From: Escherichia phage RB14 | Direction: 5' to 3' (one strand) | Length of the DNA: 64,000 bases | Sequence record: NC_012638.1 | Position numbers and translations under genes: made by a program | In this document: in pieces, positions 1 to 64,000 of the stretch | How the letters are laid out: every line of letters starts with the position of its first letter | Position numbering within the stretch: the first letter of the stretch is position 1 | The notes under the pieces: generated by a model | Told to the model about the DNA's origin: nothing | What the model saw: the letters and a program-made list of their open reading frames with translations, nothing else | Database searches by the model: none

Positions 1-2178
1 TTAGGCCGCAAGGGCCTTCATAGTTTTAGCGATTTGGGAAACTTCATCATCACTTAAAGAGTTGCGATAACCGATGAAGTCGGAAACAATACGGAATTTC
101 TTGGTAAACTCAGCAACCATTTTATCACTGTTTTTTGAAGCATTATTTGATAATACATCAAAAAGATTAGTTACTGTCCAGATGTCATGACCGATAGTAT
201 CTTTTCCACCGTTGAAATATACACCCTGTAATGAACTAACCATATTAGCGAGTCGTGTATATTCTTCAGAAACTTCATCTACACTGAAGTACTTCATCAT
301 AAAATCTAACTCAGGATACTTGATAATTTTATCAATATATCGTTTAGCTGAACTTGAATAACCTACATACTTATCATAATCTACATCATCAAAAGCATCT
401 ACATATAAATCACGCAGAGTTTCAAAAATACATTGGCACTGACCAAGTTCTTTTACCTTTTTCTGTAAAAGCGGACGAATAACATAAAATTCATTAATGC
501 CAATAAGATTAGCCATACGAATCAAAATATTCGTAGATGGATGACAAAGCGATGTAGTACCATCCATAGAGAAAATATCAGAACGATGCATGTATGCTAC
601 ATAACCAGTAATTTCATCTGCTTCTGACGTAAGTGTAAACAATTCCTCTTTTTCCCAGCGCCCGTCTTTAATTTCAAACTTAAATGCAGTGGCAGCTTTA
701 GGACGAGGAGCTGTACTTTTTACTGCCTTTGGAATATAACTTTTAACTAAAGCTTCAATTTCTGACAAATAATGAATGTTAACTTCATCATTTTCAAACA
801 TTGCCATAATATCAGGGAGTAAATCAATCTGTGATTCTACTTCCGGATTAATAAACAGAAGACGCTCATTGTGATGAATATTTAAAGTGTTATTAAATTC
901 ACTATCATCTAATGCACGTGCTAATCCACGGACAATATTAACACGATTTTTAATATTATCAATAACGATATTAATTTTTGTTGTATTAATACCAAACAGA
1001 CGATAACTTGATGCAACGGCTGAAGTTTCATGGCTTTGCTTAATGCGTTTCAGTCGAGGGTCAAGATTTACTTCATACACAACTCCTGCATTACATAACT
1101 TACTGTCAGGTTCAAACATGCTCTGCATCTTTTTATATGACAGATTTTTAGTCGTGAATTTGACTGAATTACTAATCATATAATCTCGAGCAGAATACCC
1201 CATCTTCATCAATTCACGGTATGTGTGACGGGGAGATGTAGATTCTTTAAATCGTTTTACATCTTCATTAAATGCTTTCTCACTGAGTTCTTTAACTCGT
1301 TCAATAATATTTTTACGAGTGCGATCATCCAATGAAAGAGCTTCGCGTGATGGAGCAATATCCAGTGAACCCATTGGAAACTTAATGTAATTCACTTCAT
1401 TGCGAATGCTTAGCCAGTTACGGTCTCTAATAACACCATCGATAGGATAAACAATACCGCCATAGATAGCATATAATCCGCCGCGATCTGGCCAGTATCT
1501 TTCTGGATTTACGCCGTAATAATCATCAAAATCCGGAAAATAATCAATTTCGCGGTCAAGACCATTAATGATAGCCAAATCTTTGAACGGTCGCATGATA
1601 TAAGAAACTTCATAAGCAAAGTTTCTAAAGTCTTTTTCTTCAACTGGAACTACGATTTCAATACCAGTTTTATCATCTGGACCCATTTCTTTTACGAATG
1701 TAGGTTTAATCTGTGGGCCATCGCCATCCATGTAAGCTACATAACCACGAATTTCACCTTTATAGTATGAAGTAATACTAAACGTATCAGTATAACTAAA
1801 CGGAGATTTAGAACCTAAACCAAATCCGCCAATGAAATCGTTAGATTCAGCCTTAGATGAACTGAAGTATGAATTATACAGACCAGGAGAATTATCATCA
1901 CCTTGAATATCAAAATCACTCATACCCGGACCAAAATCTCGACAAACAAATCGTGGGTCTAAACGTCCAGGAACTTGTATAATAAATTTTTCAGGATTTC
2001 CATTAAGTGCATGAGCATCAATCATGTTAGTAATCAATTCACGGACTACTGCACGAATCTTGTTTGTATACAAATCAGATGACAGAATTTTAAATACTTT
2101 AGGAGATGCCGTGATGCTAAATGCTTTTGATTTAGAACCATTACCAAGAATTGTTTCTTTTTCAGTGGTGATAATCAT
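1..2178 (-). CDS. rIIA: rIIA protein, 725 aa, complete (stop codon at 1-3)
   Basis: 725-aa ORF; length and N-terminal sequence match T4 rIIA as I recall it; first gene of the T4 map, followed upstream by a small ORF and the topoisomerase gene. Confidence 0.9.
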
Positions 2179-2188
2179 AATTTCCTCA

Positions 2189-2392
2189 TTAATTCATATT
2201 ACGCTTAATAACTTCAGCAACTTCTAGTAATTCATCTTTAGTTGCGGTGTCGGATTGAATTTTATCTCTAATATCTTTAAAGCGGTTTTTAAATTCTTCG
2301 GCTTCTCCCATATCGAAAAAGCGTTGAATGATTCTATATTCTCGATGAACTGCTTTATCAAAAAGTTCTAAATTTACTTTATATGATTTCAT
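2189..2392 (-). CDS. small protein at the rIIA.1 position, 67 aa
   Basis: compact ORF between rIIA and the topoisomerase gene; position equals T4 rIIA.1. Confidence 0.6.
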
Positions 2393-2417
2393 TTCAATAT
2401 CCTCATTTGCCCAATTA

Positions 2418-2447
2418 ATTATACCACATCCTTGTGGTAAAGTAAAC
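2418..2447 (-). promoter_or_regulatory. T4-type early promoter (minus strand GTTTAC - 18 nt - TATAAT)
   Basis: plus-strand attata at 2418-2423 and gtaaac at 2442-2447; the same 32 bp recur at 46660-46689. Confidence 0.6.
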
Positions 2448-4267
2448 TACTGGCTCATCCATTCTTTACGAAGGTCAGCATTATCTCCCATGAGCATTTC
2501 AAAAAGCTCTTTCCAATTCTCAGGAAGTTTAACAACATCATATACTGGGTTTTGAATCATCTCACGATATTCAGATTTTTCCAAAGAACCAAGTCCTTTA
2601 ATATAACGGATGCTATGTTTAGGTAGAGCATCTTTGGCACTCTCATATTCAGCGACTGTATAAAACCATTCTTGTTTTTTACCGACCTGAGCGATGATTA
2701 CAGGAGTTTTGACAAAGCGAATTCTTCCTTGTTCAAACAGTTCTGGCCAATTACTAAAAAATCCGAGCAGAGAAGGATAAATGCTTCCTAAACCATCATG
2801 GTCAGCATCTGTCATAATAGCAATATTATGATAATTCAAGTTTTCAGCTTTTTCACCAAGAACTAATCCAGTGATTGCGCAAATATCAAATAGTTCTTTG
2901 TTTTTAAGCATATCAGCATATGACATACCCCAGCTATTAAGAACTTTACCACGCAATGGATAACCACCGTGAAGTTCTTTATCACGAACATCAATAAGAT
3001 ATCCGATAGCCGAATCACCCTCAGTCAAGAAAAGAGTAGTGTCAGCATCTTTACCACAAAGATTCGCTTTAATATGTTTATGAACCTTAGCTTTAGAAGC
3101 CTTTTTAGCTGCTTTAGTTTCTGCTGCTTTTTCTGCCGCCAATTTACGAGCCAAAGCAGCTTCAATAATCGGCATTAGAATTGCTTCATTATTTAGAATA
3201 GCGCGTGAAATCTTTTTAGCATCAAGCTGAATATGACTACGGATTTCACCAAATGGAGAAGTCAAACGCTCTTTAGTCTGAGAATCAAATCGCATGTTTT
3301 TCATATCACGAACAAACATAACGATAGTCAAACATTCTTTGACACGTGCTTTAGTCACATCAATTTTGAACTTACGTTTGATTTGTGGAATAAGGTCTTC
3401 ACAAATATCATCCATAACACAGTCAATGTGATGGCCACCATTCTTAGTATGAATGTTATTGACGTATGTTAATTGACGAAAACCATCCGGTGAACGACCA
3501 ACCGCAATAGAACAATTTTCTTGTTCTTGAACGATAGCATGCTCATCATATTGGCGTGCATATTTCTTAAAATTGCCCTGAACCTTTTTACCATTAAAGG
3601 TAAATTGAATATCAGGATAAACTACTGCAAGTGTCTGGAGACGATCTAGTGTAATGTCAAGATAAACTTGGGACAGCTCATTAGTTTCAAATGACATAAA
3701 ATCAGGAATGAAAGTAACACGAGTTCCTTTCCATTTTCCAGGAATATCTTCCCATGATTTATTTTCCATGCCATTTGAACAACGAACTACAATATTATTT
3801 TGACCATCACCAGTTTCACCGACAAACATCACAGAAAAAATGTTTGTCAAACTAGAACCAACACCATTCATACCGCCAGTGACGCGTTCTTTATCATCAC
3901 CAAAGTTACCACCTGCTTTTGGAATAGTCCACGCAGCAACTGGACCAGGAATTTCTTCACCGGTAGGTGTTTTGACCATCGCTTGTGGAATACCACGACC
4001 GTTATCTTCAACTGTTACTTGATTGTTTTTAATAGTAACATTAATTTTATTTGCGAATTTAAACTTAGTACGAATACCTTCATCTACTGAGTTATCGATA
4101 ATTTCATCAATAAGCTTAACAAGACCAGGTACATACTGAACACTTTCCCATTTACCAAACAGAAAGCGCTCATGCATTTCATTAGCAGAAGAGCCAATAT
4201 ACATGCCGCTACGCTTTTTGATATGTTCAATATCGCTCAGAATTTTAATTTCATTCTTAATCATCAC
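2447..4267 (-). CDS. 39: DNA topoisomerase II large subunit, unsplit (equivalent to T4 gp39 plus gp60), 606 aa
   Basis: GHKL ATPase and TOPRIM-type motifs in the translation; a single 606-aa ORF where T4 has genes 39 and 60 separated by mobA and a translational bypass. Confidence 0.9.
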   Translation of the reverse strand: MMIKNEIKILSDIEHIKKRSGMYIGSSANEMHERFLFGKWESVQYVPGLVKLIDEIIDNSVDEGIRTKFKFANKINVTIKNNQVTVEDNGRGIPQAMVKTPTGEEIPGPVAAWTIPKAGGNFGDDKERVTGGMNGVGSSLTNIFSVMFVGETGDGQNNIVVRCSNGMENKSWEDIPGKWKGTRVTFIPDFMSFETNELSQVYLDITLDRLQTLAVVYPDIQFTFNGKKVQGNFKKYARQYDEHAIVQEQENCSIAVGRSPDGFRQLTYVNNIHTKNGGHHIDCVMDDICEDLIPQIKRKFKIDVTKARVKECLTIVMFVRDMKNMRFDSQTKERLTSPFGEIRSHIQLDAKKISRAILNNEAILMPIIEAALARKLAAEKAAETKAAKKASKAKVHKHIKANLCGKDADTTLFLTEGDSAIGYLIDVRDKELHGGYPLRGKVLNSWGMSYADMLKNKELFDICAITGLVLGEKAENLNYHNIAIMTDADHDGLGSIYPSLLGFFSNWPELFEQGRIRFVKTPVIIAQVGKKQEWFYTVAEYESAKDALPKHSIRYIKGLGSLEKSEYREMIQNPVYDVVKLPENWKELFEMLMGDNADLRKEWMSQ

Positions 4268-4316
4268 TTATCCTCGTTTGGTTTCGGGAATATTATACTC
4301 CGGTAATCATAAAGCT

Positions 4317-4334
4317 AAAGGCCCGAAGGCCTTT
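4317..4334 (-). terminator. hairpin with UUCG tetraloop on the minus-strand transcript
   Basis: aaaggcc-cgaa-ggccttt inverted repeat (plus strand); reads GGCC-UUCG-GGCC on the minus RNA. Confidence 0.55.
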
Positions 4335-4603
4335 TATTTAAAACGGATAGTCGAATCCTTGAAGAATAGACCAGAACATACTGTTCCTTCTACTTTCTGC
4401 CCAGTAGGTCCAACAGCACGAAATCCAGTGTGTTGGAAATCATTTTCAGAGCAACCGAACCAGTTATATCCAGTGATTTCAATATTAGTAAAACCACTTG
4501 AAGACAAAACTTTGGTTGCATTATCAGCATCAGTACATCCTACTAAAGACACTGCTAATACTAATGCTGCGATAGAACGATTAATATATTTCATAATTTT
4601 CAC
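4334..4603 (-). CDS. putative lipoprotein, 89 aa
   Basis: N-terminal signal peptide with lipobox LVGC. Confidence 0.5.
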   Translation of the reverse strand: MKIMKYINRSIAALVLAVSLVGCTDADNATKVLSSSGFTNIEITGYNWFGCSENDFQHTGFRAVGPTGQKVEGTVCSGLFFKDSTIRFK

Positions 4604-4977
4604 TTAAATTTAATGGCTTGAAGAAGACTAATAACTCTCAAGCGACTTCTTTCATCTTTAACTGTAAAGGAAAGAGGGTCACCAGATTTCATAGTGATAG
4701 TGCATCCAAAATCAAAATTTTCGGGAACTTCTTCGAAGAAGTCAAATTCTTCAGCATAAATTAGAACATTACTCTGCATACTGTGAAGAATTTTTCCATT
4801 ATTTCCAGACGCTGTACTAATCATCGTAACATTATGACCTTTCATATCTTCAACGATAAATTCGCTTGTAGATATTACAGCATTAATAGAACCATTCCTA
4901 TAAATAGCAGACATTAGATATTTCTTTTCTTCGCCTTCGCGAATACGATATTTCTTACCGATTTTAAACATAATCAC
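4600..4977 (-). CDS. hypothetical protein, about 123-125 aa
   Basis: ORF table; tabulated start is GTG, an ATG lies two codons in at 4969-4971. Confidence 0.5.
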   Translation of the reverse strand: MIMFKIGKKYRIREGEEKKYLMSAIYRNGSINAVISTSEFIVEDMKGHNVTMISTASGNNGKILHSMQSNVLIYAEEFDFFEEVPENFDFGCTITMKSGDPLSFTVKDERSRLRVISLLQAIKFK

Positions 4978-5149
4978 CCTTTAAGTAAGTCGTAAAATCC
5001 ACCATTCACATGCTTAGGAGCAGAAGGCCGACGAGTAGACAAACGATGACATTTAGGGCAAACATCATTTTCTCGTTCAGAAATCTTTTTAATTTTTTCA
5101 TATTCATGCCCGCAGTCTTCAGATTGGCATTTATAATCATACATTGGCA
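4974..5149 (-). CDS. small zinc-ribbon protein, 58 aa (not in ORF table)
   Basis: my translation MPMYDYKCQSEDCGH...CPKCHRL has two CxxC pairs; stop overlaps the downstream start; fills the gap between flanking genes. Confidence 0.45.
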
Positions 5150-5152
5150 TAA

Positions 5153-5578
5153 TTATTCCTTAAAATGAGCTTTCAGCATCTGATACAAAGACCATGCCTG
5201 TTCATTATTTTCAATAGTAACTTTCATGACCGGGAATTCTGTGAAATCTTCTATTTGTTCTTGCTCTTTCTCTTCCTGCTCTTGCTCTTCAGCAGCCTGA
5301 TATGGATTTTCCACTTCATTAAAGAACTCGGCTTCGTTGCTAGAAAGCCAGATAAAGTTTTCGTCAATGACTGTACCTCGTGATGAATATCCAACTATGC
5401 CAGTAGATGTCACAATTTTAGTAGGACGCCCGTAATAGTCAACATCTAAAATTTTAAAAGGTTCCATACCTAAACGCCGCGCATAGATTCCATTATCAGT
5501 ATGGTCTTTAATAAAAGATTCTTGAGCTTGTTTATTTTTGAATTGATACCATTTATTAACTTCAAATTTAATAGCCAT
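5153..5578 (-). CDS. hypothetical protein with acidic [11 protein letters not shown] tract, 141 aa
   Basis: ORF table; same length as T4 goF as I recall, but sequence identity not verified. Confidence 0.5.
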
Positions 5579-5796
5579 TAATAAATTTCCTTCCAGTAAG
5601 TTGTGCCATCTTCAGTAATTTCACGAAATACACCGTAAATTGGCTGTTTATCACCGACTTTCTCATACACATAAACCGAAGTCAAGTGAGTAAACTTGAT
5701 GGTGTGTTCCTTTTGAACTACTACCAAATCTGGATCGAATAATACATCTTCAAATTCATCATTAGTGCAATTCTGAACAATTTTACGTTTCATCAT
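5578..5796 (-). CDS. hypothetical small protein, 72 aa
   Basis: ORF with GAGGAAA Shine-Dalgarno before ATGATG; downstream of a promoter/leader region. Confidence 0.5.
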
Positions 5797-5965
5797 AATT
5801 TCCTCATTAATTGAACATTGGAGCGATGCGTTTCAGAAGAGTAGCAGCACCTTTGGCGAATTATCCATTTTATTCTCCAAGCTGTTTTCTGTATCAGTAG
5901 TTGATATTGATATAGTACCATAATCAACTACTGATGTATATAGTTTTATGAAAAAATTTTAAACT

Positions 5966-6457
5966 TTATGCATAGCGAGCTTTGCTGTAGTGTTTAATCC
6001 AACTTTCAGGAATGACTTTGTATGTTCCTAAAAATACCGCGTTGTATAACTTAACGCCATCTTCTACCCATTGATCAGTAATGTATGCACACATAGCGCG
6101 AGTACGCCGAGGAAGTGGTTGTTCACCTTCGGTAAATTCGAATTCATAAGGAGCAATGAACTTAATAGCCTGACCGAGTTTCCACTTAAAGTCTACACCT
6201 ACATGTGAAGTATCAATCGTTTCAATTCCTTTAGCAGGAACAGCTTTCAAAAACGCAGATTCAAGAAATTTCGCACGAACATAGCCAAACTGAGGTTTAG
6301 ACTTTCCATCTTTAGGAATGATACGCACTTTTACTTCAGAATCTTCATCTTTAACGCCATGTTTAAGCTGAATGCTTACAATTTCAATCAATTTTCCTGC
6401 TGCTTTAGAACGGGATTTATCAGATACACGAGCAATTTCACCAATATTAATAATCAT
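5966..6457 (-). CDS. MotB-position protein, 163 aa; paralogue of the next ORF
   Basis: position between the goF/cef-like ORFs and dexA equals T4 motB (162 aa); C-terminal motif DQWVEDGV shared with 6534..7076. Confidence 0.5.
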   Translation of the reverse strand: MIINIGEIARVSDKSRSKAAGKLIEIVSIQLKHGVKDEDSEVKVRIIPKDGKSKPQFGYVRAKFLESAFLKAVPAKGIETIDTSHVGVDFKWKLGQAIKFIAPYEFEFTEGEQPLPRRTRAMCAYITDQWVEDGVKLYNAVFLGTYKVIPESWIKHYSKARYA

Positions 6458-6501
6458 AGTTATCTCTCACTTGTTAAAAAGATTTTATACTCCACAGGAC
6501 C

Positions 6502-6531
6502 ATTATACTCTGGTCCCAAGAGTTTGTAAAC
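6502..6531 (-). promoter_or_regulatory. T4-type early promoter
   Basis: plus attata 6502-6507 and gtaaac 6526-6531, 18-nt spacer. Confidence 0.55.
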
Positions 6532-6533
6532 TA

Positions 6534-7076
6534 TTAATTCAAAATAGCTACCACTGCACTACGAGGTACTACGCTAAAATCACCTGCATGAACAACGTTC
6601 AGAAGTTCAACACCATCTTCAATCCATTGGTCTGTTACCCAACCACAGACCGAAATAAATGGGGTCTTGATAGCTACAGCACGAGTCAAAAGGTCAGTAG
6701 GATCGCATTCTTGGAAGAGGATAAGCTCTGCTTCAAAGACTATAGTTTTAATTACTTCATCATTATCTAAGCGATGTGCTCGAATCACATAAGCTTTATT
6801 CTTATCATGCCAATTACTTTTTGAAAAACTTTTAACCACAAACTCGCCTTCACCAAAAACACTAGTCAATGCTTTATAACCCAAATCTAGTTCAGTAGTT
6901 TTAATTTCAGTTTCAACCAGTTTGTAGGTTTTGCCAATTTCGATGGTCCGAGCAGTCATAAATGTTTTCTTAATTTCTAATGGTTTAATAAGAGTGCCGT
7001 ACATGCTTGCTATATCCATATCAAACAGCTTATCTACAGGATTCGGTGTGTATTCAGGATTATAATTAAATTTCAT
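6534..7076 (-). CDS. paralogue of the MotB-position protein, 180 aa
   Basis: shares C-terminal motif WVTDQWIEDGVELLNVV with 5966..6457. Confidence 0.5.
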   Translation of the reverse strand: MKFNYNPEYTPNPVDKLFDMDIASMYGTLIKPLEIKKTFMTARTIEIGKTYKLVETEIKTTELDLGYKALTSVFGEGEFVVKSFSKSNWHDKNKAYVIRAHRLDNDEVIKTIVFEAELILFQECDPTDLLTRAVAIKTPFISVCGWVTDQWIEDGVELLNVVHAGDFSVVPRSAVVAILN

Positions 7077-7078
7077 AA

Positions 7079-7579
7079 TTATCTCATTTCAATAAAATCT
7101 ATAAGTTCAGCATGCGATTTGCGGAACATTACTTGGTGCCCGCCAATGATAACTTCATCTTCAGGAACTTCGTATACAGCGAGATAAAATCCTTTAGAAG
7201 ATAATTCTTCCCGCTCTTCTCGTGTGAACCATCTCATCATATCATACTCACTAGCGAAAGCAAAATGATAAAGAGCTATAAACCATCCTGGAATATGATA
7301 TTCTACTCCAACATAATCTTTCTTGAACTTAGTATTAATTACTATATTAGCGTTTTTAACTAATAGTTTATCTTCGTGTGGTAAAGGAATTCTTTTATTA
7401 TTATCGCTATGATGCATAAAATTAGGCCTGTCATAACCTACGTGTAATAGCCACTCTTCGCTCAATGAATCTATTATACTCCTGTACGGCGTTATTTGAA
7501 CACAAAGATCTCGACGTATTGTTATAGCATCTTCATAATCAAGAATACTAAACGATGATTCAACACGATAAATTTTCAT
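7079..7579 (-). CDS. hypothetical protein, 166 aa
   Basis: ORF table; tightly packed upstream of the paralogue pair. Confidence 0.5.
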   Translation of the reverse strand: MKIYRVESSFSILDYEDAITIRRDLCVQITPYRSIIDSLSEEWLLHVGYDRPNFMHHSDNNKRIPLPHEDKLLVKNANIVINTKFKKDYVGVEYHIPGWFIALYHFAFASEYDMMRWFTREEREELSSKGFYLAVYEVPEDEVIIGGHQVMFRKSHAELIDFIEMR

Positions 7580-7606
7580 TTTATTATCCTCAGTAGCTAT
7601 GGTGTT

Positions 7607-7636
7607 ATAATACTATAACTAACCGAGGAAGTAAAC
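7607..7636 (-). promoter_or_regulatory. T4-type early promoter
   Basis: plus gtaaac at 7631-7636 with TATTAT-like -10 18 nt away on the minus strand. Confidence 0.45.
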
Positions 7637-7642
7637 AACTTT

Positions 7643-8326
7643 TTATCGTTTAGTTGGAAGAGATAGAGGATCGCATTCTTCCTCTGATGGAGCGTCTTCA
7701 AGACCCATAGCATACCGCAAAGCATACTTCATCATCAGGATGTCTTTCGCACAGTCATGAATAGAATCATGTGCAACGAATCCATCTAAAGTTCCCTTTG
7801 GAAGAGGACACGTGGTCATATCACGAACAAGGAGAAGTGCTTCAATTCTGGTACGAATATCACGCTGATTCCAGAATTTACACGGTTCTAACTTAAATGT
7901 GTCAAGCTCATTCTCAGAAACGCCGTTAAGACGTTGAATATCGCGAATGAGATCGACTAAAATTGGAAAATCAAACGACATTCCACGGCACCAGCCTTGA
8001 GATTTCCAAGGATCGATATTATGTGCATTGATGTAATCATTAAATTTTGCAATACCGTCAATAGTGCTTACATCTTCATCTGATGGTGCAATATTTTTTC
8101 TAGCTTCAGGTGATTGATTTTTCCACCATTCAATAGTGCTTTTAGTAAAAAGACGATGTCCTTTTTGGCTTTTTAAATCAAATTTGATTTTAATGCCACG
8201 TGAAACTAATTCATCAAACGTTTCAACGACTTCTGGATTAGGGTCAAAAGCAATTACAGCCAAATCAATAACAGCTGCTTTTTCACCACTTCCCATTGTT
8301 TCAAAATCTATAATAAAATCAAACAT
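7643..8326 (-). CDS. dexA: exonuclease A (DEDD-type 3'-5' exonuclease), 227 aa
   Basis: length and N-terminal DFETMG motif match T4 DexA; position upstream of dda. Confidence 0.85.
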   Translation of the reverse strand: MFDFIIDFETMGSGEKAAVIDLAVIAFDPNPEVVETFDELVSRGIKIKFDLKSQKGHRLFTKSTIEWWKNQSPEARKNIAPSDEDVSTIDGIAKFNDYINAHNIDPWKSQGWCRGMSFDFPILVDLIRDIQRLNGVSENELDTFKLEPCKFWNQRDIRTRIEALLLVRDMTTCPLPKGTLDGFVAHDSIHDCAKDILMMKYALRYAMGLEDAPSEEECDPLSLPTKR

Positions 8327-8601
8327 TAAACTTTCCTCGCTAAATCGCGAATTTGGCCTACAGTATAGTCTTGAATATAAACTTTATTAATAGGTTCATC
8401 AATAAATTTTGCCATAGATTCAATGTCTTTTTGTATCTCTTCAAGACTGTATACTATCTTTGAAGCTTTTTCGCGAATAGTAATATTTTCAGGACCCGGA
8501 TTTTCTTCAATGACGGCTTTAATATTTGTCATAAGAGATTTAAACTGGTACCAACTCAATTCAATCATTAATAACCGCCTTATAAAGATGGCTAATTTCA
8601 C
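8326..8601 (-). CDS. small helical protein at the dexA.1 position, 91 aa
   Basis: ORF table; member of a recurring family of about 60-90 aa proteins. Confidence 0.5.
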   Translation of the reverse strand: MKLAIFIRRLLMIELSWYQFKSLMTNIKAVIEENPGPENITIREKASKIVYSLEEIQKDIESMAKFIDEPINKVYIQDYTVGQIRDLARKV

Positions 8602-8821
8602 CTAAAACATAATCACTGATTGTGACAGTTTTCACTTCACCACAAAAGAATTCTAACGCAATCAAATCTCGTTCAATTTCTTCTAATTGAAGCATTAACT
8701 TACTAGATTCAATTTTTACAGTTTTGCGATTTTTGCTATAAGCTATTTCATAAATTTCGCTCACTTTATCTTGAAGAAGATAAAACTGATCTTTAGTTAT
8801 TTCCACTAATAGCTTCCTCAA
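8561..8821 (-). CDS. small helical protein at the dexA.2 position; likely GTG start at 8806 giving 81 aa
   Basis: GAGGAAG Shine-Dalgarno precedes the GTG codon; N-terminus then fits the family pattern (EITKDQFYLL). Confidence 0.5.
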   Translation of the reverse strand: MRKLLVEITKDQFYLLQDKVSEIYEIAYSKNRKTVKIESSKLMLQLEEIERDLIALEFFCGEVKTVTISDYVLGEISHLYKAVIND

Positions 8822-9067
8822 ATTTAATCAGTAATTTACAAACACTTTCATCTAGTGTAATTACCGTATCTGTATTACTGTGATATGATTGTTTTTCAAT
8901 TCGTTTAATTGCTAATATAGTATCACTTATAAGATAAAGCTTCTGAAGGAGCTCAGCTCCTGTTACCATAACATTAAGATTATCTTGCTTATTAGTATGC
9001 TTCCTTATACCATCTATTAGACGATTTAAATATTTAAATATTTTGAATTGATGTTAATCATATATCC

Positions 9068-10387
9068 TCACACATAAAATACATCATAACGACCACGGGT
9101 GACACCAACATAAAGAAGTTGTTGAGCCAATTCAGCATCTGCGTAATGAATGCAAGGCGTATAAATGAAAGCACGGTCTACAGACATGCCCTGTGCTTTA
9201 TGGAATGTTGATGCAGGAAGTGCTTTCACTTTACTAAACTGTGATTTAGCATCCCAAAAATCACTCCATGGAGCTTTTCCGCCTTTGTTCCAATTTTTAT
9301 AAGTTTCTGCCGTTTTACCTAAAAATAGGTTAAACTTATACAGTTCTTCATCAGATGAAATTATTTTAATCTTTTCACGATAATATTCATCATCGCCATA
9401 AGTTTCTACTGTTAAATCCCAGTGACGAATTAGATATTCTCCAGGAACACCACGAGCTTTAACAAAGGTTGATGTATACTCTGCTTCTATAATACGAACT
9501 AATTGTCCGTTGTTAAAAATAATTTCTGACACAGGCTTTCCATCAATTTTATATGTTTTAATTAATGGTTCCTGCATTACAATAATTTCACCGACAATAA
9601 AATCTTTATCAGTTTCAAAAATCTTTTTACGAATAATGCTATTTAACTTATCAACAGATTTATTCGTAAATGCCATTACGCGATTTTCAAACAAATCATC
9701 TAGAGATTTGACGATTGAAAAATAATTTACCATAAAATCGCGTAAAGCGGTATCACCAGTAAATCCACGTACTCCATGTCCGTCAACAACTTTATCATAA
9801 ATCCACTTACCGTTACGAACGTCAGTAGCTACATCAATAATAGGAGCATTACTGCGTTTAACTTCAGTGAGTTCACACTGATAAAAATCTTTATGTGTAA
9901 AGAATGGACTGATATAAGCAGTGTTTTCTCCTGGGTCAACAGGTCTAATCTGCTTATTATCACCTATTCCAATTATAGTACACCACGGCGGGATAGTTGA
10001 AAGCAGAATTTTAAATAGCTTTCTATCATACATTGACACTTCATCGCAGATTAATACCCTGCATTTAGCTAAATCTGGTACTTCCTTCTGCTCAAAGAGG
10101 ACATTTTCTTCATATGTTACTGGGTTAATTTTAAGAATACTGTGAATAGTACTCGCTTCTTTCCCTGATAGTTTTGAAAGAATCTTTTTAGCCGCATGCG
10201 TAGGAGCTGCTAAAATAATACCAGTTTCACCCGTAGATATTAAAGCTTCAATGATGAACTTAGTAAGAGTAGTCTTACCAGTACCAGCAGGTCCATTAAT
10301 AGTTACATGGTGTTTCTTTTCTTTAATAGCCTTCATAACAATGTTAAAGGCATTTTTCTGGCCTTCGGTCAAATCATCAAATGTCAT
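9068..10387 (-). CDS. dda: Dda DNA helicase (SF1B), 439 aa
   Basis: Walker A GPAGTGKT; length and sequence match T4 Dda as I recall. Confidence 0.95.
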   Translation of the reverse strand: MTFDDLTEGQKNAFNIVMKAIKEKKHHVTINGPAGTGKTTLTKFIIEALISTGETGIILAAPTHAAKKILSKLSGKEASTIHSILKINPVTYEENVLFEQKEVPDLAKCRVLICDEVSMYDRKLFKILLSTIPPWCTIIGIGDNKQIRPVDPGENTAYISPFFTHKDFYQCELTEVKRSNAPIIDVATDVRNGKWIYDKVVDGHGVRGFTGDTALRDFMVNYFSIVKSLDDLFENRVMAFTNKSVDKLNSIIRKKIFETDKDFIVGEIIVMQEPLIKTYKIDGKPVSEIIFNNGQLVRIIEAEYTSTFVKARGVPGEYLIRHWDLTVETYGDDEYYREKIKIISSDEELYKFNLFLGKTAETYKNWNKGGKAPWSDFWDAKSQFSKVKALPASTFHKAQGMSVDRAFIYTPCIHYADAELAQQLLYVGVTRGRYDVFYV

Positions 10388-10695
10388 CGTAAATTCCCTG
10401 CAATTGGTATACTAACAATACGCCCAGTATCTAAAATTCGCTGATATAATCTTTGTGTGTCTACGTCAGGCTTAACATGTTTAACTTCTATTTTATTAAA
10501 CCAAAATTTACGTGGAGTCTCAACTAATCTTGGAATTCCCTTACCTAAAGCTAGTCGATACTGCTCTTTAAGAGTAGTAAATACTTTATCAGCAATCTTC
10601 CATTCAAAAAATACAGCAGGACGATGTTCATCAAGCGGAACTGGCGCCGTAAATCCGTCTTTGTCTCGGTAAACTATCGCATATACATAAACCAT
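10384..10695 (-). CDS. dda.1-position protein, 103 aa
   Basis: ORF overlapping the dda start by 4 bp. Confidence 0.55.
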   Translation of the reverse strand: MVYVYAIVYRDKDGFTAPVPLDEHRPAVFFEWKIADKVFTTLKEQYRLALGKGIPRLVETPRKFWFNKIEVKHVKPDVDTQRLYQRILDTGRIVSIPIAGNLR

Positions 10696-10696
10696 A

Positions 10697-11443
10697 TTAT
10701 CCTCGGATAAGTTTAAAAATTGAACAATTTAGCGGGTATCCTCTTTTCAGTTTAAGTTTATCAATAAAAGACAAGTTTTGATACCGCTCTACACCTTGAA
10801 TAATTTTATCACACATATCATATTGCATTTCTGCTTCTGACAACTTTTTCACAATTTTCCAATCCGAGCCTTTAAGAAGAACGTTCAATTTAACAACTTC
10901 AGCGCCTTCTGCTATGCGAGAACCATCAATACGAGCTTTGAGTGCTATAATCCTTAGCTTAATGTCAGAGGTCTGTTTTGATTTAGAAAGCTGAGAAATG
11001 TGTTCAATTCGGTTTTCACGTTTTTTCTGTATAGCTTTAATTTGATTATAAGTCTTTTTGATTTTAGCCCATTTCTTTTCATCTAAATTTAGTTTATGAA
11101 CTTTTTTCGCAGATGAACGACCAATTCGCAAAGCAAATAAATCCCGTTTTTCAATCAACTCCTCTAAAGTATAATCAGAACGAAATGTATTATACTTTTT
11201 CTTTACTGCAATAACATTCCCTTTAATGTATCCAACGTTATTATCAAAACGTTCTAATGATAATTTCTCTCCTTCAATACGATTATCAAAAGGTTCTCCC
11301 GAGTAAGCGCAAACTTTCTGATCTAAAATGTTCTTAATGTAATTGAAGTCTAAGTTAAAATCTTTAGAACGTCTTTTTGCAGATGCCTGAGTATGCTCTA
11401 GACGACGTTTAATTTTACGAATTTGATTATTAGACAGTTTCAT
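10697..11443 (-). CDS. srd: Srd (sigma-factor-related early protein), 248 aa
   Basis: position between dda and modA; size matches T4 Srd. Confidence 0.7.
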   Translation of the reverse strand: MKLSNNQIRKIKRRLEHTQASAKRRSKDFNLDFNYIKNILDQKVCAYSGEPFDNRIEGEKLSLERFDNNVGYIKGNVIAVKKKYNTFRSDYTLEELIEKRDLFALRIGRSSAKKVHKLNLDEKKWAKIKKTYNQIKAIQKKRENRIEHISQLSKSKQTSDIKLRIIALKARIDGSRIAEGAEVVKLNVLLKGSDWKIVKKLSEAEMQYDMCDKIIQGVERYQNLSFIDKLKLKRGYPLNCSIFKLIRG

Positions 11444-11566
11444 ATTTTTCTCACATCTTACGGACGGTTAACTACTTATACTATAACATTTTTACTTCAA
11501 ATTGTAAACAACTTTATGTAAAAATGCTTTAAAAATTTCATGGTATAATGAATCTAAGTCCTTCCA

Positions 11567-12169
11567 TTATAGATTAAATCCTTCAAAATCAAGAGTATAG
11601 ATAGTATATGTTGAATACTTTTTATACTCATATCTATCTGCAATTCTAAATACACTTCCAGCTGGTATCATTACTTCTTGTTCATCTGAAACTAATTCCA
11701 TATTACGATAACGATGGCTATCCGGAAACTTAAAGTTTGGATTGTATTCTTTACAGCGTAGAGCTTTTATAGCATACTCCTGGAAATTGAATACCATAGG
11801 AGCTTTGAATTCAAAAATAACTTGTGTGTTATACTCTAAACCGGAAGCAAAATGTAGAGCTATATTTTTATCATATGAAGCTGATACTACTTTATCAAAT
11901 GTAATAATATCAATTCCTTGATTTAACACTTGCTTAGTCTCGACTGGAACACCTCTCCAAAGAGGTTTATCGTTTGGAACCAAACGAGATTTGATTATTT
12001 CATTTAACCAAGTATGGTCATCTGGTTTGTTGGTAATACAATGAATTAAAAGTTCAATTTCAGATAAATTAAACCCTTCAGAAAGTAATTCTTCACGAAT
12101 AGAAGCACGCACCGATGCATCCATTGATTTTATTTTAAAATCTTTTAGTTGCATTACTGAGTATTTCAT
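11567..12169 (-). CDS. modA: ADP-ribosyltransferase ModA, 200 aa
   Basis: 200 aa as in T4; R / S-x-S / E-Q-E type motifs (WRG, SAS, DEQEV); adjacent paralogue. Confidence 0.75.
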   Translation of the reverse strand: MKYSVMQLKDFKIKSMDASVRASIREELLSEGFNLSEIELLIHCITNKPDDHTWLNEIIKSRLVPNDKPLWRGVPVETKQVLNQGIDIITFDKVVSASYDKNIALHFASGLEYNTQVIFEFKAPMVFNFQEYAIKALRCKEYNPNFKFPDSHRYRNMELVSDEQEVMIPAGSVFRIADRYEYKKYSTYTIYTLDFEGFNL

Positions 12170-12789
12170 TCAACTACCTCAATATCATAAACTTTAAATG
12201 TTCCAAATGAATCGTGTAATTTTTCTTTTGAAATAGAAGTTATTCTATACTTTCCAATTGGAATCATCCATTCTTGTTCACGCACAATCATCATTAAGTT
12301 ATCAGTACGCTCTGAATCTAGCCCATCAGTATCTTCATACGTGTACTTAAACTCAGTATTAGGAGAAGAAAGTATAATATCGCTGATATGGTCAGAATAA
12401 TTAAAAGCTTTATCAGTTTTTAAGCGAAATATTATTTCAGTGAAATACTCAACATAAGAAAAACCACATGCTGTGTGCAAACTAGTAGTAAATGAATCTA
12501 CCCTGTTCGTTGAAAACACTTCTCCAACCTGTAAATCTTTAATAAGTTCTTTTGTCGATTTTGATATACCACGATATAACTGATAAGGCGATTTAGTTAA
12601 ATGCTTTTTAATGATTTTATTCAATTGCCGATGAAGAGCTTCATTCTTTTTAGCTTCCATACATTGCCAAAGAACAGACTGCTCAAAATCAGTAAATTTT
12701 TCACAGACCTTTTTATACATATCATATTGAAAATCAACGCTTTCAGCTTTTATAGATAACTGTTCAACATCTGCAAGATTAATAATCAT
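12166..12789 (-). CDS. modB: ADP-ribosyltransferase ModB, 207 aa
   Basis: 207 aa as in T4; R-STN-EQE motifs (YRG, FSTN, REQEW). Confidence 0.75.
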   Translation of the reverse strand: MIINLADVEQLSIKAESVDFQYDMYKKVCEKFTDFEQSVLWQCMEAKKNEALHRQLNKIIKKHLTKSPYQLYRGISKSTKELIKDLQVGEVFSTNRVDSFTTSLHTACGFSYVEYFTEIIFRLKTDKAFNYSDHISDIILSSPNTEFKYTYEDTDGLDSERTDNLMMIVREQEWMIPIGKYRITSISKEKLHDSFGTFKVYDIEVVE

Positions 12790-12856
12790 GATAGCCTCCG
12801 TATACTTCAGAAGCTATCATATCATCGTTAGAAAGGAAAGTAAACAACTTTTTGAA

Positions 12857-13039
12857 TTATTTTGCCCAGGGAGCCCAAGGCGGAGGGTCAAGATGGTATG
12901 AAGCTAGTTCTTCTAGAAGAGCATCTGGGGCTTCAATTCCATAATTCTGTAATACTATACGGTACTCTTTCTTATAATCACTAGAATCATTCTGGTTATT
13001 CGTAGAATGATTATCTTCTAACATCTCAAATAAATCCAT
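12857..13039 (-). CDS. hypothetical small acidic protein, 60 aa
   Basis: ORF table. Confidence 0.45.
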   Translation of the reverse strand: MDLFEMLEDNHSTNNQNDSSDYKKEYRIVLQNYGIEAPDALLEELASYHLDPPPWAPWAK

Positions 13040-13047
13040 ATTAATTC

Positions 13048-13518
13048 CTAGCGATAAAAACCAAAATAACGATTAGCTTCAATAATCTTTCTTTCTTCTT
13101 CGGACATTCTCCAGCGTAGTCCAACGTCAAAATGAGCCCAGACCATCTTAACAAATGCATTTATATCTTTAATATCTTCAATAATGAATGTTTTACTTTT
13201 CGAAGGTTGACTCGCTAATTTAACTTTATCATCTTCAAACAGGTCAAAAAGACCATATTCATGAGCTCTTTTATAGCCTTTAATAGTTAAAGCTTCAGAA
13301 GAAGAAAACGGTGAATCAGTATTCTGCAAAATATCTTCAGTATGCTTTATAATTAGAATAACATTTTCTGGATATTTTCTTTCTTGTATATCTTTAATTA
13401 AAAAATCCGGATTTTCTGATAAAGGAATAATTAATGAGCATTTTTTACCAAGAGTATTTACTGATTTACCTTCTTTAGACATGAATCCTATTGAATACAG
13501 TTTTGCTACTTCAATCAT
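13048..13518 (-). CDS. hypothetical protein, 156 aa
   Basis: ORF table. Confidence 0.5.
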
Positions 13519-13671
13519 GTGATTTCCTTTTGCCTACTAATGGACCATCGGGAATTTTGTTTTCCTTGATATATTTCTCATTTTCTTCCATCATTTTACT
13601 ACCAATTTTAAGAAGCAAATCCAGTGCTTCATTTGCTTTAACCTTAGCTTCTTCTAACGTCATATCTTTGT

Positions 13672-13875
13672 TCATGATTTATCCCCATAGATGTCTCTCA
13701 TCAATTTAAGCGCTGAGCGTTCTAATTTCTTTTCTTTCTCAGCACTAATCATTGATTTCATCCATTCTTCCGATTCGTTCTGCATTTCTTTATTTGCTTG
13801 TTCAACCCAACCATCATCAATATACATTGAGTTTGGTCTATTGAACCATTCAAGTATTTTCTTCAGAACTTTCAT
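13672..13875 (-). CDS. hypothetical protein, 67 aa
   Basis: ORF table. Confidence 0.45.
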
Positions 13876-14347
13876 TTGTTTTACCTAAAACGACAGTAGG
13901 AGCATCGTCAAATTCATGAATTTTTAGCAAATTTGGATGTAAACTATTCCATACAGAAGAAATAAAGTATGATAAAGCGTCTTCACTCGCAATTATAAAT
14001 TTATTTCCTTTATCTATTTTCCAACTATATAATGAATCGTACGAATAGAAAGATAAAGGTTTATCATTATATTGTTCTGCGCTAACATTAATGTATTCGG
14101 ATTTAGTAAATGCTTCAATTGCTCTAAATGGAATATTTGGCACAGTTTCAATAATACCAATCTTTTTAAGTTTTATTTCAGCATCTTCTGGAACTGGCAT
14201 TGAAACGAAATTTTCTACGAGATACATTGGGTCACAATAACCCTTATCAATCATTACGGCTACAGTAATTGGAACATCTTTAGCAAATGACATGCTATTA
14301 CTGTTAATATACATTTCAAACAAAATTGCTTCCATAATTTTCCTCAA
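13850..14347 (-). CDS. hypothetical protein, 161-165 aa
   Basis: ORF table; likely start at the Met 4 codons in. Confidence 0.5.
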
Positions 14348-14682
14348 TCACAAGATGTAGATGAACAACTAGAATCACAAGAACTTCCACATGAATCGCC
14401 CGTCCATGTCCATACATGAACAGGAACATTAGTATCATATGAATCAGAACTAGACTGCGCATTAGATGATGTAGTAGGTGTTGACCAGCGCCAAGGGTTT
14501 TTATAATATTCTTGGGCTTCTTCATAAGTCATAGTAACTGCTTCTACTGTTCCATCTCCCATATAAACATACTCAACTACAGTTAAAGGAAGGTAGTCAT
14601 TTGAAATAGGAACTACACCTTCTCCAGGAGTCGTAGAGAAAAAATCCGTAAAGAAACTTTTAAACCAATTAAAGATAAACAT
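14344..14682 (-). CDS. hypothetical protein with hydrophobic N-terminus and Ser/Cys-rich C-terminal tail, 112 aa
   Basis: C-terminus [17 protein letters not shown]. Confidence 0.45.
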
Positions 14683-14888
14683 TACAAAAAGCCTCTCTTG
14701 AATTCGACTTGCTTCTCACCATAATCATATCGAATTTCTGCATTAAATTCGACAGAACCGTCTGCGTACATCATAAATGAATGCACAACAACTTCTGTAG
14801 ACCATGGTTGTAGTTCATATTTCTTCATTACATGTCGTGAAATGATAATATCTAAATCTTCATTCGGTTTAATCCAGCGATTTAACAT
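14682..14888 (-). CDS. hypothetical protein, 68 aa
   Basis: ORF table; downstream of an early promoter. Confidence 0.45.
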   Translation of the reverse strand: MLNRWIKPNEDLDIIISRHVMKKYELQPWSTEVVVHSFMMYADGSVEFNAEIRYDYGEKQVEFKRGFL

Positions 14889-14914
14889 AGTGCTCTCCTC
14901 TATAAGATAATTCT

Positions 14915-14944
14915 ATTATACCATACTCATTTTGGAAAGTAAAC
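14915..14944 (-). promoter_or_regulatory. early promoter of a PeSL-like cassette
   Basis: plus attata 14915-14920, gtaaac 14939-14944; immediately follows a terminator hairpin. Confidence 0.55.
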
Positions 14945-14960
14945 CGGTAAAATGAAAAAA

Positions 14961-14978
14961 GGACTCCCGAAGGAGTCC
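14961..14978 (-). terminator. rho-independent terminator after soc (UUCG hairpin plus U-run)
   Basis: ggactcc-cgaa-ggagtcc hairpin with plus-strand A-run 14955-14960. Confidence 0.65.
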
Positions 14979-14986
14979 TTGAATTA

Positions 14987-15223
14987 TTAACCACCTATTT
15001 CTGTTGGCGTAAACATTGCAGCATTCTTAGTTTTCCAGTCAGCTGCATCAGAAACTACAGTAGAATATGCCGCCTTTTCAGAAGGAAAGGTCTGATAATG
15101 AGAATCTGCAATACGATGCTCGTTAGAATAGATTTCAAACGGAACAGAAACTTCCATACCTTTAACTTCTTTGCCTTCACCCGCTGGATGAGTAAAGGTC
15201 TTGATGTTAACGAAACCACCCAT
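14987..15223 (-). CDS. soc: small outer capsid protein Soc (RB69-like variant), 78 aa
   Basis: conserved HYQTFPSEKAAYSTV core; N-terminus resembles RB69 Soc as I recall; late promoter and AAGGAG RBS upstream. Confidence 0.8.
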   Translation of the reverse strand: MGGFVNIKTFTHPAGEGKEVKGMEVSVPFEIYSNEHRIADSHYQTFPSEKAAYSTVVSDAADWKTKNAAMFTPTEIGG

Positions 15224-15254
15224 AATAAACTCCTTTATTGTTTAATTACAGGTG

Positions 15255-15262
15255 TATTTATA
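15255..15262 (-). promoter_or_regulatory. late promoter TATAAATA for soc
   Basis: plus tatttata at 15255-15262 reads TATAAATA on the minus strand, about 30 nt upstream of the soc start. Confidence 0.6.
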
Positions 15263-15431
15263 TCAGTCTTCAATGAAAACTTGTGCCAGGAATTCGTGTT
15301 CATCTTGAATTTGTTTATATAAAGCCATTACAGCATTTATATTAGAGCTATCTACTTTAAGTTGATAAGCATACCACTCGTGTAAATTAATTAAAGCTTT
15401 TGACGTCTAATAAATTCTTCTTTGGATATTT

Positions 15432-15635
15432 TCATTTTGAATGCTCTATAATTAATTTTAAGGCTTTTTCACTGACAAAAATTTCATCAGGACCTTCTTC
15501 TACAACCCAATCAACCATACGAAGCTGATTAGATAAGAGCTCGTATGTGAGCTCTTTGTCATAATTTTTAAATAGCTGGTCAATACGTTTCTTGCGGGCT
15601 TTCTTAAGCTGGCGTTTATTTAAACGAGCCATCAA
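15432..15635 (-). CDS. hypothetical basic protein, 67 aa
   Basis: ORF table. Confidence 0.45.
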   Translation of the reverse strand: MMARLNKRQLKKARKKRIDQLFKNYDKELTYELLSNQLRMVDWVVEEGPDEIFVSEKALKLIIEHSK

Positions 15636-16150
15636 TAACCTCGGTCTTGACGAGCGAAATTTTCAGCATTTTTCAGATAATAAAGTTTAAAGATTTCTTC
15701 AGCTGACATTCCAAGAGCAATGAATTTATTCATGAAAAAGTGAAATTGATCAATCAGTTCAAATTTAATTTCAAGTTGATCTTCAGGAGATAAATCTTGA
15801 ATTTTCTTGGATTGCATTTCAGAATAACGTTTCTTCCAAGGTTTCCATACAGCAGAAGCTTCTTTTTCACCATTACTCATACCGCCAAGAGAAGTATATA
15901 GCTCGCGAGTTTCGTCTGCGATATAATCGTCTTGGTTTCGCAACCAAGCAAGAACTTCTCCTGCAGTTTCAAGTGAATCAGGATGACGATTTGTTTCTGG
16001 TTTATCATTAGCCAAACGAATCTGTAAATGCCGCTGCATATCAAGCATAACCTGCAGTGGGTCAATATTGTGCATAATATTCTCAGCATATGCACGAGTT
16101 GCTTTATCAACACCTTCGATCAAATGAGCACATTCATTAAAGTGAGCCAT
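15632..16150 (-). CDS. 56: dCTP pyrophosphatase gp56, about 172 aa from internal ATG
   Basis: position between soc and 61; the 203-aa table ORF has a hydrophobic 31-aa artefactual extension, the Met at 16148-16150 gives a T4-like length. Confidence 0.7.
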   Translation of the reverse strand: MAHFNECAHLIEGVDKATRAYAENIMHNIDPLQVMLDMQRHLQIRLANDKPETNRHPDSLETAGEVLAWLRNQDDYIADETRELYTSLGGMSNGEKEASAVWKPWKKRYSEMQSKKIQDLSPEDQLEIKFELIDQFHFFMNKFIALGMSAEEIFKLYYLKNAENFARQDRGY

Positions 16151-16221
16151 TATTTTTCCTTTCAATTCATGGATTAATAGATTAATTATACAATAAATAT
16201 ATAAAGCAATAAGGAGGACAT

Positions 16222-16422
16222 ATGGTACAAAAATTAATGGCACTTGTTAATGCCATCAAAGGTAATAAAAAGCGTATAGCTTTTACTATTTCTGCTATGG
16301 TAGGAATTTTACTCTGGAACTTTATTCTATCACCTGTTGCAATTGCACATGGTATTAATATTCCAGTAGTTACTCTTGATACATTCGTAGATTTAGCATT
16401 TGCTTTAGTTGGGTTAATTTAA
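16222..16422 (+). CDS. small hydrophobic membrane protein on the plus strand, 66 aa
   Basis: AAGGAGG Shine-Dalgarno 4 nt before the ATG; fills the 268-bp gap between genes 56 and 61 without overlapping either. Confidence 0.5.
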   Translation: MVQKLMALVNAIKGNKKRIAFTISAMVGILLWNFILSPVAIAHGINIPVVTLDTFVDLAFALVGLI

Positions 16423-17447
16423 ATCTTGGCATATTTAGATAGCCGCATTTTAGCCATCAACCCCTGTGCAATATTATTTTTCATATATTCCATAATTTGT
16501 TCAGGGGTTGCACCTTCCTTTCTAATCATATCATTAACATCTTTTGATTTCCAGGGAGATTTATCCCAAAACATAACCCTTTCTCCTGCATCAACTAATT
16601 TAGTCATTCGTTTGATAGTGTCAGGATGACGAGGTTCATTATCTAAGACCCACACTCGTCTATCTTTAAATGGAACAATTTCTAGGTCTAATTGACCACC
16701 CGTAATAGCTATACCATTTTCAATAAAAAGTGAATCTATAGGTCCTTCTAGAACATATACATCACCATCTTTAACTCGTTCGACTCCATAGATTTTTGTT
16801 GCCTCAGGATAAGCTTTAATGGTGATATATTTTTGAGGAGCATTTTTCTTTAATGCACGTCCTTGAAAAGACTCAGCTTTTCCATTAGCATTATAAATTG
16901 GAATAACAAGACGAGGCTCAGATATTTCCTTTTTATATGTTCCCGGTGCTATGCTATTAACCAATTTAGGCCATTCGGTTGTAAACCAAAGATATTTCCA
17001 TTTATCCTTTGGAATACAACGAGCTTTTACATATTTTATAATTGGATGGTCTTCCGCCAGTTTATCTAATCTAACACATGACGGAAGAGATTTAATTATT
17101 TTCTTCTCAGGTTGTTTAGGAAGTTCTTTAGGTTTTTCTACTGGACGACTTTTACCTTTTTCTTTTCTTATTTCAAAGATATACTCACGATATAAATCAG
17201 GTTCAAACTCCTTTAAATATATTCCGATTGGTGCATGATAGTTACAGTTATAACAATGAATATTTCCTTCATTATTATCACCATAATACCATCCACGAGC
17301 TTTATTCTGGTCGGTTTTTGAATCTCCACAAACAGGGCATCTAAACCGCAATTTAAAAGTTGAACTATTATTTACTTGTGTGAATTTAGGTAAATGAGCT
17401 AATGCACGATACGCAAACTCATTATCAATCCAAGGTATTGATGACAT
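16419..17447 (-). CDS. 61: DNA primase gp61, 342 aa
   Basis: zinc-binding CPVCGD...CYNC motif and TOPRIM core; 342 aa as in T4. Confidence 0.9.
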   Translation of the reverse strand: MSSIPWIDNEFAYRALAHLPKFTQVNNSSTFKLRFRCPVCGDSKTDQNKARGWYYGDNNEGNIHCYNCNYHAPIGIYLKEFEPDLYREYIFEIRKEKGKSRPVEKPKELPKQPEKKIIKSLPSCVRLDKLAEDHPIIKYVKARCIPKDKWKYLWFTTEWPKLVNSIAPGTYKKEISEPRLVIPIYNANGKAESFQGRALKKNAPQKYITIKAYPEATKIYGVERVKDGDVYVLEGPIDSLFIENGIAITGGQLDLEIVPFKDRRVWVLDNEPRHPDTIKRMTKLVDAGERVMFWDKSPWKSKDVNDMIRKEGATPEQIMEYMKNNIAQGLMAKMRLSKYAKI

Positions 17448-17450
17448 TCT

Positions 17451-17615
17451 TTACTCTTCTTTTTCTTTAGATTCCTCTTTCTTCTTTTTAGGAATCTGTT
17501 CAGGGCCTTTATTTACTACAGCACCTGATGTTGTTCCAGTAGAGATATTTTCAGGATTACCACCTGAATCTCCAGCAACCATATCTTCTTTAATAAATTC
17601 TTTATATGTTTTCAT
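17451..17615 (-). CDS. small protein with capsid-targeting-like N-terminus, 54 aa (not in ORF table)
   Basis: my translation MKTYKEFIKEDMVAGDSGG...; GAGGT Shine-Dalgarno; position equals T4 61.1. Confidence 0.4.
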   Translation of the reverse strand: MKTYKEFIKEDMVAGDSGGNPENISTGTTSGAVVNKGPEQIPKKKKEESKEKEE

Positions 17616-17616
17616 A

Positions 17617-17973
17617 TTAACCTCTATTCATAAAAGCATTAAAAATTTGGTCATCAATAGACGGTGCAGTAATATTTTCTGCATCATTTAGCAAATCATT
17701 AATTTCATCAGATAGCATAACACATGTACCTTTATTTCCTGTAATTGTTACTGCGCAATTACGAACGTTTTCTTTATTAAATTTTAGGTTAATATTTTCG
17801 TAATGAAAATCCTTTAATGCTGAATATATTTTTAAAATAAAATTATCTTTTACTACAATAAACCCAACCTCACTATTAAAACGCGGTTCATGGAAACTGT
17901 AATAAACCTTTTCATCTATAAAATCGTATGAAATTTTTTCCATTTTTAAATATGAAAATTCAGAACTATACAT
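17617..17973 (-). CDS. hypothetical protein at the 61.2 position, 118 aa
   Basis: ORF table; position between primase and spackle. Confidence 0.5.
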   Translation of the reverse strand: MYSSEFSYLKMEKISYDFIDEKVYYSFHEPRFNSEVGFIVVKDNFILKIYSALKDFHYENINLKFNKENVRNCAVTITGNKGTCVMLSDEINDLLNDAENITAPSIDDQIFNAFMNRG

Positions 17974-17985
17974 ATTAACCTCTAA

Positions 17986-18279
17986 TTACTCACCTACCAC
18001 TTCAGCGATGATATTTTTATTATTAAAGTTTTTATCACAATACAGAACATAATTATACTGCATTACACCACCAGACTTAAGCTGTTTTTGCACTTCGGCT
18101 TTCATTTCAGGACGATCGCGCTCAACAATATTCATAATATCTGCTTCAATTTGGGTTTCAACTTCAGTCTGATCCGCAGTCATAGACCATTCACACAAAT
18201 CTTTATCATAACCTGCCATAGCAGGCTGAGCAGCACAAGAAGATAAAGCAAAAATTGTAGCAAAGATAATTTTTTTCAT
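17986..18279 (-). CDS. sp: Spackle periplasmic superinfection-exclusion protein, 97 aa
   Basis: signal peptide ending AQPAMA, then mature sequence matching T4 Sp (gp61.3) as I recall. Confidence 0.8.
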   Translation of the reverse strand: MKKIIFATIFALSSCAAQPAMAGYDKDLCEWSMTADQTEVETQIEADIMNIVERDRPEMKAEVQKQLKSGGVMQYNYVLYCDKNFNNKNIIAEVVGE

Positions 18280-18339
18280 GATAATCTCCTCAGTAGTTTA
18301 TGTTTATATAGTATCTCAATTTCCATCAAAAGTAAACAG

Positions 18340-18597
18340 TTATTTTAAAACTTCTGTGTAATCACATGTTACAAACTGTTTCTCTAACTTGACGATTTTA
18401 CGAAAGTATCTTTTGCATTGACGAATCTGCCGCTTCGTAGGACGTACAGCAAACTTAATAAATTCCACTCGACCAAATGGAGGGCTTTCTTCTGCTGGAA
18501 TATCTAACACCAATTCCCACGTATCTGCAATAAGTGCTTTGAATTGCGTATTTTTCCTGACGTTATACGGAGTAGGTTTAAATAAAACAATATGCAT
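18340..18597 (-). CDS. basic protein at the 61.4 position, 85 aa
   Basis: ORF table; position between sp and dmd. Confidence 0.5.
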   Translation of the reverse strand: MHIVLFKPTPYNVRKNTQFKALIADTWELVLDIPAEESPPFGRVEFIKFAVRPTKRQIRQCKRYFRKIVKLEKQFVTCDYTEVLK

Positions 18598-18598
18598 A

Positions 18599-18781
18599 TT
18601 ATCCTCGGCAATCTACTTCACATACTTTCTTGTCATCAATGAAAGCTTTAACTAGTGCTTTATTAACTTCAGCATATTGAGTAGTAGCCCATTGAACGTC
18701 ATCTTTCATCATTGTGATTTCTTTAGTAAACATGTTTTCATTCTTAAACCACCCCATAAAAACTACCTTTACCAATTCCAT
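18599..18781 (-). CDS. dmd: Dmd antitoxin (inhibitor of RnlA/LsoA), 60 aa
   Basis: 60-aa sequence MELVKVVFMGWFKNE... matches T4 Dmd as I recall. Confidence 0.85.
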   Translation of the reverse strand: MELVKVVFMGWFKNENMFTKEITMMKDDVQWATTQYAEVNKALVKAFIDDKKVCEVDCRG

Positions 18782-18839
18782 AACAATCTCCTCATTTAAC
18801 CAACAAGACTACTATACCATAGTCTTGTCAGCTTGTAAA

Positions 18840-20267
18840 CTAAAATTTTAATTCATTCGCCAAAGCATCTAACTGAGCTCGAGTGGATTCATTTCTTTGA
18901 TAACGATTCTGCTCAGCCTGAATCTGTTGTGAACCTGCTACTTCGTTCACTTCAGTTGGAGTAGAATCTTGTTCAATTTCTACCCATTTCTGATTTCCTT
19001 TTTGAACACCCATCAAAAACTTATTCCATTTATTCTTATCGCCATATCGTGATTTGATTTGCTTAATGAGTTGTTGTTCAGCGGCTGCTAACTCCTCGGT
19101 TTCAATGACCGCAAGCATAAAATCAGCTGTTGCTGGAAGACCGGCAGATTCTGCAATATCGCTCATGTTAACATCAGAAGAATCCCAAGCTTGTTTACCA
19201 ACCTGTGCTGCAGTCCAAAGAACAGTTTCGGTTTCAACAGCAAGAGCACGTAATTCCTCAGCAATGGCTTTAACAGTTGTGTAACTATTTTCTGAGTAAA
19301 CTCTAATGCGGCAAGATTTACAAATACCCAGATAGTCGACAATAATGATTGTTGGAACAAAATTCTTTTTGAGCTTCAATTCATTCAAGAGAGACCTGAA
19401 TGTGTTAGCATCTGCCCCACCAGTAGGATACTGTTTAACGATTAAACGACCGAGAGTAGATTTCTCACGCCATTTTTCCATTTTTCCTTTATACTCAGCG
19501 TAAGAAATATGCCCATCATCAATGTCATCAAGAGAAACATCAAGCATATTAGCATCAATACGTTTAGCACAGACTTCTTCTGCCATTTCCATGGAAATGT
19601 AAAGAACATTGTGTCCGAGCTGCAAATAATCTGCTGCCAATGAACACAATCCTAATGACTTACCGACGTTAACGCCAGCCATTAAAACGTTCAGTGTTCC
19701 AGTCTCAGCTCCGCCTTTAGTAATTTTGTTTAGAATTCTGAGTTTAAATGGAACCTTACGAGCTTTATTCATATAAGATAGCCAACGTGCTTCGTAGTCA
19801 TCCATCCAATCATGACCAACGTAGCTATCAAATGAAATAGATAATGCCTGGCGCATGATGTCAGGAATAGCACCAACATCCGGCATTTTCTTATTTCGTT
19901 TTTCCGGAGGAAGCTCAGCATTAGTTTGAATTTCGATTATTTTAGACGTAGCATTAAACATCGCCCTTTGCTGAACATATTTTTCTGTTTCTTTTATTAA
20001 CCAACTGTGGTCTTCCGGAGAATCAGCCAGTTTTGAAATAAGTGTTTTTACACCAGAATATTCTGTTTCAGTAAATGAACTATTTTCTAATGCAACATTT
20101 AACGCATTAATAGATGGAACGCTATGATACTCGTTGACATGAGATTTAATTAATTTGAATGTATTTTTAGCTGGACCACTTTCAAAATATTCTGAATCCA
20201 TATATGGCCAAACTTTTGAAAAATAAGCTTGATCAAATATGAGATGAGAAAGAATAATTTCTACCAC
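18840..20267 (-). CDS. 41: replicative DNA helicase gp41, 475 aa
   Basis: DnaB-family Walker A GVNVGKS; 475 aa as in T4. Confidence 0.95.
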   Translation of the reverse strand: MVEIILSHLIFDQAYFSKVWPYMDSEYFESGPAKNTFKLIKSHVNEYHSVPSINALNVALENSSFTETEYSGVKTLISKLADSPEDHSWLIKETEKYVQQRAMFNATSKIIEIQTNAELPPEKRNKKMPDVGAIPDIMRQALSISFDSYVGHDWMDDYEARWLSYMNKARKVPFKLRILNKITKGGAETGTLNVLMAGVNVGKSLGLCSLAADYLQLGHNVLYISMEMAEEVCAKRIDANMLDVSLDDIDDGHISYAEYKGKMEKWREKSTLGRLIVKQYPTGGADANTFRSLLNELKLKKNFVPTIIIVDYLGICKSCRIRVYSENSYTTVKAIAEELRALAVETETVLWTAAQVGKQAWDSSDVNMSDIAESAGLPATADFMLAVIETEELAAAEQQLIKQIKSRYGDKNKWNKFLMGVQKGNQKWVEIEQDSTPTEVNEVAGSQQIQAEQNRYQRNESTRAQLDALANELKF

Positions 20268-20276
20268 ACTTACTCC

Positions 20277-20639
20277 TTAAAAGAATTTAAATTTTTTCTT
20301 TGACCTTTTATTAAATGCATCTTGCAGTTGCATTGTAATACATTTTTCTACATGAGGAGCTAACTCAGCTTTTCTTTCTTGGTCAAGAACAGCAAAGTCC
20401 ATTACAACCTTTCCATTAACCCAATCTAGTTTTGTTACATATACTATATGCGTAGAACCATCTTCTAGTTTAATGACAATCTCCTGGATAACATTTTCCA
20501 TAGCGGATTTAATTATCTTAAGAGATTCATTAAAAAGACGTTCTTTTCTTTCTTCTTCCCCCTCCGAAGAGGGGGATTCATCGATAATTTCTAGATCTAA
20601 GTCTAAATCATCTTTATTCATTAAATTCTTCCATATCAC
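20277..20639 (-). CDS. 40: gp40-position protein, 120 aa
   Basis: position between uvsX and 41. Confidence 0.6.
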   Translation of the reverse strand: MIWKNLMNKDDLDLDLEIIDESPSSEGEEERKERLFNESLKIIKSAMENVIQEIVIKLEDGSTHIVYVTKLDWVNGKVVMDFAVLDQERKAELAPHVEKCITMQLQDAFNKRSKKKFKFF

Positions 20640-21795
20640 TTAACTGCTCGAGGTCAGTTTCTAAATCAGCAGCTGATTTACTTTTACTTTCTGGAGATTT
20701 AAATTTTTCAACCTTTGAGTTAATCAATTCATCAACTTCAGCTTCAACAATTTCATTACTATCAATAGCACCTAACTGATAAGCACGTTTAATAGCATCT
20801 CGGAATGGTTGATGCTTAAATAAAGGACCCCAGAATGTAGTGCAGTTGGTATCTTTTGCGCGCCAAGATTTTTCTTCGCGAATCATCTCGCCAGTTTCTT
20901 CATCAAGAAATTCACGAGCATACCAGCCATTTTTAGGTTTTACTACAAATCCTAATTCTAGAGCCATATCTAACAATCCAGAATAAGGATCGATACCACC
21001 ATCAAATTTAACATCAATAAAGAATTTACTTTTTTCTTTAACGGTACGAGATTTTTCTACATTTAGAACAAATTGATACCCCTGAAGATCAGAACCATCT
21101 TTAATCTGACGCTTACCGATAATGAATACTGTATCAGCCGAATACATTACGCCTGTACCACCTGTCATCACGGTTTTACTAAACATTTCAATTGTTTCAA
21201 TTGTATGGTTAACCGCAACACATGGAATATTTTTAATGCTAAAATAAGGAGTAACAATACGGAATAATGACTTCAGTGATTTAGCACGAGTCATATCTGC
21301 CACAGATTTTTCATTCAAGGCATCTTCCGTTTCTTTCTTAGAAGCCATATTACCGATTGAGTCGATGAATACAATAACTTTTTCACCGCGCTCAATAGCT
21401 TCAAGCTGATTCACCATATCAATTTTCAGCTGTTCAACTGACTGGATTGGCGTATGAATTACTCGTTCCGGGTCAACTCCCATGGATCGCAAATAAGCTG
21501 GAGTAATACCAAATTCACTATCATAGAATAGACAAACCGCGTCAGGATATTTGTTTAAATATGCCGCAACCATAGTCAAAGACATATTTGATTTAAAGTG
21601 TTTAGAAGGCCCTGCGAAAATAGTTAAACCAGACTGCATGCCGCCATCAATCGCACCAGAAATAGCAATATTAAGCATTGGGATTTTTGTACGGATTACA
21701 TCCTTTTCATTAAAGAATTTAGATGTAGTCAGTTCAGCAGTCATTTTAGAAGTGGAAGCTTTAATCAAACGGGATTTTAAATCTGCAATAGACAT
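20614..21795 (-). CDS. uvsX: UvsX recombinase (RecA-like), 393 aa
   Basis: Walker A GPSKHFKS; about 90 percent similar to T4 UvsX as I recall. Confidence 0.95.
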   Translation of the reverse strand: MSIADLKSRLIKASTSKMTAELTTSKFFNEKDVIRTKIPMLNIAISGAIDGGMQSGLTIFAGPSKHFKSNMSLTMVAAYLNKYPDAVCLFYDSEFGITPAYLRSMGVDPERVIHTPIQSVEQLKIDMVNQLEAIERGEKVIVFIDSIGNMASKKETEDALNEKSVADMTRAKSLKSLFRIVTPYFSIKNIPCVAVNHTIETIEMFSKTVMTGGTGVMYSADTVFIIGKRQIKDGSDLQGYQFVLNVEKSRTVKEKSKFFIDVKFDGGIDPYSGLLDMALELGFVVKPKNGWYAREFLDEETGEMIREEKSWRAKDTNCTTFWGPLFKHQPFRDAIKRAYQLGAIDSNEIVEAEVDELINSKVEKFKSPESKSKSAADLETDLEQLSDMEEFNE

Positions 21796-21872
21796 TCATT
21801 TTTTCCATAGGCATCATTATATTTTCCTCACTGGTTAAAGATAGAGTAATTATAACACAATAAATTTAGGCA

Positions 21873-22721
21873 TTAATCAACTGCTATTGGATGAATAGCA
21901 TTAAACTTATGAAATGCTTCTGATTTTTCTTTACGCGAAACACACATGCGAAGAACCTTTAATGGCTCGTCTTCTTCACCCAACGATTTTCGTTTTTCAA
22001 TATTAGAAGTTTTCCAACGAGCTTGCTCTGGAAACTCTCTATTGATTTGCTCAAGCGCTCTATTATGTTTAGAATTACTACGAATTGAACTACACCCGCC
22101 AGGAGCTTGTGCTTTTCCAGATACAACCAGATATTTGAACAAGGCCAAATGCGGATAACCTTGATTAATTAAATTGAGAAATGCATACATATCTTCGCAT
22201 AAATCAATTTTTCCATACCCAATTTGTTCTGTCGTAAGTTTTCCGAGGTCATACCATGTATTCGTAAATCCATATGAATTTTCACGATAATTACCCCAAG
22301 ATGAAGTAATTTTAAAAATTGGTAGACGAGCATGGCCATGATAATACCCGCAATCCATGGCATCCTCAACATATTGAATCAATTCATAGAACTGTTCACG
22401 AGTCAATTGATTGACTTTATCTACACAACGACGGTCATCTCTTTTTCGCATTGAACTCATACGAATAGTAGTATCATCGTCAATCATCCAGATTCGTTGA
22501 CCTGCATACATATCAGTAATTGCTTTACGAGTACCGGCAATTCCGTTTACATCATCAGGAATAGTTATAATTTTAGCTCTAGACCCATAGGCATCATAAT
22601 AAGCTTTTTCTTCATGTTCACGTACTACGATATGAGGTTCATAATCAGTCGGAAACATATCAAGGGCAGAAACTGCCCCTACACGTTGATAGCTCGGAAT
22701 TACGAATTGAATCATTTCCAC
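21873..22721 (-). CDS. putative GT-A-type glycosyltransferase at the beta-gt locus, 282 aa
   Basis: DxD motif (IWMIDDDTT); sits between uvsX and gene 42 where T4 has beta-gt, but bears no resemblance to the 351-aa T4 beta-gt. Confidence 0.6.
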   Translation of the reverse strand: MEMIQFVIPSYQRVGAVSALDMFPTDYEPHIVVREHEEKAYYDAYGSRAKIITIPDDVNGIAGTRKAITDMYAGQRIWMIDDDTTIRMSSMRKRDDRRCVDKVNQLTREQFYELIQYVEDAMDCGYYHGHARLPIFKITSSWGNYRENSYGFTNTWYDLGKLTTEQIGYGKIDLCEDMYAFLNLINQGYPHLALFKYLVVSGKAQAPGGCSSIRSNSKHNRALEQINREFPEQARWKTSNIEKRKSLGEEDEPLKVLRMCVSRKEKSEAFHKFNAIHPIAVD

Positions 22722-23452
22722 TCACCGTTATAATCTTTTTTCACAATATGAGTTTCGCCAGTATTCCACCAATGATCAACCAAGTAAAAATGACGAGAAT
22801 ATACATGAAGACTTCCAACATTCCATATAATAGAACCTGCTTTATACTGACGAGTTGAATCGCCGGCATTCAAATCAGATACTAATTTATCTAATACGTA
22901 TTTTTGCCATGCATAATCATTACGGAATCCGAAGACCACGTCATTTGAGCGCATGCTTACTACTGCATTGACTTTCTTATCACGAATCAGGTACTGTACT
23001 GTATTAGTACACATGAAATCTGACATACCATCTTTATTGTAGTCAAATTGCATGGATGGACGAGTATAAATCATGATACCACGTCGAGAATCAGGATTTT
23101 GACCAAGTTCAGCTAAACACATATCATACTGGGCATAGTTATCTTCTGACCAGATAGCCCAACCATAATTCGAGTTAATTTCGCCTTTAGAAGATGCTAC
23201 CTGCTGCCAAATCTTTGGTGTTTCACCTGGAATATCTTTAACAAACAAGCTCTTAGATTTATACCATTCAAGTTCACGCTGAATGTATTCATCATTAAGA
23301 GCGCCAAAAATAAACGGTTCATCTGCTACAAATGATGCGCCAATAATTTCAATAGTTTTAACACCAGTTTTATCAACTACGAAATCTTTTTCCTTTAATG
23401 CAGTTCCCAAATAAAAACGGATTTCTTCAACTGTCATAGAGTCATTAATCAT
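22712..23452 (-). CDS. 42: dCMP hydroxymethylase gp42, 246 aa
   Basis: near-identical to T4 gp42 as I recall; thymidylate-synthase-like fold. Confidence 0.9.
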   Translation of the reverse strand: MINDSMTVEEIRFYLGTALKEKDFVVDKTGVKTIEIIGASFVADEPFIFGALNDEYIQRELEWYKSKSLFVKDIPGETPKIWQQVASSKGEINSNYGWAIWSEDNYAQYDMCLAELGQNPDSRRGIMIYTRPSMQFDYNKDGMSDFMCTNTVQYLIRDKKVNAVVSMRSNDVVFGFRNDYAWQKYVLDKLVSDLNAGDSTRQYKAGSIIWNVGSLHVYSRHFYLVDHWWNTGETHIVKKDYNGEWK

Positions 23453-23459
23453 TTAAACC

Positions 23460-23609
23460 TCAATTGATGCATTCATATTTAAATTGTAACAGTAATAAAC
23501 CCCACCCTATGATAAGAGTTGGAATCATAGCAGGAACTGTTAAGCTATAGTATATACTTATTATAACCATCAAGATTAAAAGCAACACTGCTATAATTTT
23601 GCTTTTCAT
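23460..23609 (-). CDS. small membrane protein, 49 aa (not in ORF table)
   Basis: my translation MKSKIIAVLLLILMVIISIYY...; start overlaps the imm stop (ATGA). Confidence 0.35.
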   Translation of the reverse strand: MKSKIIAVLLLILMVIISIYYSLTVPAMIPTLIIGWGLLLLQFKYECIN

Positions 23610-23857
23610 TCCTTCTCTCTGATGATAATTACCTGATTTGGCTGCGCAGACTTTTTAGTTTCACCTGCAATTGACCAAATAAATGTAATAAACCAACCAA
23701 TAATTGACCAGTTAAACAGTAAAGACGTGAAAAAGATTCCTACTGTCGATTTTGACCCACGCATCAAGGCGATGAACCATGGAAGCATGTATATAATAAT
23801 AGCCAACACGCCTGAAACTAAAACCATAAAAATTGAACCTGCTACTAAAGTTTCCAT
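23606..23857 (-). CDS. imm: Imm immunity (superinfection exclusion) membrane protein, 83 aa
   Basis: 83 aa with two transmembrane segments, as T4 Imm. Confidence 0.85.
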   Translation of the reverse strand: METLVAGSIFMVLVSGVLAIIIYMLPWFIALMRGSKSTVGIFFTSLLFNWSIIGWFITFIWSIAGETKKSAQPNQVIIIREKE

Positions 23858-23864
23858 GTTTTCC

Positions 23865-24245
23865 TCACTTAGTCAAATTTTTTACACATGAATTATAAGA
23901 ATTCACTACATACTCCATCGGAGCATTTTTACCGGTACGCCATTGGTAATTATTAGCCCAATTTGCCCAAAGCTCGGCGCAGTAGTTTTCAATTTTTTCT
24001 TCGCGTGTAATTACATCAGAATTACGATATGCTTGAGCAGATTCATCTGGACGAATAGCCTCGTCAAAATTCGCCTGCATTTGTTCTACTGTCTGTTTTG
24101 GAGCTTCTTTATAACACTTGACATTAGGATTATAAAACTTGCTTGAACAGTTTACAATTTTTCCTACATCAGACTGATTTACTACCGGTCCTTGAGCTAC
24201 ACAACCAGTAAGACCTAATGCAATAACCAAAATAGCGATTTTCAT
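23865..24245 (-). CDS. putative lipoprotein at the imm.1 position, about 126 aa
   Basis: start MKIAILVIALGLTGC with lipobox; the 192-aa table ORF reads through the upstream promoter/leader cassette. Confidence 0.55.
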   Translation of the reverse strand: MKIAILVIALGLTGCVAQGPVVNQSDVGKIVNCSSKFYNPNVKCYKEAPKQTVEQMQANFDEAIRPDESAQAYRNSDVITREEKIENYCAELWANWANNYQWRTGKNAPMEYVVNSYNSCVKNLTK

Positions 24246-24288
24246 TTCATTCTCCAAGTTGTTTTCTGTATCAGTAGTTGATAGTTGT

Positions 24289-24318
24289 ATAGTACCATGG
24301 AAGAACAGGGATGTAAAC
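24289..24318 (-). promoter_or_regulatory. early promoter of a PeSL-like cassette (GTTTAC - 18 nt - TACTAT) with conserved leader
   Basis: plus atagta 24289-24294, gtaaac 24313-24318; leader ACAACTATCAACTAC...GGAGA-ATG is shared with three other cassettes. Confidence 0.55.
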
Positions 24319-24406
24319 CGTTTTGTGAAAAAATTTTTAATGAATTCTAGAGGTCCAGAATCATCTATTTTTCCTAAGTATAGATTTATATTACTTGTAT
24401 GAAAAA

Positions 24407-24422
24407 GGGACCCGGAGGTCCC
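24407..24422 (-). terminator. terminator hairpin after gene 43
   Basis: gggacc-cgga-ggtccc inverted repeat just below the gene 43 stop. Confidence 0.6.
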
Positions 24423-24435
24423 TAGATTTATTCTA

Positions 24436-27132
24436 TCAGCCAAACAGGAAGTCTAACGAAGCTTTTTCTTCATAGTCCATACCTGCCGATTCACACATAC
24501 CAGCAAGCGGTTTAACAAACGATTTTTGGAACAAAGTTGAGTAGTCAATCCAAGACAGTACATCAGAACGAATTTCTTTTGGAAGTTCTGTACCCGACGG
24601 CCAAGCAATGCACTTATCACCAAATGGATTTCCTTCACGCAATGGAAGAACCATTACCTTATTTCCATCCAAAATTGGAGCTACACCTAAACCGCTAACA
24701 GCTCGACGATAAGTTAGCACACCACGAATATGGAACGGGCATTTAAATCCTGGCCAACCTTTATCATCATATTTCGCTATATCGTTCGCAGTTTTTACTT
24801 CAGCAATAACTTTATAGTCAAGTTGACGATATTCTTTCTCGAAGTTCTTGTAATATTCTTGGACAGACTCTTCACCTTCCTGAAGAATGCGACGAATACT
24901 TTCTTCGAGAGCTTCTTGTACTGCTTTTGGTGTTGAACTCTGCTGAGTTTCCATACCCATGATTTTTAGATGCGGTTCAGCAAATCGCTTATCTTCCATA
25001 TCATAAACGTTCAGAGCATAACGTTTTTTCGCTTTCCAAAATCCACCAACACCCTTTGAACCGAGCGGAGGGCAAGAAATAGCTTCACGGTCCATGTGCA
25101 TCAGATGCTCGCGGTTATTCATATAATCACATAACTCACGATATGCAACATCAATCATAGGTTCCATCTTTTTCTTACCGAATTGATTCATGAATTCAAC
25201 TAAATCGTTCTGCTCTTTGAATCGGTCAAGACCAACTTTTTCAATAACTTTATCTACACAAACATATACCGAATCAGTATCACCTGCTGCAATGAAATCT
25301 TCACCATTAGTTCCGCATACTTTATTCAGATATTCATTAATTTTACGAGCAATCCACTGAATACCAACTTGGCCGAAAATTGTGATAGCAGTAGCATTTC
25401 GCAAATCATAGTAACGGAAATGAATATTACCAAGAGCACCATAAAGACTGTTAATAAGAATTTTACGGTTCAGCTGATTTGTATTAGCAAGTGTAGCCGC
25501 TTTTTCACATTCCTCAATCAGACTATTGAGAACAGATTCAGTATAATTCGATAGTTCATTTAAGAAATCATCACTGAACTTAACATATCGTTCAACTTCA
25601 GGTTTAGTTGAACAAGACCCTGCGCCTTTCATAATAATCTTTTTAATAGCTTCGGCATTCATTTCTTCAGCGAACATTTTCTTTTTCCAATCTTTACGCT
25701 GGAAAAATACTTTAGCGATTTCCTTTGGAATGATACCTTCTTGATGCTTATCATACATCCATCCATTCGGAGAACAAGAATATTCTTCACTTGGCTTAGG
25801 AGCTGTTCCTGCGATATATTCATGAATTGGATGAACTTTAAATTGCCCACGAATAGTCTCAGGACTAATGTTAACCTGACGAATAATGCTCGGATACAGA
25901 GACGTCAAGTCAAAACTCATAATATATCGACGAGCAATTGGTTTAGGTTCAAATACAAATGCACCCGGAAAACTCTGTTTAACGTGCGAACCTTGTTGAG
26001 GAATAACCTTATGTTCACCTTTCAATGAGTTAAAAATAATAGCATCCCAAGTTTTAATAGGACTCATTACACCAGAAAAAGGCATTTTAGCGTAATAAGA
26101 CATACTTAAAACTAGATCGATAAACCCGCGAATTTTATCAATTGCTTGAACTGATTCTACGTCAATGATGTTATAACTAATGTATCGTTGATGATTAGTC
26201 TCACGAAGTTTATTAATAGGACCATCATACGGTAATTTACCTTTTTTGGTTTCATGTTGAGCAACTGATTCCAAAGAGAATGACGGCAAATTAGTAAAAG
26301 CGAATTTCTTGTACAAATCTAAATAATCAAGAATAGATACGCCATCAATAGAATAAATTTCTTTGCTACCGTACATATTTTGAATTAGTTTAGATTTTAC
26401 TCGACCGATTGGAGAGAAACGTTTCATACTGCGTTCACCGAGAACCATTTTAACGCGATTCATGATATACGGAACGTCAAATCCCTCAATATTCCAACCA
26501 GTAAAAATAGCAGGTCGTTTCTGTTCCCAAAGATTGATATATTCCATGAGCATATCACGCTCATTATCGAATGGCATATAAATTACTCGGTCAAGAATTT
26601 CTTGAGGAACTTCATCACCACCTTCACAGTCAAGCTTAGCAGCTAACTTTGCATCCCATTTTGATACTGAACCGTACATTGAATTCAAAAGGTCGAAAAC
26701 ATAAAAACGATCATCAATTGAATCGTAATGAGTGATAGCATCAATTTCATATTCAGCTTTCATTGGGTCAGGAAATTTATCACCAGTAACCTCAATGTCA
26801 CAGTTAGCTACACGAACAAATTTTCGGTCATAAACAATTTCTGAACCATATGTATCACTGATATAAGCGAGTTTAAAATCGTTCATACCGAGAGCTTCGA
26901 GACCGATGTCTTCCATTCGTTTCATCCAATCTCGAGCATCTTTCATTGATGGAAATTTTTGAGGAGCGCAGTTTTTACCATAGATGTCTTTGTACTTTGA
27001 CTCTTCCTTACAATGCCTAAACATAGTTGGAAGATATTCTACTTCACGAGTACGTTCCTTTCCGTTTTCATCAATATAACGTTCAACAATGTTATTTCCG
27101 ACTGTTTCAATAGAGATATAAAATTCTTTCAT
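24436..27132 (-). CDS. 43: DNA polymerase gp43 (family B), 898 aa
   Basis: near-identical to T4 gp43 over the full length as I recall; exonuclease and polymerase motifs (e.g. GDTDS) present. Confidence 0.97.
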   Translation of the reverse strand: MKEFYISIETVGNNIVERYIDENGKERTREVEYLPTMFRHCKEESKYKDIYGKNCAPQKFPSMKDARDWMKRMEDIGLEALGMNDFKLAYISDTYGSEIVYDRKFVRVANCDIEVTGDKFPDPMKAEYEIDAITHYDSIDDRFYVFDLLNSMYGSVSKWDAKLAAKLDCEGGDEVPQEILDRVIYMPFDNERDMLMEYINLWEQKRPAIFTGWNIEGFDVPYIMNRVKMVLGERSMKRFSPIGRVKSKLIQNMYGSKEIYSIDGVSILDYLDLYKKFAFTNLPSFSLESVAQHETKKGKLPYDGPINKLRETNHQRYISYNIIDVESVQAIDKIRGFIDLVLSMSYYAKMPFSGVMSPIKTWDAIIFNSLKGEHKVIPQQGSHVKQSFPGAFVFEPKPIARRYIMSFDLTSLYPSIIRQVNISPETIRGQFKVHPIHEYIAGTAPKPSEEYSCSPNGWMYDKHQEGIIPKEIAKVFFQRKDWKKKMFAEEMNAEAIKKIIMKGAGSCSTKPEVERYVKFSDDFLNELSNYTESVLNSLIEECEKAATLANTNQLNRKILINSLYGALGNIHFRYYDLRNATAITIFGQVGIQWIARKINEYLNKVCGTNGEDFIAAGDTDSVYVCVDKVIEKVGLDRFKEQNDLVEFMNQFGKKKMEPMIDVAYRELCDYMNNREHLMHMDREAISCPPLGSKGVGGFWKAKKRYALNVYDMEDKRFAEPHLKIMGMETQQSSTPKAVQEALEESIRRILQEGEESVQEYYKNFEKEYRQLDYKVIAEVKTANDIAKYDDKGWPGFKCPFHIRGVLTYRRAVSGLGVAPILDGNKVMVLPLREGNPFGDKCIAWPSGTELPKEIRSDVLSWIDYSTLFQKSFVKPLAGMCESAGMDYEEKASLDFLFG

Positions 27133-27190
27133 AGATATTCCTTAGTTTATAGCCCGAGTTATTAGGCTCTTGATATATTATACTCCAAAT

Positions 27191-27208
27191 AAGGGGCCGA
27201 AGCCCCTT
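27191..27208 (-). terminator. UUCG hairpin in the gene 43 leader
   Basis: aaggggc-cgaa-gcccctt inverted repeat. Confidence 0.55.
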
Positions 27209-27210
27209 GC

Positions 27211-27474
27211 TTAAATTAGTACTATTTGCCGGGTGAAAATTGTCAATCCATCTGCATTAATTGACTTAACGACTGCAGTAAAATGTTTTTGTTCTGGGTG
27301 AACTAATTTTTGAAATTCTACCTGAAATTTTAATTGGAGATTTTCTGGTAAATCAAAAAGTGTTTCTGTTGCAGAAAGATTATATTTTTCTTTAAGAGAC
27401 GCCATGTATTCTTGCGGAGTTATAGCAGTCATATTAATTACCAATCGTATATTTAGGAACGAGTTTCCATTCAT
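27211..27474 (-). CDS. hypothetical ORF between regA and gene 43, 73-87 aa
   Basis: ATG at 27472-27474, alternative at 27430-27432; no strong Shine-Dalgarno; I do not recall an equivalent gene in T4. Confidence 0.4.
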   Translation of the reverse strand: MNGNSFLNIRLVINMTAITPQEYMASLKEKYNLSATETLFDLPENLQLKFQVEFQKLVHPEQKHFTAVVKSINADGLTIFTRQIVLI

Positions 27475-27802
27475 GTTTTTGTTTAAAAGAAATAACTCGG
27501 AAGTTATTAGTTAAATCTTTCATAAAAGTTCTTTGACCAGGAACGATTTCAATCAGTCCCCAATCTTCTAACAGCCATGCAATCGAATCACGACGAACTT
27601 CATCTTCTTCTGTCATTTCAACTTGACGGCCATCCATACGAAGCATTTCTTTAAAATGAACGATATAGTATAGTCCTTTTTTCTGAAGAATATGACAGGA
27701 CTGATACAGAACTTTATCTTTATTATTAGCAATTCCCATACGAGTCAAAGTTTCTTTTACTTTCAGAAAATCTTCAGGTTTTTTAAGAGTAATTTCAATC
27801 AT
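27434..27802 (-). CDS. regA: RegA translational repressor, 122 aa
   Basis: 122 aa as in T4; position downstream of gene 62. Confidence 0.9.
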   Translation of the reverse strand: MIEITLKKPEDFLKVKETLTRMGIANNKDKVLYQSCHILQKKGLYYIVHFKEMLRMDGRQVEMTEEDEVRRDSIAWLLEDWGLIEIVPGQRTFMKDLTNNFRVISFKQKHEWKLVPKYTIGN

Positions 27803-27803
27803 T

Positions 27804-28367
27804 TTACCATTCCAATGCTAGTTTTTTGAGTTGTTTCTGTTCTTTTACGTTCTTAGTCACTTCTTTCAAAAAATCATCCGTGACTAATCCTTTAAGTTCT
27901 TTTAATACTAAAGGTAGTTTTCCATTTTTAGTAAGAATTGATTTATAGTTAATTGCATCATTTGTATTAACTTGATAACGCTTAGCAAGTAACTTAATAA
28001 TCAATACTTCGGTGGAATCTTCAACTAGTTTTGCCCATTTACCATATCTTTTACCACGAGGAACTGCAGCCATTAGATAATTAAAATGGGCTTCATCACT
28101 TAAGCCTGATCCAATTAAATTCATAGCATATACAGCTGGCATGCACTCTGGAAATTGTGATAATGCATTTTCAACCATGAATTTTGAATAATCTTTTTGA
28201 GCAATAGAGCATTTAGTTTTATTATTAATAGCTCCAATTATTTCAAAAAACTCATTTTCAGCTTTTTCTTTAAAAGAATCAGCAGCGGATTGGACAGCCG
28301 TCCAATCTTTTGAATACCAAGCAACTTGATGCTCGTTTAATTGAATATCATCTTCAAATAAGCTCAT
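27804..28367 (-). CDS. 62: clamp-loader small subunit gp62, 187 aa from internal ATG
   Basis: position and length as T4 gp62; start overlaps the gene 44 stop. Confidence 0.85.
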
Positions 28368-28368
28368 A

Positions 28369-29328
28369 TCACTTCCACTGCATTTCACATGCTAACTGAA
28401 TGAAAAGATAAGCTAGATGCAATTCAGTATTAGCTGCAATACCATGATACTGATTATTTTCGCCGACAATTTCGTACATACGAATAATACTCTGCGGAGT
28501 TACACGTGAATAGATTTCTTCGGCAAGTTTACCCACGAACCACGAATAATCGGCTGCATATTTTGGTGCTAAAGCTCTGAGTTGTTTAACATCTTTATTT
28601 TTGAGAGACTCAAGAACATCATCAATAGCACCACGATCGTTAGTAACCAGTGATAAAATACCAGCATCCAAAACACCTTTAGATGAATAACTATCGAGCT
28701 CGCCAATAGTTTTACGAAAATCAGGAAAATTCTTTTTAACCAAAGCTGCTACAACTTTCATATCAGCTATAGCAATTCCTTCATGCTTGCAGATTTCAGT
28801 CAATCGACGAATCATCTGCTTCATCATTTCAATTTTATCTTCATCAGTTGGTTGACCGAATGTAATAACTCGGCAACGTGACTGAAGTGGTTTAATAATA
28901 CCATCAATATTGTTAGCAGTAATAATAATACTACAGTTTGAACTATAAGCTTCCATAAAGGAACGAAGATGTCGCTGAGACTCTGCTAACCCTGAACGGT
29001 CAAATTCATCAATAACGATTACTTTTTGACGACCGTCAAATGAAGCTGCGCTGGCAAAATTAGTCAAAGGACCACGAACGAAATCAATTTTACAATCTGA
29101 TCCATTCACAAACATCATATCAGCATTTACATCATGACACAATGCTTTCGCTACAGTTGTTTTACCTGTTCCTGGAGAAGGAGAATGAAGAATAATATGT
29201 GGAATCTTACCTTTACTTGTAATAGATTTAAAGGTTTCTTTATCAAAGGCGGGAAGAATACATTCATCGATAGTAGATGGACGATATTTCTGTTCAAGAA
29301 TGTGTTCTTTTTCATTTACGGTAATCAT
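28369..29328 (-). CDS. 44: clamp-loader ATPase gp44, 319 aa
   Basis: Walker A SPGTGKTT and SRC motif; matches T4 gp44 as I recall. Confidence 0.9.
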
Positions 29329-29362
29329 AATTTCCTCATTCAAGTTTTAGTGTAAATTATAA

Positions 29363-29376
29363 AGGGCCGAAGCCCT
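29363..29376 (-). terminator. UUCG hairpin between genes 45 and 44
   Basis: agggc-cgaa-gccct inverted repeat. Confidence 0.5.
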
Positions 29377-29379
29377 CTA

Positions 29380-30066
29380 TTAAAAATCGTGGGTAGAATC
29401 AGCTTCAAGAGCTACTACATAATTCGCATGTTCACCTTCAAATTTAGCAGCGCCTTGTTTACCTTTTGCCCAGAGCAGAAGTTTATAATTTCCTGGTTGC
29501 ATTTTCATATTTGCCATATTGATAATGAAATTAAATGTATTTTCACCATCATAATCACCAAGAGTCAAAGAATATTTAACACGGGTCAAAGCAGAATCTT
29601 CTACTTTATTAAAACCGTTAATTACGATTTTACCTTCTTTTACCGTGATAGCAATTGTATCAATTTGCAGACCACGAGATACACGCAACAGTTGTTGAAG
29701 GTCTTCAGCTTTAATTTCAGTAACAACAGATGCTACCGGGAATGGAATTGGTTTATTAGGAGCAACTACTGTACTCGGATCGGCTGCTGGCCAAAAAATT
29801 GTTGAGCGGGCATCAGCAATTTTAATATTTCCATCTTCTGACTGGGAAATTTCTGCATCATCATTAACTAGCGACAGAATACCGAGAAAACCGTTCAAAT
29901 CGTAAATTGCTACATCAAAATCAATAACGTCAGAAATATTCGCTTCTGCATAAGTTGTACCATTAACCGCACGAGTCATAATAAATTGACCGGATTTAAG
30001 CATAATACCAGAGTTAATAGTAGCGAAATTTTTCAGCAGAGCAGTAGTATCTTTAGACAGTTTCAT
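29380..30066 (-). CDS. 45: sliding clamp gp45, 228 aa
   Basis: 228 aa as T4 gp45; position upstream of 44. Confidence 0.9.
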   Translation of the reverse strand: MKLSKDTTALLKNFATINSGIMLKSGQFIMTRAVNGTTYAEANISDVIDFDVAIYDLNGFLGILSLVNDDAEISQSEDGNIKIADARSTIFWPAADPSTVVAPNKPIPFPVASVVTEIKAEDLQQLLRVSRGLQIDTIAITVKEGKIVINGFNKVEDSALTRVKYSLTLGDYDGENTFNFIINMANMKMQPGNYKLLLWAKGKQGAAKFEGEHANYVVALEADSTHDF

Positions 30067-30121
30067 GTAATTTCCTTCAATTCAAATGAGATTTAATTTT
30101 ATAACTAATTAAATAAAGCAA

Positions 30122-30511
30122 TTAACGATTAAAATCAGCTGCGATTGTTTCGGCAACAATTTGAGCAGCAACAATTAGACGTTCATCTGCATTACCGCAA
30201 TATTCATCTTCAAGGCGTTCACCACATGAAGTCATAATAAATTTAGCACCGGCGTTTAGAGATTCTGTAGTATGTTTGCGCATTAGTTCAATCCATTTAT
30301 TACTTACTTCACGATCGATAGCTTCATAATACGCATGACGAGCAGGTGCAGATTTAATTTTGTTCTGAATAACTTCCATTGCGTTATCAGAAAGAGACAA
30401 AACCCATGCTCGACGAATTTTATTTTGGTTTTGTGGATTTGATTCAGAACGCACGTGTTTTGGCTGAATATCTTTTACATCAACAGTATAATTCACAGTA
30501 ATTTTAGTCAT
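30122..30511 (-). CDS. rpbA: RNA polymerase-binding protein RpbA, 129 aa
   Basis: length and position as T4 rpbA. Confidence 0.7.
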
Positions 30512-30520
30512 AATACACCT

Positions 30521-30709
30521 TTAGTCATAATAATCAGTAACAGTCCAAGCTTCATTTCTATTGGACATTATTTTTGTATATTCTGCTTTAAATGCATTCC
30601 TAAGCATAGATTCAGTAACTATATGCTCTTCATTAGAAAAATTATTTCTCAGAATATATCGTTTTATTTCAGGAATAGTTAATAGATGTTGTCCAGTTGA
30701 ATATTCCAT
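30521..30709 (-). CDS. 45.2-position small protein, 62 aa
   Basis: ORF table. Confidence 0.5.
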   Translation of the reverse strand: MEYSTGQHLLTIPEIKRYILRNNFSNEEHIVTESMLRNAFKAEYTKIMSNRNEAWTVTDYYD

Positions 30710-30764
30710 GTTTTTCCTCCACAGAGATTATACTCTAATAAATTAAAGCATAATCTCTTATAAA

Positions 30765-32447
30765 TTAAACCATTACAGTAAATCGACCAACTTTCTTCAT
30801 TTGAAGGTGCTGACCATATGCTTGTGGGTCATGGTCTCTATGCGAAATAACAAAAACATTAGTATTTTTTAAACTATCTAAAATAGTTGAAATAGCTTTT
30901 ACACCTTCAACATCGGTCGCTGAATCAAAAACTTCATCAAGAATTAGTGTGTTTATTTTAACACCTGAAACTTTTTCAGCAATATCACGCCAAGTAAATA
31001 AAAGAGCAATATCAATTCGTGCTTTTTCACCTTGACTGAATGAAGCATAACTAAAATCTTCACGACCACGGGATTTAATTGTCTCATTAAATTCTTCATC
31101 TAATGTAAACACATAATCCGCTTCCATTATTTTAAGATAATGGTTAATCTGCTTATTAAATAATGGAATGTACTTTTTAATAATAGCACCTTTAATACCA
31201 GAATCTTTGAGCATATCAGTCAAAATTCCTCGGTGGTATTTTTCCATTACTAAATTAGTTTTTGTCTTAACAATTTTATCAAGTTCTTCTTGAAGCAGTG
31301 CTATTTCATCAGCATGGTCAATAAACTCAGAAGATGCTTTTTCTATAGCCGCTTTAACTTTTTTAGCTTTATCTACCGTCGTGATTAGAGATTGCTTTTT
31401 ATTGCGAATATCATTTGCCAACGACTGCTGGGTTTTAATATTATCTCGGTATTCATCAACAAGAACTTTTAAATTATCACGGTGTGTTGAAAGCTGTTCA
31501 AATGAATGCGTACATTCAGAAACTTTATCTTTAATTTTAGAAACAACTTTATCACCGGAACTTAATTGTGACAAACAGGTTGGACATAATCCACCTTCGT
31601 GATACATATTAATGACTTTATTATACGAGTCAATTTTTGATTTAATTAAAAATGCTTCTTGACCGATTTTATTAAATGCATCAGTCGGGTCTTCATCCAA
31701 AACAATATTAACTAATCTTTCATTAGCTTCTTCTATTTCCGATTTTAGCGTTCTAGCTTCTTTTGCCAAATCATCATACATATTTTGCAGACGAGTAAGA
31801 TTGTCACCCGTTAATTTTTTCTGGCGTTCAACGTTATCATTATATATTTTAATTTGTTGGATAATACTATCTTTTTTAACATCAAGCACTTGGTTTTGTG
31901 AATTTAATTCACGTATTAGTGCTTTATTAAGCTTATCCATTTCAGCTAATGTTCCTACCTCGAGCAGGTCTTCCACAAGCTTTCTTCGCGCAGGGGTCGA
32001 CAAACCCATGAAAGGGGTATACCCTGCTGTACCAAGGACAACAATCTGCTTGAAACTGGCATATGACATTCCGATAAGCTGTTCAAATTCTGCTTGGAAA
32101 TCTTTACTGCTGGCAGATTCATTAAGACGTGTACCGTTAACGGTGATTTCGAAAACGTTTGGTTTTTGTCCTCTTTTGATATAGTACTTTTTCTCATCAT
32201 ATTCCATCCACAGTTCAACTAAAAGTTCTTTCTTATTTGTGCTGTTTATTAATTGACCTTTCTTTACATCACGAAATGGCTTACCAAAAAGCCCAAATGT
32301 GATGGCTTCTAGCATAGTAGACTTACCACCGCCATTTCGTCCAGTAATAAGAGTTTTTTGAACCTTATCTAATTGAATGTCAATAGGATTTCCACCTACT
32401 GACATTATATTTTGATACCTAACTCGGTTTAGTTTAAAATTCTTCAC
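30765..32447 (-). CDS. 46: recombination nuclease subunit gp46 (SbcC/Rad50-like), 560 aa
   Basis: Walker A GRNGGGKS, long coiled-coil middle, CPTC zinc hook; 560 aa as T4. Confidence 0.9.
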   Translation of the reverse strand: MKNFKLNRVRYQNIMSVGGNPIDIQLDKVQKTLITGRNGGGKSTMLEAITFGLFGKPFRDVKKGQLINSTNKKELLVELWMEYDEKKYYIKRGQKPNVFEITVNGTRLNESASSKDFQAEFEQLIGMSYASFKQIVVLGTAGYTPFMGLSTPARRKLVEDLLEVGTLAEMDKLNKALIRELNSQNQVLDVKKDSIIQQIKIYNDNVERQKKLTGDNLTRLQNMYDDLAKEARTLKSEIEEANERLVNIVLDEDPTDAFNKIGQEAFLIKSKIDSYNKVINMYHEGGLCPTCLSQLSSGDKVVSKIKDKVSECTHSFEQLSTHRDNLKVLVDEYRDNIKTQQSLANDIRNKKQSLITTVDKAKKVKAAIEKASSEFIDHADEIALLQEELDKIVKTKTNLVMEKYHRGILTDMLKDSGIKGAIIKKYIPLFNKQINHYLKIMEADYVFTLDEEFNETIKSRGREDFSYASFSQGEKARIDIALLFTWRDIAEKVSGVKINTLILDEVFDSATDVEGVKAISTILDSLKNTNVFVISHRDHDPQAYGQHLQMKKVGRFTVMV

Positions 32448-32707
32448 AAAAGATTCCTTTTAATGTATCTTTTAGACCATTCTATCATATCATCATAATC
32501 TAAAAAGTATTCATCAAATTCAGCCATGCAAACAACGCCTTGTGCTGCTTTTGATGTGATATAAATTATTCCAACATATCTAGAATCTTCTTCGGTGTAA
32601 TCAATATTTGCTATGAATTCATCATTAATGTCAAATGTCGAAAACTTCACAGTATGCATCCTTAATACAAGATACAGCCATATCTCGTAATGATTTAGGT
32701 GTGTCAT
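32444..32707 (-). CDS. 46.1-position protein, 87 aa
   Basis: ORF table. Confidence 0.5.
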   Translation of the reverse strand: MTHLNHYEIWLYLVLRMHTVKFSTFDINDEFIANIDYTEEDSRYVGIIYITSKAAQGVVCMAEFDEYFLDYDDMIEWSKRYIKRNLL

Positions 32708-32894
32708 TATCTAAAATGTTGAAGTTAAAAGATACAGCCCAGTCAGTGCAGACTGTAACCTTTTTAATACAATTATCTTCAACCTCTAACGGTTCAAACC
32801 AATATTCAATAATTTCTTTATGCCCAATATCATCTTTTACTTCGCATTCAAAATGCTGACTCATCATAACATTTTTAAATTCATCAAAAGTCAT
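32631..32894 (-). CDS. 46.2-position protein, up to 87 aa (start uncertain)
   Basis: ORF table; overlaps the previous ORF by 77 bp. Confidence 0.45.
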   Translation of the reverse strand: MTFDEFKNVMMSQHFECEVKDDIGHKEIIEYWFEPLEVEDNCIKKVTVCTDWAVSFNFNILDNDTPKSLRDMAVSCIKDAYCEVFDI

Positions 32895-33910
32895 TGTGTT
32901 GCCTCTACATATAGCTGATTTGCATATTGAATAAGTGCTTCACGGTCAGAATCAGTGATGTCTGGAATTGCATTAATATACTCTTCCATTAATGTCTGAA
33001 GCGATTGGACTTCAACTTCTTCACTGTCATCTGACTCGACAGAGTTATCAATCTTTGACACAACTCGTAATGAATGCACAACTTTTTCTAGTTCAGATTC
33101 GAACTTCGTCAGATTTTTGTCTACCTCAGTTACTATAACACGTACTGATAGATTTGTAAAATCTTTATAGTCAATTTTTCCTTTAAATGGATAATGAATT
33201 CTACGATGCCAGGTAGTATTGTTTGGAATAAATTCCATTCGTTCTGTTTCTGTATCAAACATCCAGAACCCACGAGGGTCATTCTCGTCACCTGCAGTTA
33301 GTGTCCATGGTGTCCCAATATATCTGACGTTTGCAGCCTCAGAGATAGTATGGAAGTGACCAGACCACACTTCTTTATAAGTCTTAAGGAAATCAGGTTC
33401 AAGACCGTGAGATTTCATTCCTTTATAAAAATAAAATCCATTCAGTTCCCAGTGACCAACACAAAAAGAAGCAGATGAAGTTTTGATATGCTCAAGAATT
33501 TCACCAGTATTTTCTTCGCACATCCAAGGAATTAAATCAATCAAACATCCGTCAAAATCTACTGTAGTAGGCTTATCATATACTTTAACATTAGGATATT
33601 TAGCCAAAAGCTCAGTAGAAGCATTTGGATGCATTACATTTTTGTAGTGGAGATCGTGATTTCCTACAATAGTATGTAATGTGATTCCAGCACCATCAAG
33701 CATTTGAACTATTTCACGGGCAAACTCCATAGTTTTATGCGTGATCGCTTTTCGCACATCAAAAATATCACCGTATTGAATCCATACCGTAATTCCATTT
33801 TTCTTAGAATATTCTATCGCTTGCTTAATTCCATCAATTTGAATACCGCGAATCCACTCATCATCAGCTTTAACGCCTAAATGCCAATCACCTAAATTTA
33901 GAATTTTCAT
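32891..33910 (-). CDS. 47: recombination nuclease subunit gp47 (SbcD/Mre11-like), 339 aa
   Basis: calcineurin-like phosphoesterase motifs (DWHLG, GNHD); 339 aa as T4. Confidence 0.9.
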   Translation of the reverse strand: MKILNLGDWHLGVKADDEWIRGIQIDGIKQAIEYSKKNGITVWIQYGDIFDVRKAITHKTMEFAREIVQMLDGAGITLHTIVGNHDLHYKNVMHPNASTELLAKYPNVKVYDKPTTVDFDGCLIDLIPWMCEENTGEILEHIKTSSASFCVGHWELNGFYFYKGMKSHGLEPDFLKTYKEVWSGHFHTISEAANVRYIGTPWTLTAGDENDPRGFWMFDTETERMEFIPNNTTWHRRIHYPFKGKIDYKDFTNLSVRVIVTEVDKNLTKFESELEKVVHSLRVVSKIDNSVESDDSEEVEVQSLQTLMEEYINAIPDITDSDREALIQYANQLYVEATQ

Positions 33911-34047
33911 ATATCAAGAACCGTCATTGAAATGCAAAATAAAATTATTGAAATAAATCCATCTGGAGTGCTAAAGAACCCAATCCAACATGCTCTAGTG
34001 AATAGATAAAATGCAAGAAAAAGTATCACATATCCAAGAAATATCAT
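33907..34047 (-). CDS. small hydrophobic protein, 46 aa (not in ORF table)
   Basis: my translation MIFLGYVILFLAFYLF...; stop overlaps the gene 47 start. Confidence 0.4.
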   Translation of the reverse strand: MIFLGYVILFLAFYLFTRACWIGFFSTPDGFISIILFCISMTVLDI

Positions 34048-34070
34048 TATATCAAACTCCGTATAAAGCT

Positions 34071-34088
34071 AAAGGGCCGAAGCCCTTT
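34071..34088 (-). terminator. UUCG hairpin after a-gt
   Basis: aaagggc-cgaa-gcccttt inverted repeat. Confidence 0.55.
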
Positions 34089-35289
34089 ATTTTGTAATAA
34101 TATCAAACTGTTCTTTAAAGCAGAAGCTTGAATCTTGATGCTGATACAAAAATTCATATGCTTTTTCTCGCTCACGGTCATAAAGAGCTCGGTCAGATGA
34201 CAGTTCTTTAATACGTTCAAACGTTGATTCCATATCATTTTCATCAAACCAAATGATACCGCTATCATGCGAGGTCAAAGGAGTATTATCAACACGGAAT
34301 TTTAAATTTTCGCCAGTAGATTTCCAAAATACCGGAATTGTTCCACATGCACCAAGCTCGAGATGAGTATATTCTAAAGAGCGTTGTAGATATTTTTTAT
34401 CCAACTTACTCAACTGATAACCAAAACCGGATTTACTCATACGTTCAAGCATTTCGCTATTTACATAACGGTCAAGAATTTGCGTTGGCAAATTAGGAGC
34501 AATTTTAATTTGGTCTACTTGATGAAGACGATAATACTCGTATGGAATTCCTTTTTCTTTAATGGGAATGAACGCTGGAGAACGTTCCAGACCTTCCATA
34601 ATAGTACTTAGTCCTGCAGGTTTAAGATGTTTTTCATGAAAATCAAACATCTGATAAAAACCTTTCCACGTAGTCGTACGACCAATCCAACGGTTAATAT
34701 TCATGTTAATTTCAGAAACATCTTTCCAGTAGGTTGACCGAACCTTCGCAATATCCATAGGAGGCTGAAAGTTATATACGGTCGGTGCTTCTTCAATATC
34801 ATCAAACAGAGAAACTGTTTCAGGATACCATTCTTTCATCAGAACTTTATTAAAATCGCCATTATCAGAATGACTAAAAATAACATCAGCTCGACGAACA
34901 GTTTCTTCTAATCCCAAATTTCGACGCAAAGAAAGAGAAGAATGGTCATGTTGATAAACTACAACACGAACCGAAGGTTTAATGTTATCAATAATTTTTT
35001 TATAGTTATTAATAGTGTCTTCTTCAACTGAAGTAGCAGGAACTGAATTGATAATTAGAATATCACAATCATTTACCAGCTTAAGTGTTTTATCGTATTC
35101 TTTTGCCAATAAAACCGGAATTGAAAATGATTTATAATCATGTGCACAGTTACGAGTAAATGATTTATCTTTAGCATAAACCAAAGTTACTTCATGACCA
35201 TTTTTAATAAACCAATCACGTTGCTCGAGTGAGAATTTTGTCACACCACAACCTTCAAGACCTCGAGCCATAAAAATACATACTTTCAT
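34087..35289 (-). CDS. a-gt: HMC alpha-glucosyltransferase, 400 aa
   Basis: near-identical to T4 alpha-gt as I recall. Confidence 0.9.
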   Translation of the reverse strand: MKVCIFMARGLEGCGVTKFSLEQRDWFIKNGHEVTLVYAKDKSFTRNCAHDYKSFSIPVLLAKEYDKTLKLVNDCDILIINSVPATSVEEDTINNYKKIIDNIKPSVRVVVYQHDHSSLSLRRNLGLEETVRRADVIFSHSDNGDFNKVLMKEWYPETVSLFDDIEEAPTVYNFQPPMDIAKVRSTYWKDVSEINMNINRWIGRTTTWKGFYQMFDFHEKHLKPAGLSTIMEGLERSPAFIPIKEKGIPYEYYRLHQVDQIKIAPNLPTQILDRYVNSEMLERMSKSGFGYQLSKLDKKYLQRSLEYTHLELGACGTIPVFWKSTGENLKFRVDNTPLTSHDSGIIWFDENDMESTFERIKELSSDRALYDREREKAYEFLYQHQDSSFCFKEQFDIITK

Positions 35290-35338
35290 TTAATATCCTC
35301 TTTGTTTTGGTTTATTTTACCAAAAATTTATAAAGCAA

Positions 35339-35358
35339 TATAGGAGCCGAAGCTCCTA
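35339..35358 (-). terminator. UUCG hairpin
   Basis: ataggagc-cgaa-gctcctat inverted repeat. Confidence 0.5.
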
Positions 35359-35529
35359 TCCGCATAATACGCCATACAGAGGCTCATTAGAACTTTTAAA
35401 TTTTATGCGCTTATATGTTATAATTCCTTCTGCTTTAGCTTTATCATGAGACTCTTTAAAGCGTCTCATCATTTCCTCTTTAGAGGAACAAATTTTATTA
35501 TAATCTATTTCAGAAGTCTGGGTGTTCAT
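35356..35529 (-). CDS. small protein, 57 aa (not in ORF table)
   Basis: my translation MNTQTSEIDYNKICSSKEEMMRRFK...; fills the a-gt upstream gap. Confidence 0.35.
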   Translation of the reverse strand: MNTQTSEIDYNKICSSKEEMMRRFKESHDKAKAEGIITYKRIKFKSSNEPLYGVLCG

Positions 35530-35532
35530 CTT

Positions 35533-35739
35533 TCACAGTTGCCACCATTTTTTGACTTGATAAGAATCAACCCACACTTTCATATTAGGGTCTGCTCTTA
35601 CAATAGGAGGATTAACTTCTTTAATTGAACTATCATGGTATTCTTTTTCAGAAATTTTCACACAAAGATGACCATTCAAAGATTCAGTAAATCCTGCATT
35701 AATTTTAAGACGCTTGAATTTTACGTGTGTAAGCATCAA
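35533..35739 (-). CDS. hypothetical protein, 68 aa
   Basis: ORF table. Confidence 0.45.
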   Translation of the reverse strand: MMLTHVKFKRLKINAGFTESLNGHLCVKISEKEYHDSSIKEVNPPIVRADPNMKVWVDSYQVKKWWQL

Positions 35740-36022
35740 TCATATCCTCAATCTGCGATCTAGTAGTCTTCCAAAGAATACTGATGAGTTCATCGTTATA
35801 TGGCTGTTTTAGAATATCCCGACTTTTCTTGATAGCATATTCGTATTGAGCAAAATTATTGTTTTCAGCTGCGATCTGAGCGTGCTTATAAAGACGATTC
35901 AGTTCGCGTTTGTTTTTAGACAATAACTTATTTGCTTTTCTTTCTGCTTCAAGACGGTTCTTTTCTTCAATAGAAGAAATAAGCTTTTCCACTTCATCAT
36001 TAATTTCGGGTTTATCAGTCAT
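35705..36022 (-). CDS. hypothetical helical protein, 105 aa
   Basis: ORF table. Confidence 0.5.
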   Translation of the reverse strand: MTDKPEINDEVEKLISSIEEKNRLEAERKANKLLSKNKRELNRLYKHAQIAAENNNFAQYEYAIKKSRDILKQPYNDELISILWKTTRSQIEDMIDAYTRKIQAS

Positions 36023-36023
36023 A

Positions 36024-36242
36024 TTATTTCTCTAATATAAAATAAAAATCATCATCTGTTAAATGATACCGATAGTTTAATTCTACACCATTAGATTTAA
36101 AAGCGGTATCATACGGATTTTCTGGATCAATATCAATGTCAAGAGCTAAAACTTCCCTGAGATACATTTTAAGTAAATAGGGAATAGCTTCAACTTCAGG
36201 TATTTCTTCCAAGAATCCGGAGAGGTTAATCGTTAGCCTCAT
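36024..36242 (-). CDS. hypothetical protein, 72 aa
   Basis: ORF table. Confidence 0.45.
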
Positions 36243-36783
36243 ATAAAAAATCCAAACTAGGAGAATCGTCTACAACACTTTTCTTTTCAGCCCCCGGTGT
36301 TCTATAGGTTGATTCTTCGTAATGCGTCATTTTATCATAGATGTCTTGAATAAAAGTTTCATCTACTAACGCAACCATATCGTCGTCACGGCTGTCATAG
36401 ACATTGTGAACGAAGTAACTATATTTCTTTGCAACTTCCTTACGTTCTTTTTTAATACGTTGGACAAATGCATTAAAACAAGCTTGAGTTATATATGCAT
36501 GCGGGTTTTTATATTTCGTTTCATCAAAATTGTGAAGTCCCTTAATAGAAGCTTCTATACCATCTGCAATCATTTCTTGTTTCCAAGACTGGGTGTATCC
36601 TGAAAAGTTAAAACGTTTAGATAAGCCTTCTGCAATAAGCATAATGGCTAATCCGATAGTATCATTCTGACGAACTACTTTATTTGGGTCTTTATTATTT
36701 GCTAATTCTGTTTTCCAATCAATAATAGCTTGTAAAAGCTCTTTATTGTTTACGTAATTATATTTAGGCTTAGTTTCTGACAT
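36226..36783 (-). CDS. 55: late sigma factor gp55, 185 aa
   Basis: length and position as T4 gp55; start at the Met 2 codons into the table ORF. Confidence 0.85.
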
Positions 36784-36861
36784 TTTCACCTCTTAGCTCA
36801 ATTCATAGATCTATTATATCATAATATTTGAAGATCTATCTTAAAGCACAGAGGATATCAG

Positions 36862-37131
36862 TTATCTAAGTAAGCAGTATGCTTGGAACACTTTCTCCAT
36901 CATCTTTTTAAATTCATGAATATCTATATAATGACTAGTTAAATCAGCATGATATAAAAAGTCTAAAAACTTTTCATGTGTGCTAACATATTCACTTTCA
37001 TTTAATTCAGAAACATGACTTTCCCAATATCCAACACCAGTCTTATTTGGGAAAAATGAAATTTTCATGTATTGGTCAACATAGAAAATGCCATAATTTT
37101 CAATAGTAATAGAAATATTAATAAATTTCAT
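36862..37131 (-). CDS. hypothetical protein, 89 aa
   Basis: ORF table. Confidence 0.45.
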   Translation of the reverse strand: MKFINISITIENYGIFYVDQYMKISFFPNKTGVGYWESHVSELNESEYVSTHEKFLDFLYHADLTSHYIDIHEFKKMMEKVFQAYCLLR

Positions 37132-37343
37132 ACATTCATCAACTTAGCCGCTTCAAGAGCTGCATCTAGTGAATCAAATTGGTCAACATATTCAATCAAT
37201 TCGCCGTAATTGGCATATAACCACCATTGGCTAAATTCATACTCAAGGATGAATCCGTTTCCTTCAATTTGAGTTAAACCAATGCCATTTGTATTTACTT
37301 CATATCCAGCAAGACGCAAATCGTTAATAAGAGCTTCGTTCAT
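37128..37343 (-). CDS. hypothetical acidic protein, 71 aa
   Basis: ORF table. Confidence 0.45.
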   Translation of the reverse strand: MNEALINDLRLAGYEVNTNGIGLTQIEGNGFILEYEFSQWWLYANYGELIEYVDQFDSLDAALEAAKLMNV

Positions 37344-37345
37344 AA

Positions 37346-37672
37346 TTATACCTTAGTAATTTTCAGGTCTGCAAATTTTTTCTTGCGTTGATTTTTCATA
37401 CGACGAATAGTCTTATCGGAAATTTCATGCTTTTGATAAGCTTTAGATTCTACACCAAAAGCTTTAACATCAAATTCTGACAAGATATATTGAACCAACA
37501 ATTCACGGACAGTATTGCGTCCAATCTTCTGATCATTCTGTTTCATCGTCTGATGAAGCTCTTTTTCCCATTTATCCAAAATTTGAGGAGTTACAATATC
37601 GCCTTTTTCTAGCAAAGAAACTACTTTATCATATGCGTAAGAATTGATGGCGTTTTTAATTTGAATAGTCAT
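37346..37672 (-). CDS. hypothetical protein, 108 aa
   Basis: ORF table. Confidence 0.5.
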   Translation of the reverse strand: MTIQIKNAINSYAYDKVVSLLEKGDIVTPQILDKWEKELHQTMKQNDQKIGRNTVRELLVQYILSEFDVKAFGVESKAYQKHEISDKTIRRMKNQRKKKFADLKITKV

Positions 37673-37709
37673 ACATTATCCTCAATTGCATTAAAATTTT
37701 ATTATCCAA

Positions 37710-37725
37710 AAGGGCCGAAGCCCTT
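37710..37725 (-). terminator. UUCG hairpin
   Basis: aagggc-cgaa-gccctt inverted repeat. Confidence 0.5.
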
Positions 37726-37924
37726 AGCTAAACTTTTTGGCACCCTTCCAGCCTTCGTACATCATTGCGACTGACAATGACAAAGCTCCTTCACATGCTG
37801 CATACTTATTATTCCAGAACCAATTTAGAAAAACTTCATCCTCAATACCATTGTGTTTCATGTTCTGGAAAAATTTGGCGCGTTCTTCAGCAATTCGCTG
37901 CGATAATTTAGATTCAGGATTCAT
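37724..37924 (-). CDS. hypothetical protein, 66 aa
   Basis: ORF table. Confidence 0.45.
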   Translation of the reverse strand: MNPESKLSQRIAEERAKFFQNMKHNGIEDEVFLNWFWNNKYAACEGALSLSVAMMYEGWKGAKKFS

Positions 37925-38063
37925 TTAAATTTTCCAGTTACCGTTTTCATCAATAAATTTAATCCAGTCATTTACTGACCACTTAGTTGTATCGCCTTTT
38001 GGAGTAACATTTAAAGTATATAGCCCTTGCTTAAAAAGCATTCGTTTGATATTCATATTTTCC

Positions 38064-38402
38064 TCAGCTGTAACGATAGCACTCGTTTGATTTACGCTTA
38101 GCAACTAGTTGAGAAGTATTATAATCAAAATCATCGTCAATGTAAACAGATTTTTTCAACTTTCTTACTTCACCACGCAGTTGACGATTCAATTCATTCT
38201 TAACCTCTGAATCAACACCTCGCATACGTCGCCATTTATCTGAACGAAAAATGTTTTCAACCATATCTTTATGACTTACCCCATCAGGAGCTTTACGCTT
38301 TCCGAAATAGTCATAATCGCGCACTTTTAAATCTTTACGACGATACGTTTTACCCATGGAGTTTAATTTCCTTAGCAACTGAACTAAATACAGCACGGTC
38401 AC
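38064..38402 (-). CDS. highly basic protein, about 97-112 aa
   Basis: ORF table; probable start at the internal Met (MGKTYRRKDLK...). Confidence 0.45.
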   Translation of the reverse strand: MTVLYLVQLLRKLNSMGKTYRRKDLKVRDYDYFGKRKAPDGVSHKDMVENIFRSDKWRRMRGVDSEVKNELNRQLRGEVRKLKKSVYIDDDFDYNTSQLVAKRKSNECYRYS

Positions 38403-38532
38403 AAATCATCTGTTTATGTAACTTGAGTATAAGATAATAAACTTCAAAACCGTTTACATAAGTAACACGAACAACATTACCATTAATAAAATAATACTGT
38501 CCCTTTTTAATTTCTTTATCAACCACAACCAT
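38350..38532 (-). CDS. hypothetical small protein, 60 aa
   Basis: ORF table. Confidence 0.4.
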   Translation of the reverse strand: MVVVDKEIKKGQYYFINGNVVRVTYVNGFEVYYLILKLHKQMICDRAVFSSVAKEIKLHG

Positions 38533-38690
38533 ATCAATTCCTCAAAGGCAATTCATATGTTAATAATACCACAGTTTGAACTTCTTGTAAACAACTTTGT
38601 GAAAATTATTTTAGGGAATGATAAGAAGGGAACGATAGCTTAGAATGGTAATATACAGAATGTGAAAAAGAAAGGCCCAGAGGGCCCGTC

Positions 38691-39014
38691 TTAGTCTTCT
38701 ATGATATCTCTATCATATCCAAGTGAAATGAGAGTTTCTTTGAAGTGTTTAATGTTCTTTTGTCTAGAATCATTAATGAAAATGACTGGATAACGAATGT
38801 TAAGAGATGTGAATCCAGCGCGTTTAGCAAGAGATACAATCAGCGGACGATCATACTCAATCTTACCGTTATTTGTAAGAACTTTATAGAAAGTAAAAGG
38901 AGCATTGAGCTCCTTTAGAAGTTTTGTAACTGATTGACATCCAGGACAACGACCTACTTCTTCGGGGATGCCATAGATTTCAATCTTATTCTTTAAGTTC
39001 GAGTTTTGTTCCAC
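38691..39014 (-). CDS. nrdH: glutaredoxin-like protein NrdH (CPGC active site), about 107 aa
   Basis: CPGC redox motif; AAGGA Shine-Dalgarno before GTG at 39012-39014; the longer table ORF overlaps the upstream gene. Confidence 0.6.
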   Translation of the reverse strand: MEQNSNLKNKIEIYGIPEEVGRCPGCQSVTKLLKELNAPFTFYKVLTNNGKIEYDRPLIVSLAKRAGFTSLNIRYPVIFINDSRQKNIKHFKETLISLGYDRDIIED

Positions 39015-39297
39015 GAGAAATAATTCCTTGATAAGCCCAGTATGGCGGGTTAACAGAATCCTCACCAGAGTTTTCTTCAGGAAAATAAACCTGGATAACG
39101 AAGCCGGATTCATCAAAGGTGAAATAAGTAGTAGGCAGTTCACCTAACAAATCGGCACGAGCGTTGATTTCTTCGAGGTCTTGTTCACGTCCAGCCCAGA
39201 AGCTTGGGTTCAGACTACATTCATAGAAATAATAGTCATTACCGAACATATCAAAACCATTCCAACTCTCTACTACATACCGCTCAAAACTAATCAT
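38986..39297 (-). CDS. hypothetical protein, 103 aa
   Basis: ORF table. Confidence 0.5.
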   Translation of the reverse strand: MISFERYVVESWNGFDMFGNDYYFYECSLNPSFWAGREQDLEEINARADLLGELPTTYFTFDESGFVIQVYFPEENSGEDSVNPPYWAYQGIISRGTKLELKE

Positions 39298-39299
39298 AA

Positions 39300-39515
39300 T
39301 TAAGCCTTTTTATCAAGAACAGCATTCAGCTTGTTAGTAATTTTATCCAGACGCTCATTAAACTCACTAGAAGATAAGCCCTTTTCTGGAGAAATTAAAC
39401 TAATCACGAAAAATATAGCAATAAAAGGAATAAGGAAAATAGCTCCAACTGCCATAAACAGAAAGAATGTTACAGTTGTAAGAAAATCAGCTAAACCTTT
39501 ACGAAATTTATACAT
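39300..39515 (-). CDS. small membrane protein, 71 aa
   Basis: one long hydrophobic segment. Confidence 0.5.
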   Translation of the reverse strand: MYKFRKGLADFLTTVTFFLFMAVGAIFLIPFIAIFFVISLISPEKGLSSSEFNERLDKITNKLNAVLDKKA

Positions 39516-39630
39516 ATTTTACCCTTAATTAATTAACCAAGCATTGATAAGCACTAAACTATATTGGGAATAAAATTCTGGACCAAAATGAAAAATCATA
39601 TCATTTATAGTATCCATAATGTAATTCAGT

Positions 39631-40101
39631 TTAATCATGTTTCCACACCCCATCGGTATTTGACCAAAGTCGCTGATTATCTGATCCTCGCCACAGCTTT
39701 TTGGTCGGAAGATTTTTCTCATACTTCCCATCAATAATAACATCAACATATTTAAGCATTTCTAGTTGTTTAATATCTTCAAACTTATATCCTGTCCACA
39801 ACCAAATGCTTTTATTGGGATAAAGATTTTTAATAGTTTGAACCACAGAGTGAATCACGTCTCTGTTATCAGGATAAAGAGGGTCTCCTCCAGTTATAGT
39901 TAATCCTTCTATATAATCATTATTCAAACATTCAATTAATTGTTCTAATGTTTCACCAGTGAATGGAATACCATTTCTAGCATTCCATGTTGATTTATTA
40001 TAACACCCTTCGCATTTATGCAAACATCCAGTAACAAAAAGAACGGTCCTGCACCCAGGACCATTAACAAAATCGCAAGGATAAAATCTATCATAATTCA
40101 T
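39631..40101 (-). CDS. nrdG: anaerobic ribonucleotide reductase activase NrdG (radical SAM), 156 aa
   Basis: cysteine cluster CLHKCEGC; 156 aa as T4. Confidence 0.9.
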   Translation of the reverse strand: MNYDRFYPCDFVNGPGCRTVLFVTGCLHKCEGCYNKSTWNARNGIPFTGETLEQLIECLNNDYIEGLTITGGDPLYPDNRDVIHSVVQTIKNLYPNKSIWLWTGYKFEDIKQLEMLKYVDVIIDGKYEKNLPTKKLWRGSDNQRLWSNTDGVWKHD

Positions 40102-41915
40102 TGGTGTTTAACCCTATGCATGATTTCTTTATTTTTACCGAGATTAAATCCGCGTTCGTTCGGATTTCCCAAATAACCACATGTTCTTCTTATTGTATTC
40201 ATCTTTTTAGGATCAGTTTCTCCACAAATAGAACAAACAAATCCGTTTTCAGTAGGAGTCATTTCATGGGTACTTCCACATGTAAAACATTTATCTACTG
40301 GCATATTAACACCAAAATAATCTAAATGTTGTGCGGCATAATCCCATACAGCCTCAAGACCTTTTAAGTTATTTTTCATATCAGGAAGTTCAACATAAGA
40401 AATGTGACCACCTGTCGCAATGAAATGATATGGCGCTTCACGAGAAATCTTTTCAAACGGAGTAACATTTTCTTCTACTGAAACATGGAAACTGTTAGTG
40501 TACCAGCCTTTATCAGTAACATCCTTTACACTTCCATATTTTTCTGTATCAAGTTTACAGAAGCGATAGCAAAGGTTTTCAGCAGGAGTAGAATACAAAC
40601 TAAAAGCAAACCCAGTTCTTTCAGTCCACTGTTTAAGATGAGCATTCATTTTAGTTAAAATTTCTCGTCCAATATCACGACCGACAAGAATATTCAATTC
40701 GTGAATACCAATGTATCCTAAAGACACTGAACTTCTACCGTTTTTAAATAACTCAATTATGTCGTCATCAGGTTTAAGACGAACCCCGAATGCACCTTCT
40801 TGGTAAAGAATAGGAGCAACAGTCGCTTTAACTCCTTTTAAGGAACTAATTCTGCACATCAAAGCTTCAAAACATAAATCCATTCGTTCATTGAACAATT
40901 CGATAAATTTCTGTTCATTGAACTGTGTTCCAATATAAGAATCTAATGCGATACGAGGAAGATTCAGTGTTACAACACCGAGATTATTACGTCCATCAAG
41001 AATTTCATTGCCAGTCGAATCTTTCCATACGCTCAAGAAACTACGACAACCCATTGGAGAAACAGGAATAGATGAGCCGGTGATAGCTTTATTGTTCTTA
41101 GCTGAAATAATATCAGGATACATCCTTTTGCTTGCGCACTCTAGAGCAAGCTGTTTAATATCATAGTTCGGATCGTCTTTATAAAGATTAACACCTTCTT
41201 CAACGAACATAACAAGCTTAGGGAAAATAGGAGTTATCCCATCACGACCAAGACCTTTAATACGATTTTTCAGAATTGCTTTCTGAATCATTCGTTCAGT
41301 CCAGTCAGTTCCCGTACCAAATGTAATTGTTACAAAAGGCGTTTGTCCGTTTGAACTAAAGAGAGTATTTACTTCATATTCATAAGCTTGGAATGCATCG
41401 TATACATCTTTTTCTGTTTTAGATTGAGCATAATTCAACGCATCAGCGATTTGCCATTTTTCTGCATCCTCAATATGTTTTGCATAGGTGCGTTTAACAT
41501 AAGGAGAAAGTACTTTATCTACATTAGCAAAAGTCGTTCCGCCGTATTGATGGGAAGCAACCTGTGCAGTAATTTGTGCCATAATTGCAGTAGCAACACC
41601 GATTGATTTAGGAGTTTCAATCTGTGCATTACCAAGCTTAAATCCGTTCTCAAGCATTCCTTTTAAATCTACTAAACAACAATTAGTAAATGGAAGAGCA
41701 GGGGAATAATCAATATCATGGAAATGAATAATTCCGCTTTCATGCGCTTTCATAATAAAAGACGGGACCATATTTTTGGCAATGTGTTTAGACACAATAC
41801 CAGCCATAAGGTCCCGTTGAGTTGGAAAAACACGAGAATCTTTATTAGCATTCTCGTTTAAAAGGTCTTTATTAGTTTTATGAATCAATCCTTCAATTTC
41901 TTTTTCAATTGTCAT
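40098..41915 (-). CDS. nrdD: anaerobic ribonucleoside-triphosphate reductase NrdD, 605 aa, uninterrupted
   Basis: C-terminal glycyl-radical motif RRTCGYLG; a single continuous ORF with no intron. Confidence 0.95.
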   Translation of the reverse strand: MTIEKEIEGLIHKTNKDLLNENANKDSRVFPTQRDLMAGIVSKHIAKNMVPSFIMKAHESGIIHFHDIDYSPALPFTNCCLVDLKGMLENGFKLGNAQIETPKSIGVATAIMAQITAQVASHQYGGTTFANVDKVLSPYVKRTYAKHIEDAEKWQIADALNYAQSKTEKDVYDAFQAYEYEVNTLFSSNGQTPFVTITFGTGTDWTERMIQKAILKNRIKGLGRDGITPIFPKLVMFVEEGVNLYKDDPNYDIKQLALECASKRMYPDIISAKNNKAITGSSIPVSPMGCRSFLSVWKDSTGNEILDGRNNLGVVTLNLPRIALDSYIGTQFNEQKFIELFNERMDLCFEALMCRISSLKGVKATVAPILYQEGAFGVRLKPDDDIIELFKNGRSSVSLGYIGIHELNILVGRDIGREILTKMNAHLKQWTERTGFAFSLYSTPAENLCYRFCKLDTEKYGSVKDVTDKGWYTNSFHVSVEENVTPFEKISREAPYHFIATGGHISYVELPDMKNNLKGLEAVWDYAAQHLDYFGVNMPVDKCFTCGSTHEMTPTENGFVCSICGETDPKKMNTIRRTCGYLGNPNERGFNLGKNKEIMHRVKHQ

Positions 41916-42385
41916 TTTAAACTCTTTCTAAGCTGCTTCTTAAATGAAGCTATTAATTGTGTTTTAGTGTCAGATTCATTATATTCAAATCCTCTTCGAA
42001 GCATCTCAGCCACCATTTCCTCTTTTCCTAAACGAGAAAATTCCTTTGATTTATCTCCAACAAAGTTAGGGTGAATATTATTTTGGGTGTAATCGGATTT
42101 TAAATAAGTAAGTAAATTTTCTAACCATTCAAGATAATCAACACCTTGTCCCTTTAAGCCAGAACGATTAAATTTATGCTTCATTTGACCTTCTGCGGCA
42201 TTGCATAGATTACAAAGCAATCCACGTACCTTTCCTGCTTTTGGTCCATTTAATTCATGGTCATGATCGAGGTGATTAGCTTGAACATCAGGATTTAGTT
42301 CTCGTTGGCAAATTAAGCATTTACCGTTTTGTGCATCATAAAATTTCTGTTTTTCTTCTTTATATAATTTGCCAGTCAATAACAT
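41912..42385 (-). CDS. 49: endonuclease VII gp49 (Holliday junction resolvase), 157 aa
   Basis: 157 aa with zinc-binding cysteines, as T4 gp49. Confidence 0.85.
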   Translation of the reverse strand: MLLTGKLYKEEKQKFYDAQNGKCLICQRELNPDVQANHLDHDHELNGPKAGKVRGLLCNLCNAAEGQMKHKFNRSGLKGQGVDYLEWLENLLTYLKSDYTQNNIHPNFVGDKSKEFSRLGKEEMVAEMLRRGFEYNESDTKTQLIASFKKQLRKSLK

Positions 42386-42426
42386 AATAAACCCTTACCT
42401 TAAATAGATAAGGGTATTTATTATTT

Positions 42427-42912
42427 TCAAGTATTGTAAAACATTTGATTCAATCGCTTATATTGCCGAATCTTTTGGTCAGAAAAAGAAATTTGGGTTT
42501 CAAGCCATTCAATATATTCTGCCGCAGCTTGCATCAAATTTCCTTCATAGCCATCGTTATTTTCTTGTGCAGCTAATTTAGCTAATGCGTATGAAATACG
42601 TTCACCTTGAAAACCAGCTTTAGGCTTCTGAACAACTTGATTAGTTCTCTCTACAACTTCCTCGATTTCACCATTTTCTACTGATTCAGTATTCCACAAG
42701 CACCAATACGCAGTTGGCTTATCGTAGATATTAATAATCTTTCCATCAGAAAGTTCAATTTCAATAATTCCAGTATCAGGTTCTATATCATCTTCACATT
42801 CTTTTGCAAGTTCACGAACTTTAAAGACAGTACCTGCACTAAGTTCCGGCCAGTAATTACATAGCTCTTTATCAACACGATTAATTCTAAACCACTTATC
42901 TACTGTAATCAT
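42427..42912 (-). CDS. pin: Pin-position protein (inhibitor of host Lon), 161 aa from ATG
   Basis: position downstream of gene 49 and size match T4 pin; the table start is TTG, an ATG lies 6 codons in. Confidence 0.5.
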   Translation of the reverse strand: MITVDKWFRINRVDKELCNYWPELSAGTVFKVRELAKECEDDIEPDTGIIEIELSDGKIINIYDKPTAYWCLWNTESVENGEIEEVVERTNQVVQKPKAGFQGERISYALAKLAAQENNDGYEGNLMQAAAEYIEWLETQISFSDQKIRQYKRLNQMFYNT

Positions 42913-43035
42913 GTCCCATCTCCATATCAATTAAGTCATTTATCGTTGGTTCATTATATACTGTTTCTTCATCAGTGTAAACCGGTTCTTCCGGCTCTGG
43001 CTCTACAGTTTCCCATCTAGCCGCCCACCAAGGTT

Positions 43036-43356
43036 TTATAGCGTAATCCATTCTCGTACTATCTGAGTTACTACACGTTCATGGGGCTCGACTAGTTCAA
43101 CAGTCGGAACTGCATAATACCAGTCAGAATGATAAGAACCTGACCGAGATTCATTTACCGCTACATGTACATTATGTTTTGGACTAAAGTAAACACACTG
43201 ACGATATTGACATTTACCATCTTGCACCCAGTCTTCTATTTCGACAGGTTTAAGATAATCGGAAAAATCGAAATCATAGTTTTCCGAAAATGCATCATGG
43301 TCTTCAATGATTTCGCTCAGAACTGCATCAACATCTAATTTATTTTCAATAGTCAT
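43036..43356 (-). CDS. hypothetical protein, 106 aa
   Basis: ORF table. Confidence 0.5.
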   Translation of the reverse strand: MTIENKLDVDAVLSEIIEDHDAFSENYDFDFSDYLKPVEIEDWVQDGKCQYRQCVYFSPKHNVHVAVNESRSGSYHSDWYYAVPTVELVEPHERVVTQIVREWITL

Positions 43357-43366
43357 TTTTCACCAA

Positions 43367-43537
43367 TTAATTTCGCAATTTATTAAGTTCTTCATCATCA
43401 ATCCAGGATTCTAGTCCTGATGGCAGGGCACATTCAATTTCCCAAAGAAGTTCTTCAATTTTCTGAAGACGTTCTAGTTCTTCGGCTGGAATAGTAACCA
43501 TTGACGGAGCTCGTGATACATTAATATCGTAAATCAT
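43367..43537 (-). CDS. small acidic protein, about 56 aa (not in ORF table)
   Basis: my translation MIYDINVSRAPSMVTIPAEELERLQKIEELLWEIE... Confidence 0.35.
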   Translation of the reverse strand: MIYDINVSRAPSMVTIPAEELERLQKIEELLWEIECALPSGLESWIDDEELNKLRN

Positions 43538-43539
43538 AT

Positions 43540-43755
43540 TTACCCCAATTTAACCATACAATCGCCGTATTTCCACTTAGAAATAGACTTTTCACCATTA
43601 GAATAATAAACTTCGAGTTTAGCACGATTATTTTTAATTTGAATAACCTTGGCTGTCATCAAAGTTCCACACCCATAATAAACTGCAACTTCATCACCTA
43701 CATATACCGCGCTTCCGCGGTAATCATGAATATAGTCAGTTCCTTCGAGCATCAT
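43540..43755 (-). CDS. hypothetical protein, 71 aa
   Basis: ORF table. Confidence 0.45.
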   Translation of the reverse strand: MMLEGTDYIHDYRGSAVYVGDEVAVYYGCGTLMTAKVIQIKNNRAKLEVYYSNGEKSISKWKYGDCMVKLG

Positions 43756-44015
43756 TTAAAATATTCTCGCAGTTGGTCAAATCCACCAATATGACTTCCA
43801 TCAGGAGCAAATACCTGGGGCATTGTCAAGCCGATTTGAGTATCACGACCTAGTTTAGTCAGAAGCTCAGCAATTTTCTCATCATCAAAAACACCTTTTT
43901 CCGGCATAATGTTGATAAATTCAAACGGCTGTTTCTTCACGGTCAAAAGACGTTTTGCATTATCGCAATACACACATTTATGAATGTTGCTATCATAACC
44001 ATATACTTTAAACAT
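43752..44015 (-). CDS. nrdC: thioredoxin/glutaredoxin NrdC, 87 aa
   Basis: CVYC active site; matches T4 NrdC as I recall. Confidence 0.9.
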   Translation of the reverse strand: MFKVYGYDSNIHKCVYCDNAKRLLTVKKQPFEFINIMPEKGVFDDEKIAELLTKLGRDTQIGLTMPQVFAPDGSHIGGFDQLREYFK

Positions 44016-44016
44016 A

Positions 44017-44259
44017 TTATTCCTTAATTCCTAGTACTTGTTTAAAAGTCTCGTCGTAATCAAGACTTTGGCCCGTTTGTTCTTTATGTTTGTATATAAT
44101 ATCACTTACTTCTGATAGCATATTTTTATATGAACGAGTTAAAGCAGATTTAAGCACGCTGTATCTATCAGGAAATTTACCATGTTCATTATAATAAGCT
44201 ATTGCTAATTCACGGACTGCCTTTTCAGCAGCCTCCATATATTCTTTACGCTTGGTCAT
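44017..44259 (-). CDS. nrdC.1-position protein, 80 aa
   Basis: ORF table. Confidence 0.5.
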
Positions 44260-44261
44260 TT

Positions 44262-44651
44262 TTAATCCAAAATATTATTAGGCATTGGTTGAACACTCAC
44301 AAGTTCTTTAAAGAACTCAGTAGAGTCAGGCAATTTAACCATTTCCGGAGCATGCTTACTGAATTTATGTTTACATTGACGGCATTTATATTCAAGCTCT
44401 GGTTTACGCCAGTTAATCAATTGAACTTGTTCAGTTCCACATTCAGGGCAATTAGGAACGTTTTTAGAAGCCCTTTCACGTCGTTCAACCATAGCCATAA
44501 TAGCATCCCATGCTGGAGGTTTAAAATCTAAATCGTCGCAGCCGTGAATCTTTCCACGCATTTCCATATCATCTTCCTCACCAGCCATAATAATTTTAAT
44601 TAAACTGGAATTACTTGAAGCTGCAATGTCTTCTAATAGACGCTTTTTCAT
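44262..44651 (-). CDS. zinc-ribbon protein, 129 aa
   Basis: CPEC...CRQC motif. Confidence 0.5.
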
Positions 44652-45577
44652 TTCAATACCTCAATAGCATTACGTAAACCATTTGCTTTTGCATTAAGAG
44701 CTTTTAATAATTTGGTGTGTTCTGCAATTTGGGCTTCAACTTCAATCAAACGAGCATTGAGATATTCGCGTTCTTCACTCAGATTATCAGCCTTTTCTGC
44801 TTTAGGTTCTTTTACAACTTGCTTATATGTATTAGGGTTCTTCAGTTTAATTAGAATGCGTGAACTGTACAGCATTGAACCATTATCTTCGGTTTCGTCA
44901 TACATTTCCACTACGTCCATCATCTCCACCATCGTGCAGAGTTTATAAGACAACGAACGAATAATTTTGTTGTGCTTATTAATTTCTCTAGCTGTCATGG
45001 TGCCGAGATTACGTGAGTAATAATAAGGAACCTGGATATTAATTAATACTGATGAACCACCTGGCTTGTGTGTTACTTCATCAGCAATAACCCAATCCTT
45101 AACATGAACTGTATTTGTACGGTCATCGCCCGCGGTAAATAGTTTACGAGCATGCTTAAAAAGCATATTCACTTGGTCATTGAATTGACAAGCGAATTTA
45201 TCAGCAAATTTAGTTTCGGGAATGGTAGATAACCAATCAGCCAAATGGGTCTTTTTAACATCGTTAACAATAGTAAATTGAACCAAATCGGTTATAGATG
45301 TCGCAGATTTAATGAAGCTCGGCTTCATAAAGTTTTTAATGTTATCACGAGCTACAGTAGAAGATAACATACGAGAACGTTTAAACCATTCAAGCAAATT
45401 GCCTAACGAATGAGAATAAGCGTTTTGAGTATCTTTACAGATATGATTTTCCTGACCAACATATTGAAGGAAATCACGAAGAATATTATTGATTACTGCT
45501 CTGTGCCCGATCTGATAATTACGGTGTTTAGTAATAAGACTATCAAAATAATCAATATAATGTTTACGAGTTTTCAT
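44648..45577 (-). CDS. paralogue A with C-terminal coiled coil, 309 aa
   Basis: one of four tandem ORFs with similar architecture and heptad-rich C-termini. Confidence 0.55.
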   Translation of the reverse strand: MKTRKHYIDYFDSLITKHRNYQIGHRAVINNILRDFLQYVGQENHICKDTQNAYSHSLGNLLEWFKRSRMLSSTVARDNIKNFMKPSFIKSATSITDLVQFTIVNDVKKTHLADWLSTIPETKFADKFACQFNDQVNMLFKHARKLFTAGDDRTNTVHVKDWVIADEVTHKPGGSSVLINIQVPYYYSRNLGTMTAREINKHNKIIRSLSYKLCTMVEMMDVVEMYDETEDNGSMLYSSRILIKLKNPNTYKQVVKEPKAEKADNLSEEREYLNARLIEVEAQIAEHTKLLKALNAKANGLRNAIEVLK

Positions 45578-45629
45578 GTTCTTCTCACTTGGTTAATGAT
45601 TTATGCTCCGAGCCATCCTTGGCTTTAAA

Positions 45630-46631
45630 TTACTTAATTAACTGTAAAGCTTGTTCCAAACGATCAAGACGATTAACAGATTCTTCCCAAATCTTTTTAG
45701 CCTGCTCATATTCTTTCTGCGCTTTATTAGAAATTTCTAGAACTTCCTTATAAGCTTTTTCTAGTGCAATAACTTCTGGACGAATTTCTACCGGTTCAGG
45801 TGAATCATCAAGATTATCCATTAGTTCCTCAAGGGTAGTTTCTTCTTTAGGAGTATTCACAATTTCATCACATTTTTGTTGATAAATTTCTTTATCAGTA
45901 GGTGAGTACGCGCACTTTACTTCACGAAGACTAATTACAATTTTATATCCTTCCCAACCACCCATATTTTTGAAAGGATATGTATGAATACTTTTTACAG
46001 TTTCCATACAATCCAAAGCCGTCTCTAATTGATGAGTTATAGTGCTAGCAATTGAGAAAAATTTATTAATATTCTTTTGGTTAGCTTCTGGTGTAAAAAA
46101 TTCGTAATTCACAAAAATAGCTACTTTATTTTTATCAAGCTCATATTCTTTTACGATAATCATATCAGAAGCCAAAGGATGAATTTGACGATAATCGCCA
46201 TAACATAATTTAGAAGCTGATTTCAGAATTTGTCCTTTAAAAAGTCTGAAATTACTAATCCAACGACGAGTAAAAATATTCTTAGGGTCTTCTTTGATAT
46301 TAAGATGATAAGAATTAACATCACCGAACCAATTGTATCCTATTACACCTTTAGTTCGTTTAATTTCTTTCCCAAAATTACCAAGAATATCCCGATTAAC
46401 CAAATATGAAAGAAGACGAGACCCTTTAAAGATTATCTTAATATCATCTTTATCTACACGGCTAGAAATTTCACGAACTTCATGAATAAATTTACTGGAA
46501 GAAACAATACTTGCATCAATACTGCTGAGCCATTGATTGATAATAGAAAGAACAGCGTTCTGACTAGACATGGGTTTAACTTTATCATCAATAACGCTAT
46601 TGAATGATTTGATATATTCGTTACGAGTCAT
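45630..46631 (-). CDS. paralogue B with C-terminal coiled coil, about 333 aa
   Basis: GAGGAG Shine-Dalgarno before the ATG at 46629-46631, downstream of an early promoter. Confidence 0.55.
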   Translation of the reverse strand: MTRNEYIKSFNSVIDDKVKPMSSQNAVLSIINQWLSSIDASIVSSSKFIHEVREISSRVDKDDIKIIFKGSRLLSYLVNRDILGNFGKEIKRTKGVIGYNWFGDVNSYHLNIKEDPKNIFTRRWISNFRLFKGQILKSASKLCYGDYRQIHPLASDMIIVKEYELDKNKVAIFVNYEFFTPEANQKNINKFFSIASTITHQLETALDCMETVKSIHTYPFKNMGGWEGYKIVISLREVKCAYSPTDKEIYQQKCDEIVNTPKEETTLEELMDNLDDSPEPVEIRPEVIALEKAYKEVLEISNKAQKEYEQAKKIWEESVNRLDRLEQALQLIK

Positions 46632-46659
46632 ATTAATCTCCTCAGTAGAAAGTAAAAAC

Positions 46660-46689
46660 ATTATACCACATCCTTGTGGTAAAGTAAAC
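46660..46689 (-). promoter_or_regulatory. early promoter, exact duplicate of the one at 2418-2447
   Basis: 32-bp identity attataccacatccttgtggtaaagtaaacta. Confidence 0.6.
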
Positions 46690-47708
46690 TAGTTCAGTGC
46701 ATTTAATGCATTGTTCAGTTTAGAACGTTGCTTCGTGAGATTTTTGACTTTTTCTTGTGCTTTTTCTAGCATCTTTTCAGCTTCTAACACTTCATTGGTC
46801 GCTTTAACGAGTTCATCATCTACTGCCTTAAGAGACTTCTCAATCGCATCCGCGTGCCATTTTTCAACAGGTTTAAGACTCGGATTTTCAATAGGAAGAA
46901 AATTCACTTTATTAAATTTCCATGCATCTTTATTACCTGAGCTATACATCCAAAATTTAGGATCGTTTGATGAGCAATTAGATAAATTTAAGTTATCTTG
47001 CACTTCCTGCTTTTTCTCTTGCGGGACTTCATCCTTTCTCAAAAAATCGTATTTAAATGAAACGATCATATCAAGTTCATACGTTGTTGTATGTTCCCAA
47101 TTTCGCTCAAAATGAGGTAAAATCTTAGACTGAACAGCAGAAACAACATCCATATACTTAAATGCTTCTGTCAGCTGTGATTTAAGACATTCACAAATTG
47201 AAAGAGAATTTTTAGTACTAGGTTTAAAGCTAATTCGTGCAGTTCTATTATTTTCTTTTAATGGTCTTACTTCCATCTGAAGAGTATAACCATCAAATTT
47301 CAGATTCTTTAAGTTAATATCAGAGCCCTTTAATCGACTAGCAGTAGACAAAATTTGCTTTAATTGTTTACGAAATAGAGCAATAAATCTCCATTCAATA
47401 CGATAATGATTTGGATTAAAAAATCCTGTTGATAAATCAACCTTACTCTGACCAACGCCTTGAACAAATAGAGGATTTTTATAATCAATAGTTTTACAGA
47501 AATCGGTGAGCTGCTCACGAGCAGTCATTTGAGTAATATACCCTGCTTCATTAAAATGACGTAACCATTCACTGCTATTCATATACTTAAAGTGAATATC
47601 ACGATTAACTTTATCAGGGTCTAAATTATTTTGGCACAAAAATGTCATAACATTACGGGTATAGCTGGCATTACGAACCATATCTTCAATTTGAGAACGA
47701 GTTTTCAT
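46689..47708 (-). CDS. paralogue C with C-terminal coiled coil, 339 aa
   Basis: ORF table; same architecture as neighbours. Confidence 0.55.
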   Translation of the reverse strand: MKTRSQIEDMVRNASYTRNVMTFLCQNNLDPDKVNRDIHFKYMNSSEWLRHFNEAGYITQMTAREQLTDFCKTIDYKNPLFVQGVGQSKVDLSTGFFNPNHYRIEWRFIALFRKQLKQILSTASRLKGSDINLKNLKFDGYTLQMEVRPLKENNRTARISFKPSTKNSLSICECLKSQLTEAFKYMDVVSAVQSKILPHFERNWEHTTTYELDMIVSFKYDFLRKDEVPQEKKQEVQDNLNLSNCSSNDPKFWMYSSGNKDAWKFNKVNFLPIENPSLKPVEKWHADAIEKSLKAVDDELVKATNEVLEAEKMLEKAQEKVKNLTKQRSKLNNALNALN

Positions 47709-47716
47709 GGTGTTCC

Positions 47717-48619
47717 TTAAGATTTAAGTAAATCAACAATTTTAATTAATTTTTCACGCTCAGATTTAGCTTTACTACTCAATCCAGATAGTCTGAAAAT
47801 TTCATCGTCATACTGTTGAATAGAAATATTCAGCTCTTCAATTTGCTTATTAAAATAATCAATTTGCTCAGAATGTTTTTCGTTACTACGAACTGGTACA
47901 GGGTTTGTAGGCAATTTAGTTGAACTGGATTCATCCGGGCGATAAATTAAAATACAACTTGAACCAATAGGGCATTTTGCACCAGATGAATATTCTAATG
48001 TTCCGGCTTCTTTTAAAACTTCAAAAGCTAAACAGAGATGATGCCCCATATTAACATAATCAGTAGAGCGAGCTCTGATGTAATAATCATCTCCACGAGT
48101 ACTAAATTTAAAGCATTTAAGGTCTTCTGTATTATTGGTCTTAAAAATCATTTGTTTATCTAGACCTTTAGCTAATCGAGCGCCTAATGCTAATAATCGT
48201 CGTTGATTTTCCCACAAATCTGCGATCATTTGGTCAAATGATAATTTCGGCATTAGTCGACCATAAAGGTCGTATCCTTTATTATAATTGCGAAGGATTT
48301 CACTCGCATTAATACGAGACAACGCTCCAATTTTATTAAGGGCTTTCATGATGCGATTAGATAAACCCATTCCAGACCCGTTTGTTCGTTGTAAATGTTT
48401 ATCTAATCCAAACCCAATATCAACTTTAAATTTATCTAAAATTTCAGCATGAACATCTCTGTCAATAACATTCAAATCCAAAGTTGGGTTAAATCTATGA
48501 AAAAATTTATCTGGCTCTCCACGACGAAGTACAGTCCATTCATTCAATTTTTTATTAACTAAAGATTTAATTACTGCATTGACATTATTAATTACTACTG
48601 ACATATTTTCCTCACTCAA
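47717..48619 (-). CDS. paralogue D with C-terminal coiled coil, 300 aa
   Basis: ORF table; same architecture as neighbours. Confidence 0.55.
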   Translation of the reverse strand: MSEENMSVVINNVNAVIKSLVNKKLNEWTVLRRGEPDKFFHRFNPTLDLNVIDRDVHAEILDKFKVDIGFGLDKHLQRTNGSGMGLSNRIMKALNKIGALSRINASEILRNYNKGYDLYGRLMPKLSFDQMIADLWENQRRLLALGARLAKGLDKQMIFKTNNTEDLKCFKFSTRGDDYYIRARSTDYVNMGHHLCLAFEVLKEAGTLEYSSGAKCPIGSSCILIYRPDESSSTKLPTNPVPVRSNEKHSEQIDYFNKQIEELNISIQQYDDEIFRLSGLSSKAKSEREKLIKIVDLLKS

Positions 48620-49020
48620 TTTTCAATTTTACTAAATACGCAGAATATGATGGAAAAGACTATATAAGCACCGCATACAGATTGAACTAATACCATTCCA
48701 AAGAACCAAACAATATTATCAAACCATGTCTGTTTTACGTCGAAAGGACGTAAACTTACAGTAATATTATCGCCTTTTTCTATTGATGAATACATCTCTG
48801 GTGAAATATATTCGCTAAATCTATAACCGTCTTTAAGTTCATATACAGCAATAAACGATAAACTAGACCCCTTTCCTTGAGTTCCTGTAAAGGTATTAAC
48901 TACAGTAACATCATAATCTTTATAATGCATATAATCATTAATTGCGTAATAACCATATGCAATTACTATACATAAACAACATATCAATAAATTCAATCTT
49001 TTAATTATCAACTGTTTCAT
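48616..49020 (-). CDS. membrane protein with two terminal transmembrane segments, 134 aa
   Basis: hydrophobic N- and C-termini; stop overlaps the start of paralogue D. Confidence 0.55.
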   Translation of the reverse strand: MKQLIIKRLNLLICCLCIVIAYGYYAINDYMHYKDYDVTVVNTFTGTQGKGSSLSFIAVYELKDGYRFSEYISPEMYSSIEKGDNITVSLRPFDVKQTWFDNIVWFFGMVLVQSVCGAYIVFSIIFCVFSKIEN

Positions 49021-49075
49021 AATAATCTCAATTAAAAGGGCTTAGAACCATTATACCATCCTTGGTATAAAGCGG

Positions 49076-49603
49076 TTATGCGAGTACCGTCTTTAACCGT
49101 TCTTCAAACTTCCGAAGAGTATTTTGGCGTTCAGCTCTTTGCTTTTTGTAAGTTTCAATACGCTCTGAAATGAGAGTGTATCGTTCATTTACTGATTCTT
49201 TCATAAAATCAGGAATTTCACGAGAAGCTTTAATCTCGTCAAATTTATCAATAACAGCTTGCTCTTCAGCAATTAAGTTATCATACATCAAAATATCTTT
49301 CTTGATGAACTCAATATCTTCTTGAGTTACACGAGATAATTTAGATGCTTTATCCTTTTTGTACTGTTCGTTAGTATCACGAGACCAGTGTAATGTACGA
49401 TTTTTATTCGTATTCTTGTAAATTTCTACAATACCAATCTCATCGATAATAACGATCCAATTCCAACGGGATTTGTAAATTTGTCCTCCATCAACAGTGA
49501 TTTCACCTCCGATTGAGATGTCATTAAAGAACTTGCTTTGTGCTTCAGATTTAAATTTACCATCGTTGTAATTTACCAGGTTGAAAATATCTTTAGCGTT
49601 CAT
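49076..49603 (-). CDS. hypothetical protein, about 175 aa
   Basis: GGAGG Shine-Dalgarno before ATG at 49601-49603; the table ORF reads through the promoter leader. Confidence 0.5.
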   Translation of the reverse strand: MNAKDIFNLVNYNDGKFKSEAQSKFFNDISIGGEITVDGGQIYKSRWNWIVIIDEIGIVEIYKNTNKNRTLHWSRDTNEQYKKDKASKLSRVTQEDIEFIKKDILMYDNLIAEEQAVIDKFDEIKASREIPDFMKESVNERYTLISERIETYKKQRAERQNTLRKFEERLKTVLA

Positions 49604-49631
49604 TTTGTGTTCCTCCGTAGTTGATAGTTGT

Positions 49632-49661
49632 ATAGTACCACAGAGGAACGGTCTTGTAAAC
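49632..49661 (-). promoter_or_regulatory. early promoter with conserved leader
   Basis: plus atagta 49632-49637, gtaaac 49656-49661. Confidence 0.55.
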
Positions 49662-49663
49662 AA

Positions 49664-49978
49664 CTAAAAGAAACTTCTTTCACAATTTTTTCCACTGAAC
49701 CACGCGCTCACTGCTTTCTTAGTCTCAGGAGCAGTGTTATCCATAAACCATTCAAAGGCAGCCTTTTTATGATTCTGGAGGGCTTCTCGGGCTTTAATCT
49801 GCTCACGGTCTATTAACACTAACATATGAGCCTTTCTTGTCACCAGGGGCTTCTTATGATTTTTTGAATATTCCCAATCATTTGTCCATCGCATTGTCGT
49901 TGCGAACTGATGAACCGCGTCTTTAATTTTAGTTTCATAAATTTCACGAGCCTTTGAGTATAACATCATTACCTCCAT
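49664..49978 (-). CDS. hypothetical protein, 104 aa
   Basis: ORF table. Confidence 0.5.
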   Translation of the reverse strand: MEVMMLYSKAREIYETKIKDAVHQFATTMRWTNDWEYSKNHKKPLVTRKAHMLVLIDREQIKAREALQNHKKAAFEWFMDNTAPETKKAVSAWFSGKNCERSFF

Positions 49979-50048
49979 TTACCAGTTTAATTCTAGTCAT
50001 CTTTTTAATGGCAGTCCATATAATCTATTTCTGAACTGCCTTTTTGTC

Positions 50049-50768
50049 TTACGATTCTTCTAAATGTCTTTTCTGAAAAGTTGATACCATACTACGATAC
50101 GGTTCATTTGGATACCCATGTTTTATAGCTTCCTTTGTAAATTTTCTCCATCCATATTTAGTTTCTTTCCAAAGCTCGAATAATTCATCTTCATATTGCC
50201 ATATAGTTAAATGAGAACGCTTTGCAGCTTTAATTCCATTAATATGCTTTTCTTTTACTACAGGATTGCTTAGTTTCTTTTTAATAATATTACTAACTTT
50301 TCTAACAAAAACTGGGTCCTTATATCGTTGAGAAGTTTTTATTGAAGTGTTTAATTTAGCTTCCGGCGTGGATGTAACCTCTTTCATCTTTTTCTTCATA
50401 TGCTGTATATGATTAGGATTTTTCCATAAATTTATAGAATGCTTTTTGCATTTTATCCTAGTTTCATCTGCAACCTTTCCTCCTTCACCCCCGTATGACA
50501 GGTTAACACAGTTTTTTCCATATTTCAATTTACCTGCCATGATATATAATATTTCAGCTTGTACCATTTTATCATAATTATCAAAAACTTCTAAAACCGT
50601 TTTTGATAATATGTGGTCATTTGACACTTTTACACGTTCTATATAATTTCCACTACCAACATACGAATCATTGATGTTATTAGTTATATGTCGACCATAA
50701 TAGTATTTCTTAATACCTGTCTTTAAATTTAATATTTCAGTTTTATAGATAGTAAAATATTTTTTCAT
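50049..50768 (-). mobile_element. free-standing GIY-YIG homing endonuclease (Seg-like), 239 aa
   Basis: N-terminal TIY...YYG-R module (FTIYKTEILNLKTGIKKYYYGRH) and basic C-terminal half; start overlaps the upstream gene stop. Confidence 0.6.
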
Positions 50769-51745
50769 TTTAATAATACCGTTTCAGCAATTTCTTCCCA
50801 ATGATTTTTGTCGGTCATAATAAAGTCAGCAAGATAAAGAGCAGTACGCAGTGAAACATTGCGTAAACGATTAACATTGACTTTCATCCATGATAATGCT
50901 TTATAAGTTTCTTCATCAGAAAGACCGCGCTTTTGCATCATGTCGGTTGAAAGAATAACATCTTCAACCCTGACCATAATTTCTTCATTAGTGTGAACAC
51001 CCAAATCCAAATAAACTGAGCGGGACACTAATGCTTGTAAATGTGGAGCAAGTTTAGTACCACGGTCTAATTCGCGGTCAATGTCAACGTTTGTGATAAA
51101 AACAATCGTTCCTTTAAATTCAAACTCACGCTCAATGCCTTTTTCTTCTAAGTAAGAAGATGCAGTGCTCCAGCAGACTTTACGGGTCTCTCCAGTGTCC
51201 AGAGCAGCTTTTAGAAGATTAAGAATGTCCATATCAGAGAAAACATCCACATCATCAATCAAAAGGACAGAATTCTCTTCACGATTATTCCAAAGCTGTT
51301 CATAAAGACCGATACCAGAGATTTTACCATTAATGCTTTTATATTCAATGTATCCAATATCATTTGCTTTATTTAAAGCTTTATCCAAAGAATACGTTTT
51401 ACCAATACCTGCTGCTCCCGAGATAATTAATGAACGAATGTTTCCGTTAATAATACCATTCGTCATCATTCCCATAACATTAAATCTTTTATTAATGCGG
51501 GTTTTCATATCTTCATATGATTCTTTAACTTCTTCAACTTTTACGCCATCATATGAAATGTCTGATTTGTAAACCCAAACACCGCGACGTTTACCGTCAA
51601 TTTCAACAAAAACTTTACCATCTCCTTGTGCATCTACCGGAGCATTATCCGGGAACCATTCGCCTAAGAGCTCAAAAGTTCCAGAGATTTCTTTACCGAA
51701 GTAGATACCCTTATTGATAGTTACAGTTTTCATTTTATTCTCCAA
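50765..51745 (-). CDS. AAA+ ATPase, 326 aa
   Basis: Walker A GAAGIGKT and Walker B LLIDDVD, preceded by a roughly 100-aa N-terminal domain. Confidence 0.65.
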   Translation of the reverse strand: MENKMKTVTINKGIYFGKEISGTFELLGEWFPDNAPVDAQGDGKVFVEIDGKRRGVWVYKSDISYDGVKVEEVKESYEDMKTRINKRFNVMGMMTNGIINGNIRSLIISGAAGIGKTYSLDKALNKANDIGYIEYKSINGKISGIGLYEQLWNNREENSVLLIDDVDVFSDMDILNLLKAALDTGETRKVCWSTASSYLEEKGIEREFEFKGTIVFITNVDIDRELDRGTKLAPHLQALVSRSVYLDLGVHTNEEIMVRVEDVILSTDMMQKRGLSDEETYKALSWMKVNVNRLRNVSLRTALYLADFIMTDKNHWEEIAETVLLK

Positions 51746-51767
51746 ATCCGTATCAGTTGATAGTTGT

Positions 51768-51797
51768 ATAGTACCATAAAGCTTTATGCTTGTAAAC
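51768..51797 (-). promoter_or_regulatory. early promoter of a PeSL-like cassette
   Basis: plus atagta 51768-51773, gtaaac 51792-51797; conserved leader to the AAA+ ATPase start. Confidence 0.55.
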
Positions 51798-51826
51798 CGT
51801 TTTGTGAAAAATTTTTGAAATAAAAA

Positions 51827-51846
51827 AGGGAGCCCGAAGGCTCCCT
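51827..51846 (-). terminator. rho-independent terminator (UUCG hairpin plus U-run)
   Basis: agggagcc-cgaa-ggctccct with plus A-run 51822-51827. Confidence 0.65.
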
Positions 51847-51847
51847 A

Positions 51848-52861
51848 TCATTTATAATAACTTCGATGGTTTTTAAGATAGACCTTCTCAAGGAAGTCAT
51901 CCCAGAAACCCATGTCTACTTTTTGCTGCATACCGTTCTTAGAAGCTTCAATAGATGCTGCTTCTACTTGATCGACCACATCTTCCAAAAACTCTTGAAC
52001 GGTTTTAAATGGATGTTTACCCAACTTCACGTCGAGAATAAATGGAGCATCTTGGAGTGGATAAACCAAGTCACCAGTTTTGTAAATTTCCAATAGTTGG
52101 AGTCCACCACGACAAGCATGACTCAAAGCTTTCCAGTCAATGCCTTCATTGGCTTCGGCCTTACGGGCACGTTCACCATATTCAGCATCTAATTTGTTCA
52201 GTGACTGCTTAAGCTCAATAAGAGAAAGCGTCGTCTGATATTTACGACCCAACACAGTGTAGAACGTTTGTGGGCCTGTTTTCTCATGATTATGGAACAC
52301 CCATTCACAGAATTCGTTTTCTGGAAGACGATGCTTAATATCTTCAACTTTAGTGCGACGCTGCTTAATAGAACCATCTTCTTGGTAATCAACCCATTGC
52401 TCAGGGATTTGATTAACTACTTTCAATACATCACGTAATGCAGCCAAACGAGAACCCTTGACACCGTATTTAGAAGCTTGCTTGCGGACATATCCTAAAT
52501 ATGATTTCATGTTAGTCGTATAAAAACGAGAACGGTTGTCTTGAATAAACTTCCACACATCAGGCAAATCAGATTTAACCACTAGTTCAGGTGGAGTGTG
52601 AAGCATATCTAATGCTACGGTTTCACCATCTGCTGCTAATTTAAAGAAATATTTAAGACTGTATAGTTCATGGTCAATATCATCTTTAGTGTTTTTAGAT
52701 GATGTGTTGTTGGTATTTTTACTCATATGCTCTTTAACATTTCCGATAAGAATATCACGAGCAGGAGGAACAAAGATTTCTTTAAAATCTACATCAGATT
52801 CTGGAGTAGAAGTTCCATAAAGATGACTACCAAAATAGCTTTTCATTACTGTTTTCATCAT
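51848..52861 (-). CDS. pol-beta superfamily nucleotidyltransferase-like protein, 337 aa
   Basis: N-terminal motif FGSHLYGTSTPESDVDF (GS-x9-DxD) followed by a helical domain. Confidence 0.6.
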   Translation of the reverse strand: MMKTVMKSYFGSHLYGTSTPESDVDFKEIFVPPARDILIGNVKEHMSKNTNNTSSKNTKDDIDHELYSLKYFFKLAADGETVALDMLHTPPELVVKSDLPDVWKFIQDNRSRFYTTNMKSYLGYVRKQASKYGVKGSRLAALRDVLKVVNQIPEQWVDYQEDGSIKQRRTKVEDIKHRLPENEFCEWVFHNHEKTGPQTFYTVLGRKYQTTLSLIELKQSLNKLDAEYGERARKAEANEGIDWKALSHACRGGLQLLEIYKTGDLVYPLQDAPFILDVKLGKHPFKTVQEFLEDVVDQVEAASIEASKNGMQQKVDMGFWDDFLEKVYLKNHRSYYK

Positions 52862-53319
52862 TCAGCCTTATATTCAATAACAGGACATACTTTAGCTTTA
52901 CGAGCTTTTAAAAATTCAACGATAACCGATTTCTTGGGTTGAATAGGAGGTAAACCTTTATACGCCCTATCAATATTTTCTACGTGTAAAGCATAATCCT
53001 TTTTCCATTTATAATCTTTATATTTTTCACGCAAATGTGCAGGAATAACAAATGAACCGATAATAAGTAAAACAACCAAAAGCGCAAGTATAAATGCTGA
53101 TGGAAGCAAAGTCCATAAACTACCGAAAATAAGCCAACGTTGTAGGCTTTCTACACAAATAATTGTTAGCCCTACGAGTATAGCACATCCAAAAATAGAA
53201 ACGAAAAATGTAGGAATGGCAATAGACCAAAAATATGCGCATAGTGTCTTAGGTCGTTGCCATTCATCGTTAAACAATTTGAATAATTTATAATGCCAAG
53301 AGTTTTCATTAATAATCAT
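52858..53319 (-). CDS. membrane protein, 153 aa
   Basis: three predicted transmembrane segments; stop overlaps the nucleotidyltransferase start. Confidence 0.55.
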   Translation of the reverse strand: MIINENSWHYKLFKLFNDEWQRPKTLCAYFWSIAIPTFFVSIFGCAILVGLTIICVESLQRWLIFGSLWTLLPSAFILALLVVLLIIGSFVIPAHLREKYKDYKWKKDYALHVENIDRAYKGLPPIQPKKSVIVEFLKARKAKVCPVIEYKAE

Positions 53320-53321
53320 AA

Positions 53322-53843
53322 TTATCCTTTCATTGAAGGCGTAACGGTTGTTAAATACTTAATCATAGCTTCAGCTTCTGATTTTGATAATGAAATTTCT
53401 CCATTGTTTTGACGAATAGAAATAAAATCTGGATGACGGTCACCACCAGCTTTTAAAACACACATATAAGTATCAACTTCGCCTTCAATATTTGAAATGA
53501 TTGAAGCAGTTCCACATGAATGTGGTTTTTGATAAATCAATACAGCTTTTCTTCCACCGTTTGACTGTTCATAGGCTTTTAATACATCAAGCAAATCAGT
53601 TCTTTTATCAATAGCTAAAATGTTATTTTCATCTTCAATGTTAAATCCTTCGGATACTTCATAAAGTGTTACCCATAAATCACCAATGTCAATAACAGCA
53701 TTTACGTTTCCACGGCTTTCAAGAGTATGACAAATTTTCTTGATTTCGTCATAACTCATTTTAATAATATCATCTCCTTGAATAAGAAAGATGTCATTTT
53801 TAAATTCAACACGAATTAAACCACTTCCACTTGAAATAAACAT
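53322..53843 (-). CDS. hypothetical protein with GFNIE motif, 173 aa
   Basis: GAGGAAA Shine-Dalgarno; paralogous to 53999..54382. Confidence 0.5.
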   Translation of the reverse strand: MFISSGSGLIRVEFKNDIFLIQGDDIIKMSYDEIKKICHTLESRGNVNAVIDIGDLWVTLYEVSEGFNIEDENNILAIDKRTDLLDVLKAYEQSNGGRKAVLIYQKPHSCGTASIISNIEGEVDTYMCVLKAGGDRHPDFISIRQNNGEISLSKSEAEAMIKYLTTVTPSMKG

Positions 53844-53849
53844 ATTTCC

Positions 53850-53990
53850 TCACTTTGAAATCATAGTTGGAATGACAGAATCAAGATAAGTCTTTAGTGC
53901 AATAGCTTCGTCTTTGGTAAATGTGACAATATGCGCTCGAAAATCATCAATTTGACGAATAGTTAAGACATCTCCATCTTCATAACATTT
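53850..53990 (-). pseudogene. start-less remnant of a GFNIE-family paralogue, about 45 codons
   Basis: open frame (…YEDGDVLTIRQIDDFRAHIVTFTKDEAIALKTYLDSVIPTMISK) with no start codon, resembling the N-terminal region of the neighbours. Confidence 0.3.
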
Positions 53991-53998
53991 TGATACGT

Positions 53999-54382
53999 TT
54001 AAACAGTTTCATCATTCTGATCGCAAGCGTTAGTAATAATAGCATTGCAATTTTTAAGCCATTTTAAACTATGTTTTCTTTCATTAGAATAATAAAAATA
54101 TTTAATCTTAGTTATAAAATTATCCCAATTATTAATTGATAAGCATATTGACTCGCTTTCAATATTAAATCCTGGGCATAAAGAATAAAAATGAATTTTA
54201 TGCTCATCATTAATGCTTACAATTTTATCAGTATAAGGATTTTCAATTTTGGTTAAATGAATGATTTCACTAGGCGTAAAATACAGCATATCGTCTTCTT
54301 GTGTCAAACGATACATATTATTTACTTTTTCTATAGCCAATTCACCAAAAAGTGAACTAACTTCTAATACTAATCGTTTCAT
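53999..54382 (-). CDS. hypothetical protein with GFNIE motif, about 127 aa
   Basis: paralogue of 53322..53843 (CPGFNIESE versus SEGFNIEDE). Confidence 0.5.
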   Translation of the reverse strand: MKRLVLEVSSLFGELAIEKVNNMYRLTQEDDMLYFTPSEIIHLTKIENPYTDKIVSINDEHKIHFYSLCPGFNIESESICLSINNWDNFITKIKYFYYSNERKHSLKWLKNCNAIITNACDQNDETV

Positions 54383-54383
54383 A

Positions 54384-54662
54384 TTAATCCTTTTTAATGG
54401 CATGAATTTGTTCTAAAATTTTAGAGTATTCCTTTATATCAGATTTACGTACAATCGATACACTATAAGGCATACTATCGGTGTCTTTTATAAAGCGTTC
54501 CAAATGACACTCTAACAAAATTTCTGGATTATAAATCGTGTACATCAAATTACCTGTTGCTCCACGATATTGACAGATTTCTACTGATTGAGCATCATTC
54601 CACAATTTTGTTAAGACTAAATCACCTACTTCTAATTTAGGAAAGCCCATGTTATTCACCAA
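54384..54662 (-). CDS. hypothetical protein, 92 aa
   Basis: ORF table. Confidence 0.5.
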   Translation of the reverse strand: MVNNMGFPKLEVGDLVLTKLWNDAQSVEICQYRGATGNLMYTIYNPEILLECHLERFIKDTDSMPYSVSIVRKSDIKEYSKILEQIHAIKKD

Positions 54663-54840
54663 TTAAAGTTTCAATATAAGAATCAAGATTTACTTTAGCT
54701 TCTTCCATAAGAGTTTTGTATTTAATCTTGTTAGCATGTCCGGAGAAAGCTAATTCATCAATAACTGTTGCTGTATGAACAGCTTTGCTATATGTTTCAA
54801 TTAATTCTCTTAATTTAAAAGCCTGCTCACTTGTCATCAC
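54652..54840 (-). CDS. small helical protein family member, 62 aa
   Basis: N-terminus MMTSEQAFKLRELI fits the family pattern. Confidence 0.5.
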   Translation of the reverse strand: MMTSEQAFKLRELIETYSKAVHTATVIDELAFSGHANKIKYKTLMEEAKVNLDSYIETLIGE

Positions 54841-55001
54841 ATACTCCTCTGAATCATATCAATAATGTTATTCACCAGATTATAGGTAAACAAAGGATAA
54901 TTATATTGAATCATCACATACACAACAAACAAAACTTTCATTCTCTTCTCCTTGGCAGTTGACAAGATTACTATACCATAACCTTGCCAACTTGTAAACC
55001 A

Positions 55002-55175
55002 TTAAATGACGTTTTCGATAAAATTCTGAAGCTTTGTATGAGCATCAACCATGATTTTCATTTCTTCTTTGGCGAAAGCTGTACCTCTTTCCCGAGAAGA
55101 ACATTCATAGTCAGAAACTGCGTTAGCATATTCTTCAATTAGTTTCATTAAAAACATCTGCTTTTCAGTTTTCAT
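55002..55175 (-). CDS. small helical protein family member, 57 aa (not in ORF table)
   Basis: my translation MKTEKQMFLMKLIEEYANAVSDYE... Confidence 0.4.
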   Translation of the reverse strand: MKTEKQMFLMKLIEEYANAVSDYECSSRERGTAFAKEEMKIMVDAHTKLQNFIENVI

Positions 55176-55359
55176 TATTCCACCTAATCATTTCAAGATA
55201 TTGAACTAGCTTAGCTTTAGATTTATCCAAATCCTTTTTAGCTGCTTCTATACCGTCGTATGAATATCCTTCACAATGCTCAACTGCTAATTGATATGAA
55301 TCTATTTCAATATCACGTGCTAATTTAATGATTTTTTCAAACTGTTCGCGTGTTAGCAT
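55165..55359 (-). CDS. small helical protein family member, 64 aa
   Basis: N-terminus MLTREQFEKIIKL. Confidence 0.5.
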   Translation of the reverse strand: MLTREQFEKIIKLARDIEIDSYQLAVEHCEGYSYDGIEAAKKDLDKSKAKLVQYLEMIRWNNEN

Positions 55360-55361
55360 AC

Positions 55362-55565
55362 TTACACTCTCGTATTATGATCGATAATTTCATCAAGAAA
55401 CATATCTAACGCTTCTATAGCATTATCCACTTTAGTTTCAAAGTCTTTAATGCCTTTATTCGAAATACCCGATGAATACCAAGCAAAGTCAATCAGCTCT
55501 TCATCTGCTTTGCGAATTGAAGCCACTAATTCCTTGATTTTATCCGCTTGCTCTACACTAACCAT
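55362..55565 (-). CDS. small helical protein family member, about 68 aa
   Basis: internal start [13 protein letters not shown] fits the family. Confidence 0.45.
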   Translation of the reverse strand: MVSVEQADKIKELVASIRKADEELIDFAWYSSGISNKGIKDFETKVDNAIEALDMFLDEIIDHNTRV

Positions 55566-55753
55566 TATTCCACCACATATGAAAGAGAGAATATTGCACA
55601 CGCCATATGAGTTGCAACTTCATCACACATATTATAACGTTTCTTAAGAAGTTCTACAAGTTCTTCACTGGTAACTTCATCCATGTCGACGAAAAAATCA
55701 CCATTAATGATGACGTAGATATTTCCTTCTTGATTAAGTGCTTCAATTTTCAT
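55565..55753 (-). CDS. small protein, 62 aa
   Basis: AAGAGGAG Shine-Dalgarno 6 nt before ATG at 55751-55753, downstream of a PeSL promoter. Confidence 0.5.
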
Positions 55754-55781
55754 GATGTTCTCCTCTTTATCCGATGGTTGT

Positions 55782-55811
55782 ATAGTACCACGGCTCAAAC
55801 GAAAAGTAAAC
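55782..55811 (-). promoter_or_regulatory. early promoter of a PeSL-like cassette
   Basis: plus atagta 55782-55787, gtaaac 55806-55811. Confidence 0.55.
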
Positions 55812-55826
55812 CGGTAAAATGAAAAA

Positions 55827-55844
55827 AGTCTCCCGAAGGAGACT
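55827..55844 (-). terminator. rho-independent terminator (UUCG hairpin plus U-run)
   Basis: agtctcc-cgaa-ggagact with plus A-run 55821-55826. Confidence 0.65.
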
Positions 55845-55848
55845 AATG

Positions 55849-56235
55849 CTATTCGAGGGAAAGAAGATATTTACTTTGGTAAAACATTCCAGTAATATCA
55901 TCTATCGTGCTTTGGATGGCTGGAGGCATTTCTTTATAAATGCTGTTAGATTGGTCTAGTATGCGATCAATCATTTTAATTGTGTCGGTAGGAAGTTTAC
56001 TGGCATCTGGAATTGAAGGCGTGTATTTTCTACCAGAATACCCCAAATATTGCTCACCAAATTTATCAATCAAATCTGGCAACTCGGAGAAAATAAAATC
56101 GTATGCTTTGTGTCTAGCATAACTTTTAGTTTCAAAATGTGCAGAATGAAAATAAGCTTGTGCAGCCATTAATAAACCTAAGTATTCATCTGCCTTTGAA
56201 GGTTTTCCACTTTGTGAAAAGTCGCTGAATTTCAT
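55849..56235 (-). CDS. protein downstream of rI (rI.1 position), 128 aa
   Basis: ORF table; position adjacent to rI. Confidence 0.55.
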
Positions 56236-56525
56236 TCAGTCTCCAATTTAATGTTCATAATTCTAGCGTATGATTGTGCCATCTCCGCGCCTCGTTCTAT
56301 ACATTCAAAATCAGAAGAGCACGGGTCATTTTTATAGGTCGTTCTCATAAAACTATAGAATTGTTCAGACGATTCTACGCTTTTATTTTCAAAAAGTGTA
56401 TAAACGTGCCTAATACCAGATTCCATAAATTTATCAAAATGAGGATCGACATTCGCTTCAATCGATGGAGATAAAACAAATGACAATCCTAGCATGGCAA
56501 AAAGTGCCGTTGCTTTTAAGGCCAT
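56232..56525 (-). CDS. rI: lysis-inhibition regulator RI, 97 aa
   Basis: signal-anchor N-terminus and sequence match T4 RI as I recall. Confidence 0.9.
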   Translation of the reverse strand: MALKATALFAMLGLSFVLSPSIEANVDPHFDKFMESGIRHVYTLFENKSVESSEQFYSFMRTTYKNDPCSSDFECIERGAEMAQSYARIMNIKLETE

Positions 56526-56537
56526 AAAGGCCTCCTA

Positions 56538-56750
56538 TCATTTTTGTCCTGTATTTACTTTATGCCGATGCACGGCCTTAACTTTATCAAGGTATTTTTC
56601 AAAATTTCGCAATCTAGTATAGTCTGCCGGAGATTGGTTGAGCGATACTTCTCGACGCAAAGCTGAAATGATATTTCCAACTTCCCTACGAATTTCATCT
56701 AATTGAAGCACAGTAAGATTGCGAAGTTGCTTTTCAGTTAATTGTAGCAT
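56538..56750 (-). CDS. protein upstream of rI (rI.-1 position), 70 aa
   Basis: ORF table. Confidence 0.5.
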
Positions 56751-56792
56751 ATATACCCCTTTAGTTAGATAAACCTATTTATAACTTTTGCA

Positions 56793-57374
56793 CTAACCGA
56801 GCTTTTTAGTTAATTCATTCCAATGTTTTCTACACAAAGAAACATAAATTTCATCACCAATACAGATTTGATTACCTTCTTTAACTGGTGTTCCATCTTC
56901 CATTAATCGAGCTGTCATAATCGCTTTTTTACCGCAATGACAAACTGCTTTTAGTTCAATAAGTTTATCTGCAATCGCTAAAAGTTCTTTAGAACCTTCA
57001 AACAATTTTCCAGCGAAATCAGTCCTTAATCCATAAGCCATAACAGGAACATTATATGTATCAACAATTCGGCTCAATTGATGCACTTGTTCAGTTTTTA
57101 AAAACTGAGCTTCATCTACAAATACGCAATGAATATCTTTTTGTGCTTCAGCCCATTTATAGAACTCGAAAATATCCATATCATCTGTAATAATATTCGC
57201 TTCCTGCTTAATTCCAATGCGAGAAACAACTTCACAGACAGAATCGCGAGTATCAATAGCAGGCTTAAGAACTAATACACTCATTCCACGTTCTTTATAA
57301 TTATGTGCAGCAGTCAAAAGAGAAGCAGATTTTCCAGCATTCATTGCTGCATAAGTAAAAATTAAACTCGCCAT
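56793..57374 (-). CDS. tk: thymidine kinase, 193 aa
   Basis: Walker A MNAGKS and zinc-ribbon CHCGKK; 193 aa as T4. Confidence 0.9.
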   Translation of the reverse strand: MASLIFTYAAMNAGKSASLLTAAHNYKERGMSVLVLKPAIDTRDSVCEVVSRIGIKQEANIITDDMDIFEFYKWAEAQKDIHCVFVDEAQFLKTEQVHQLSRIVDTYNVPVMAYGLRTDFAGKLFEGSKELLAIADKLIELKAVCHCGKKAIMTARLMEDGTPVKEGNQICIGDEIYVSLCRKHWNELTKKLG

Positions 57375-57375
57375 T

Positions 57376-57564
57376 TTAGTCCTTAGTTAAATTTTCTAAA
57401 TATGTTTCTAAATCATTTTCAGCTTTATCGATAGATTTTACTAATTCGTAATATGTTTCGGCATCTCCATAATCAGAAGATAATTCAAAAGACAAATCCT
57501 TTTCTAAACTAATAATTTCACCAACTAAAAATAATATTTCGTTCTTTTGTTCGCGAGTAATCAT
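57376..57564 (-). CDS. small helical protein family member, 62 aa
   Basis: N-terminus MITREQKNEILFLV. Confidence 0.5.
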   Translation of the reverse strand: MITREQKNEILFLVGEIISLEKDLSFELSSDYGDAETYYELVKSIDKAENDLETYLENLTKD

Positions 57565-57746
57565 AAAGAATTTATATAATCAATGAGTTCTTGTTCTTTA
57601 TTATCGAATTCTTTAGAAAGTTCTTCGTATTCATTTGCATTAAAAGGACCGCATTCATCACAAACTTTTTCCAATTCACTGTTTTTATCCATAACTTCGT
57701 GGATAAGAGAAAAGAGTTTGTCTTTTTGTTCTTTGCTTAAACTCAT
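57561..57746 (-). CDS. small helical protein family member, 61 aa
   Basis: N-terminus MSLSKEQKDKLFSLI. Confidence 0.5.
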   Translation of the reverse strand: MSLSKEQKDKLFSLIHEVMDKNSELEKVCDECGPFNANEYEELSKEFDNKEQELIDYINSL

Positions 57747-57916
57747 ATATTAATTTCCAAAAGTTTTAAAATAATTCGCTTTTGCTTAAATATTTCCACA
57801 GTTAAATGATCAGTATCTTTTTGACCAATTCCAATGGCAAAACCTTTATTAACAGCGAGTTCAATTAAATTATCAAGTTCACGTAACACTTCATATTGTA
57901 ACTCAGAACTATTCAT
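57743..57916 (-). CDS. small protein, 57 aa (not in ORF table)
   Basis: my translation MNSSELQYEVLRELDNLIELAVNKGF...; ATGA overlaps at both ends. Confidence 0.4.
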   Translation of the reverse strand: MNSSELQYEVLRELDNLIELAVNKGFAIGIGQKDTDHLTVEIFKQKRIILKLLEINI

Positions 57917-58125
57917 TTCGGTTTACCTTCTTTAACGAAATCTGGATAAGGATAAAATCCCGAATAAAATCCTTCACCTTTATGATTGATACATCCTTTA
58001 TTAGAACAATAGCACCAATAATCGAAATCACAAGCCATTTCATCGTTGCATAAAGCAAAAACAACCGGCCATTTACACTTTTCACAGTGGGCATTTTTAA
58101 GAATACTAGTTTGGCTCATAACCAT
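57913..58125 (-). CDS. Cys-rich small protein, 70 aa
   Basis: about ten cysteines including CEKCKW and CYCSNKGC. Confidence 0.5.
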   Translation of the reverse strand: MVMSQTSILKNAHCEKCKWPVVFALCNDEMACDFDYWCYCSNKGCINHKGEGFYSGFYPYPDFVKEGKPK

Positions 58126-58343
58126 GTCACCTTTAAGCAGTATTCTTCTACATGCTGTTTACGACCTTTCTTATCAATAAAGGTATATTCAACGAATGTT
58201 CCAATGTAGTCTTTATCTACATCGTGTGGACTATTAATTGGACATTTAGTACGGCAAATGCGTTCCCATTGACGAATAATTACTGCCTTATTCTTTGGGT
58301 CATACGGATGTGGATAATGTATATTCATAATAATGGTTCCCAA
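58116..58343 (-). CDS. hypothetical protein, 70-75 aa
   Basis: ORF table. Confidence 0.45.
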   Translation of the reverse strand: MGTIIMNIHYPHPYDPKNKAVIIRQWERICRTKCPINSPHDVDKDYIGTFVEYTFIDKKGRKQHVEEYCLKVTWL

Positions 58344-58792
58344 TCAACAATCACAATTTCTAATTTAGAGGAATACGTATCTAAAATATCTTCAATAATA
58401 TCCCAGTTCCCTTTACCTATGCCTGCACCAATCCTAGGCATATAGATTGTAGGTTTAATTAGTTTATTTTCACCAAACTCATTTAATTCTAACATACAAT
58501 TCATTAAAGCGGAATACTCAAAATTTGGCCCTGGTTGAAATTGAGTATAAAGGTTGAAGCAATACGCTTTATGAGTCCTAAAGTATTTTTCATAGACTGA
58601 ATAAGAACCGAGTTTAGTTACATCACCCCATTCAGTCTGTAATTTATCAGCTTCCAAAATTTTAGGGAAAGCTTTGGTTAATTGACCCGCTACGCCTGAA
58701 CCCATAGTATGAAAACAATTGCATCCATGCGCAATATTTTTACCTTCAGCGAAAAGGGCGACAATATCGCCCTTGATATATTTTACAATCAT
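58325..58792 (-). CDS. macrodomain protein of TARG1/OARD1 type (putative ADP-ribose hydrolase), 155 aa
   Basis: motifs YIKGDI, AHGCNCFHTMGSGVAGQL and MPRIGAGIGKGNW line up with human TARG1 (YVKGDLF, AHCISEDCRMGAGIAV, MPRIGCGLDRLQW) as I recall it. Confidence 0.65.
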   Translation of the reverse strand: MIVKYIKGDIVALFAEGKNIAHGCNCFHTMGSGVAGQLTKAFPKILEADKLQTEWGDVTKLGSYSVYEKYFRTHKAYCFNLYTQFQPGPNFEYSALMNCMLELNEFGENKLIKPTIYMPRIGAGIGKGNWDIIEDILDTYSSKLEIVIVDWEPLL

Positions 58793-59136
58793 CTAGTACT
58801 CAATCCTCGATTATAAGAATCTACCAAACGGTCAACCATTGAATGACAAGCGGCTTTATCTTTCTCCTCCGCAACTGAACATTCTAAAGTATTCCACTTT
58901 TTAGCATATCGTTTTAACAATGTATAGTTTTTGTATCTGCTTGATTTATCCCTTTCTCCGTCTTTATATGCATATATTAATTTCTGTGCAAATTCAGCTT
59001 GACATGCTTTATTTTTCCCACAATAATCTGCCGCAGTGCGGTTTACATATTCTCTAATTTCAGTATATGATGTATCTGCTGACGCAGAAGCAGAAAATGA
59101 AATTAATCCTATACATAAAACCAAAATTTTAGTCAT
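58789..59136 (-). CDS. secreted/periplasmic protein, 115 aa
   Basis: N-terminal signal peptide MTKILVLCIGLISFSASASA; four cysteines in the mature part. Confidence 0.55.
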   Translation of the reverse strand: MTKILVLCIGLISFSASASADTSYTEIREYVNRTAADYCGKNKACQAEFAQKLIYAYKDGERDKSSRYKNYTLLKRYAKKWNTLECSVAEEKDKAACHSMVDRLVDSYNRGLSTR

Positions 59137-59674
59137 TTACTATTTCCAAAAGTTTATTATTTTTAAGGTAATTAGCCTTTTCTAGGACTTCAGAAGCATA
59201 TTTAGAACCTGCTTTAACATTCCATCCCGAATTATAAGAGGATATTGCTTTTCTTATATCTCCCTTATGTATATTTAACCAATAAGAAAGTTCAATGTAC
59301 GCCCAGGAAGCTGAATTGGACCGTTTATTCAACATTCTTTTTATTTCAGCATCGGTCATATTATAACCAAGTTCCTTAACTCTTGCTCGCATAGTAGGCA
59401 AATAATTTTGGAACATTCCGTAGGCGTGATGCTTTGGTTTAGATTTTAAATTAACTCCGCCAGAGCTTTCTTGCCATAAAATAGCAGCCATTATATGACC
59501 TAATCCGCTCTTGTGGATATTTTTGTGTGTTTTATATTTTCCATCCTTAGAAAATTGTTCCCCGAATTGATACGCGTAACGCATGTTATCGAGTTGGACA
59601 TTACTGAAAGTATGCTCGGAGCTATGTGCCATCATTGAAATGGCCAATAGACCAGCGAGTAGTGCTTTTCTCAT
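59129..59674 (-). CDS. secreted lytic transglycosylase-like (SLT domain) protein, 181 aa
   Basis: signal peptide plus SLT catalytic motif AAILWQESSGG. Confidence 0.6.
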   Translation of the reverse strand: MRKALLAGLLAISMMAHSSEHTFSNVQLDNMRYAYQFGEQFSKDGKYKTHKNIHKSGLGHIMAAILWQESSGGVNLKSKPKHHAYGMFQNYLPTMRARVKELGYNMTDAEIKRMLNKRSNSASWAYIELSYWLNIHKGDIRKAISSYNSGWNVKAGSKYASEVLEKANYLKNNKLLEIVND

Positions 59675-59681
59675 GCTTACC

Positions 59682-60143
59682 TCATTGAGTTTTAATTACT
59701 GCTTTAGAAGCCTTTCCTGGTAAACGACGACTGTTGATAATTGCCATCCTACATTGAAGTGACGGGTCTTTGAACTTCTCATTAGGTTTACAAACCGTAA
59801 ATCCAAGCCAAAGATTTCCATCTGTGATTTCTAAACGTCCAGGACGATATTCAACCCCATCAATAAAATCCTCGTCAATGTCAGGACGCGGAGGCATACT
59901 CAGAAATTCATTAACTTCTAAAACATGGTCTTTTATTTTATGGAATAATTCAAAAACGTATGTCTCATCAATCTCCCGTTGAATTGCGCGATCAAGAAGA
60001 TGCTGAGAATATTTTAGATGAAACGATGAGACCCCTGCTGCTTTTGATGCCTCACGAATCTCATTGTTAATTTGACGAAACTCCGACTCAAAGTGACGAC
60101 GAAGCTTATTTCGACGGATAAAAACTTCTGTATTGATAGTCAT
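59682..60143 (-). CDS. regB: RegB endoribonuclease, 153 aa
   Basis: 153 aa as T4 RegB; position between the tk and e regions. Confidence 0.85.
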   Translation of the reverse strand: MTINTEVFIRRNKLRRHFESEFRQINNEIREASKAAGVSSFHLKYSQHLLDRAIQREIDETYVFELFHKIKDHVLEVNEFLSMPPRPDIDEDFIDGVEYRPGRLEITDGNLWLGFTVCKPNEKFKDPSLQCRMAIINSRRLPGKASKAVIKTQ

Positions 60144-60202
60144 GTTATTCTCCTCTTAACTGATAGAAAAATTATACCACAGTCAAGAGGAAAAGTAAAC
60201 AG

Positions 60203-60523
60203 TTATTCTTTAAATCTAATCAATTTATTCATAGACTTTGAAACTTCTGCACGAACCTCATGTAAGTTTTTAAGCTGTTCAAGACGCTGCTCATAGTAAG
60301 CAATTTCATCTTCTTCGAGACAGTCCTGTGAATCTTCTTTAAGATAACGTGCATAGTCCTGAAAAGCTTTACGGACTACTTCCTGGAAGTCATCAAGACT
60401 TTGAATTTTCTTAGGAGCGGCAGATACACGACGAGGTGCAGTATAATACTCATAACCAAACCCTGCACTTAATTGAGCCATTAGTATTTTTCCTCTGGTT
60501 GGAACACTGCACGACAAGCCCAC
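60203..60523 (-). CDS. hypothetical helical protein, 92-106 aa
   Basis: ORF table; probable start at the internal Met ([13 protein letters not shown]...). Confidence 0.5.
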
Positions 60524-60783
60524 ATACTGGCTTCTTTGAGTTTCGTTTTAGCAATAGTTAACTGATCGAGGCTTTCAGCATAATTCTTCGCGAGTTCATC
60601 ATCTTCACAGCTATCGAATGCTTCCCAGAATTCATCGTATAAAGCATCAAAGATAAGTCCTAAACGAACTTCAGCGTCTTTGATAGCATTCACTTTACCG
60701 ATTTTCTCTTCAGTATGCGGCTTATAACCTTTAATGTCTTCAATCATATTTGACTTCCTCACCAGTACATAAATCATATTCAA
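60481..60783 (-). CDS. hypothetical protein, up to 100 aa
   Basis: ORF table; start uncertain. Confidence 0.45.
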
Positions 60784-60961
60784 CTAAACGAATAGGTTCA
60801 TGAATGCCATATCCTTGAACAGAAATTTCTGTCGTAGGATAAATTCCATCAATATCACCCATATTCCAGGCTTCATTAAATTGCTGTTCGCCTGAATTAC
60901 TAAACCACTCGGCGAAAGCATTTAGCACATCTTTAGAACCTTCAATAATTATCTTTGCCAT
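60740..60961 (-). CDS. hypothetical protein, 73 aa
   Basis: ORF table. Confidence 0.45.
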   Translation of the reverse strand: MAKIIIEGSKDVLNAFAEWFSNSGEQQFNEAWNMGDIDGIYPTTEISVQGYGIHEPIRLVEYDLCTGEEVKYD

Positions 60962-61323
60962 TACAAACTCTCAGTAAAGGTACGAGCGATAACGTCGCGC
61001 TGCTGTTCCGGAGTCAGAGAGTTAAAGCGAACTGCATAACCGGATACACGGATGGTCAGCTGCGGATATTTTTCCGGATGCTTAACTGCATCTTCCAGAG
61101 TTTCACGACGCAGAACGTTAACGTTCAGGTGTTGACCACCTTCAATTTTAACTGTAGGTTGTTGCTCAATTTCAATTTCACGGGCATGCAAACCATAGAA
61201 AATTTCTGGGTCTACAAAAGAGTCCTCTTTAAAGGTTTTAGAGACAATAATTCGTGCTTGAATATCATCTTCAAAATAAATAGTACCTTTATGTGTGCCT
61301 TCAAGAATTTGATATGCTTTCAT
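60961..61323 (-). CDS. autonomous glycyl-radical cofactor (GrcA/YfiD-like), 120 aa
   Basis: C-terminal 60-65 aa including the RVSGYAVRF glycyl-radical motif identical to E. coli GrcA as I recall; the 3' 190 bp are GC-rich with host-like codons. Confidence 0.75.
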
Positions 61324-61330
61324 ATAAACC

Positions 61331-61660
61331 TCAATTAGAAAATAAATTTATCCAAGATTGTTCTTTAATTAAAAATGGCTCAGAATCATATGCCATTAAA
61401 CTTTGGGTGATTAGTCCTTTAAAAGGTCCATCAATAAATTCCATGGTAAAATATGGAATTTTATTCATTAGCCGTGCATTAGGAGCAGTACACAAAACTC
61501 TGCATCCTTTGAATACGCCTTTTTGTAATTTGTATTGCTTGGGATAAAATTCGCTTAAAATGTTGTTATTTGCCAAAATTTCAAAATGATTTACCAATTT
61601 ATTTTTAATAGTTTTTGGCGAAAAATAGAGATATTCGAAAAGCTGCGTGTCTGTCATCAT
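61331..61660 (-). CDS. hypothetical protein, 109 aa, translationally coupled to the upstream P-loop gene
   Basis: ATGATG start overlaps the upstream TGA stop. Confidence 0.5.
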
Positions 61661-62244
61661 TGCATTCCGATTACGAAAAACTGCGGACGAGTAATACCAC
61701 CAATGCAACATTTACTATTACAGCAGTAGTGTACAGTGTCAATATGGACGCTATAAATCTTATCCATATCAGGAGATTTGACAGGCTCATCAATTATATA
61801 CAAAATTCGCGAAAGCGATAAACCTCTGAACTTGCTTCCTTTATTACCAATAAAACTGCGCACAGAATCAGTAAATAAACGAAAACGTATATCATCATTA
61901 GAATAACGCGAAAATTCCTTTTTAATGTTATTTGCAGAAATTTTAGCGTAAGCTGAAGTATTAGAAAGAACAATAACTGTTCCGCCATCATACAGCCAAT
62001 TAGCGGCAAAGTTAGTCACAGCAATTGATTTACCGGATTGACGTCCACCATCTATACGAAGTGTGCAGTACTGTTTAAGTAATTCTTCAAATGGCGGGAT
62101 ATATTCGTTTTTACAAATTTCTTCTACTCTAGCATCAGAATGGTGTGTAAAAGCATTCATCAGGGATAGATAAGGACCAGTTAAAAATGTTCTCATTTTA
62201 TTCTCTCTAAATTTGGGCCATTCCATGGCGCATGAATTGTCCAT
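61657..62244 (-). CDS. small P-loop NTPase, about 179-195 aa
   Basis: Walker A GGRQSGKS and Walker B-like ILYIIDEP. Confidence 0.5.
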   Translation of the reverse strand: MDNSCAMEWPKFRENKMRTFLTGPYLSLMNAFTHHSDARVEEICKNEYIPPFEELLKQYCTLRIDGGRQSGKSIAVTNFAANWLYDGGTVIVLSNTSAYAKISANNIKKEFSRYSNDDIRFRLFTDSVRSFIGNKGSKFRGLSLSRILYIIDEPVKSPDMDKIYSVHIDTVHYCCNSKCCIGGITRPQFFVIGMQ

Positions 62245-62337
62245 TTCTGTATTTACCCATTACCGCACTCAGGCTCGACCTTATTACAGGTTGGCGGGAA
62301 TCCCTCATAGAATCATGAGGTCCAGGTTGTTCCCATA

Positions 62338-62811
62338 TTATTTGAACGATTTAACGTACTGAATAGAACCTTTACTATTCACAAAGGCAATTTTACCATT
62401 TTTGTTATACATGGTAGCAGTACGTTGATAGCCATAAGTTTGTTTACCAGATTGATAACCAACTAATGCAAAATTATCTTCACCCATTTTATTCTGTTTA
62501 GCACGAATGCGTTCATGGCCATGTGCCATAAGAACCTTAGCATCACCTGTTGCAATGGATCGACGAGTTTTTTCATCTTCAACTGTATTAACAAAGTCGT
62601 CAAATGAATCAAATTTAGCATGAGATTTATTATACAGTTTTCCATCTACTGCATAATTATATCCTTGTACATCCATCTCAACTTCTGTACCATCATCCAA
62701 TACAGCAGTGATTTTCTGTCCTTTTTTAAATTTCAAAAGATCAGTAAAAGATTCAGCAATAATTTGAGAATTAATAGCTGCTTCAGTAATAAATTCTTGA
62801 TATGTTTTCAT
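62338..62811 (-). CDS. capsid internal protein with capsid-targeting sequence, 157 aa
   Basis: N-terminus MKTYQEFITEAA matches the T4 internal-protein targeting sequence; locus next to e as for ipII/ipIII. Confidence 0.65.
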   Translation of the reverse strand: MKTYQEFITEAAINSQIIAESFTDLLKFKKGQKITAVLDDGTEVEMDVQGYNYAVDGKLYNKSHAKFDSFDDFVNTVEDEKTRRSIATGDAKVLMAHGHERIRAKQNKMGEDNFALVGYQSGKQTYGYQRTATMYNKNGKIAFVNSKGSIQYVKSFK

Positions 62812-62905
62812 GTGTATCCTTTAAATGTAAATATTTTAATTAATAATTTATCTCTTCAAATAACTGTGAATATACTATCACAATTCTAGGAGAAAGTAAA
62901 TAACT

Positions 62906-63436
<531 letters not shown>

Positions 63437-63892
63437 TTAAAAGAGGCTGTTCATTATTCGGTAAAGTGAAGGACCCATCACATATTGCCACTGAGTACGA
63501 GGAATAAGAGCAAAAGCATCCATCTCTGGAATCATAACGCCATCTTTATTTTCAAAATAAGACTCGCAGCGGCAATTTCTAAACATCTCATGCTCTACTG
63601 GAATCGTATAGTAAAATAGCTGTAAGTCTTTATTACTAGAATATTTAAATACACCTAGGTCTTCTAGAAGGTCTGGATTATAATTGCTAAAGCCAGTCTC
63701 TTCTAAACATTCTCTTCGTGCTGCATCTAGCGCGCTTAAATCAGAATTTTCTACACGGCCCTTTGGAATATCCCAGCGATGGGCCATCATTCCAGGCTTA
63801 CGAGAACCGGTAACACGACCCATAAATAAATCTTTATCTTCTGTCATAAAGATAATACCAGCTGATAATGTTTTCATTTTAATTTCCTGCAT
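63437..63892 (-). CDS. nudE: Nudix hydrolase NudE, 151 aa
   Basis: Nudix box GRVENSDLSALDAARRECLEETGF; position upstream of e as T4 e.1. Confidence 0.8.
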   Translation of the reverse strand: MQEIKMKTLSAGIIFMTEDKDLFMGRVTGSRKPGMMAHRWDIPKGRVENSDLSALDAARRECLEETGFSNYNPDLLEDLGVFKYSSNKDLQLFYYTIPVEHEMFRNCRCESYFENKDGVMIPEMDAFALIPRTQWQYVMGPSLYRIMNSLF

Positions 63893-64000
63893 TCAGTGAT
63901 AAAGTTATTTAAATTTTGAGTATATTTCTTTTCATCAAAAATCTTTTGTTGTCTGCGTAAACGCCATGGCATTTCAATGAACGTATACCATATCCCAGAT
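63890..64000 (-). CDS. partial CDS (C-terminal 36 codons), continues beyond the window end
   Basis: open frame reaching position 64000 whose TGA overlaps the nudE start codon. Confidence 0.4.

Follow-up and report, generated by a model that had tools for sequence, protein, structure and literature searches.

One short reading frame in the genome of Escherichia phage RB14 runs against the genes on either side of it, which raises the question of whether it is a genuine gene and, if so, when it is expressed and what its product might do. The frame, referred to here as dam.1, lies in a stretch of 64,000 nucleotides of sequence record NC_012638.1 that we call the window.

A convergent reading frame between genes 56 and 61

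The dam.1 coding sequence extends over positions 16222..16422 on the plus strand (an ATG start, 66 amino acids and a stop) and faces gene 61, which encodes the DNA primase (16419..17447, minus strand) and is its invariant convergent neighbour. Upstream lies the dCTPase gene, gene 56 (15632..16150, minus strand), the genome being dam-less. Between the gene 56 start at 16150 (minus strand) and the gene 61 stop codon at 16419-16421 (minus strand) there is a gap of 268 bp with 29% G+C (16151-16418), and the dam.1 ORF shares 4 nt with the gene 61 stop. Its ATG is preceded by the Shine-Dalgarno sequence AAGGAGG (16211-16217, plus strand) and a 4-nt spacer, ACAT. Both features, a 66-aa plus-strand ORF in the 268-bp gap between the dCTPase and primase genes and AAGGAGG 4 nt before its ATG, had been reported in a first-pass annotation of the window and were confirmed at these coordinates. 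When the gap was shuffled 20,000 times by mononucleotides, an ATG-initiated ORF of 66 codons or more, on one strand or the other, appeared in 0.9% of trials. The same annotation had called this the only convincing plus-strand gene, a claim borne out by the annotated T6 record, in which dam.1 is the sole plus-strand CDS between 1 and 64.5 kb, and by a simple screen of the window, which returned no second case of a plus-strand ORF that occupies a gap and has a Shine-Dalgarno sequence.

The window derives from a Tequatrovirus, a T-even phage. Identity to T6 is 99.5% for the 400 bp surrounding dam.1, and over 16100-18900 the closest entry in the phage collection reaches only 97.8%; judged by such comparisons, the window is a T6-like mosaic. 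Gene 61.2 (17617-17973, minus strand) encodes 118 aa in the window versus 208 aa in T6 and T4, which displaces downstream coordinates from those of T6 by 264 bp. Between the window and T4, gp56 is only 70% identical whereas the adjoining gp61 is 99% identical, a contrast that marks a sharp mosaic boundary at the dam.1 locus, and the neighbour of gene 56 is segF in T4 and soc.2/T6ORF029 instead in T6.

Conservation and coding constraint

Conservation in related genomes, which the first-pass annotation had named as a check on the ORF, proved to be extensive. A tblastn search recovered dam.1 in 695 phage records, 685 of which carry at least 80% of the ORF as a single unbroken piece; approximately 500 records match at 90% identity or higher and 194 at less than 60%, and the length variants are all in frame. 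A profile search of 5.8 billion proteins identified 120 clusters of Dam.1 homologues (41-73 aa), all of them from T4-like phages of Enterobacteriaceae and none with a Pfam domain. Syntenic loci were compared from T4, T2, T6, Mosigvirus (PhAPEC2; also F2), Gaprivervirus (TH57, TH15), Kanagawavirus (Q7622, CIP9, PEi26), Jiaodavirus (KLB8), a 175-kb Klebsiella phage and nine IMG/VR contigs. At every fetched locus the dam.1 homologue lies opposite the early-gene strand and is convergent with gene 61, a position that it holds in five Tevenvirinae genera (Tequatro-, Mosig-, Gapriver-, Kanagawa- and Jiaodavirus) and in the 175-kb Klebsiella phage. The stop codons of the two genes are interlocked in most loci, with a longer overlap in Q7622 and a short gap instead of an overlap in KLB8 and Gaprivervirus. 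Within the collections searched, dam.1 is confined to Tevenvirinae phages of enterobacteria.

Estimates of dN/dS by the Nei-Gojobori method range from 0.09 to 0.40 (13 of 16 pairwise comparisons with measurable dS). Between genera the synonymous sites of dam.1 are saturated, and the protein is nonetheless kept. On this comparative evidence dam.1 is a genuine protein-coding gene under purifying selection.

A putative late promoter upstream of dam.1

The T4 late promoter consists of TATAAATA at -13 to -6 and requires no -35 element. A published list of 50 T4 sites includes 32 perfect copies and nine in which T(-13) is replaced by A, the commonest natural variant (PMC2988020). Conservation of this T is poor among T4 relatives, and late transcription may run in either direction (PMC2988020; PMC1524935). 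The first-pass annotation had proposed that a plus-strand promoter be sought in 16150-16215. This interval contains a putative gp55-dependent late promoter, AATAAATA (16192-16199, plus strand), which is an A(-13) variant of TATAAATA matching it at seven of eight positions and has a predicted start at ~16205. No sigma70-like plus-strand promoter was found upstream of dam.1, and a by-eye inspection of the upstream sequences revealed no plus-strand MotA box; the only conserved plus-strand candidate is of the late type.

The core of this element, ATAAATA, is present 15-22 nt upstream of the dam.1 ATG in all 11 of the 11 lineages compared, the remaining upstream 60 nt being just 25-50% identical between lineages. 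Depending on the lineage, the octamer opens with A, G, C or T: a perfect TATAAATA precedes dam.1 in two genera (Kanagawavirus and a Klebsiella phage), and the T4 and T2 octamer is GATAAATA, a rarer deviation. The probability of finding ATAAATA in shuffled upstream sequence is 0.004-0.04 per lineage, figures to be read with the caveat that this is a short motif in an A+T-rich spacer. Within the window, ATAAATA is depleted 4.5-fold (nine observed versus 40.7 +/- 6.5 expected) and TATAAATA occurs five times versus 10.6 expected, which is consistent with selection against spurious late promoters. The composite ATAAATA-N5-16-GGAG-N4-9-ATG has a single occurrence in the window versus 0.13 expected. 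One of the nine ATAAATA copies sits 31 nt upstream of the start codon of soc (14987..15223, minus strand). The site of ORF029w, the RB69 homologue of dam.1, is missing from a published HMM-based list of 31 late promoters predicted in RB69.

Given the conserved ATAAATA and the match of AATAAATA, we strongly infer that dam.1 is transcribed from its own gp55-type late promoter. The gp55-dependent transcript would start at ~16205 and carry a 17-nt leader with a consensus Shine-Dalgarno sequence, and dam.1 would be a late gene embedded in the early region.

A perfect TATAAATA also occurs at 4899-4906 (plus strand), within a minus-strand early gene in the 39.1/39.2 region. No credible plus-strand ORF was found downstream of this site, which may be a late antisense promoter.

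Minus-strand elements in and beside dam.1

Conservation at such a compact locus could be attributed to regulatory DNA or RNA, the ORF itself being incidental: the retained element would be the terminator or 3' UTR of gene 61, the promoters of genes 56 or dam, or a late antisense RNA directed against the primase mRNA. Candidates for elements of this kind are present. A MotA-type middle promoter for gene 56 (16185..16208, minus strand; TGCTTTA-N11-TATAAT, reading 16208..16185) overlaps the putative dam.1 late promoter back to back in the 71-bp spacer upstream of the ORF. This pattern has 13 matches in the window versus 2.3 expected, and recurs in the T6-like, Gaprivervirus and F2 loci. On the minus strand, a terminator-like hairpin that may be the gene 61 terminator (16234-16259; 11 pairs, followed by TTTTTGT) lies within dam.1 codons 5-13, ~160 nt beyond gene 61. 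In addition, some T4 regions are transcribed on both strands at different times (PMC2988020).

The distribution of these elements argues against this reading. In T6, ATAAATA falls within the spacer of the minus-strand middle promoter, but the MotA box is located on differing sides of ATAAATA between genera and is missing from many lineages, including the dam+ lineages, Kanagawavirus and Jiaodavirus, in which the ORF, the Shine-Dalgarno sequence and ATAAATA persist. The distance from ATAAATA to the dam.1 Shine-Dalgarno sequence, by contrast, is constant across lineages. As the position of ATAAATA is tied to the Shine-Dalgarno sequence and not to the MotA box, its conservation follows dam.1 rather than the minus-strand promoter, and we rejected the possibility that it is kept as part of the latter. 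The hairpin was detected in T6-type sequence only, being absent from five other genera and, under the scan settings used, from T4, so that conservation of the dam.1 ORF as a carrier of the gene 61 terminator was also rejected. All lineages examined have a GGAG or GGAGG motif before dam.1, a strong Shine-Dalgarno sequence conserved at optimal spacing, and the frame is never broken despite the saturation of synonymous sites between genera. An incidental ORF is for these reasons scarcely credible, and we continue with dam.1 as a protein-coding gene.

Predicted membrane topology of Dam.1

Transmembrane prediction, one of the checks named at the outset, gave a single TM-grade segment at approximately residues 19-42, preceded by a basic N-terminus. 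Hydropathy, Hessa-scale sums and a helix at residues 16-42 of an AF2 model place the TM helix at codons 19-42 (16276..16347, plus strand). The model, made from a 31-sequence alignment (pLDDT 79), has three helices (2-12, 16-42 and 52-62), the last two joined by a loop at 43-51. For RB69ORF029w, an independent prediction by Nolan et al. (published in 2006; PMC1524935) puts a TM segment at 21-41, without a signal peptide. The N-terminal stretch of Dam.1 has a net charge of +1 to +7, and of at least +3 in six of seven lineages, and the C-terminal ~22 residues are TM-grade in few lineages (Hessa sum 5.8-13 in most). Dam.1 is thus very probably a 66-residue single-pass inner-membrane protein, with an N-in/C-out topology predicted by the positive-inside rule. 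The earlier description of the ORF as a genuine gene for a small membrane protein is supported by its dN/dS, by the TM segment, by the central helix of the AF2 model and by the published TM prediction. In T6 the C-terminal segment is more hydrophobic (KD 1.86), and a helical hairpin would be a possible alternative topology for the T6 protein.

The strongest conservation falls in and just beyond the TM helix. W32, N33 and P38 (nt 16315-16335, plus strand) occupy invariant alignment columns, A40, G44, P48 and G64 are near-invariant, and nearly all members have D or E at position 53. Codons 43-66 (16348..16419, plus strand) comprise a turn (G44, P48) and then a short C-terminal helix, for which a periplasmic or interfacial location is predicted. 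An N-in/C-out orientation places the conserved residues in the outer half of the TM helix and in the periplasmic juxtamembrane turn. The protein would accordingly be organised as a basic cytoplasmic N-terminal helix, the TM helix at 19-42 and a periplasmic C-terminal tail of ~22 residues, in which W32, N33, P38, A40, G44, P48 and D/E53 would form a surface packing against another membrane protein, and the buried Asn would drive helix-helix association, like in small bitopic membrane regulators. From the sequence conservation and the model, Dam.1 probably acts by association of its TM helix with a partner in late envelope events.

A conserved L-D/E motif in the protein was considered as a site for the gp21 prohead protease and rejected, as it is not in register when compared by eye with the cleavage consensus. 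After Arg18, the sole tryptic fragment of Dam.1 is a hydrophobic peptide of 48 residues that is expected to be poorly detectable by shotgun proteomics.

Searches outside the family

A phmmer search of Dam.1 against 1.84 billion representative sequences identified no relatives beyond its own family. The long repeat proteins that scored in this search (P0032, P0036 and P0037) were rejected where fetched, their scores being sums of weak repeat matches. The window protein had no match in Pfam or NCBIfam, and no holin family in Pfam was found at E<=10. A Pfam scan of 31 family members gave noise only, without a holin family even at E<=1; one of the 31 matched Ldr_toxin (type I toxin-like, Ldr/Hok type) at E=0.1, which is noise level. 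A sequence-profile search of the PDB returned chance hydrophobic matches alone (E>=0.09). Foldseek comparison of the AF2 model with BFVD found family members only, named holins outside the family appearing at E>6. Finally, when all 917 stop-to-stop frames of the window were searched with the family profile (hmmsearch), dam.1 itself was the only hit, with no paralogue and no similarity to imm or sp.

Divergence, duplication and decay of the gene

Dam.1 diverges rapidly relative to its neighbours, being 25-54% identical between phages in which gp61 is 62-73% and gp56 70-79% identical to those of the window. In Gaprivervirus there are two tandem dam.1 paralogues 8-12 nt apart (fetched loci L012, 1495-1901, and L016, 1295-1701), one T6-like and one of the type found in Kanagawavirus and the Klebsiella phage. 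In contig L015 the second copy is reduced to an N-terminally truncated ORF without an intact start, and TH57 lacks this copy altogether. The start has also been lost in both published T6 records, MH550421 and AP018814, which have ATT at codon 1 (3123-3125 in fetched locus L001, and L019) where the window has ATG (16222-16224), and T6 records consequently annotate a 61-aa product from Met6. No dam.1-like ORF is present in Krischvirus (MIZ2), Slopekvirus KP27 or RB43, in which genes 61 and 56 abut or overlap.

The junction between gene 56 and dam.1 (window 16151-16221) is an insertion hot spot, whereas the junction between dam.1 and gene 61 never changes. At the former, T6 has nothing, T4 has dam, and T2 has dam plus T2_31. 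Q7622 has a small gene annotated as an NTP pyrophosphohydrolase, Klebsiella phage KLB8 a gene annotated with GIY-YIG and adenine-methylase signatures, and pzk-kv8 two genes of unknown function. As far as these comparisons reach, fast divergence, duplication with decay and the T6 start loss are traits of a dispensable accessory gene and not of a core function.

The same traits bear on the label 'putative head morphogenesis protein', which the T2 and T6 records AP018813 and AP018814 give to the product. A helper of head morphogenesis at the membrane, for example in gp20/gp40 prohead initiation, would fit the predicted late timing and membrane location of Dam.1. The label, however, was taken over by transitive similarity and has no evidence behind it. 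Krischvirus, Slopekvirus KP27 and RB43 have the T4 head pathway in common with T4 but no dam.1, the gene outpaces core genes in its divergence, and T6 records lack its start codon. We consider a head-assembly role very improbable, and return to dam.1 as an accessory gene.

Status of dam.1 in databases and the literature

The name dam.1 is used in T6 (MH550421) and T4T (HM137666), and the gene also appears as RB69ORF029w, RB32ORF030w and PHROG 2024. The window protein matches phrog_2024 with E=1.4e-31 (residues 2-66 against profile positions 1-65 of 65), and the T2 annotation reads 'similar to RB69ORF029w; RB32030w'. The T4T/T4 copy is 97-98.5% identical to that of the window and the copies of RB69-type phages ~54%, and Dam.1 / PHROG 2024 has the same size, strand and position beside gene 61 as the window ORF. 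By similarity and position, the window ORF is the same gene as Dam.1 of T4T and T6, RB69ORF029w and RB32ORF030w. PHROG 2024 is listed as of unknown function and all dam.1 database entries are hypothetical. The product names 'Holin' (one UniProt entry) and 'DNA packaging ATPase' are unsupported automatic or transitive labels. In the searchable literature we found no paper on dam.1 under any name, and publications on unannotated T4 genes, T4 ribosome profiling and transcription start sites contained nothing on it.

The gene is therefore not new, having been known as an uncharacterised ORF, and hundreds of T4-like genomes list it as a hypothetical protein. What we add is the case for late expression, the W-N-x4-P motif and the omission from the T4 reference annotation. 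In the T4 references NC_000866 and AF158101, the 309-bp gap between dam and gene 61 is left unannotated, yet the ORF is intact at T4 17738-17938 (3739-3939 of fetched locus L002, plus strand). Edwardsiella phage PEi26 likewise has an intact homologue that is unannotated (1817-2014 of L029, minus strand). This omission affects NC_000866, AF158101 and several other genomes such as PEi26, and screens, proteome databases and CRISPRi libraries based on the T4 reference annotation are blind to dam.1. The combined evidence of purifying selection, a late-promoter core, a motif on the TM face and accessory dynamics justifies adding dam.1 to the T4 annotation.

Possible roles and comparison with known systems

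The best explanation of these data, and one that we consider quite probable, is that dam.1 is a real gene, late, and encodes a single-pass membrane protein that serves as a dispensable accessory modulator of late envelope events. This working view follows from the predicted late timing together with fast divergence, duplication and decay, and loss of the start in laboratory T6. Candidate roles would be in lysis timing or lysis inhibition, or in protection against membrane-acting host or prophage functions. By its sequence features, Dam.1 does not look like a core lysis protein, an assembly protein or an early exclusion protein.

Exclusion was among the roles suggested in the first-pass annotation, which noted that convergent small membrane proteins of phages are often superinfection-exclusion or host-membrane-acting factors. 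In this scenario Dam.1 would act at the inner membrane as an exclusion or immunity factor against incoming phage DNA. Its being a small membrane protein, the presence of sp and imm within 2-8 kb of dam.1, and the fit of fast evolution and duplication to phage-phage conflict all speak for such a role, and T4 Imm and Sp are themselves small envelope proteins from the same early-region neighbourhood. Exclusion in T4 is, however, in place within minutes through the action of two early genes, imm and sp. These lie on the other strand, whereas the conserved promoter of dam.1 is late-type only, with no early or middle plus-strand promoter found, and the family profile detected no similarity to Imm or Sp when searched against all window ORFs. 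The predicted late timing and the lack of similarity to Imm and Sp make classical superinfection exclusion unlikely; the suggestion is not supported, and we regard exclusion or immunity in general as improbable. Dam.1 may yet be a host-membrane-acting factor, the other role that had been suggested.

Alternatively, Dam.1 could be a lysis or lysis-inhibition component that sets lysis timing, whether holin-like, an antiholin or a modulator of holin T/RI. Phage holins (classes I-III) are likewise small, late and membrane-embedded, and holin T and the i-spanin have an N-in/C-out orientation, as predicted for Dam.1. Its predicted late expression and confinement to Tevenvirinae would also fit, and one UniProt entry bears the name 'Holin', albeit as the unsupported automatic label noted above. 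Against this, the 31 members gave no Pfam holin match at E<=1 and Foldseek placed named holins at E>6, the C-terminus (...AFALVGLI) is hydrophobic and uncharged with no basic residues, unlike the charged tail of typical holins, and dam.1 is outside the lysis cassette, ~45 kb from e and ~40 kb from rI. The known lysis set of T4 is, moreover, already complete. We know of no locus mapped at dam.1 by classical r-mutant genetics. Since family and fold matches are lacking, the C-terminus is uncharged and there is no linkage to the lysis cassette, a holin proper is unlikely. A lysis or lysis-inhibition function as a whole is a doubtful prospect, although a modulatory role in lysis timing, for which our expectation is about equally low, belongs to the more plausible specific guesses.

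Beyond an accessory modulator, dam.1 could be an overlooked late membrane factor with a real phenotype, such as tuning lysis or lysis inhibition, or neutralising a membrane-acting host or prophage defence. We view this stronger claim as possible, with the balance clearly tilted against it. If true, dam.1 may have gone unnoticed through 60 years of T4 genetics and in all recent genome-wide T4 screens, owing to its omission from the reference T4 annotation and to the 48-residue hydrophobic tryptic peptide of its product.

For the preferred reading, a modulator that would work through a membrane partner, parallels are found in the host. The small bitopic regulators of E. coli (MgrB, SafA and AcrZ) have 50-70 residues, a single TM segment, an N-in orientation and a short extracytoplasmic tail. 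Dam.1 falls in the same size class and would have the same topology, with conservation likewise in the TM segment and juxtamembrane surface, but shares no sequence similarity with them, is encoded by a phage and is predicted to be late. By analogy, this likeness suggests that Dam.1 may act by binding a larger membrane protein.

Follow-up and report, generated by a model that had tools for sequence, protein, structure and literature searches.

Gene 61.1 of T4-like phages encodes a putative free-standing copy of the gp23 maturation junction and N-fist behind a capsid-targeting-like leader

Judged by its sequence, the product of the small gene 61.1 is a free-standing copy of the maturation junction and the N-fist of the capsid protein gp23, followed by a Lys-rich tail. 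The gene was analysed in a stretch of 64,000 nucleotides from Escherichia phage RB14 (NC_012638.1), referred to below as the window, whose genome is of the Tequatrovirus (T4) type. The explanation that we prefer is that the head-assembly machinery handles gp61.1 either as a mimic of the gp23 N-terminus or as an internal protein, so that it would dock on the prohead and be cut by the protease gp21 after Glu10. With a probability of roughly 0.4 this explanation is tentative, and several others are weighed against it below. The gene itself is known. In the literature that we searched, gp61.1 appears only in gene lists and its function is nowhere discussed; the reading of 61.1 as a mimic of the gp23 junction and N-fist that bears a capsid targeting sequence (CTS) is absent from it.

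According to the ORF list and the sequence, the coding region of 61.1 occupies positions 17451..17615 on the minus strand and comprises 54 codons starting with ATG and a TAA stop at 17451-17453. The product is MKTYKEFIKEDMVAGDSGGNPENISTGTTSGAVVNKGPEQIPKKKKEESKEKEE (54 aa). A Shine-Dalgarno sequence, GAGGT, can be read at 17620..17624 (minus), 4 bases 5' of the ATG; in between stands the TAA stop of the upstream ORF (17617-17619), 1 base from the ATG. At the other end only 3 bases separate the stop of 61.1 from the ATG of the primase gene 61. The initial annotation of this DNA had correctly described a 54-aa ORF with a GAGGT Shine-Dalgarno but called it unannotated, which is true only relative to the table cutoff that it used itself. 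Comparison with T4 gene 61.1, which it had proposed as a check, identified the ORF as this very gene: gp61.1 of T4T is identical at 53 of 54 residues, the sole difference being Y here versus F in T4T at position 4. The region is matched by 508 phage records at 90-99% DNA identity, most of which annotate the ORF, several of them as '61.1'. The profile of phrog_1823, a family of unknown function, is matched end to end (positions 1-54 of 54, E 7e-34), in line with the assignment of the T4 protein (UniProt P39228) to PHROG 1823; long-form relatives are grouped in PHROG 2086. Scans against Pfam and NCBIfam returned no family, neither for gp61.1 nor for the long form.

Purifying selection acts on 61.1, which is a genuine coding gene. 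In a codon-level comparison with 17 distinct relatives the median dN/dS was about 0.13. Five synonymous changes and one non-synonymous change separate the gene from its T4 counterpart, and the closest contig differs by five synonymous changes and no non-synonymous one. A pseudogene or a chance ORF is ruled out by the dN/dS value together with the conservation of the gene in 1431 phage records.

The N-terminus of gp61.1 closely resembles the CTS of the internal proteins, as the initial annotation had noticed. Codons 1-10 (17586..17615, minus) encode MKTYKEFIKE, a CTS-like leader that ends in an I-x-E of the gp21 protease type, as defined by comparison with the leaders of internal proteins and by the alignment with gp23 (BLASTP, hhalign, hmmsearch), in which it is paired with gp23 residues 56-65 (AQAFGSFLTE). 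T4 ipII and ipIII start with MKTYQEFIAE followed by A, and an internal-protein-like ORF in the window starts with MKTYQEFITE followed by A. With these three leaders that of 61.1 is identical at 8 of 10 residues and at 26-27 of 30 nucleotides, and every residue in common is encoded by the same codon. When the whole 64-kb window was scanned in six frames for 10-mers within 4 substitutions of MKTYQEFIAE, just two were found, 61.1 and the internal-protein-like ORF, and both fall at ORF starts. According to a review of Black's work (PMC9026906), CTS residues 4 and 7 mainly govern targeting and residues 8 and 10 processing. With Y4, F7, I8 and E10, gp61.1 has all four of these residues. It thus combines a leader of about ten N-terminal residues, aromatic at positions 4 and 7, with the motif (I/L)-x-E of gp21 at the end of the leader (I8-K9-E10). 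P1' is Asp in gp61.1, whereas it is Ala in the internal proteins and in gp23. Because of the four key residues and the near-identical codons, capsid targeting of gp61.1 and its cleavage after Glu10 are reasonable predictions.

The internal-protein-like gene that served as comparator was found in the window sequence at 62338..62811 (minus). It encodes 157 aa with the canonical CTS MKTYQEFITE followed by A, lies just downstream of the lysozyme gene and is neither T4 ipII nor ipIII. The NCBIfam scan gave no meaningful match for it. We regard it as a candidate for a lineage-specific internal protein, and possibly its product is an injected anti-defence protein. The 30 nucleotides at 17586-17615 (minus) agree to the extent given above both with those at 62782-62811 (minus) and with T4 ipII and ipIII, which suggests that the CTS leader could be a recombining DNA module common to 61.1 and the ip genes of T-even phages.

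The initial annotation saw a likeness only in the leader. The likeness runs further, through the putative cut site into the N-fist of gp23. In BLASTP, residues 2-38 of gp61.1 align with T4 gp23 57-93 (E 1e-8; 43% identical). When a profile built from 19 diverse members of the family was aligned with one of gp23 by hhalign, the alignment covered gp23 57-102 with 97.6% probability (E 2.8e-12), which pairs these gp23 positions with residues 2-47 of gp61.1. In an hmmsearch of 177,635 distinct PDB sequences the only significant matches were T4 gp23 (E 2.3e-10 over 58-101) and mature gp23* (residues 2-36); no other match had an E value below 0.04. In the resulting register, F7-I8-K9-E10|D11 of gp61.1 falls on F62-L63-T64-E65|A66 of gp23, the site at which gp21 makes the maturation cut. 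The N-fist comprises gp23 residues 66-91 (PMC7136217); this 25-residue element is special to the capsids of T4-like phages, touches four subunits and helps to build the Soc sites. By all three methods, codons 11-36 of 61.1 (DMVAGDSGGNPENISTGTTSGAVVNK; 17508..17585, minus) encode a copy of it. Codons 37-54 (GPEQIPKKKKEESKEKEE; 17454..17507, minus) encode GP and a run of Lys, and hhalign, which reaches gp23 residue 102, sets them against the start of the gp23 N-arm (GPAVMGMVRR). K44 is invariant in alignment A1. The last codons are purine-rich and lie where the ribosome-binding site of primase gene 61 is expected.

When 61.1 was compared with the gp23 of its own phage, 13-19 of 29 core positions were identical in all eight genomes (T4, RB49, KP15, JS98, Roth77, DP45, SW69-9 and X20). 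Pairs from the same genome scored 128, permuted pairs 123.9 +/- 1.9, a signal that is weak (p ~0.013) and uncorrected for phylogeny; its weakness is explained by the high conservation of the N-fist itself. Gene conversion between 61.1 and gene 23 in the recent past was rejected, as only 4-10 of 14-19 shared residues have the same codon, a share for which, in our judgement, codon bias by itself would roughly account. Since the shared residues have no preference for shared codons, the likeness is kept at the level of the protein.

In AlphaFold2 models the short form reaches a pLDDT of 61 and the window protein is mostly disordered, as is the gp23-like part of the long form. The predicted disorder fits a protease substrate. 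The 'mature' T4-type peptide (residues 11-54) would contain 7 Lys against 9 Asp/Glu and thus have a net charge of -2, whereas in other lineages the protein ends in a strongly basic KKKRKK. Some records automatically name 61.1 'major capsid domain-containing protein' or 'major capsid protein'. These names follow from the likeness to gp23 57-102. As far as can be read from the sequence, 'major capsid protein' is misleading, the HK97-fold body with its P, A and I domains being absent.

The 1431 phage records in which tblastn detected 61.1 belong to T4-like phages of Escherichia, Klebsiella, Acinetobacter, Aeromonas, Vibrio, Serratia, Proteus and other hosts. When 1.84 billion representative proteins were searched exhaustively with a profile, 51 clusters were obtained. 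The short forms (PHROG 1823) have 50-70 aa, most of them with an N-terminal leader K-x-F-x-x-F-(V/I/L). In the long forms (PHROG 2086), which have about 120-185 aa and no CTS-like leader, a conserved helical domain of ~105 aa takes the place of the short leader. A third and rarer architecture is represented by a few metagenomic forms of 237-251 aa. Leaders are thus modular, with either the short CTS-like leader or the ~105-aa helical domain preceding the same LxE and N-fist core. The core of the whole family reads [hydrophobic]-x-E | x-M-V-A-G-D-x-G-G-...-I-A-x-G-x-T-S-G-x-V-...-G-P-...-KKK. The Glu equivalent to gp23 E65 occurs without exception in the 51 clusters, 33 of which have L or I at P3; a hydrophobic P3 is seen in 46. 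Several members read L-K-E-A-E-V-S-G-D, which is nearly the gp23 junction.

Two groups of deviating members deserve mention. In extended forms (L041:4001-4756, on a metagenomic T4-like contig; also P0037 and P0058) a second leader-like motif, M-x-E-x-x-x-F-K-x-F-V/M-E, followed by a domain of ~95 aa, was seen past the Lys run. In the forms of 247 and 251 aa the motif reads 'FKQFVE'; these full-length forms also carry the N-domain and the LxE/N-fist-like core. The layout of the extended forms resembles a small polyprotein with sites of the protease type, or else a fusion of 61.1 to a downstream gene with a CTS. Two T6-type relatives (P0002, P0004) have a 62-aa variant with the C-terminal tail KKKKRNLKKKKSKNVINTLD instead of KKKKEESKEKEE. 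This looks like a frameshift in the run of Lys/Glu codons, by which the reading frame would enter the start of the primase gene.

Gene 61, encoding the DNA primase, is the downstream neighbour of 61.1 and lies at 16419..17447 (minus), as assigned from the ORF list and from the gene order in 21 viral contigs and 8 reference phages. In every T4-like lineage examined, 61.1 was found downstream of the helicase gene 41 and upstream of gene 61. The gap to gene 61 is 3 nt in T4-type phages and 38-47 nt in other genera, and in RB49 and KP15 two ORFs intervene. Between gene 41 and 61.1 the content varies, with dmd, 61.4, sp and 61.2-like genes in differing combinations; Aeromonas SW69-9 and the KVP40-type vibriophages have the bare order 41 - 61.1 - 61. 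In the window, the neighbours are those given by the initial annotation, i. e. the primase gene, the ORF at the 61.2 position, sp, 61.4 and dmd. The placing of the ORF within an anti-defence island holds as far as its location at the primase-proximal edge is concerned. Yet 61.1 is a constant gene, unlike the variable dmd, 61.4, sp and 61.2. Although located at the border of the 'anti-toxin island', it behaves as a family-wide conserved gene and not as island cargo.

The ORF at the 61.2 position (118 aa; 17617..17973, minus) belongs to this variable cargo and is not part of 61.1. It matches positions 113-211 of the 211 of Pfam profile PF23813 (E 8.8e-8), so that of AdfA, the anti-DarT factor, only the C-terminal half is covered; T4 61.2 has 208 aa. 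It may be a truncated or an alternative AdfA. Some relatives, e. g. teqhad, carry both the 118-aa ORF and 61.2. On the far side of the primase gene, the segment 15632-16422 holds a dCTPase-like ORF (15632-16243, minus) and then, before the primase gene, only a plus-strand ORF of 66 aa (16222-16422), which seems to correspond to T4 dam.1. No ORF for a dam methyltransferase was seen in this segment, whereas T4T has dam between 56 and 61.

A late promoter (TATAAATA) was looked for near 61.1 and not found, and a scan for sigma-70 promoters and terminators gave nothing above chance. Upstream of dmd there is a promoter-like site, and the terminator scan found no terminator-like site between dmd and 61. 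We therefore place 61.1 in a dmd-to-61 transcription unit. In T4, the RNA of 61.1 is classed as 'early' and its protein as 'NA', and gp61.1 is absent from the list of proteins quantified in whole infected cells (PMC9697503 supplements). The RNAs of ipI, ipII and ipIII are in the same 'early' class (PMC9697503 supplements); early transcription of 61.1 is therefore no objection to packaging. In the literature searched, neither detection of gp61.1 in virions nor its cleavage by gp21 is reported. Proteomics easily overlooks a product of 4.5 kDa that offers few sites for trypsin. Knock-down of T4 61.1 by CRISPRi-ART was scored 'Not Fit' (PMC11879866 supplement), and HIDEN-SEQ recovered transposon insertions at 13 of 13 sites and classed the gene as 'Non-essential' (bioRxiv 10.1101/2025.11.20.689424 supplement). 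Since T4 grows without 61.1 in the laboratory, its function is an accessory one.

A possible interpretation of these data is the following. 61.1 would be made early, co-transcribed with the primase gene from the dmd-to-61 unit. The protein would be a disordered copy of gp23 57-102, comprising the last nine residues of the propeptide, the gp21 site, the N-fist and the start of the N-arm, with a Lys-rich tail. Its leader, with aromatic residues at 4 and 7 and I-x-E at 8-10, could be recognised in the same way as the gp23 N-terminus or the leader of an internal protein, and gp61.1 would thereby dock on the scaffolding core of the prohead. There gp21 would cut it after Glu10 and release an N-fist-like peptide of 44 residues, which might stay with the capsid or the DNA, occupy N-fist sites or diffuse from the prohead. 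The fragments of the scaffold leave the prohead through pores in the capsomers, and a disordered peptide of 44 aa could escape likewise. Against handling by the head-assembly machinery we count the missing proteomic detection, the lack of a late promoter nearby, the Asp at P1', the net acidic charge of the peptide and the dispensability of the gene, as well as the long-form members without a CTS-like leader.

An alternative, which we consider unlikely, is that gp61.1 is not packaged but acts as a decoy in the cytoplasm. It would compete for gp21 or soak it up, or bind a host factor directed at the gp23 N-terminus, and in this way blunt immunity that responds to head maturation, e. g. protease-triggered CBASS. 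T4 gp21 activates CBASS by cleaving the LPE loop of CdnG, and a disordered peptide with a conserved LxE site, encoded in an early operon beside known anti-toxin genes and non-essential on laboratory hosts as a counter-defence gene would be, is consistent with such a role. However, a link to a defence system has not been reported, and 61.1 is found by the primase gene in every T4-like lineage examined, unlike the patchy dmd, 61.4 and 61.2. Moreover, neither the full N-fist nor the Lys-rich tail would be needed for a decoy. To our knowledge, there is no defence system that is affected by 61.1. A bolder version is highly unlikely: gp61.1 as a substrate or epitope decoy in all T4-like phages, which absorbs stray gp21 or blocks sensors of capsid maturation, such as CBASS CD-NTases with a protease tripwire or sensors that recognise the gp23 N-terminus. 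In a variant of it, the gp23 junction would be the origin of the CTS of the internal proteins, and 61.1 the evolutionary link between them. The suggestion of the initial annotation that the peptide is a packaged effector fares poorly. According to this idea the processed peptide stays with the DNA, enters the next host and counters its defence. IPI, a CTS-bearing anti-restriction protein, provides the precedent, and besides the CTS-like leader there is the family-wide Lys-rich run, which could hold the peptide on DNA. The conserved part, however, copies an element of the capsid lattice and does not look like an effector domain, the mature peptide of the T4 type would carry a net negative charge, and the known internal proteins vary between lineages whereas 61.1 is conserved throughout the family. 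The protein was not quantified in the T4 proteome and its detection in virions is unreported, knock-down and insertions are tolerated, and the disordered 44-aa product could simply exit the prohead together with the scaffold fragments. We regard an injected effector as quite improbable, somewhat more so than the cytoplasmic decoy.

The remaining two readings take up the capsid lattice and the translation of the primase gene. On mature capsids, a free N-fist peptide could fill sites by the gp24 vertices or the portal that would otherwise take up the N-fist of an adjacent capsomer but are vacant, and stabilise the lattice in the manner of Soc. The N-fists that face the portal are disordered (PMC7136217), the N-fist contacts four subunits and helps to form the Soc sites, and 61.1 is non-essential, as are Soc and Hoc. 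The slightly higher similarity of 61.1 to the gp23 of its own phage would also fit, but this co-variation is weak and uncorrected for phylogeny. Two papers on the T4 capsid report no unassigned N-fist-like density, the sole extra density being helical and located under gp24, and such a filler is in our view a poor prospect. Least likely of all is that only the act of translating 61.1 matters, by coupling ribosomes to the primase gene, and that the likeness to gp23 is a relic of an old partial duplication. The position immediately upstream of gene 61, the 3-nt gap of the T4-type phages and the purine-rich last codons would suit a leader ORF of this kind. It is contradicted by the purifying selection on the amino acids (dN/dS 0.13), by the depth of motif conservation across 51 clusters and by the similarity to gp23 being kept in the protein without shared codons. 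Nor does such a role go with the gaps of 38-47 nt in other genera, the two intervening ORFs of RB49 and KP15, or the existence of long forms of 150-250 aa.

Few of the small T4 ORFs of unknown function are kept in every T4-like lineage; 61.1 is one of them, and the sequence gives it a concrete and cheaply testable identity, consisting of a putative CTS, a prohead protease site and a complete N-fist. If gp61.1 is processed and packaged, as the preferred reading would have it, one of the best-studied virus heads would gain a new component of very small size. The CTS is used in T4-based protein delivery and vaccine engineering, and its link to the end of the gp23 propeptide would suggest what the CTS binds. 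If instead the decoy is true, a new type of counter-defence would have been found, in which a phage mimics its own maturation substrate. Even if neither packaging nor decoy holds, the misleading 'major capsid protein' annotations of 61.1 are corrected.

How gp61.1 relates to known systems can be summarised as follows. With gp23 it shares ~43% identity over 37 residues, with the cut site in register, and in all compared lineages the two proteins have the common core G-D-x-G...I-A-x-G-x-T-S-G-A-V...G-P. Yet gp61.1 lacks the rest of the gp23 propeptide and the whole HK97-fold body, and its end is formed by the Lys-rich tail, whereas gp23 goes on into the N-arm and the Gol region. The internal proteins IPI, IPII, IPIII and Alt bear a CTS and are processed by gp21, and gp61.1 has a matching leader, MKTY.EFI.E. 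In contrast to them it has only 54 aa, and its mature part would be a copy of a capsid segment and not a basic globular protein. Whereas internal proteins are hypervariable, gp61.1 is conserved across T4-like phages and encoded in a cluster of replication genes. Like dmd, 61.4 (tifA) and 61.2 (adfA), 61.1 is a small, laboratory-dispensable gene of the same early unit between 41 and 61. However, gp61.1 has no sequence relationship to Dmd, TifA or AdfA, and 61.1 is also present in phages that lack those genes.

Follow-up and report, generated by a model that had tools for sequence, protein, structure and literature searches.

The stretch of DNA analysed, referred to here as the window, comprises 64,000 nt of the Escherichia phage RB14 genome (sequence record NC_012638.1). 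On its minus strand, gene 42 (22712..23452), which encodes dCMP hydroxymethylase and was identified by a match to Pfam Thymidylat_synt (1e-15), and uvsX (20614..21795; Pfam T4_UVSX_C and RecA) flank a single gene. The gene 42 region shares 94.8% DNA identity with its T4 counterpart. In the ORF list, the reading frame between the two genes covers 21873..22721, contains QRIWMIDDDTTIR and has 282 codons if counted from a GTG. The original prediction of a 282-aa protein at 21873-22721 therefore holds for the reading frame, but not for its length and start. The GTG at 22721 is the start of the longest possible frame and is probably not used, and translation probably begins at the ATG at 22715..22713. 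The resulting coding sequence (21873..22715, stop codon 21875..21873) encodes 280 aa, which is the length annotated in T2. It is named here ba-GT (also ggt, or TAGT), for beta-glucosyl-HMC-alpha-glucosyltransferase. The start codon overlaps the TGA stop codon of gene 42 (22714..22712) in an ATGA sequence at 22712..22715 that is annotated likewise in T2, and this arrangement suggests translational coupling of the two genes.

The window, T2 and T6 share the order gene 42 - ba-GT - uvsX. A small ORF for a hydrophobic product of 49 aa lies between gene 42 and imm (23460..23609, minus strand); it has no Pfam match, and its equivalent in 236Ecol005PP carries the annotation 'uncharacterized 5.6 kDa protein'. 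On the other side, ba-GT is separated from uvsX by a 77-nt spacer, and no copy of the homing endonuclease gene segA was found at the locus by tblastn with T4 SegA. The only SegA-like match comes from a distant GIY-YIG relative of T4 SegA (tblastn, 22% identity, E 1e-6) at 50073..50708 on the minus strand, well away from the glucosyltransferase locus; it probably represents a further homing endonuclease gene. No second TAGT copy was detected by tblastn within the 64-kb window.

A consensus scan for a gene-specific sigma-70 promoter remained at background, with 15 promoter-like sites as compared with 12.7 expected. The spacer includes an extended -10 element, TGTTATAAT (21849..21874, minus strand), and a TGCCTAA element is located 11 nt upstream of its TATAAT. 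Judged by eye, the arrangement, which is absent from the sigma-70 scan list, resembles a T4 MotA-box middle promoter for uvsX. The terminator scan gave a single terminator-like hairpin, the G+C-rich TAGGGGCAGTTTCTGCCCTTG at 22661..22681 (minus strand). It sits inside the coding sequence, in codons 12-18 of ba-GT, and hence was not taken as a functional terminator. The hairpin is kept in T2, T6 and 235Ecol030PP, and might form in the mRNA close to where translation begins.

The gene for the DNA alpha-glucosyltransferase (alpha-gt), which makes the alpha-glucosyl-hydroxymethylcytosine (alpha-glucosyl-HMC) acceptor of ba-GT, is located elsewhere in the window, at 34087..35289 on the minus strand (Pfam AGT, 1.8e-237). 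Its product is identical to T4 alpha-gt at 366 of 400 positions (92%); alpha-gt is thus retained, as originally predicted.

A Pfam search with the 280-aa product gave TAGT (TET-associated glycosyltransferase, PF20691) as the sole match at E <= 1, with a score of 38.9 bits against a gathering cut-off of 27.5; residues 5-209 align to positions 2-205 of the 205-position profile. Residues 2-277 match PHROG 842 (phrog_842), 'beta-glucosyl-HMC-alpha-glucosyltransferase', at 2.2e-89, and phmmer against PDB chains returned nothing meaningful (best E 1.6). At the DNA level, sequences at least 90% identical over the full length of the gene were found by megablast in 473 phage records, so the reading frame does not arise by chance. 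Nearly all of these records are from Tequatrovirus phages of Escherichia, Shigella, Yersinia and Salmonella, T2 being included at 98.6%.

Its closest known counterparts occupy the same locus. The T2 enzyme (BBC14657.1; gene b-gt/ggt/ba-gt) likewise consists of 280 aa, is encoded between gene 42 and uvsX with the same ATGA overlap, and is identical to the window protein at 278 of 280 positions, the exceptions being His11 and Ser251 in T2 in place of Arg11 and Pro251. The T6 enzyme, which serves as the TAGT reference in published work (PMC13216743), is about 99% identical and differs by Y40N, D55G and R107H, apart from a one-residue deletion in record AP018814. SOLLY_044 of phage vB_Eco_Solly is identical at all 280 positions, and only synonymous changes separate the two genes (98.4% DNA identity). 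These alignments support the suggestion in the original prediction of gentiobiosyl-HMC as in T2 and T6. With a probability of about 0.93, the gene at 21873..22715 is an ordinary Tequatrovirus ortholog of the T2/T6 beta-glucosyl-HMC-alpha-glucosyltransferase.

In T4, the interval between gene 42 and uvsX is occupied by the gene for the 351-aa beta-gt (NP_049658.1; Pfam PF09198) and by segA, whereas the slot in the window has no segA. The two glucosyltransferase genes occupy the same slot, after gene 42 and before uvsX, but their products are unrelated. BLASTP between the window ba-GT and T4 beta-gt showed no similarity (best E 2.2), and no T4 beta-gt-like sequence was found by tblastn anywhere in the 64-kb window (best E 1.4). 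An assignment of ba-GT as a T4-type beta-gt of the GT-B class was rejected on these grounds and for want of a PF09198 match, and the expectation of a DxD glycosyltransferase unrelated to T4 beta-gt between uvsX and gene 42 is confirmed. Both enzymes are inverting, since each transfers glucose from UDP-glucose into a beta linkage. They differ in fold, which is GT-B in T4 beta-gt and GT-A in ba-GT, and in acceptor, which is bare HMC in DNA for T4 beta-gt and the glucose of alpha-glucosyl-HMC for ba-GT. Crystal structures of T4 beta-gt contain bound Mn2+ or Mg2+, and its description as metal-independent is therefore an oversimplification.

The original prediction had further presented the beta-gt locus as one occupied by an unrelated gene. 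The unrelated gene is there, but its presence is not unusual: ba-GT was found in 473 phage records and T4-type beta-gt in 29, and among the beta-gt matches listed most are T4 itself. Thus, ba-GT at this locus is the majority state in Tequatrovirus and the T4-like coliphages, and T4 is the exception. This agrees with a published survey, where alpha-GT with TAGT is the common pairing and the alpha plus beta pairing of T4 is rare (PMC13216743), and with the reported synteny of TAGT and T4 beta-gt (PMC13390438).

The order in which the two genes came to the locus is suggested by a relic in T4. The 3'-terminal 25 nt of ba-GT (21871..21895, minus strand) recur in T4 with 24 of 25 matches (E 1e-5), at 6239..6263 of L002 (NC_000866), where they lie between beta-gt and segA, immediately upstream of segA. 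Phages of the 235Ecol030PP type have the order gene 42 - TAGT - segA - uvsX, and the relic marks the exact point from which they are homologous to T4 (L005 1501..). Phages that have beta-gt and lack segA, such as 236Ecol005PP, keep 13 nt of the relic (L006 2001..2147). A relic of the TAGT gene in T4 suggests that beta-gt displaced TAGT and not the reverse. By this comparison of sequences, a TAGT gene resident in the T4 lineage would have lost its body to a beta-gt cassette, and the TAGT state would be ancestral at the locus.

In 236Ecol005PP, the T4-type beta-gt is annotated as two coding sequences that overlap (L006 947..2001), suggesting a frameshift. Each of them bears the name 'beta-glucosyl-HMC-alpha-glucosyltransferase', as do the true T4-type beta-gt genes of RB55 and RB59. 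Public annotation thus swaps the names of the two enzymes, and the names are not to be trusted unless the sequence is checked.

An exhaustive profile search of the TAGT family gave 2165 representatives at E <= 1e-3, of which 747 reached E <= 1e-10. Conservation was judged from this search, an earlier homolog search having given 11 proteins, using an alignment of the window protein with 151 full-length representatives (152 sequences). The DxD-type motif formed by Asp79-Asp80-Asp81 (codons at 22473..22481, minus strand) is close to invariant, with D79 in 150, D80 in all and D81 in 145 of the 152 sequences, and the DDD motif is also invariant in alignment A1. Such near-invariance across the family indicates that the motif is a genuine conserved feature and no chance tripeptide. 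Arg11 (CGT, 22683..22685, minus strand), in the N-terminal IP(S/T)xxR motif, is present in all 150 sequences that have no gap at this position; in T2 it is His (CAT). In the 'ED' motif, Glu174-Asp175 (22191..22196, minus strand), D175 is found in 152 and E174 in 120 of 152 sequences, and Gly206, Gly207 and Arg212 are found in 151, 152 and 149 family members, respectively. The window ba-GT has R11, D79-D81, D175, G206, G207 and R212, each 95-100% conserved in the 152 sequences, and with them the TAGT core motifs IPxxxR, DDD, ED and GGC(S)xxR.

An AlphaFold2 model of ba-GT, built from a nine-sequence alignment, was of moderate confidence (mean pLDDT 72.5, pTM 0.73) and weak at residues 131-150 and 203-211 (pLDDT < 50), the latter segment including the conserved GG motif. 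The predicted structure matched GT-A-type folds only, i.e. a single Rossmann-like nucleotide-diphospho-sugar transferase fold, with D79-D81 located in the N-terminal half, directly after a predicted strand (74-79). An AF3 model of a TAGT enzyme has likewise been described as GT-A and sister to GT2 (PMC13216743). The cellular GT2-type GT-A enzymes (SpsA, TarP/TarS, RmlT, and the cellulose and hyaluronan synthases) share 6-16% sequence identity with ba-GT, which differs from them in its acceptor, a sugar on DNA, and in having no membrane or accessory domains.

Formation of a beta-1,6 product from UDP-alpha-glucose indicates that ba-GT belongs to the inverting transferases. On the model of GT2 enzymes, Asp79-Asp81 would most likely bind a divalent metal and the diphosphate of UDP-glucose, Arg11 would most likely contact the nucleotide, and Asp175 would probably act as the catalytic base of this inverting GT-A enzyme. 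From the DxD motif only, we infer that the activity depends on a divalent metal.

The chemistry of the pathway is taken from the literature, onto which the gene identity, context, motif conservation and fold class established above can be mapped. Gene 42 would make hydroxymethyl-dCMP, so that the phage DNA contains HMC instead of C. The alpha-gt would then attach an alpha-linked glucose to most HMC residues, and ba-GT would add a second glucose from UDP-glucose via a beta-1,6 linkage to give gentiobiosyl-HMC. Glucosylation of alpha-glucosyl-HMC to gentiobiosyl-HMC by this enzyme has been described in T2 and T6 (PMC13216743), and a T6 ba-gt deletion has been described as leaving only alpha-glucosyl-HMC (PMC11078745).

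Published values for the product differ widely, gentiobiosyl-HMC amounting to about 5% in T2 and 72% in T6. By HPLC/MS, the DNA of Solly and six other phages consisted of about one third 5-hmdC and two thirds alpha-gentiobiosyl-mdC, with traces of alpha-glucosyl-mdC and no beta-glucosyl form, and the DNA of EL, BGP and Geo showed a 1:2:2 ratio (PMC13390438), from which a diglucosylation of about 40% was derived for that group. Given that the ba-GT is identical to that of Solly and that the window also contains alpha-gt and gene 42, DNA of the T6/Solly type is expected in RB14. From the sequence, we infer that the virion DNA would contain about one third bare HMC and about two thirds alpha-gentiobiosyl-HMC, and no beta-glucosyl-HMC.

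This pattern is uncertain mainly in its quantities, as near-identical enzymes go with diglucosylation from 5% to about 67-72%. Expression, or factors other than the ba-GT gene, could determine how far diglucosylation proceeds. Such published differences, and the fact that the window enzyme differs from that of T2 at two positions only, would accommodate an ortholog working at a low, T2-like level, giving about 5% gentiobiosyl-HMC and leaving about 70% of HMC alpha-monoglucosylated. This is considered unlikely, since the window enzyme is identical at 280 of 280 positions to that of Solly, the DNA of which contains about two thirds gentiobiosyl-HMC, and since one of the two positions is Arg11, which is present in 150 of 150 family members and is replaced by His in the T2 lineage only. 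Hence T2, and not the window phage, is the likely outlier.

The His11 codon of T2 (CAT, LC348380, L001 4037..4039) corresponds to 22683..22685 of the window in the DNA alignment, and the exact variant (R11H) was found only in eight T2/SV76 records. Two laboratory T6 records are also altered at conserved positions, each by a private lesion of its own. In MH550421 (L004 7951..7953), Gln10 is replaced by a TAG amber codon, and the coding sequence is annotated from Met20, with 261 aa. In AP018814 (L007, about 1135), one GAT of a (GAT)3 run is lost, which shortens DDD to DD and the protein to 279 aa. The lesions in the T6 records may have arisen in the stocks or through errors of sequencing; the stop at Q10 was rejected as a natural feature of T6-type genes, the exact variant being private to one record. 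The window copy has neither R11H nor the Q10 amber codon nor the DDD deletion. As a tentative reading of these sequences, which we hold to be possible but somewhat doubtful, the classical difference between about 5% gentiobiosyl-HMC in T2 and about 72% in T6 may be due to R11H as a private hypomorphic change in T2, and laboratory T-even stocks may repeatedly gain lesions in a ba-gt gene that is dispensable or costly on laboratory hosts. If R11H is indeed hypomorphic, this would concern the relatives of RB14 more than RB14 itself, the copy in the window being the wild-type reference in its consensus form.

A changed specificity, i.e. use of another sugar donor or direct glycosylation of bare HMC in place of T4 beta-gt, has some basis in the breadth of the TAGT family, with its 2165 representatives, and in the occurrence of members in phages that have neither alpha- nor beta-GT, which implies that specificity varies across the family (PMC13216743). 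However, the window protein is 99-100% identical to enzymes of phages with measured gentiobiosyl-HMC and no beta-glucosyl-HMC, which leaves essentially no room for altered specificity, and this explanation is regarded as highly improbable. The lesions in the laboratory T6 records (MH550421 and AP018814) demonstrate that the ba-gt gene can be damaged, but a non-functional remnant is hardly credible for a window copy that is full length, keeps every conserved residue and the coupled ATGA start, and encodes a protein identical to that of a phage rich in gentiobiosyl-HMC.

Assignment of the gene as the ordinary T2/T6-type ortholog bears on the interaction of the phage with its hosts, as ba-GT decides whether HMC carries one glucose or gentiobiose, with a published effect on sensitivity to host defences. 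The glycosylase Brig1 degrades DNA rich in alpha-glucosyl-HMC (that of T4, T2 and T6 Δba-gt) and spares the mostly gentiobiosyl-HMC DNA of T6. The T6 ba-gt deletion mutant is more sensitive to Brig1 (PMC11078745). The deglucosylase BapA is inactive on gentiobiosyl-HMC, according to a 2026 preprint, and restriction enzymes of the GmrSD type have been reported to cut all these forms of HMC. These phenotypes are known from the literature. Publications also cover what the gene encodes, its synteny, the assignment of the fold to GT-A and the effects on host defence, and no new biology is involved. The practical value of the assignment lies in annotation, where the T6/Solly-type modification pattern can be given for the phage.

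Follow-up and report, generated by a model that had tools for sequence, protein, structure and literature searches.

The nrdC.3–nrdC.6 genes of a T4-like phage encode a diverged set of candidate counter-defence proteins with coiled-coil-like tails

Results

The nrdC.3–nrdC.7 locus

The window analysed here is a stretch of 64,000 nucleotides from the Tequatrovirus (T4-like) phage RB14 (NC_012638.1). Five consecutive open reading frames were confirmed at the coordinates given in the original prediction, all on the minus strand; the T4 reference and the annotation of a relative identify them as nrdC.7, nrdC.6, nrdC.5, nrdC.4, and nrdC.3. These are known T4-type phage genes, mostly uncharacterised, and it is the family relationship among them that is modestly new.

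48616..49020, minus strand: nrdC.7, 134-aa membrane protein (open reading frame; phrog_2547; "predicted membrane protein" in a note of the T4 record)
47717..48604, minus strand: nrdC.6, 295 aa (PF26899; AF2 pLDDT 75.6)
46689..47708, minus strand: nrdC.5, 339 aa (DUF7235, PF23882; AF2 pLDDT 75.3)
45630..46631, minus strand: nrdC.4, 333 aa (PF26897; phrog_1435)
44648..45577, minus strand: nrdC.3, 309 aa (phrog_1435, in common with nrdC.4, its closest paralogue)

Two of the starts were revised. The start of nrdC.6 is most likely the ATG at 48604, as its relatives are annotated, rather than the TTG at 48619, where the open frame begins, and that of nrdC.4 is most likely at 46631, preceded by GAGGAG, rather than at the limit of the open frame (46661). 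Thus, the four tandem frames described originally are all present, but their lengths become 295–339 aa instead of 300–343 aa, with nrdC.7 at 134 aa. The stop-start overlaps described between the paralogues also disappear: successive paralogues are separated by ~8, 57, and 52 nt, and, given the corrected starts, the only real overlap is the ATGA at 44648–44651, which joins nrdC.3 to nrdC.2.

Promoter-like and hairpin elements between the genes

Three intergenic hairpin elements were found at the locus.

49053..49068, minus strand: hairpin ATACCA-AGGA-TGGTAT between nrdC.8 and nrdC.7, running into TATAAT, without a good -35 hexamer
46660..46688, minus strand: early-promoter-like element upstream of nrdC.4, TTTACT-17 nt-TATAAT, TG-extended, with a 7-bp hairpin (46664–46681) in the spacer
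45611..45624, minus strand: hairpin AGCCA-AGGA-TGGCT, then GGAG, between nrdC.4 and nrdC.3, with a degenerate -10-like box (CATAAAT)

Counts of simple promoter matches show no enrichment here (44 compared with 38 ± 7 expected), and we therefore report only the best-supported element. This is the sequence at 46688–46660, the only one of the three with both hexamers, which agrees with the single internal early promoter proposed originally, is kept in T4 and other relatives, and conforms to the PST/T4 PeSL promoter consensus TTTACW-N17-TAYWAT (PMC4122927). The hairpins have stems of 5–7 bp and a constant AGGA loop, and their stems co-vary across copies and genera (ACCA/TGGT, GCCA/TGGC, TCCA/TGGA, and AACCA/TGGTT). 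The z-scores of RNA folding are -2.58 for 49053–49068, -1.65 for the hairpin upstream of nrdC.4, and -0.8 for 45611–45624, the last of which is not significant by itself. The 49053–49068 hairpin is nearly identical in distant genera although the flanking proteins there are just ~45–50% identical, and at 45611–45624 relatives show TATAAA where the window has CATAAAT.

Judged by its sequence, the element upstream of nrdC.4 is a PeSL-type cassette. It resembles the PeSL cassettes (Arbiol et al. 2010; Comeau et al. 2014) in combining an intergenic early-promoter-like sequence with a stem-loop and in bordering variable genes of a hyperplastic region, but differs from them in that the stem-loop sits in the promoter spacer and the AGGA loop is constant; further, two of the three copies in the window have no good -35 or -10 hexamer. 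The elements border nrdC.7/nrdC.6, nrdC.4, and nrdC.3, which are the units that some genera have and others lack, and from these differences in gene content we infer a role of the hairpins in recombination.

nrdC.7 is probably a neighbour outside the family

As originally described, the 134-aa product of nrdC.7 has a hydrophobic segment at each end (approximately residues 4–28 and 103–131; Kyte-Doolittle windows above 1.6). One reading of the locus is that the four proteins and nrdC.7 form a single envelope-associated module that might serve superinfection exclusion or the timing of lysis, nrdC.7 being the docking site for the coiled coils. In Tequatrovirus, nrdC.7 and the paralogues are indeed adjacent and in the same orientation, and in other genera a different small protein with two transmembrane segments (71 aa, phrog_7899) lies within the cluster. 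However, the position of nrdC.7 is not kept across genera: the clusters of Dhakavirus/Gaprivervirus-type loci lack it, and in Mosigvirus it lies downstream of the paralogues, adjoining nrdC. Neither transmembrane segments nor signal sequences were seen in the sequences of the paralogues themselves or in the AF2 models of nrdC.5 and nrdC.6, and, in a published assay, plasmid-borne nrdC.5 allowed a T4 deletion mutant, which may have kept nrdC.7, to infect again (PMC9391042). We give the envelope module very little credence, and the functional tie to the membrane protein implied by the original prediction is not borne out. We conclude that nrdC.7 is probably an unrelated neighbour with no part in the function of the family.

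nrdC.3, nrdC.4, and nrdC.5 are homologous

Profile comparison with hhalign detected homology between nrdC.3 and nrdC.4 (97.9% probability, E 4.5e-13) and between nrdC.4 and nrdC.5 (92% probability, E 6.8e-7; 86% for the N-terminal domain by itself). The paralogy claimed for all four proteins is thus clear for these three and weak, by sequence (E ~1e-3), for nrdC.6. The nrdC.5 protein of the window fits Pfam PF23882 over its full length (411.5 bits against a gathering cut-off of 30, residues 1–339), is 90.9% identical to T4 NrdC.5, and occupies the identical position. No match to PF23882 was seen for nrdC.3, nrdC.4, or nrdC.6 at E up to 1, and precomputed Pfam assignments place the nrdC.4 family in PF26897 and the nrdC.6 family in PF26899; their sequences tie nrdC.3, nrdC.4, and nrdC.6 to the nrdC.5 family at the superfamily level only. 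Searching PDB, NCBIfam, and Rfam by sequence yielded no meaningful match, and an XerD N-terminal match of nrdC.3 was dismissed (18 bits against a cut-off of 279). We also considered nrdC.8 as a fifth, shorter paralogue but do not claim it; its profile E values of 0.036–0.61 indicate no similarity, and structure searching added a marginal Foldseek match to a 175-aa KPV15 protein and nothing further.

nrdC.6 is tentatively a distant paralogue

When nrdC.6 was compared with each single family profile, no comparison was significant (E 0.007–0.09, probability at most 5%). Against the merged nrdC.3/4/5 profile, the E value was 9.6e-4, compared with 0.13–0.52 for reversed nulls, and the alignment pairs two shared motifs collinearly. 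The predicted AF2 models of nrdC.6 and nrdC.5 have an identical order of secondary-structure elements and share six Foldseek targets (E 1e-7 to ~1e-3, probability ~1.0), albeit with low TM-scores to these targets (0.2–0.5), and entries of the nrdC.6 family are absent from the top 50 Foldseek matches of the nrdC.5 model. One of the common targets, A0A1V0DXL6 of phage fHe-Yen9-01 (313 aa), was at first guessed to be an allele of nrdC.3; we rejected this, as the phage is a Tegunavirus and the fetched stretch holds no such gene.

The alternative is that nrdC.6 converged on the same layout of head, linker, and helix, or gained the tail alone, and is not a true paralogue, which would reduce the family from four members to three. 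The single-profile results, the nrdC.5 Foldseek list, and the low TM-scores speak for this. It is opposed by the merged-profile score with its collinear motifs, by the agreement of the two models and their shared targets, by the basic head and the terminal motif R/K-x-K/R-L-x-x-A-h-x-x-L-K (where h is a hydrophobic residue), both of which nrdC.6 has in common with the others, and by the position of the nrdC.6 gene beside other members of the family in every genus examined. We consider convergence unlikely, and the weak sequence evidence and low-TM structural matches tentatively suggest that nrdC.6 is a distant paralogue.

Basic heads, variable linkers, and coiled-coil-like tails

Each protein is predicted to consist of a basic head of ~225–250 residues (an N-terminal helical bundle and a two-layer alpha/beta sandwich) joined by a variable, disordered linker to a C-terminal amphipathic, charge-balanced helix of 50–60 residues with heptad periodicity. 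The heads are uniformly basic (pI 9.2–9.4, ~9.3; 6.6–9.2 for the whole proteins). The searches revealed no enzyme fold and no catalytic motif, the latter in line with the original prediction.

44651..44803, minus strand: nrdC.3 tail, approximately residues 259–309 (heptad score and terminal tail motif)
45633..45779, minus strand: nrdC.4 tail, approximately residues 295–343 in 343-aa numbering (heptad windows; motif ...LDRLEQALQLIK)
46692..46868, minus strand: nrdC.5 tail, residues 281–339 (AF2 helix H281–338, 58 residues, pLDDT 80–92)
47720..47881, minus strand: nrdC.6 tail, residues 247–299 in 300-aa numbering (AF2 helix-turn-helix, H247–276 and H282–299)

The heptads were assessed with a home-made best-register score compared with 300 shuffles, which is not equivalent to COILS or MARCOIL. 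All four tails display hydrophobic heptad periodicity over at least four heptads without helix breakers. For both nrdC.5 and nrdC.6, the tail scored 1.85 and none of the 300 shuffles scored as high; the nrdC.3 tail scored 1.73 at residues 272–299 (shuffle p = 0.023). For nrdC.4 (p = 0.017), the top-scoring window is internal, and windows of at least 1.6 reach residue 343 in the 343-aa numbering. In the AF2 models, which are monomers of nrdC.5 and nrdC.6, the nrdC.5 tail is predicted as one long helix and the nrdC.6 tail as two helices separated by a turn. The C-terminal coiled coils proposed originally are therefore well founded in that the tails are coiled-coil-like by sequence; oligomerisation itself is a prediction. 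A database protein with the nrdC.5 tail on an unrelated head (P0231) was considered as proof of a portable tail and set aside: it comes from an 803-nt metagenomic contig in which only 480–803 is T4-like, and which is therefore most likely a chimeric assembly.

Distribution and variation in T4-like phages

Each gene was found in 552–740 phage records, with two, three, or four copies of the family per genus. The most widespread and most conserved member is nrdC.6 (740 records). In the majority of Tequatrovirus records its identity is 95–99%, a degree of conservation that is uncommon for a protein in an arms race and counts against the proposal set out below. By comparison, nrdC.3, present in Tequatrovirus and Mosigvirus, is strongly polymorphic, with allele classes at ≥90%, ~75%, and ~60% identity; the window and T4 alleles are 60% identical, and dS between alleles is ~1. 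An exhaustive HMM search of 1.84 billion proteins with the nrdC.5 profile recovered only 13 representatives, all of the nrdC.5 family and some of them fragments or chimeras; members of other families were absent at E ≤ 1e-3.

The original prediction invoked diversifying selection. As a gene-wide signal this is not supported by dN/dS values of 0.03–0.39 for all four genes against six close relatives (0.03–0.17 for nrdC.6), i.e. below 0.4 throughout, and we rejected gene-wide positive selection; the families are already separate in distant T4-like genera. Variation within genera is concentrated at approximately residues 30–60 and in the linker, and pseudogene, fusion, and internal-duplication variants occur. 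The copy numbers and old allele classes are consistent with a cluster that would change as genes are gained or lost and as alleles are exchanged at the intergenic hairpin-promoter cassettes, and not by rapid point-mutational diversification.

Discussion

A counter-defence role

T4 nrdC.5 restores infection of cells carrying dsr1 (PMC9391042), and Dsr1, a SIR2-type defence, detects the major capsid protein via a TPR sensor (PMC12803255). Among the neighbours, nrdC.1 inhibits Septu and an nrdC.8 orthologue inhibits Druantia III (preprint 10.1101/2025.11.20.689424), and the neighbouring gp49.2 is a published inhibitor of OLD. Further, T4 nrdC.3–nrdC.8 are dispensable, with disruptions at ≥96% of TA sites. 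On the opposing side, the main text of HIDEN-SEQ does not single out nrdC.3–nrdC.6 on the clinical hosts tested, and in one of its conditional tables they are without effect (log2FC -0.31 to +0.47, q = 1). The published inhibition by nrdC.5, nrdC.1, and the nrdC.8 orthologue, together with non-essentiality, supports the anti-defence role suggested originally, directly only for nrdC.5 (the T4 allele against Dsr1).

By its 91% identity to the T4 orthologue, nrdC.5 of the window presumably acts against Dsr1 in the same way. We propose, by analogy with the action of DSAD1 on DSR2, that nrdC.5 most likely binds Dsr1 early in infection, ahead of the appearance of the late capsid protein, the trigger of the TPR sensor, so that activation of the NADase would be prevented. 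Because nrdC.5 is a published Dsr1 inhibitor, nrdC.3, nrdC.4, and nrdC.6 are good candidates for immune evasion, presumably directed against other defence systems: each head would bind and neutralise a different host immune sensor stoichiometrically, and the tail would oligomerise the protein and so raise avidity. On balance we lean, with modest confidence, towards the whole of this proposal, namely that the four proteins are early, dispensable, and non-enzymatic and belong to an old family that has diverged, with heads acting against immune sensors and genes exchanged as cassettes.

Experimental support for the proposal is confined to nrdC.5 and to its T4 allele, and basic heads suit nucleic-acid binding equally well. 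In a rival reading, nrdC.5 alone serves counter-defence and the others are host-takeover or nucleic-acid-binding factors built on the ancestral basic head, which might modulate transcription, or the RNA or DNA of phage and host. We think this rather improbable. A more elaborate version of the counter-defence proposal, to which we assign only a slim chance, has the paralogues forming mixed oligomers through the tail motif and coiled coils, as a multi-headed hub with heads for different sensors (e.g. TPR capsid sensors of the Dsr1/Avs7 type) and with phages trading head cassettes at the hairpin-promoter elements.

No phage has been studied more thoroughly than T4, and even so no mechanism has been assigned to these four genes (~4 kb). 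The tie to nrdC.5 makes nrdC.3 and nrdC.4, and more tentatively nrdC.6, specific candidate inhibitors of other defence systems, and the architecture of head, linker, and tail offers the variable patches (approximately residues 30–60 and the linker) as targets for mutagenesis. Because Dsr1 is poorly understood, a direct inhibitor would serve as a useful probe. In practice, the family may be of use in predicting the host range of T4-like therapeutic phages and in engineering that range. Current ideas are not overturned; a known theme is extended.

Comparison with known systems

The RNA polymerase alpha N-terminal/Rpb11-like dimerisation domain is similar at 5–15% identity, in a very common two-layer sandwich; the score is equalled by de novo designed proteins and tail terminators and speaks neither for homology nor for binding to RNA polymerase. 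The acidic DNA-mimic anti-restriction proteins of the Ocr/Arn type are set apart by their low pI, given the basic heads (9.2–9.4) and whole-protein values (6.6–9.2) seen here. DSAD1 of phage SPbeta is a protein that directly inhibits DSR2, a SIR2 defence, and the likeness to it is one of functional analogy alone: a small non-enzymatic phage protein against a sirtuin NADase triggered by a phage structural protein. The two differ in their targets, since DSR2 and DSR1 carry different sensor domains. With T4 NrdC.5, the source of anti-Dsr1 activity (Srikant, Guegler and Laub 2022), the relation is one of descent. Although nrdC.3, nrdC.4, and nrdC.6 have no DUF7235 match and are filed elsewhere (PF26897 and PF26899), nrdC.5 of the window is its orthologue, and nrdC.4 and nrdC.3 are its homologues at the profile level.

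Gene order and gene starts in the nrdC region

The window is a segment of a Tequatrovirus (T4-like) genome, and the public genome nearest to it over 44000-49700 is that of phage KarlGJung (Bas37; 97.7% DNA identity). Every gene of the region lies on the minus strand; with names taken from annotated relatives and the T4 reference, the transcription order is nrdC.10, a 239-aa homing endonuclease, nrdC.9, nrdC.8, nrdC.7, nrdC.6, nrdC.5, nrdC.4, nrdC.3, nrdC.2, nrdC.1, and nrdC, the thioredoxin at the end of the series.

Genes from nrdC.8 to nrdC.3
49076-49603, minus strand: nrdC.8, 175 aa from MNAKDIF..., long charged helix at the end
48616-49020, minus strand: nrdC.7, 134 aa
47717-48604, minus strand: nrdC.6, start corrected to the ATG at 48604
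46689-47708, minus strand: nrdC.5
45630-46631, minus strand: nrdC.4, start corrected to the ATG at 46631, GAGGAG ahead of the start
44648-45577, minus strand: nrdC.3

The ORFs of the original prediction are real, with two starts (nrdC.6 and nrdC.4) moved; as a result of the corrected starts, the supposed overlap between nrdC.7 and nrdC.6 disappears, leaving the ATGA at nrdC.3/nrdC.2 as the sole overlap. NrdC.7 has two hydrophobic segments (residues 4-28 and 103-131). We note that nrdC.6 is annotated as 275 aa in the T4 reference record (L018, AF158101.6, 4267-5094), to which the window protein aligns only up to residue 258; its length is 295-296 aa both elsewhere among T4-like records and in the T4D annotation on which HIDEN-SEQ relied. 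The reference may be frameshifted, or differ in sequence, near the tail.

Features of several neighbors of the cluster were also noted. The 239-aa ORF between nrdC.10 and nrdC.9 (50049-50768, minus strand) has a match in PHROG 314, "homing endonuclease" (E 1.8e-30), is present in one compared T4-like locus (L003), and gave no tblastn match in T4 or Bas37; it is a mobile-endonuclease insertion adjoining the cluster. NrdC.10 (50765-51733, minus strand) is a candidate ATPase at the island edge, with weak P-loop matches to NTPase families of the AAA (AAA_14, E 5.8e-5) and STAND (nSTAND3, E 4.7e-4) types, all below cut-offs. Upstream of it lies a strong 8-bp GC-rich hairpin (51827-51846, both strands; AGGGAGCC-TTCG-GGCTCCCT) with a T-run behind it on the minus strand, likely an intrinsic terminator between transcription units; the Rfam L20_leader match that overlaps it is weak (28.9 bits; gathering score, 58.7) and probably spurious. 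NrdC.2 (44262-44651, minus strand) is a 129-aa protein with a four-cysteine zinc ribbon, matched by Pfam Zn_ribbon_8 below cut-off (E 6.6e-6), and varies strongly among close relatives (98-129 aa; 61-100% identity).

Relationship of nrdC.3, nrdC.4, nrdC.5, and nrdC.6

The four proteins had been described as paralogues. Pairwise similarity was detectable only between nrdC.3 and nrdC.4 (24% identity over 225 residues), and we compared family alignments, built from database homologues and 13 loci of diverse T4-like phages, using hhalign. This matched nrdC.3 to nrdC.4 with 97.9% probability (E 4.5e-13) and nrdC.4 to nrdC.5 with 92% (E 6.8e-7); the latter match survived removal of the C-terminal helices (86%, E 5e-6), indicating that coiled-coil composition is not its cause. 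We conclude that nrdC.3, nrdC.4, and nrdC.5 are homologous. The case for nrdC.6 is weaker: it had no significant profile match to any single family (E 0.007-0.09), and matched a merged nrdC.3/4/5 profile over 71 columns with an E value of 9.6e-4 (reversed-profile nulls, 0.13-0.52). That nrdC.6 is a convergent protein and not a true paralogue is a less likely alternative. The merged-profile alignment superposes two motifs common to all families, G-x-L-S...A...L-x-N-F/Y and a helix, ...ILKSA-K...GD-R / ...LLALGARLA-G-D-Q, and a similar terminal motif is shared by the tails of all four families (among them ...LDRLEQALQLIK, ...RSKLNNALNALN, and ...REKLIKIVDLLKS).

AlphaFold2 models of nrdC.6 and nrdC.5 (pLDDT about 75, pTM 0.61-0.65) have an identical order of elements, namely N-terminal helices, a helix pair, a beta-hairpin, a helix, and a second beta-hairpin, then a disordered linker and a long C-terminal helix. 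Foldseek searches against viral models returned six targets common to both (E from 1e-7 to about 1e-3), all uncharacterised 300-335-aa proteins of other T4-like genera (phages Mineola, fHyAci03, PM2, Acj61, fHe-Yen9-01, and Merlin). Overall, nrdC.6 probably belongs, at a greater distance, to the same superfamily as nrdC.3, nrdC.4, and nrdC.5. The predicted C-terminal coiled coils were supported: the best-register heptad score exceeded that of shuffled sequences in the tails of all four proteins (p = 0.023, 0.017, 0, and 0 for nrdC.3, nrdC.4, nrdC.5, and nrdC.6), and the tails were modelled with good confidence as a single 58-residue helix in nrdC.5 and a helix-turn-helix in nrdC.6. We detected no homology between nrdC.8 and the four proteins, despite the long charged helix at its end.

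Copy number and selection across T4-like phages

Tequatrovirus carries all four family members; nrdC.3 and nrdC.7 are missing from Dhakavirus/Gaprivervirus-type loci, which contain nrdC.6, nrdC.4, and a divergent nrdC.5; and Mosigvirus has only nrdC.6-like and nrdC.3-like genes, its nrdC.7-like membrane gene lying downstream, adjoining nrdC. A complex of the four proteins with the membrane protein, which their order in the window might suggest, is thus poorly supported, because this adjacency is not conserved. In the Dhakavirus/Gaprivervirus-type loci (L006-L014, about 9670-10170; e.g. L006, 9951-10166), where nrdC.7 is absent, phrog_7899, a protein of 67-71 aa that has two transmembrane segments, lies between nrdC.6 and the nrdC.5-like gene. 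The cluster thus again contains a small membrane protein, though one of another family and at another site. Among 50,697 phage records, nrdC.6 occurs in 740, nrdC.3 in 652, nrdC.5 in 580, and nrdC.4 in 552.

Diversifying selection, as originally proposed, was not seen gene-wide. Against six close relatives, gene-wide dN/dS was 0.03-0.17 for nrdC.6, 0.07-0.22 for nrdC.5, 0.11-0.39 for nrdC.4, and 0.13-0.31 for nrdC.3, and all four orthologues are therefore under purifying selection, somewhat relaxed in nrdC.3 and nrdC.4. Amino acid variation within Tequatrovirus is concentrated in the linker and around residues 30-60. Alleles of nrdC.3 are discrete and old (about 95%, 75%, and 60% identity; dS about 1 between alleles), and that of the window differs from that of T4. 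Natural variants include frameshifted, fused, and internally duplicated forms: nrdC.4 is broken into two ORFs in one locus (L005, 10944-11997), in protein P0056 nrdC.4 is deleted and nrdC.5 (residues about 145-270) is joined to nrdC.3 (residues about 137-309), and P0058, from Shigella phage Sf25, is an nrdC.6 in which an internal stretch of about 80 residues is duplicated in tandem.

Hairpin-promoter elements at gene borders

Three intergenic hairpins are related, sharing a constant AGGA loop with co-varying stems.

Intergenic hairpins
49053-49068, minus strand: upstream of nrdC.7, in or beside early-promoter hexamers
46660-46688, minus strand: upstream of nrdC.4, inside a good early promoter, TTTACT-17-TATAAT
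45611-45624, minus strand: upstream of nrdC.3, in or beside early-promoter hexamers, followed by GGAG

Traced in the window and compared loci L001-L006, L010, L015, L016, and L018, these elements are kept at the same gene borders in T4 and distant genera, and the hairpin after nrdC.8 is near-identical even between genera in which the proteins on either side share only about 45-50% identity. The GGAG directly after the nrdC.3-upstream hairpin recurs at the same relative position in related copies from other genera. GGAG is the cleavage motif of T4 RegB, which suggests a possible role in mRNA processing. The nrdC.4-upstream element matches the consensus that was published for promoter-early stem-loops (PeSLs) of the PST/T4 pair, and conservation at gene borders fits the proposal that PeSL-type cassettes drive modular shuffling (PMC2839356, PMC4122927).

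Discussion

The original observation holds, and its guess of an anti-defence role was largely right; the genes nrdC.3-nrdC.6, however, are known T4 genes, and this function of nrdC.5 is already published. A T4 deletion mutant does not plate on cells with ECOR17 dsr1 (Srikant, Guegler and Laub, eLife 2022, PMC9391042), and expression of T4 nrdC.5 rescues its infection of dsr1 cells (PMC9391042). The window protein shares 90.9% identity with T4 NrdC.5. According to a 2026 preprint (PMC12803255), Dsr1 joins a SIR2 effector to a sensor of the TPR type that recognises the phage major capsid protein, and a 2026 paper still terms DSR1 "poorly characterized." Our literature search found no paper on the family relationship of nrdC.3-nrdC.6 or the mechanism of NrdC.5. 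According to the HIDEN-SEQ preprint (10.1101/2025.11.20.689424), T4 nrdC.1 is a Septu inhibitor, bas37_0203 a Druantia III inhibitor, and T4 nrdC.3 to nrdC.8 are non-essential. The 80-aa nrdC.1 product of the window (44017-44259, minus strand) shares 98.8% identity with T4 NrdC.1, and bas37_0203 is by position the nrdC.8 orthologue (99.4% identical to that of the window). A few genes beyond, T6 gp49.2 inhibits OLD (PMC13096335). Together, nrdC.1, nrdC.5, nrdC.8, and gp49.2, the last with anti-OLD activity published for T6, mark everything from 49.x to nrdC.8 as one anti-defence island.

The best-supported reading is that nrdC.3-nrdC.6 form a family of counter-defence proteins that act stoichiometrically and not as enzymes, of which nrdC.5 is the anti-Dsr1 member. 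From nrdC.5 we infer the same role for nrdC.3, nrdC.4, and nrdC.6, on account of homology, genomic context, dispensability, and presence/absence behavior. The modest novelty is the superfamily link, which nominates these three as counter-defence candidates. The heads of all four proteins are basic (pI 9.2-9.4), and host-takeover or nucleic-acid-binding roles for them are a less likely alternative. If the four are indeed counter-defence proteins, the basic head of each would bind its target and the tail would oligomerise, a binding mechanism proposed by analogy with DSAD1/DSR2.

Follow-up and report, generated by a model that had tools for sequence, protein, structure and literature searches.

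The 239-aa ORF at positions 50049–50768 (minus strand) of Escherichia phage RB14 DNA (NC_012638.1; the window, i.e., the whole stretch of DNA that was analyzed, has a length of 64,000 nucleotides) most probably encodes a free-standing, Seg-family (GIY-YIG) homing endonuclease located at the 3′ end of nrdC.10 (probability about 0.8), for which DNA cleavage and homing are presumed activities. The gene is already known in databases as a putative endonuclease, and the finding is correct but ordinary. The new points are modest: donor and recipient alleles are defined exactly, the nrdC.10 tail is recoded in linkage with the gene, a hairpin is lost, Jiaodavirus has a paralog at the same site, and some copies are mislabeled as ‘segE’. 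A 4.4-kb stretch around the ORF has 97–98% identity to many Tequatrovirus genomes (T6, RB32, RB51, RB68, and AR1 among them), and the window is from a Tequatrovirus, a T-even phage of the T6/RB32 type.

The nrdC.10–nrdC.9 Locus and Its Predicted Expression Signals

The endonuclease ORF, as given in the ORF list of the window, starts with ATG and ends with a TAA stop codon (50049–50051). Its ATG and the TGA stop of the upstream gene overlap by 4 bp in the form of ATGA, as the original prediction had described for the end of an AAA+ ATPase gene. This upstream gene (50765–51745, minus strand; 326 aa) is the homolog of T4 nrdC.10 and encodes an AAA-like P-loop protein, with weak AAA/P-loop matches in Pfam (AAA_14, E = 5.9e-05), a strong match to PHROG 1250, and corresponding annotation in AR1, RB32, and T4. 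In the ORF list, the 326-aa nrdC.10 frame starts with TTG (51733–51745); because relatives are annotated with a 969-bp (322-aa) CDS from an ATG four codons downstream, this ATG is probably the true start. The downstream neighbor is an nrdC.9 homolog (49664–49978, minus strand; DUF7203; domain match and annotation), and the next gene beyond nrdC.10 on the upstream side is nrdC.11, which encodes an RlaP-type nucleotidyltransferase. The endonuclease ORF is free-standing between nrdC.10 and nrdC.9, outside any intron or intein; both neighbors are intact, and the nrdC.10 product stays full-length despite the insertion. nrdC.10 is the host gene, and its 3′ end is the insertion site.

No Shine–Dalgarno sequence is found in the 30 nt preceding the endonuclease ATG, and neither a late promoter (TATAAATA) nor a MotA box is found on the gene strand within 49900–51900. 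An early-type promoter-like site (TTTACA-17-TACTAT, with TG) is located upstream of nrdC.10 (51768–51796, minus strand); it was detected by a consensus scan the hits of which are not above the shuffled expectation, and the annotation of ASO78A and fPS-65 places a T4 early promoter at the corresponding position. This site is the probable source of a transcript that also covers the endonuclease ORF. Given the lack of a Shine–Dalgarno sequence and the ATGA overlap with the nrdC.10 stop, translation of the endonuclease is probably coupled to that of nrdC.10 at a low level; the likeliest mode of expression would be co-transcription with nrdC.10 and low-level translation by termination–reinitiation at ATGA. 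An imperfect inverted repeat (GGCAGTCC...GGAACTGCC, plus strand) at 50010–50040, just downstream of the endonuclease stop, is common to carrier and non-carrier alleles, and may be a processing or termination hairpin preceding nrdC.9.

Other sites in this gene cluster are also variable. The spacer between nrdC.11 and nrdC.10 (51746–51847) is a second indel hot spot, which here contains only the promoter-like site and an intrinsic-terminator-like hairpin detected by a signal scan (51827–51846, minus strand). The T2 spacer contains a 486-bp ORF annotated as an ADP-ribosylase, and two or three small ORFs (DUF4031 and others) are present in the spacers of ZN18, ASO78A, fPS-65, and slur14, and one in that of PhiZZ23. 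The original prediction reported no counterpart of mobD, an HNH endonuclease gene that T4 carries a few genes away, and the slot occupied by mobD in T4 (from nrdC.11 to the mobD.1-like gene) indeed contains no HNH gene in this window. The further proposal that the ORF differs from mobD and was acquired independently is also borne out: the ORF belongs to the GIY-YIG class and has another location, and unrelated genes fill the mobD slot. This slot (52858–53843) contains a 153-aa membrane-like ORF and a gene for a 173-aa y05I-like protein (PF24449/PF24448) that is paralogous to the next gene (53999–54403), and is a further place at which mobile or accessory genes are exchanged. A search of all six-frame ORFs of the window with the family HMM finds no second Seg-like gene. 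Database annotation of the region is noisy: nrdC.x genes are called ‘thioredoxin’, T6 nrdC.9 is called ‘HNH homing endonuclease’, and mobD.x genes are called ‘molybdopterin-guanine dinucleotide biosynthesis protein MobD’.

GIY-YIG Domain and Basic C-Terminal Half

Sequence comparison and structural modeling support the assignment of the ORF to the Seg-type GIY-YIG nucleases, with nuclease activity as a prediction. The ORF matches PHROG 314 (‘homing endonuclease’, E = 1.8e-30), and tblastn matches include T4 SegB (1e-5), SegH (2e-6), a SegD homolog, and many ‘Seg-like’ genes elsewhere in T4-like phages. Exhaustive HMMER searching finds 1419 relatives, whereas a word-indexed protein search with the single query returns only 2 matches. 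Among 41 family members, 15 match PF19835 (SegE_GIY-YIG), 10 match PF01541, and 11 match NUMOD3 (PF07460).

The catalytic GIY-YIG domain (aa 1–99; 50472–50768, minus strand) contains ‘TIY’ (Y8), ‘YYG’ (Y23–G25), H27, D34, Y36, GSG (38–40), E72, N89, and GG (93–94). The GIY motif is represented by T-I-Y8, the Tyr of which pairs with I-TevI Tyr6 at the end of β-strand 1, and the YIG motif by Y23-Y24-G25, which corresponds to I-TevI Y17-V-G19 in β-strand 2. The position of the metal-binding Glu is filled by E72 (aligned to I-TevI E75) and that of the conserved Asn by N89 (I-TevI N90). In a MAFFT alignment with T4 SegA–G, I-TevI, and I-TevII, Y23, G25, S39, and N89 are invariant, with near-invariance of Y8, Y36, E72, G93, G94, and G96; invariant positions in the alignment of 41 family members are Y8, G25, D34, Y36, G38, G40, E72, N89, and G93. 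N89 is invariant in all three alignments made. Comparison of the family profile with I-TevI by hhalign (E = 3e-5) pairs Y8 with Y6, YYG with YVG, E72 with E75, and N89 with N90. The AF2 model, built on 51 sequences with a mean pLDDT of 90.8, has an N-terminal β-β-α-β-α domain, and this predicted fold matches the I-TevI catalytic domain, including the three-stranded sheet and helices. Alignment, profile comparison, and predicted fold therefore agree on the N-terminal GIY-YIG module that had been proposed from the sequence.

The same proposal made the catalytic Arg and Glu of GIY-YIG nucleases a point to be checked by alignment. The Glu is present (E72, equivalent to E75), whereas the helix that carries Arg27 in I-TevI has no counterpart: this I-TevI segment is opposite a gap in the ORF, and in the same alignment also opposite a gap in T4 SegA–SegG, and the AF2 model has a loop (aa 30–40) where I-TevI has the R27 helix. 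As SegA–SegG, most of which are proven nucleases, also lack this helix, its absence is, as judged from the alignment, probably a trait of the Seg subgroup rather than a defect of the ORF or a sign of inactivity. Arg26, Arg45, and Lys47 are nearby basic residues and candidate stand-ins for I-TevI Arg27.

Several database searches with the ORF are negative. Pfam gives no family for it at E ≤ 0.1 or even at E ≤ 10, PF01541 and PF19835 included. However, the experimentally proven SegF and SegG are likewise without a match in the same run, and the result thus reflects limited sensitivity rather than counter-evidence. Searches of PDB sequences by phmmer and by hmmsearch with the family profile find no GIY-YIG match, just low-complexity helical noise, and a Foldseek search of the PDB with the full-length model finds nothing. 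An HNH (Mob-type) endonuclease was also considered and rejected, as there is no HNH match in Pfam and the motifs and fold are those of GIY-YIG.

The C-terminal half is basic, as originally described, with 32 Lys plus Arg and 15 Asp plus Glu in residues 100–239 (pI 10.0). It consists of a basic helical arm (aa 100–186; 50211–50471, minus strand), delimited by AF2 helices, repeat positions, and charge, and a three-helix domain (aa 187–239; 50052–50210, minus strand) that can be aligned with the C-terminal sequences of T4 SegA and SegF. The arm has four helices with an exact 17-aa period, each with an [N/T/D]P cap (aa 117, 134, 151, and 168); the helices of the AF2 model span residues 101–116, 118–132, 135–150, 152–166, and 169–186. 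The arm may be a DNA-tracking linker of the NUMOD3 type, NUMOD3 itself being present in the 11 relatives noted above and absent from the ORF, and the C-terminal domain is a putative helix-turn-helix DNA-binding domain.

Compared with T4 SegA–SegG and SegH, the ORF product shares the catalytic motifs (including the Seg-specific ‘G-x-H-x-T ... D-G-Y-x-G-S-G’), a size of about 200–240 aa, and a C-terminal domain that aligns with those of SegA and SegF, and the gene is similarly intergenic, free-standing, and patchily distributed. It differs from the T4 Seg proteins in its locus (nrdC.10/nrdC.9), in NUMOD3 and GIY-YIG Pfam scores that are below detection, and in sharing only 20–30% identity with any of them, for which reason it is the ortholog of no named Seg protein, SegE included. 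The label ‘segE’ attached to the copies in AR1 and RB68 is therefore wrong: identity to T4 SegE is 23% (SegA, 26%; SegB, 24%), and the locus differs from that of T4 segE, which is between inh and uvsW. The ORF also differs from I-TevI, the td intron endonuclease (PDB 1LN0 for the catalytic domain); it is not intron-encoded, has 15–18% identity, and lacks the R27 helix, zinc finger, and DNA-binding domain of I-TevI.

Insertion Block, nrdC.10 Tail, and Same-Site Relative in Jiaodavirus

The ORF DNA is present in 65 phage records (T6, RB32, RB51, and others) with 97.5–100% identity, and the uninterrupted junction is present in 435 records, T2 and T4 included, which corresponds to an occupancy of roughly 13%. 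Presence of the ORF at this site in all relatives, which would have spoken against a mobile element, is thereby refuted. The GenBank copies, such as RB32ORF093c and T6 KMB99_gp092, are the same gene at the same position (97.5–100% DNA and 99–100% protein identity), with nothing material differing, and the protein is 100% identical in phage 132 and RB68. RB32ORF093c is annotated as ‘putative site-specific intron-like DNA endonuclease; similar to seg’, the T6 RefSeq entry as ‘DNA endonuclease’, and other copies as ‘homing endonuclease’.

The boundaries of the insertion are defined by BLAST and motif-anchored junction comparison. For this, T4, T2, RB18, and nine other genomes lacking the endonuclease gene (HEG-less genomes) were compared with the window and nine other genomes carrying it (HEG+ genomes). 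A comparison with T4, T2, and T6 had been suggested at the outset, and the outcome is a 734-bp block (50052–50785, minus strand) that is found only in carriers; relatives without the endonuclease have 37–39 bp in its place (39 bp for T4, where the whole gap between nrdC.9 and nrdC.10 is just 94 bp). The boundaries are identical in the 10 HEG+ and 12 HEG-less genomes, and the block is always at the same position among carriers. Its GC content is 29.2%, compared with 36.1% in both flanks.

The empty allele reads ...GAAAT[T/C]GCT GAG GTT ACT CTT CTG AAA TAA (A)TTCATAAGAGG[A/C]CTTCTA[T/A] GACAAAAAGG..., and the occupied allele, in 10 of 10 carriers, reads ...GCT GAA ACG GTA TT[A/G] TTA AAA TGA AAAAA...[ORF]...GAATC[G/C] TAA GACAAAAAGG.... 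The block thus includes a recoded nrdC.10 tail (50765–50785, minus strand), GAA ACG GTA TTA TTA AAA TGA (E-T-V-L-L-K-stop), which corresponds to GAG GTT ACT CTT CTG AAA TAA (E-V-T-L-L-K-stop) in HEG-less genomes. Nine of the 21 bases are changed, and the last six codons of nrdC.10 specify ETVLLK instead of EVTLLK. The recoded version is found in all 10 HEG+ genomes (with one synonymous A/G variant) and the other version in all 12 HEG-less genomes. The tail is otherwise conserved across genera as AEVT[LMQ]L[KR]: 36 HEG-less loci from several genera end in ...(A/S)EVT[L/M/Q]L[K/R], with one exception, a Tequatrovirus locus ending in ...IATVTLLK. Judged from these sequences, the recoded tail is a candidate self-immunity polymorphism.

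A hairpin that spans the nrdC.10 stop codon of the empty allele (CTCTTCTGAA-ATAA-TTCATAAGAG), and for which ASO78A has a rho-independent terminator annotation, is eliminated by the block and missing from every carrier. With this hairpin deleted, nrdC.10 transcription would read through into the endonuclease gene.

T4 is atypical at this junction. Its reference nrdC.10 contains an extra G (GCTACGGGTTACTC, compared with GCTACGGTTACTC in a close relative; NC_000866, about 54332–54374), and the resulting +1 frameshift makes the product end in ...IATGYSSEINS rather than in the conserved AEVT[LMQ]L[KR]. The extra G is either a strain-specific frameshift or a legacy of sequencing. Because of this frameshift, T4 is a poor boundary reference, and its use as the ‘empty site’, which gives a misleading boundary and tail, was rejected in favor of T2, RB18, and IMG/VR loci; better references than T4 are T2, RB18, ASO78A, fPS-65, e11/2, slur14, ECO4, PhiZZ23, and three IMG/VR genomes.

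The closest distinct relative of the ORF is VMC263_95 of Klebsiella phage ValerieMcCarty03 (Jiaodavirus), with 46% identity over the full length. This Jiaodavirus endonuclease is present in 10 records (ValerieMcCarty03 and nine more), and also in a Serratia phage with 80% DNA identity. It has the same three-part architecture and the same insertion place, directly after an nrdC.10 ortholog (74% protein identity), where 49 bp of endonuclease-less Jiaodavirus-like loci give way to a 739-bp block. The homology break lies inside the last nrdC.10 codons, with EVTMLK becoming EVTQLRG, and here too the insertion eliminates a terminator-like hairpin (GGGAGGAGAAATCCTCCC). Unlike the Tequatrovirus gene, it starts 8 nt past the nrdC.10 stop codon with no overlap, and its linked tail is EVTQLRG, not ETVLLK. 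HEG-less loci of both Tequatrovirus and Jiaodavirus feature a hairpin that coincides with or closely follows the nrdC.10 stop, and both insertions delete it.

The occurrence of two diverged endonucleases at the nrdC.10 3′ end, each with an altered tail, points to this end as the address of a Seg lineage. In an extended reading, which we consider rather doubtful, the Tequatrovirus and Jiaodavirus genes would belong to one Seg lineage that tracks the last codons of nrdC.10 and the hairpin across genera, each carrying a recoded tail as an immunity cassette and riding on translational coupling. If this were true, the enzyme would also spread the adjacent nrdC.10/nrdC.11 pair (P-loop ATPase and RlaP-like nucleotidyltransferase), and if the enzyme recognizes the hairpin rather than the sequence, this would be structure-assisted targeting by a GIY-YIG homing enzyme.

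Proposed Homing Model and Alternative Readings

In the favored model, the endonuclease would be produced at a low level from the early nrdC.10 transcript by translational coupling. During mixed infection, its C-terminal modules would bind the endonuclease-less allele, which would be cut at or near the nrdC.10 3′ end, the putative target (around GCTGAGGTTACTCTTCTGAAATAA and the adjacent hairpin). The T-even recombination machinery would then repair the break with the endonuclease-carrying genome as template, thereby transferring the gene together with a little of its flank (‘intronless homing’, accompanied by local exclusion of markers), and the carrier genome would be shielded by its recoded tail and by the hairpin loss. 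That the cut falls at the nrdC.10 tail is presumptive; for characterized Seg enzymes, distances of up to hundreds of bp between cleavage and insertion sites are common. Intronless homing has precedents in SegF, SegG, SegE, and SegB (PMC2988022, PMC2330249, PMC1564403).

Sequence variation among carriers bears on both the maintenance and the transfer of the gene. The dN/dS ratio is about 0.1 among eight intact copies, and 24 of the 34 polymorphic sites are at codon position 3, which indicates that the protein is under purifying selection. In the flanks (about 1 kb on each side), no SNP differs in frequency by ≥0.7 between the 10 HEG+ and 12 HEG-less genomes; 4 bp from the junction, alleles already segregate 5:5 and 5:7, with no linkage past a few bases. 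As no flank polymorphism stays associated with gene presence, the block is found on many flank backgrounds. This pattern is compatible both with repeated transfer in which conversion tracts are short and with a loss of linkage through the very high recombination rate of T-even phages, and recent homing events are unreadable from the flanks because there is no extended co-conversion haplotype around the insertion.

These two features, a dN/dS ratio compatible with any selected nuclease function and the lack of long co-conversion tracts, would also suit an active Seg-type nuclease whose main role is not self-homing but the exclusion of competitor markers elsewhere, or the introduction of breaks through which useful neighbors recombine or undergo segmental amplification. 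T6 SegB, which acts in trans and promotes gp49.1–nrdC.1 amplification (PMC13096335; reported for anti-defense loci), is a model for such a role, and SegD, as described through reference 15 of PMC10055350, is an active T4 nuclease without homing of its own gene. We regard a predominantly non-homing role as improbable: self-homing predicts the sharply delimited presence/absence block, the recoded, target-like sequence linked to it, and the diverged paralog at the same site, and nothing ties the ORF to amplification or defense evasion.

Self-homing also accounts better for the junction than an ancestral gene at the nrdC.10 site that was never inserted and was deleted in most T-even lineages. Decay does occur: frameshifted copies are present in two of 10 sampled carriers, namely AR1 (a 1-bp deletion, with a stop at 165 aa) and RB3 (a 7-bp insertion that splits the gene into CDSs of 96 and 159 aa), and the same-site Jiaodavirus homolog can be read as shared ancestry. 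However, all 12 HEG-less Tequatrovirus junctions have the same 37–39-bp sequence with the hairpin and the canonical EVTLLK tail, and the canonical form of the tail extends to the 36 HEG-less loci of several genera, which independent deletions would not regenerate. In addition, the block is compositionally foreign (29% GC, as against 36%), the endonucleases are only 46% identical between genera whereas the nrdC.10 proteins are 74% identical, and flank SNPs are unlinked to gene presence. Ancestral presence followed by loss is therefore very unlikely. The element is decaying in some lineages, and the coexistence of maintained and decaying copies is the usual life cycle of a homing endonuclease.

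A reading of the ORF as a relic that has lost catalysis, or as a DNA-binding protein that has been domesticated and whose helix repeats and helix-turn-helix are kept for regulation of the nrdC cluster, is hardly credible. In its favor are the absence of a Pfam GIY-YIG match and of an alignable Arg27, and the large basic DNA-binding portion. Against it, Y8, Y23, G25, E72, and N89 are all kept and do not vary across the family; a Pfam match is missing for the proven SegF and SegG as well, and the Arg27 helix for SegA–G in the alignment; and purifying selection is evident, with amino-acid substitutions among the eight intact copies avoiding the catalytic positions and being located mainly in the C-terminal arm.

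No characterization of this protein was found in literature searches for nrdC.9, nrdC.10, RB32ORF093c, or a formal Seg name, and it is not among the T4 mobile elements covered by a 2010 review. Because T6, a classic phage, carries the gene and both T2 and T4 lack it, carriers and non-carriers can readily be crossed directly. The defined alleles and the same-site paralog from a Klebsiella phage are ready substrates for mapping a new Seg target, with no new principle otherwise. Free-standing homing endonucleases of this kind shape T-even genomes by creating local recombination hot spots and biasing marker inheritance in mixed infections, and in the recent case of T6 SegB, such an enzyme can promote the amplification of anti-defense genes.
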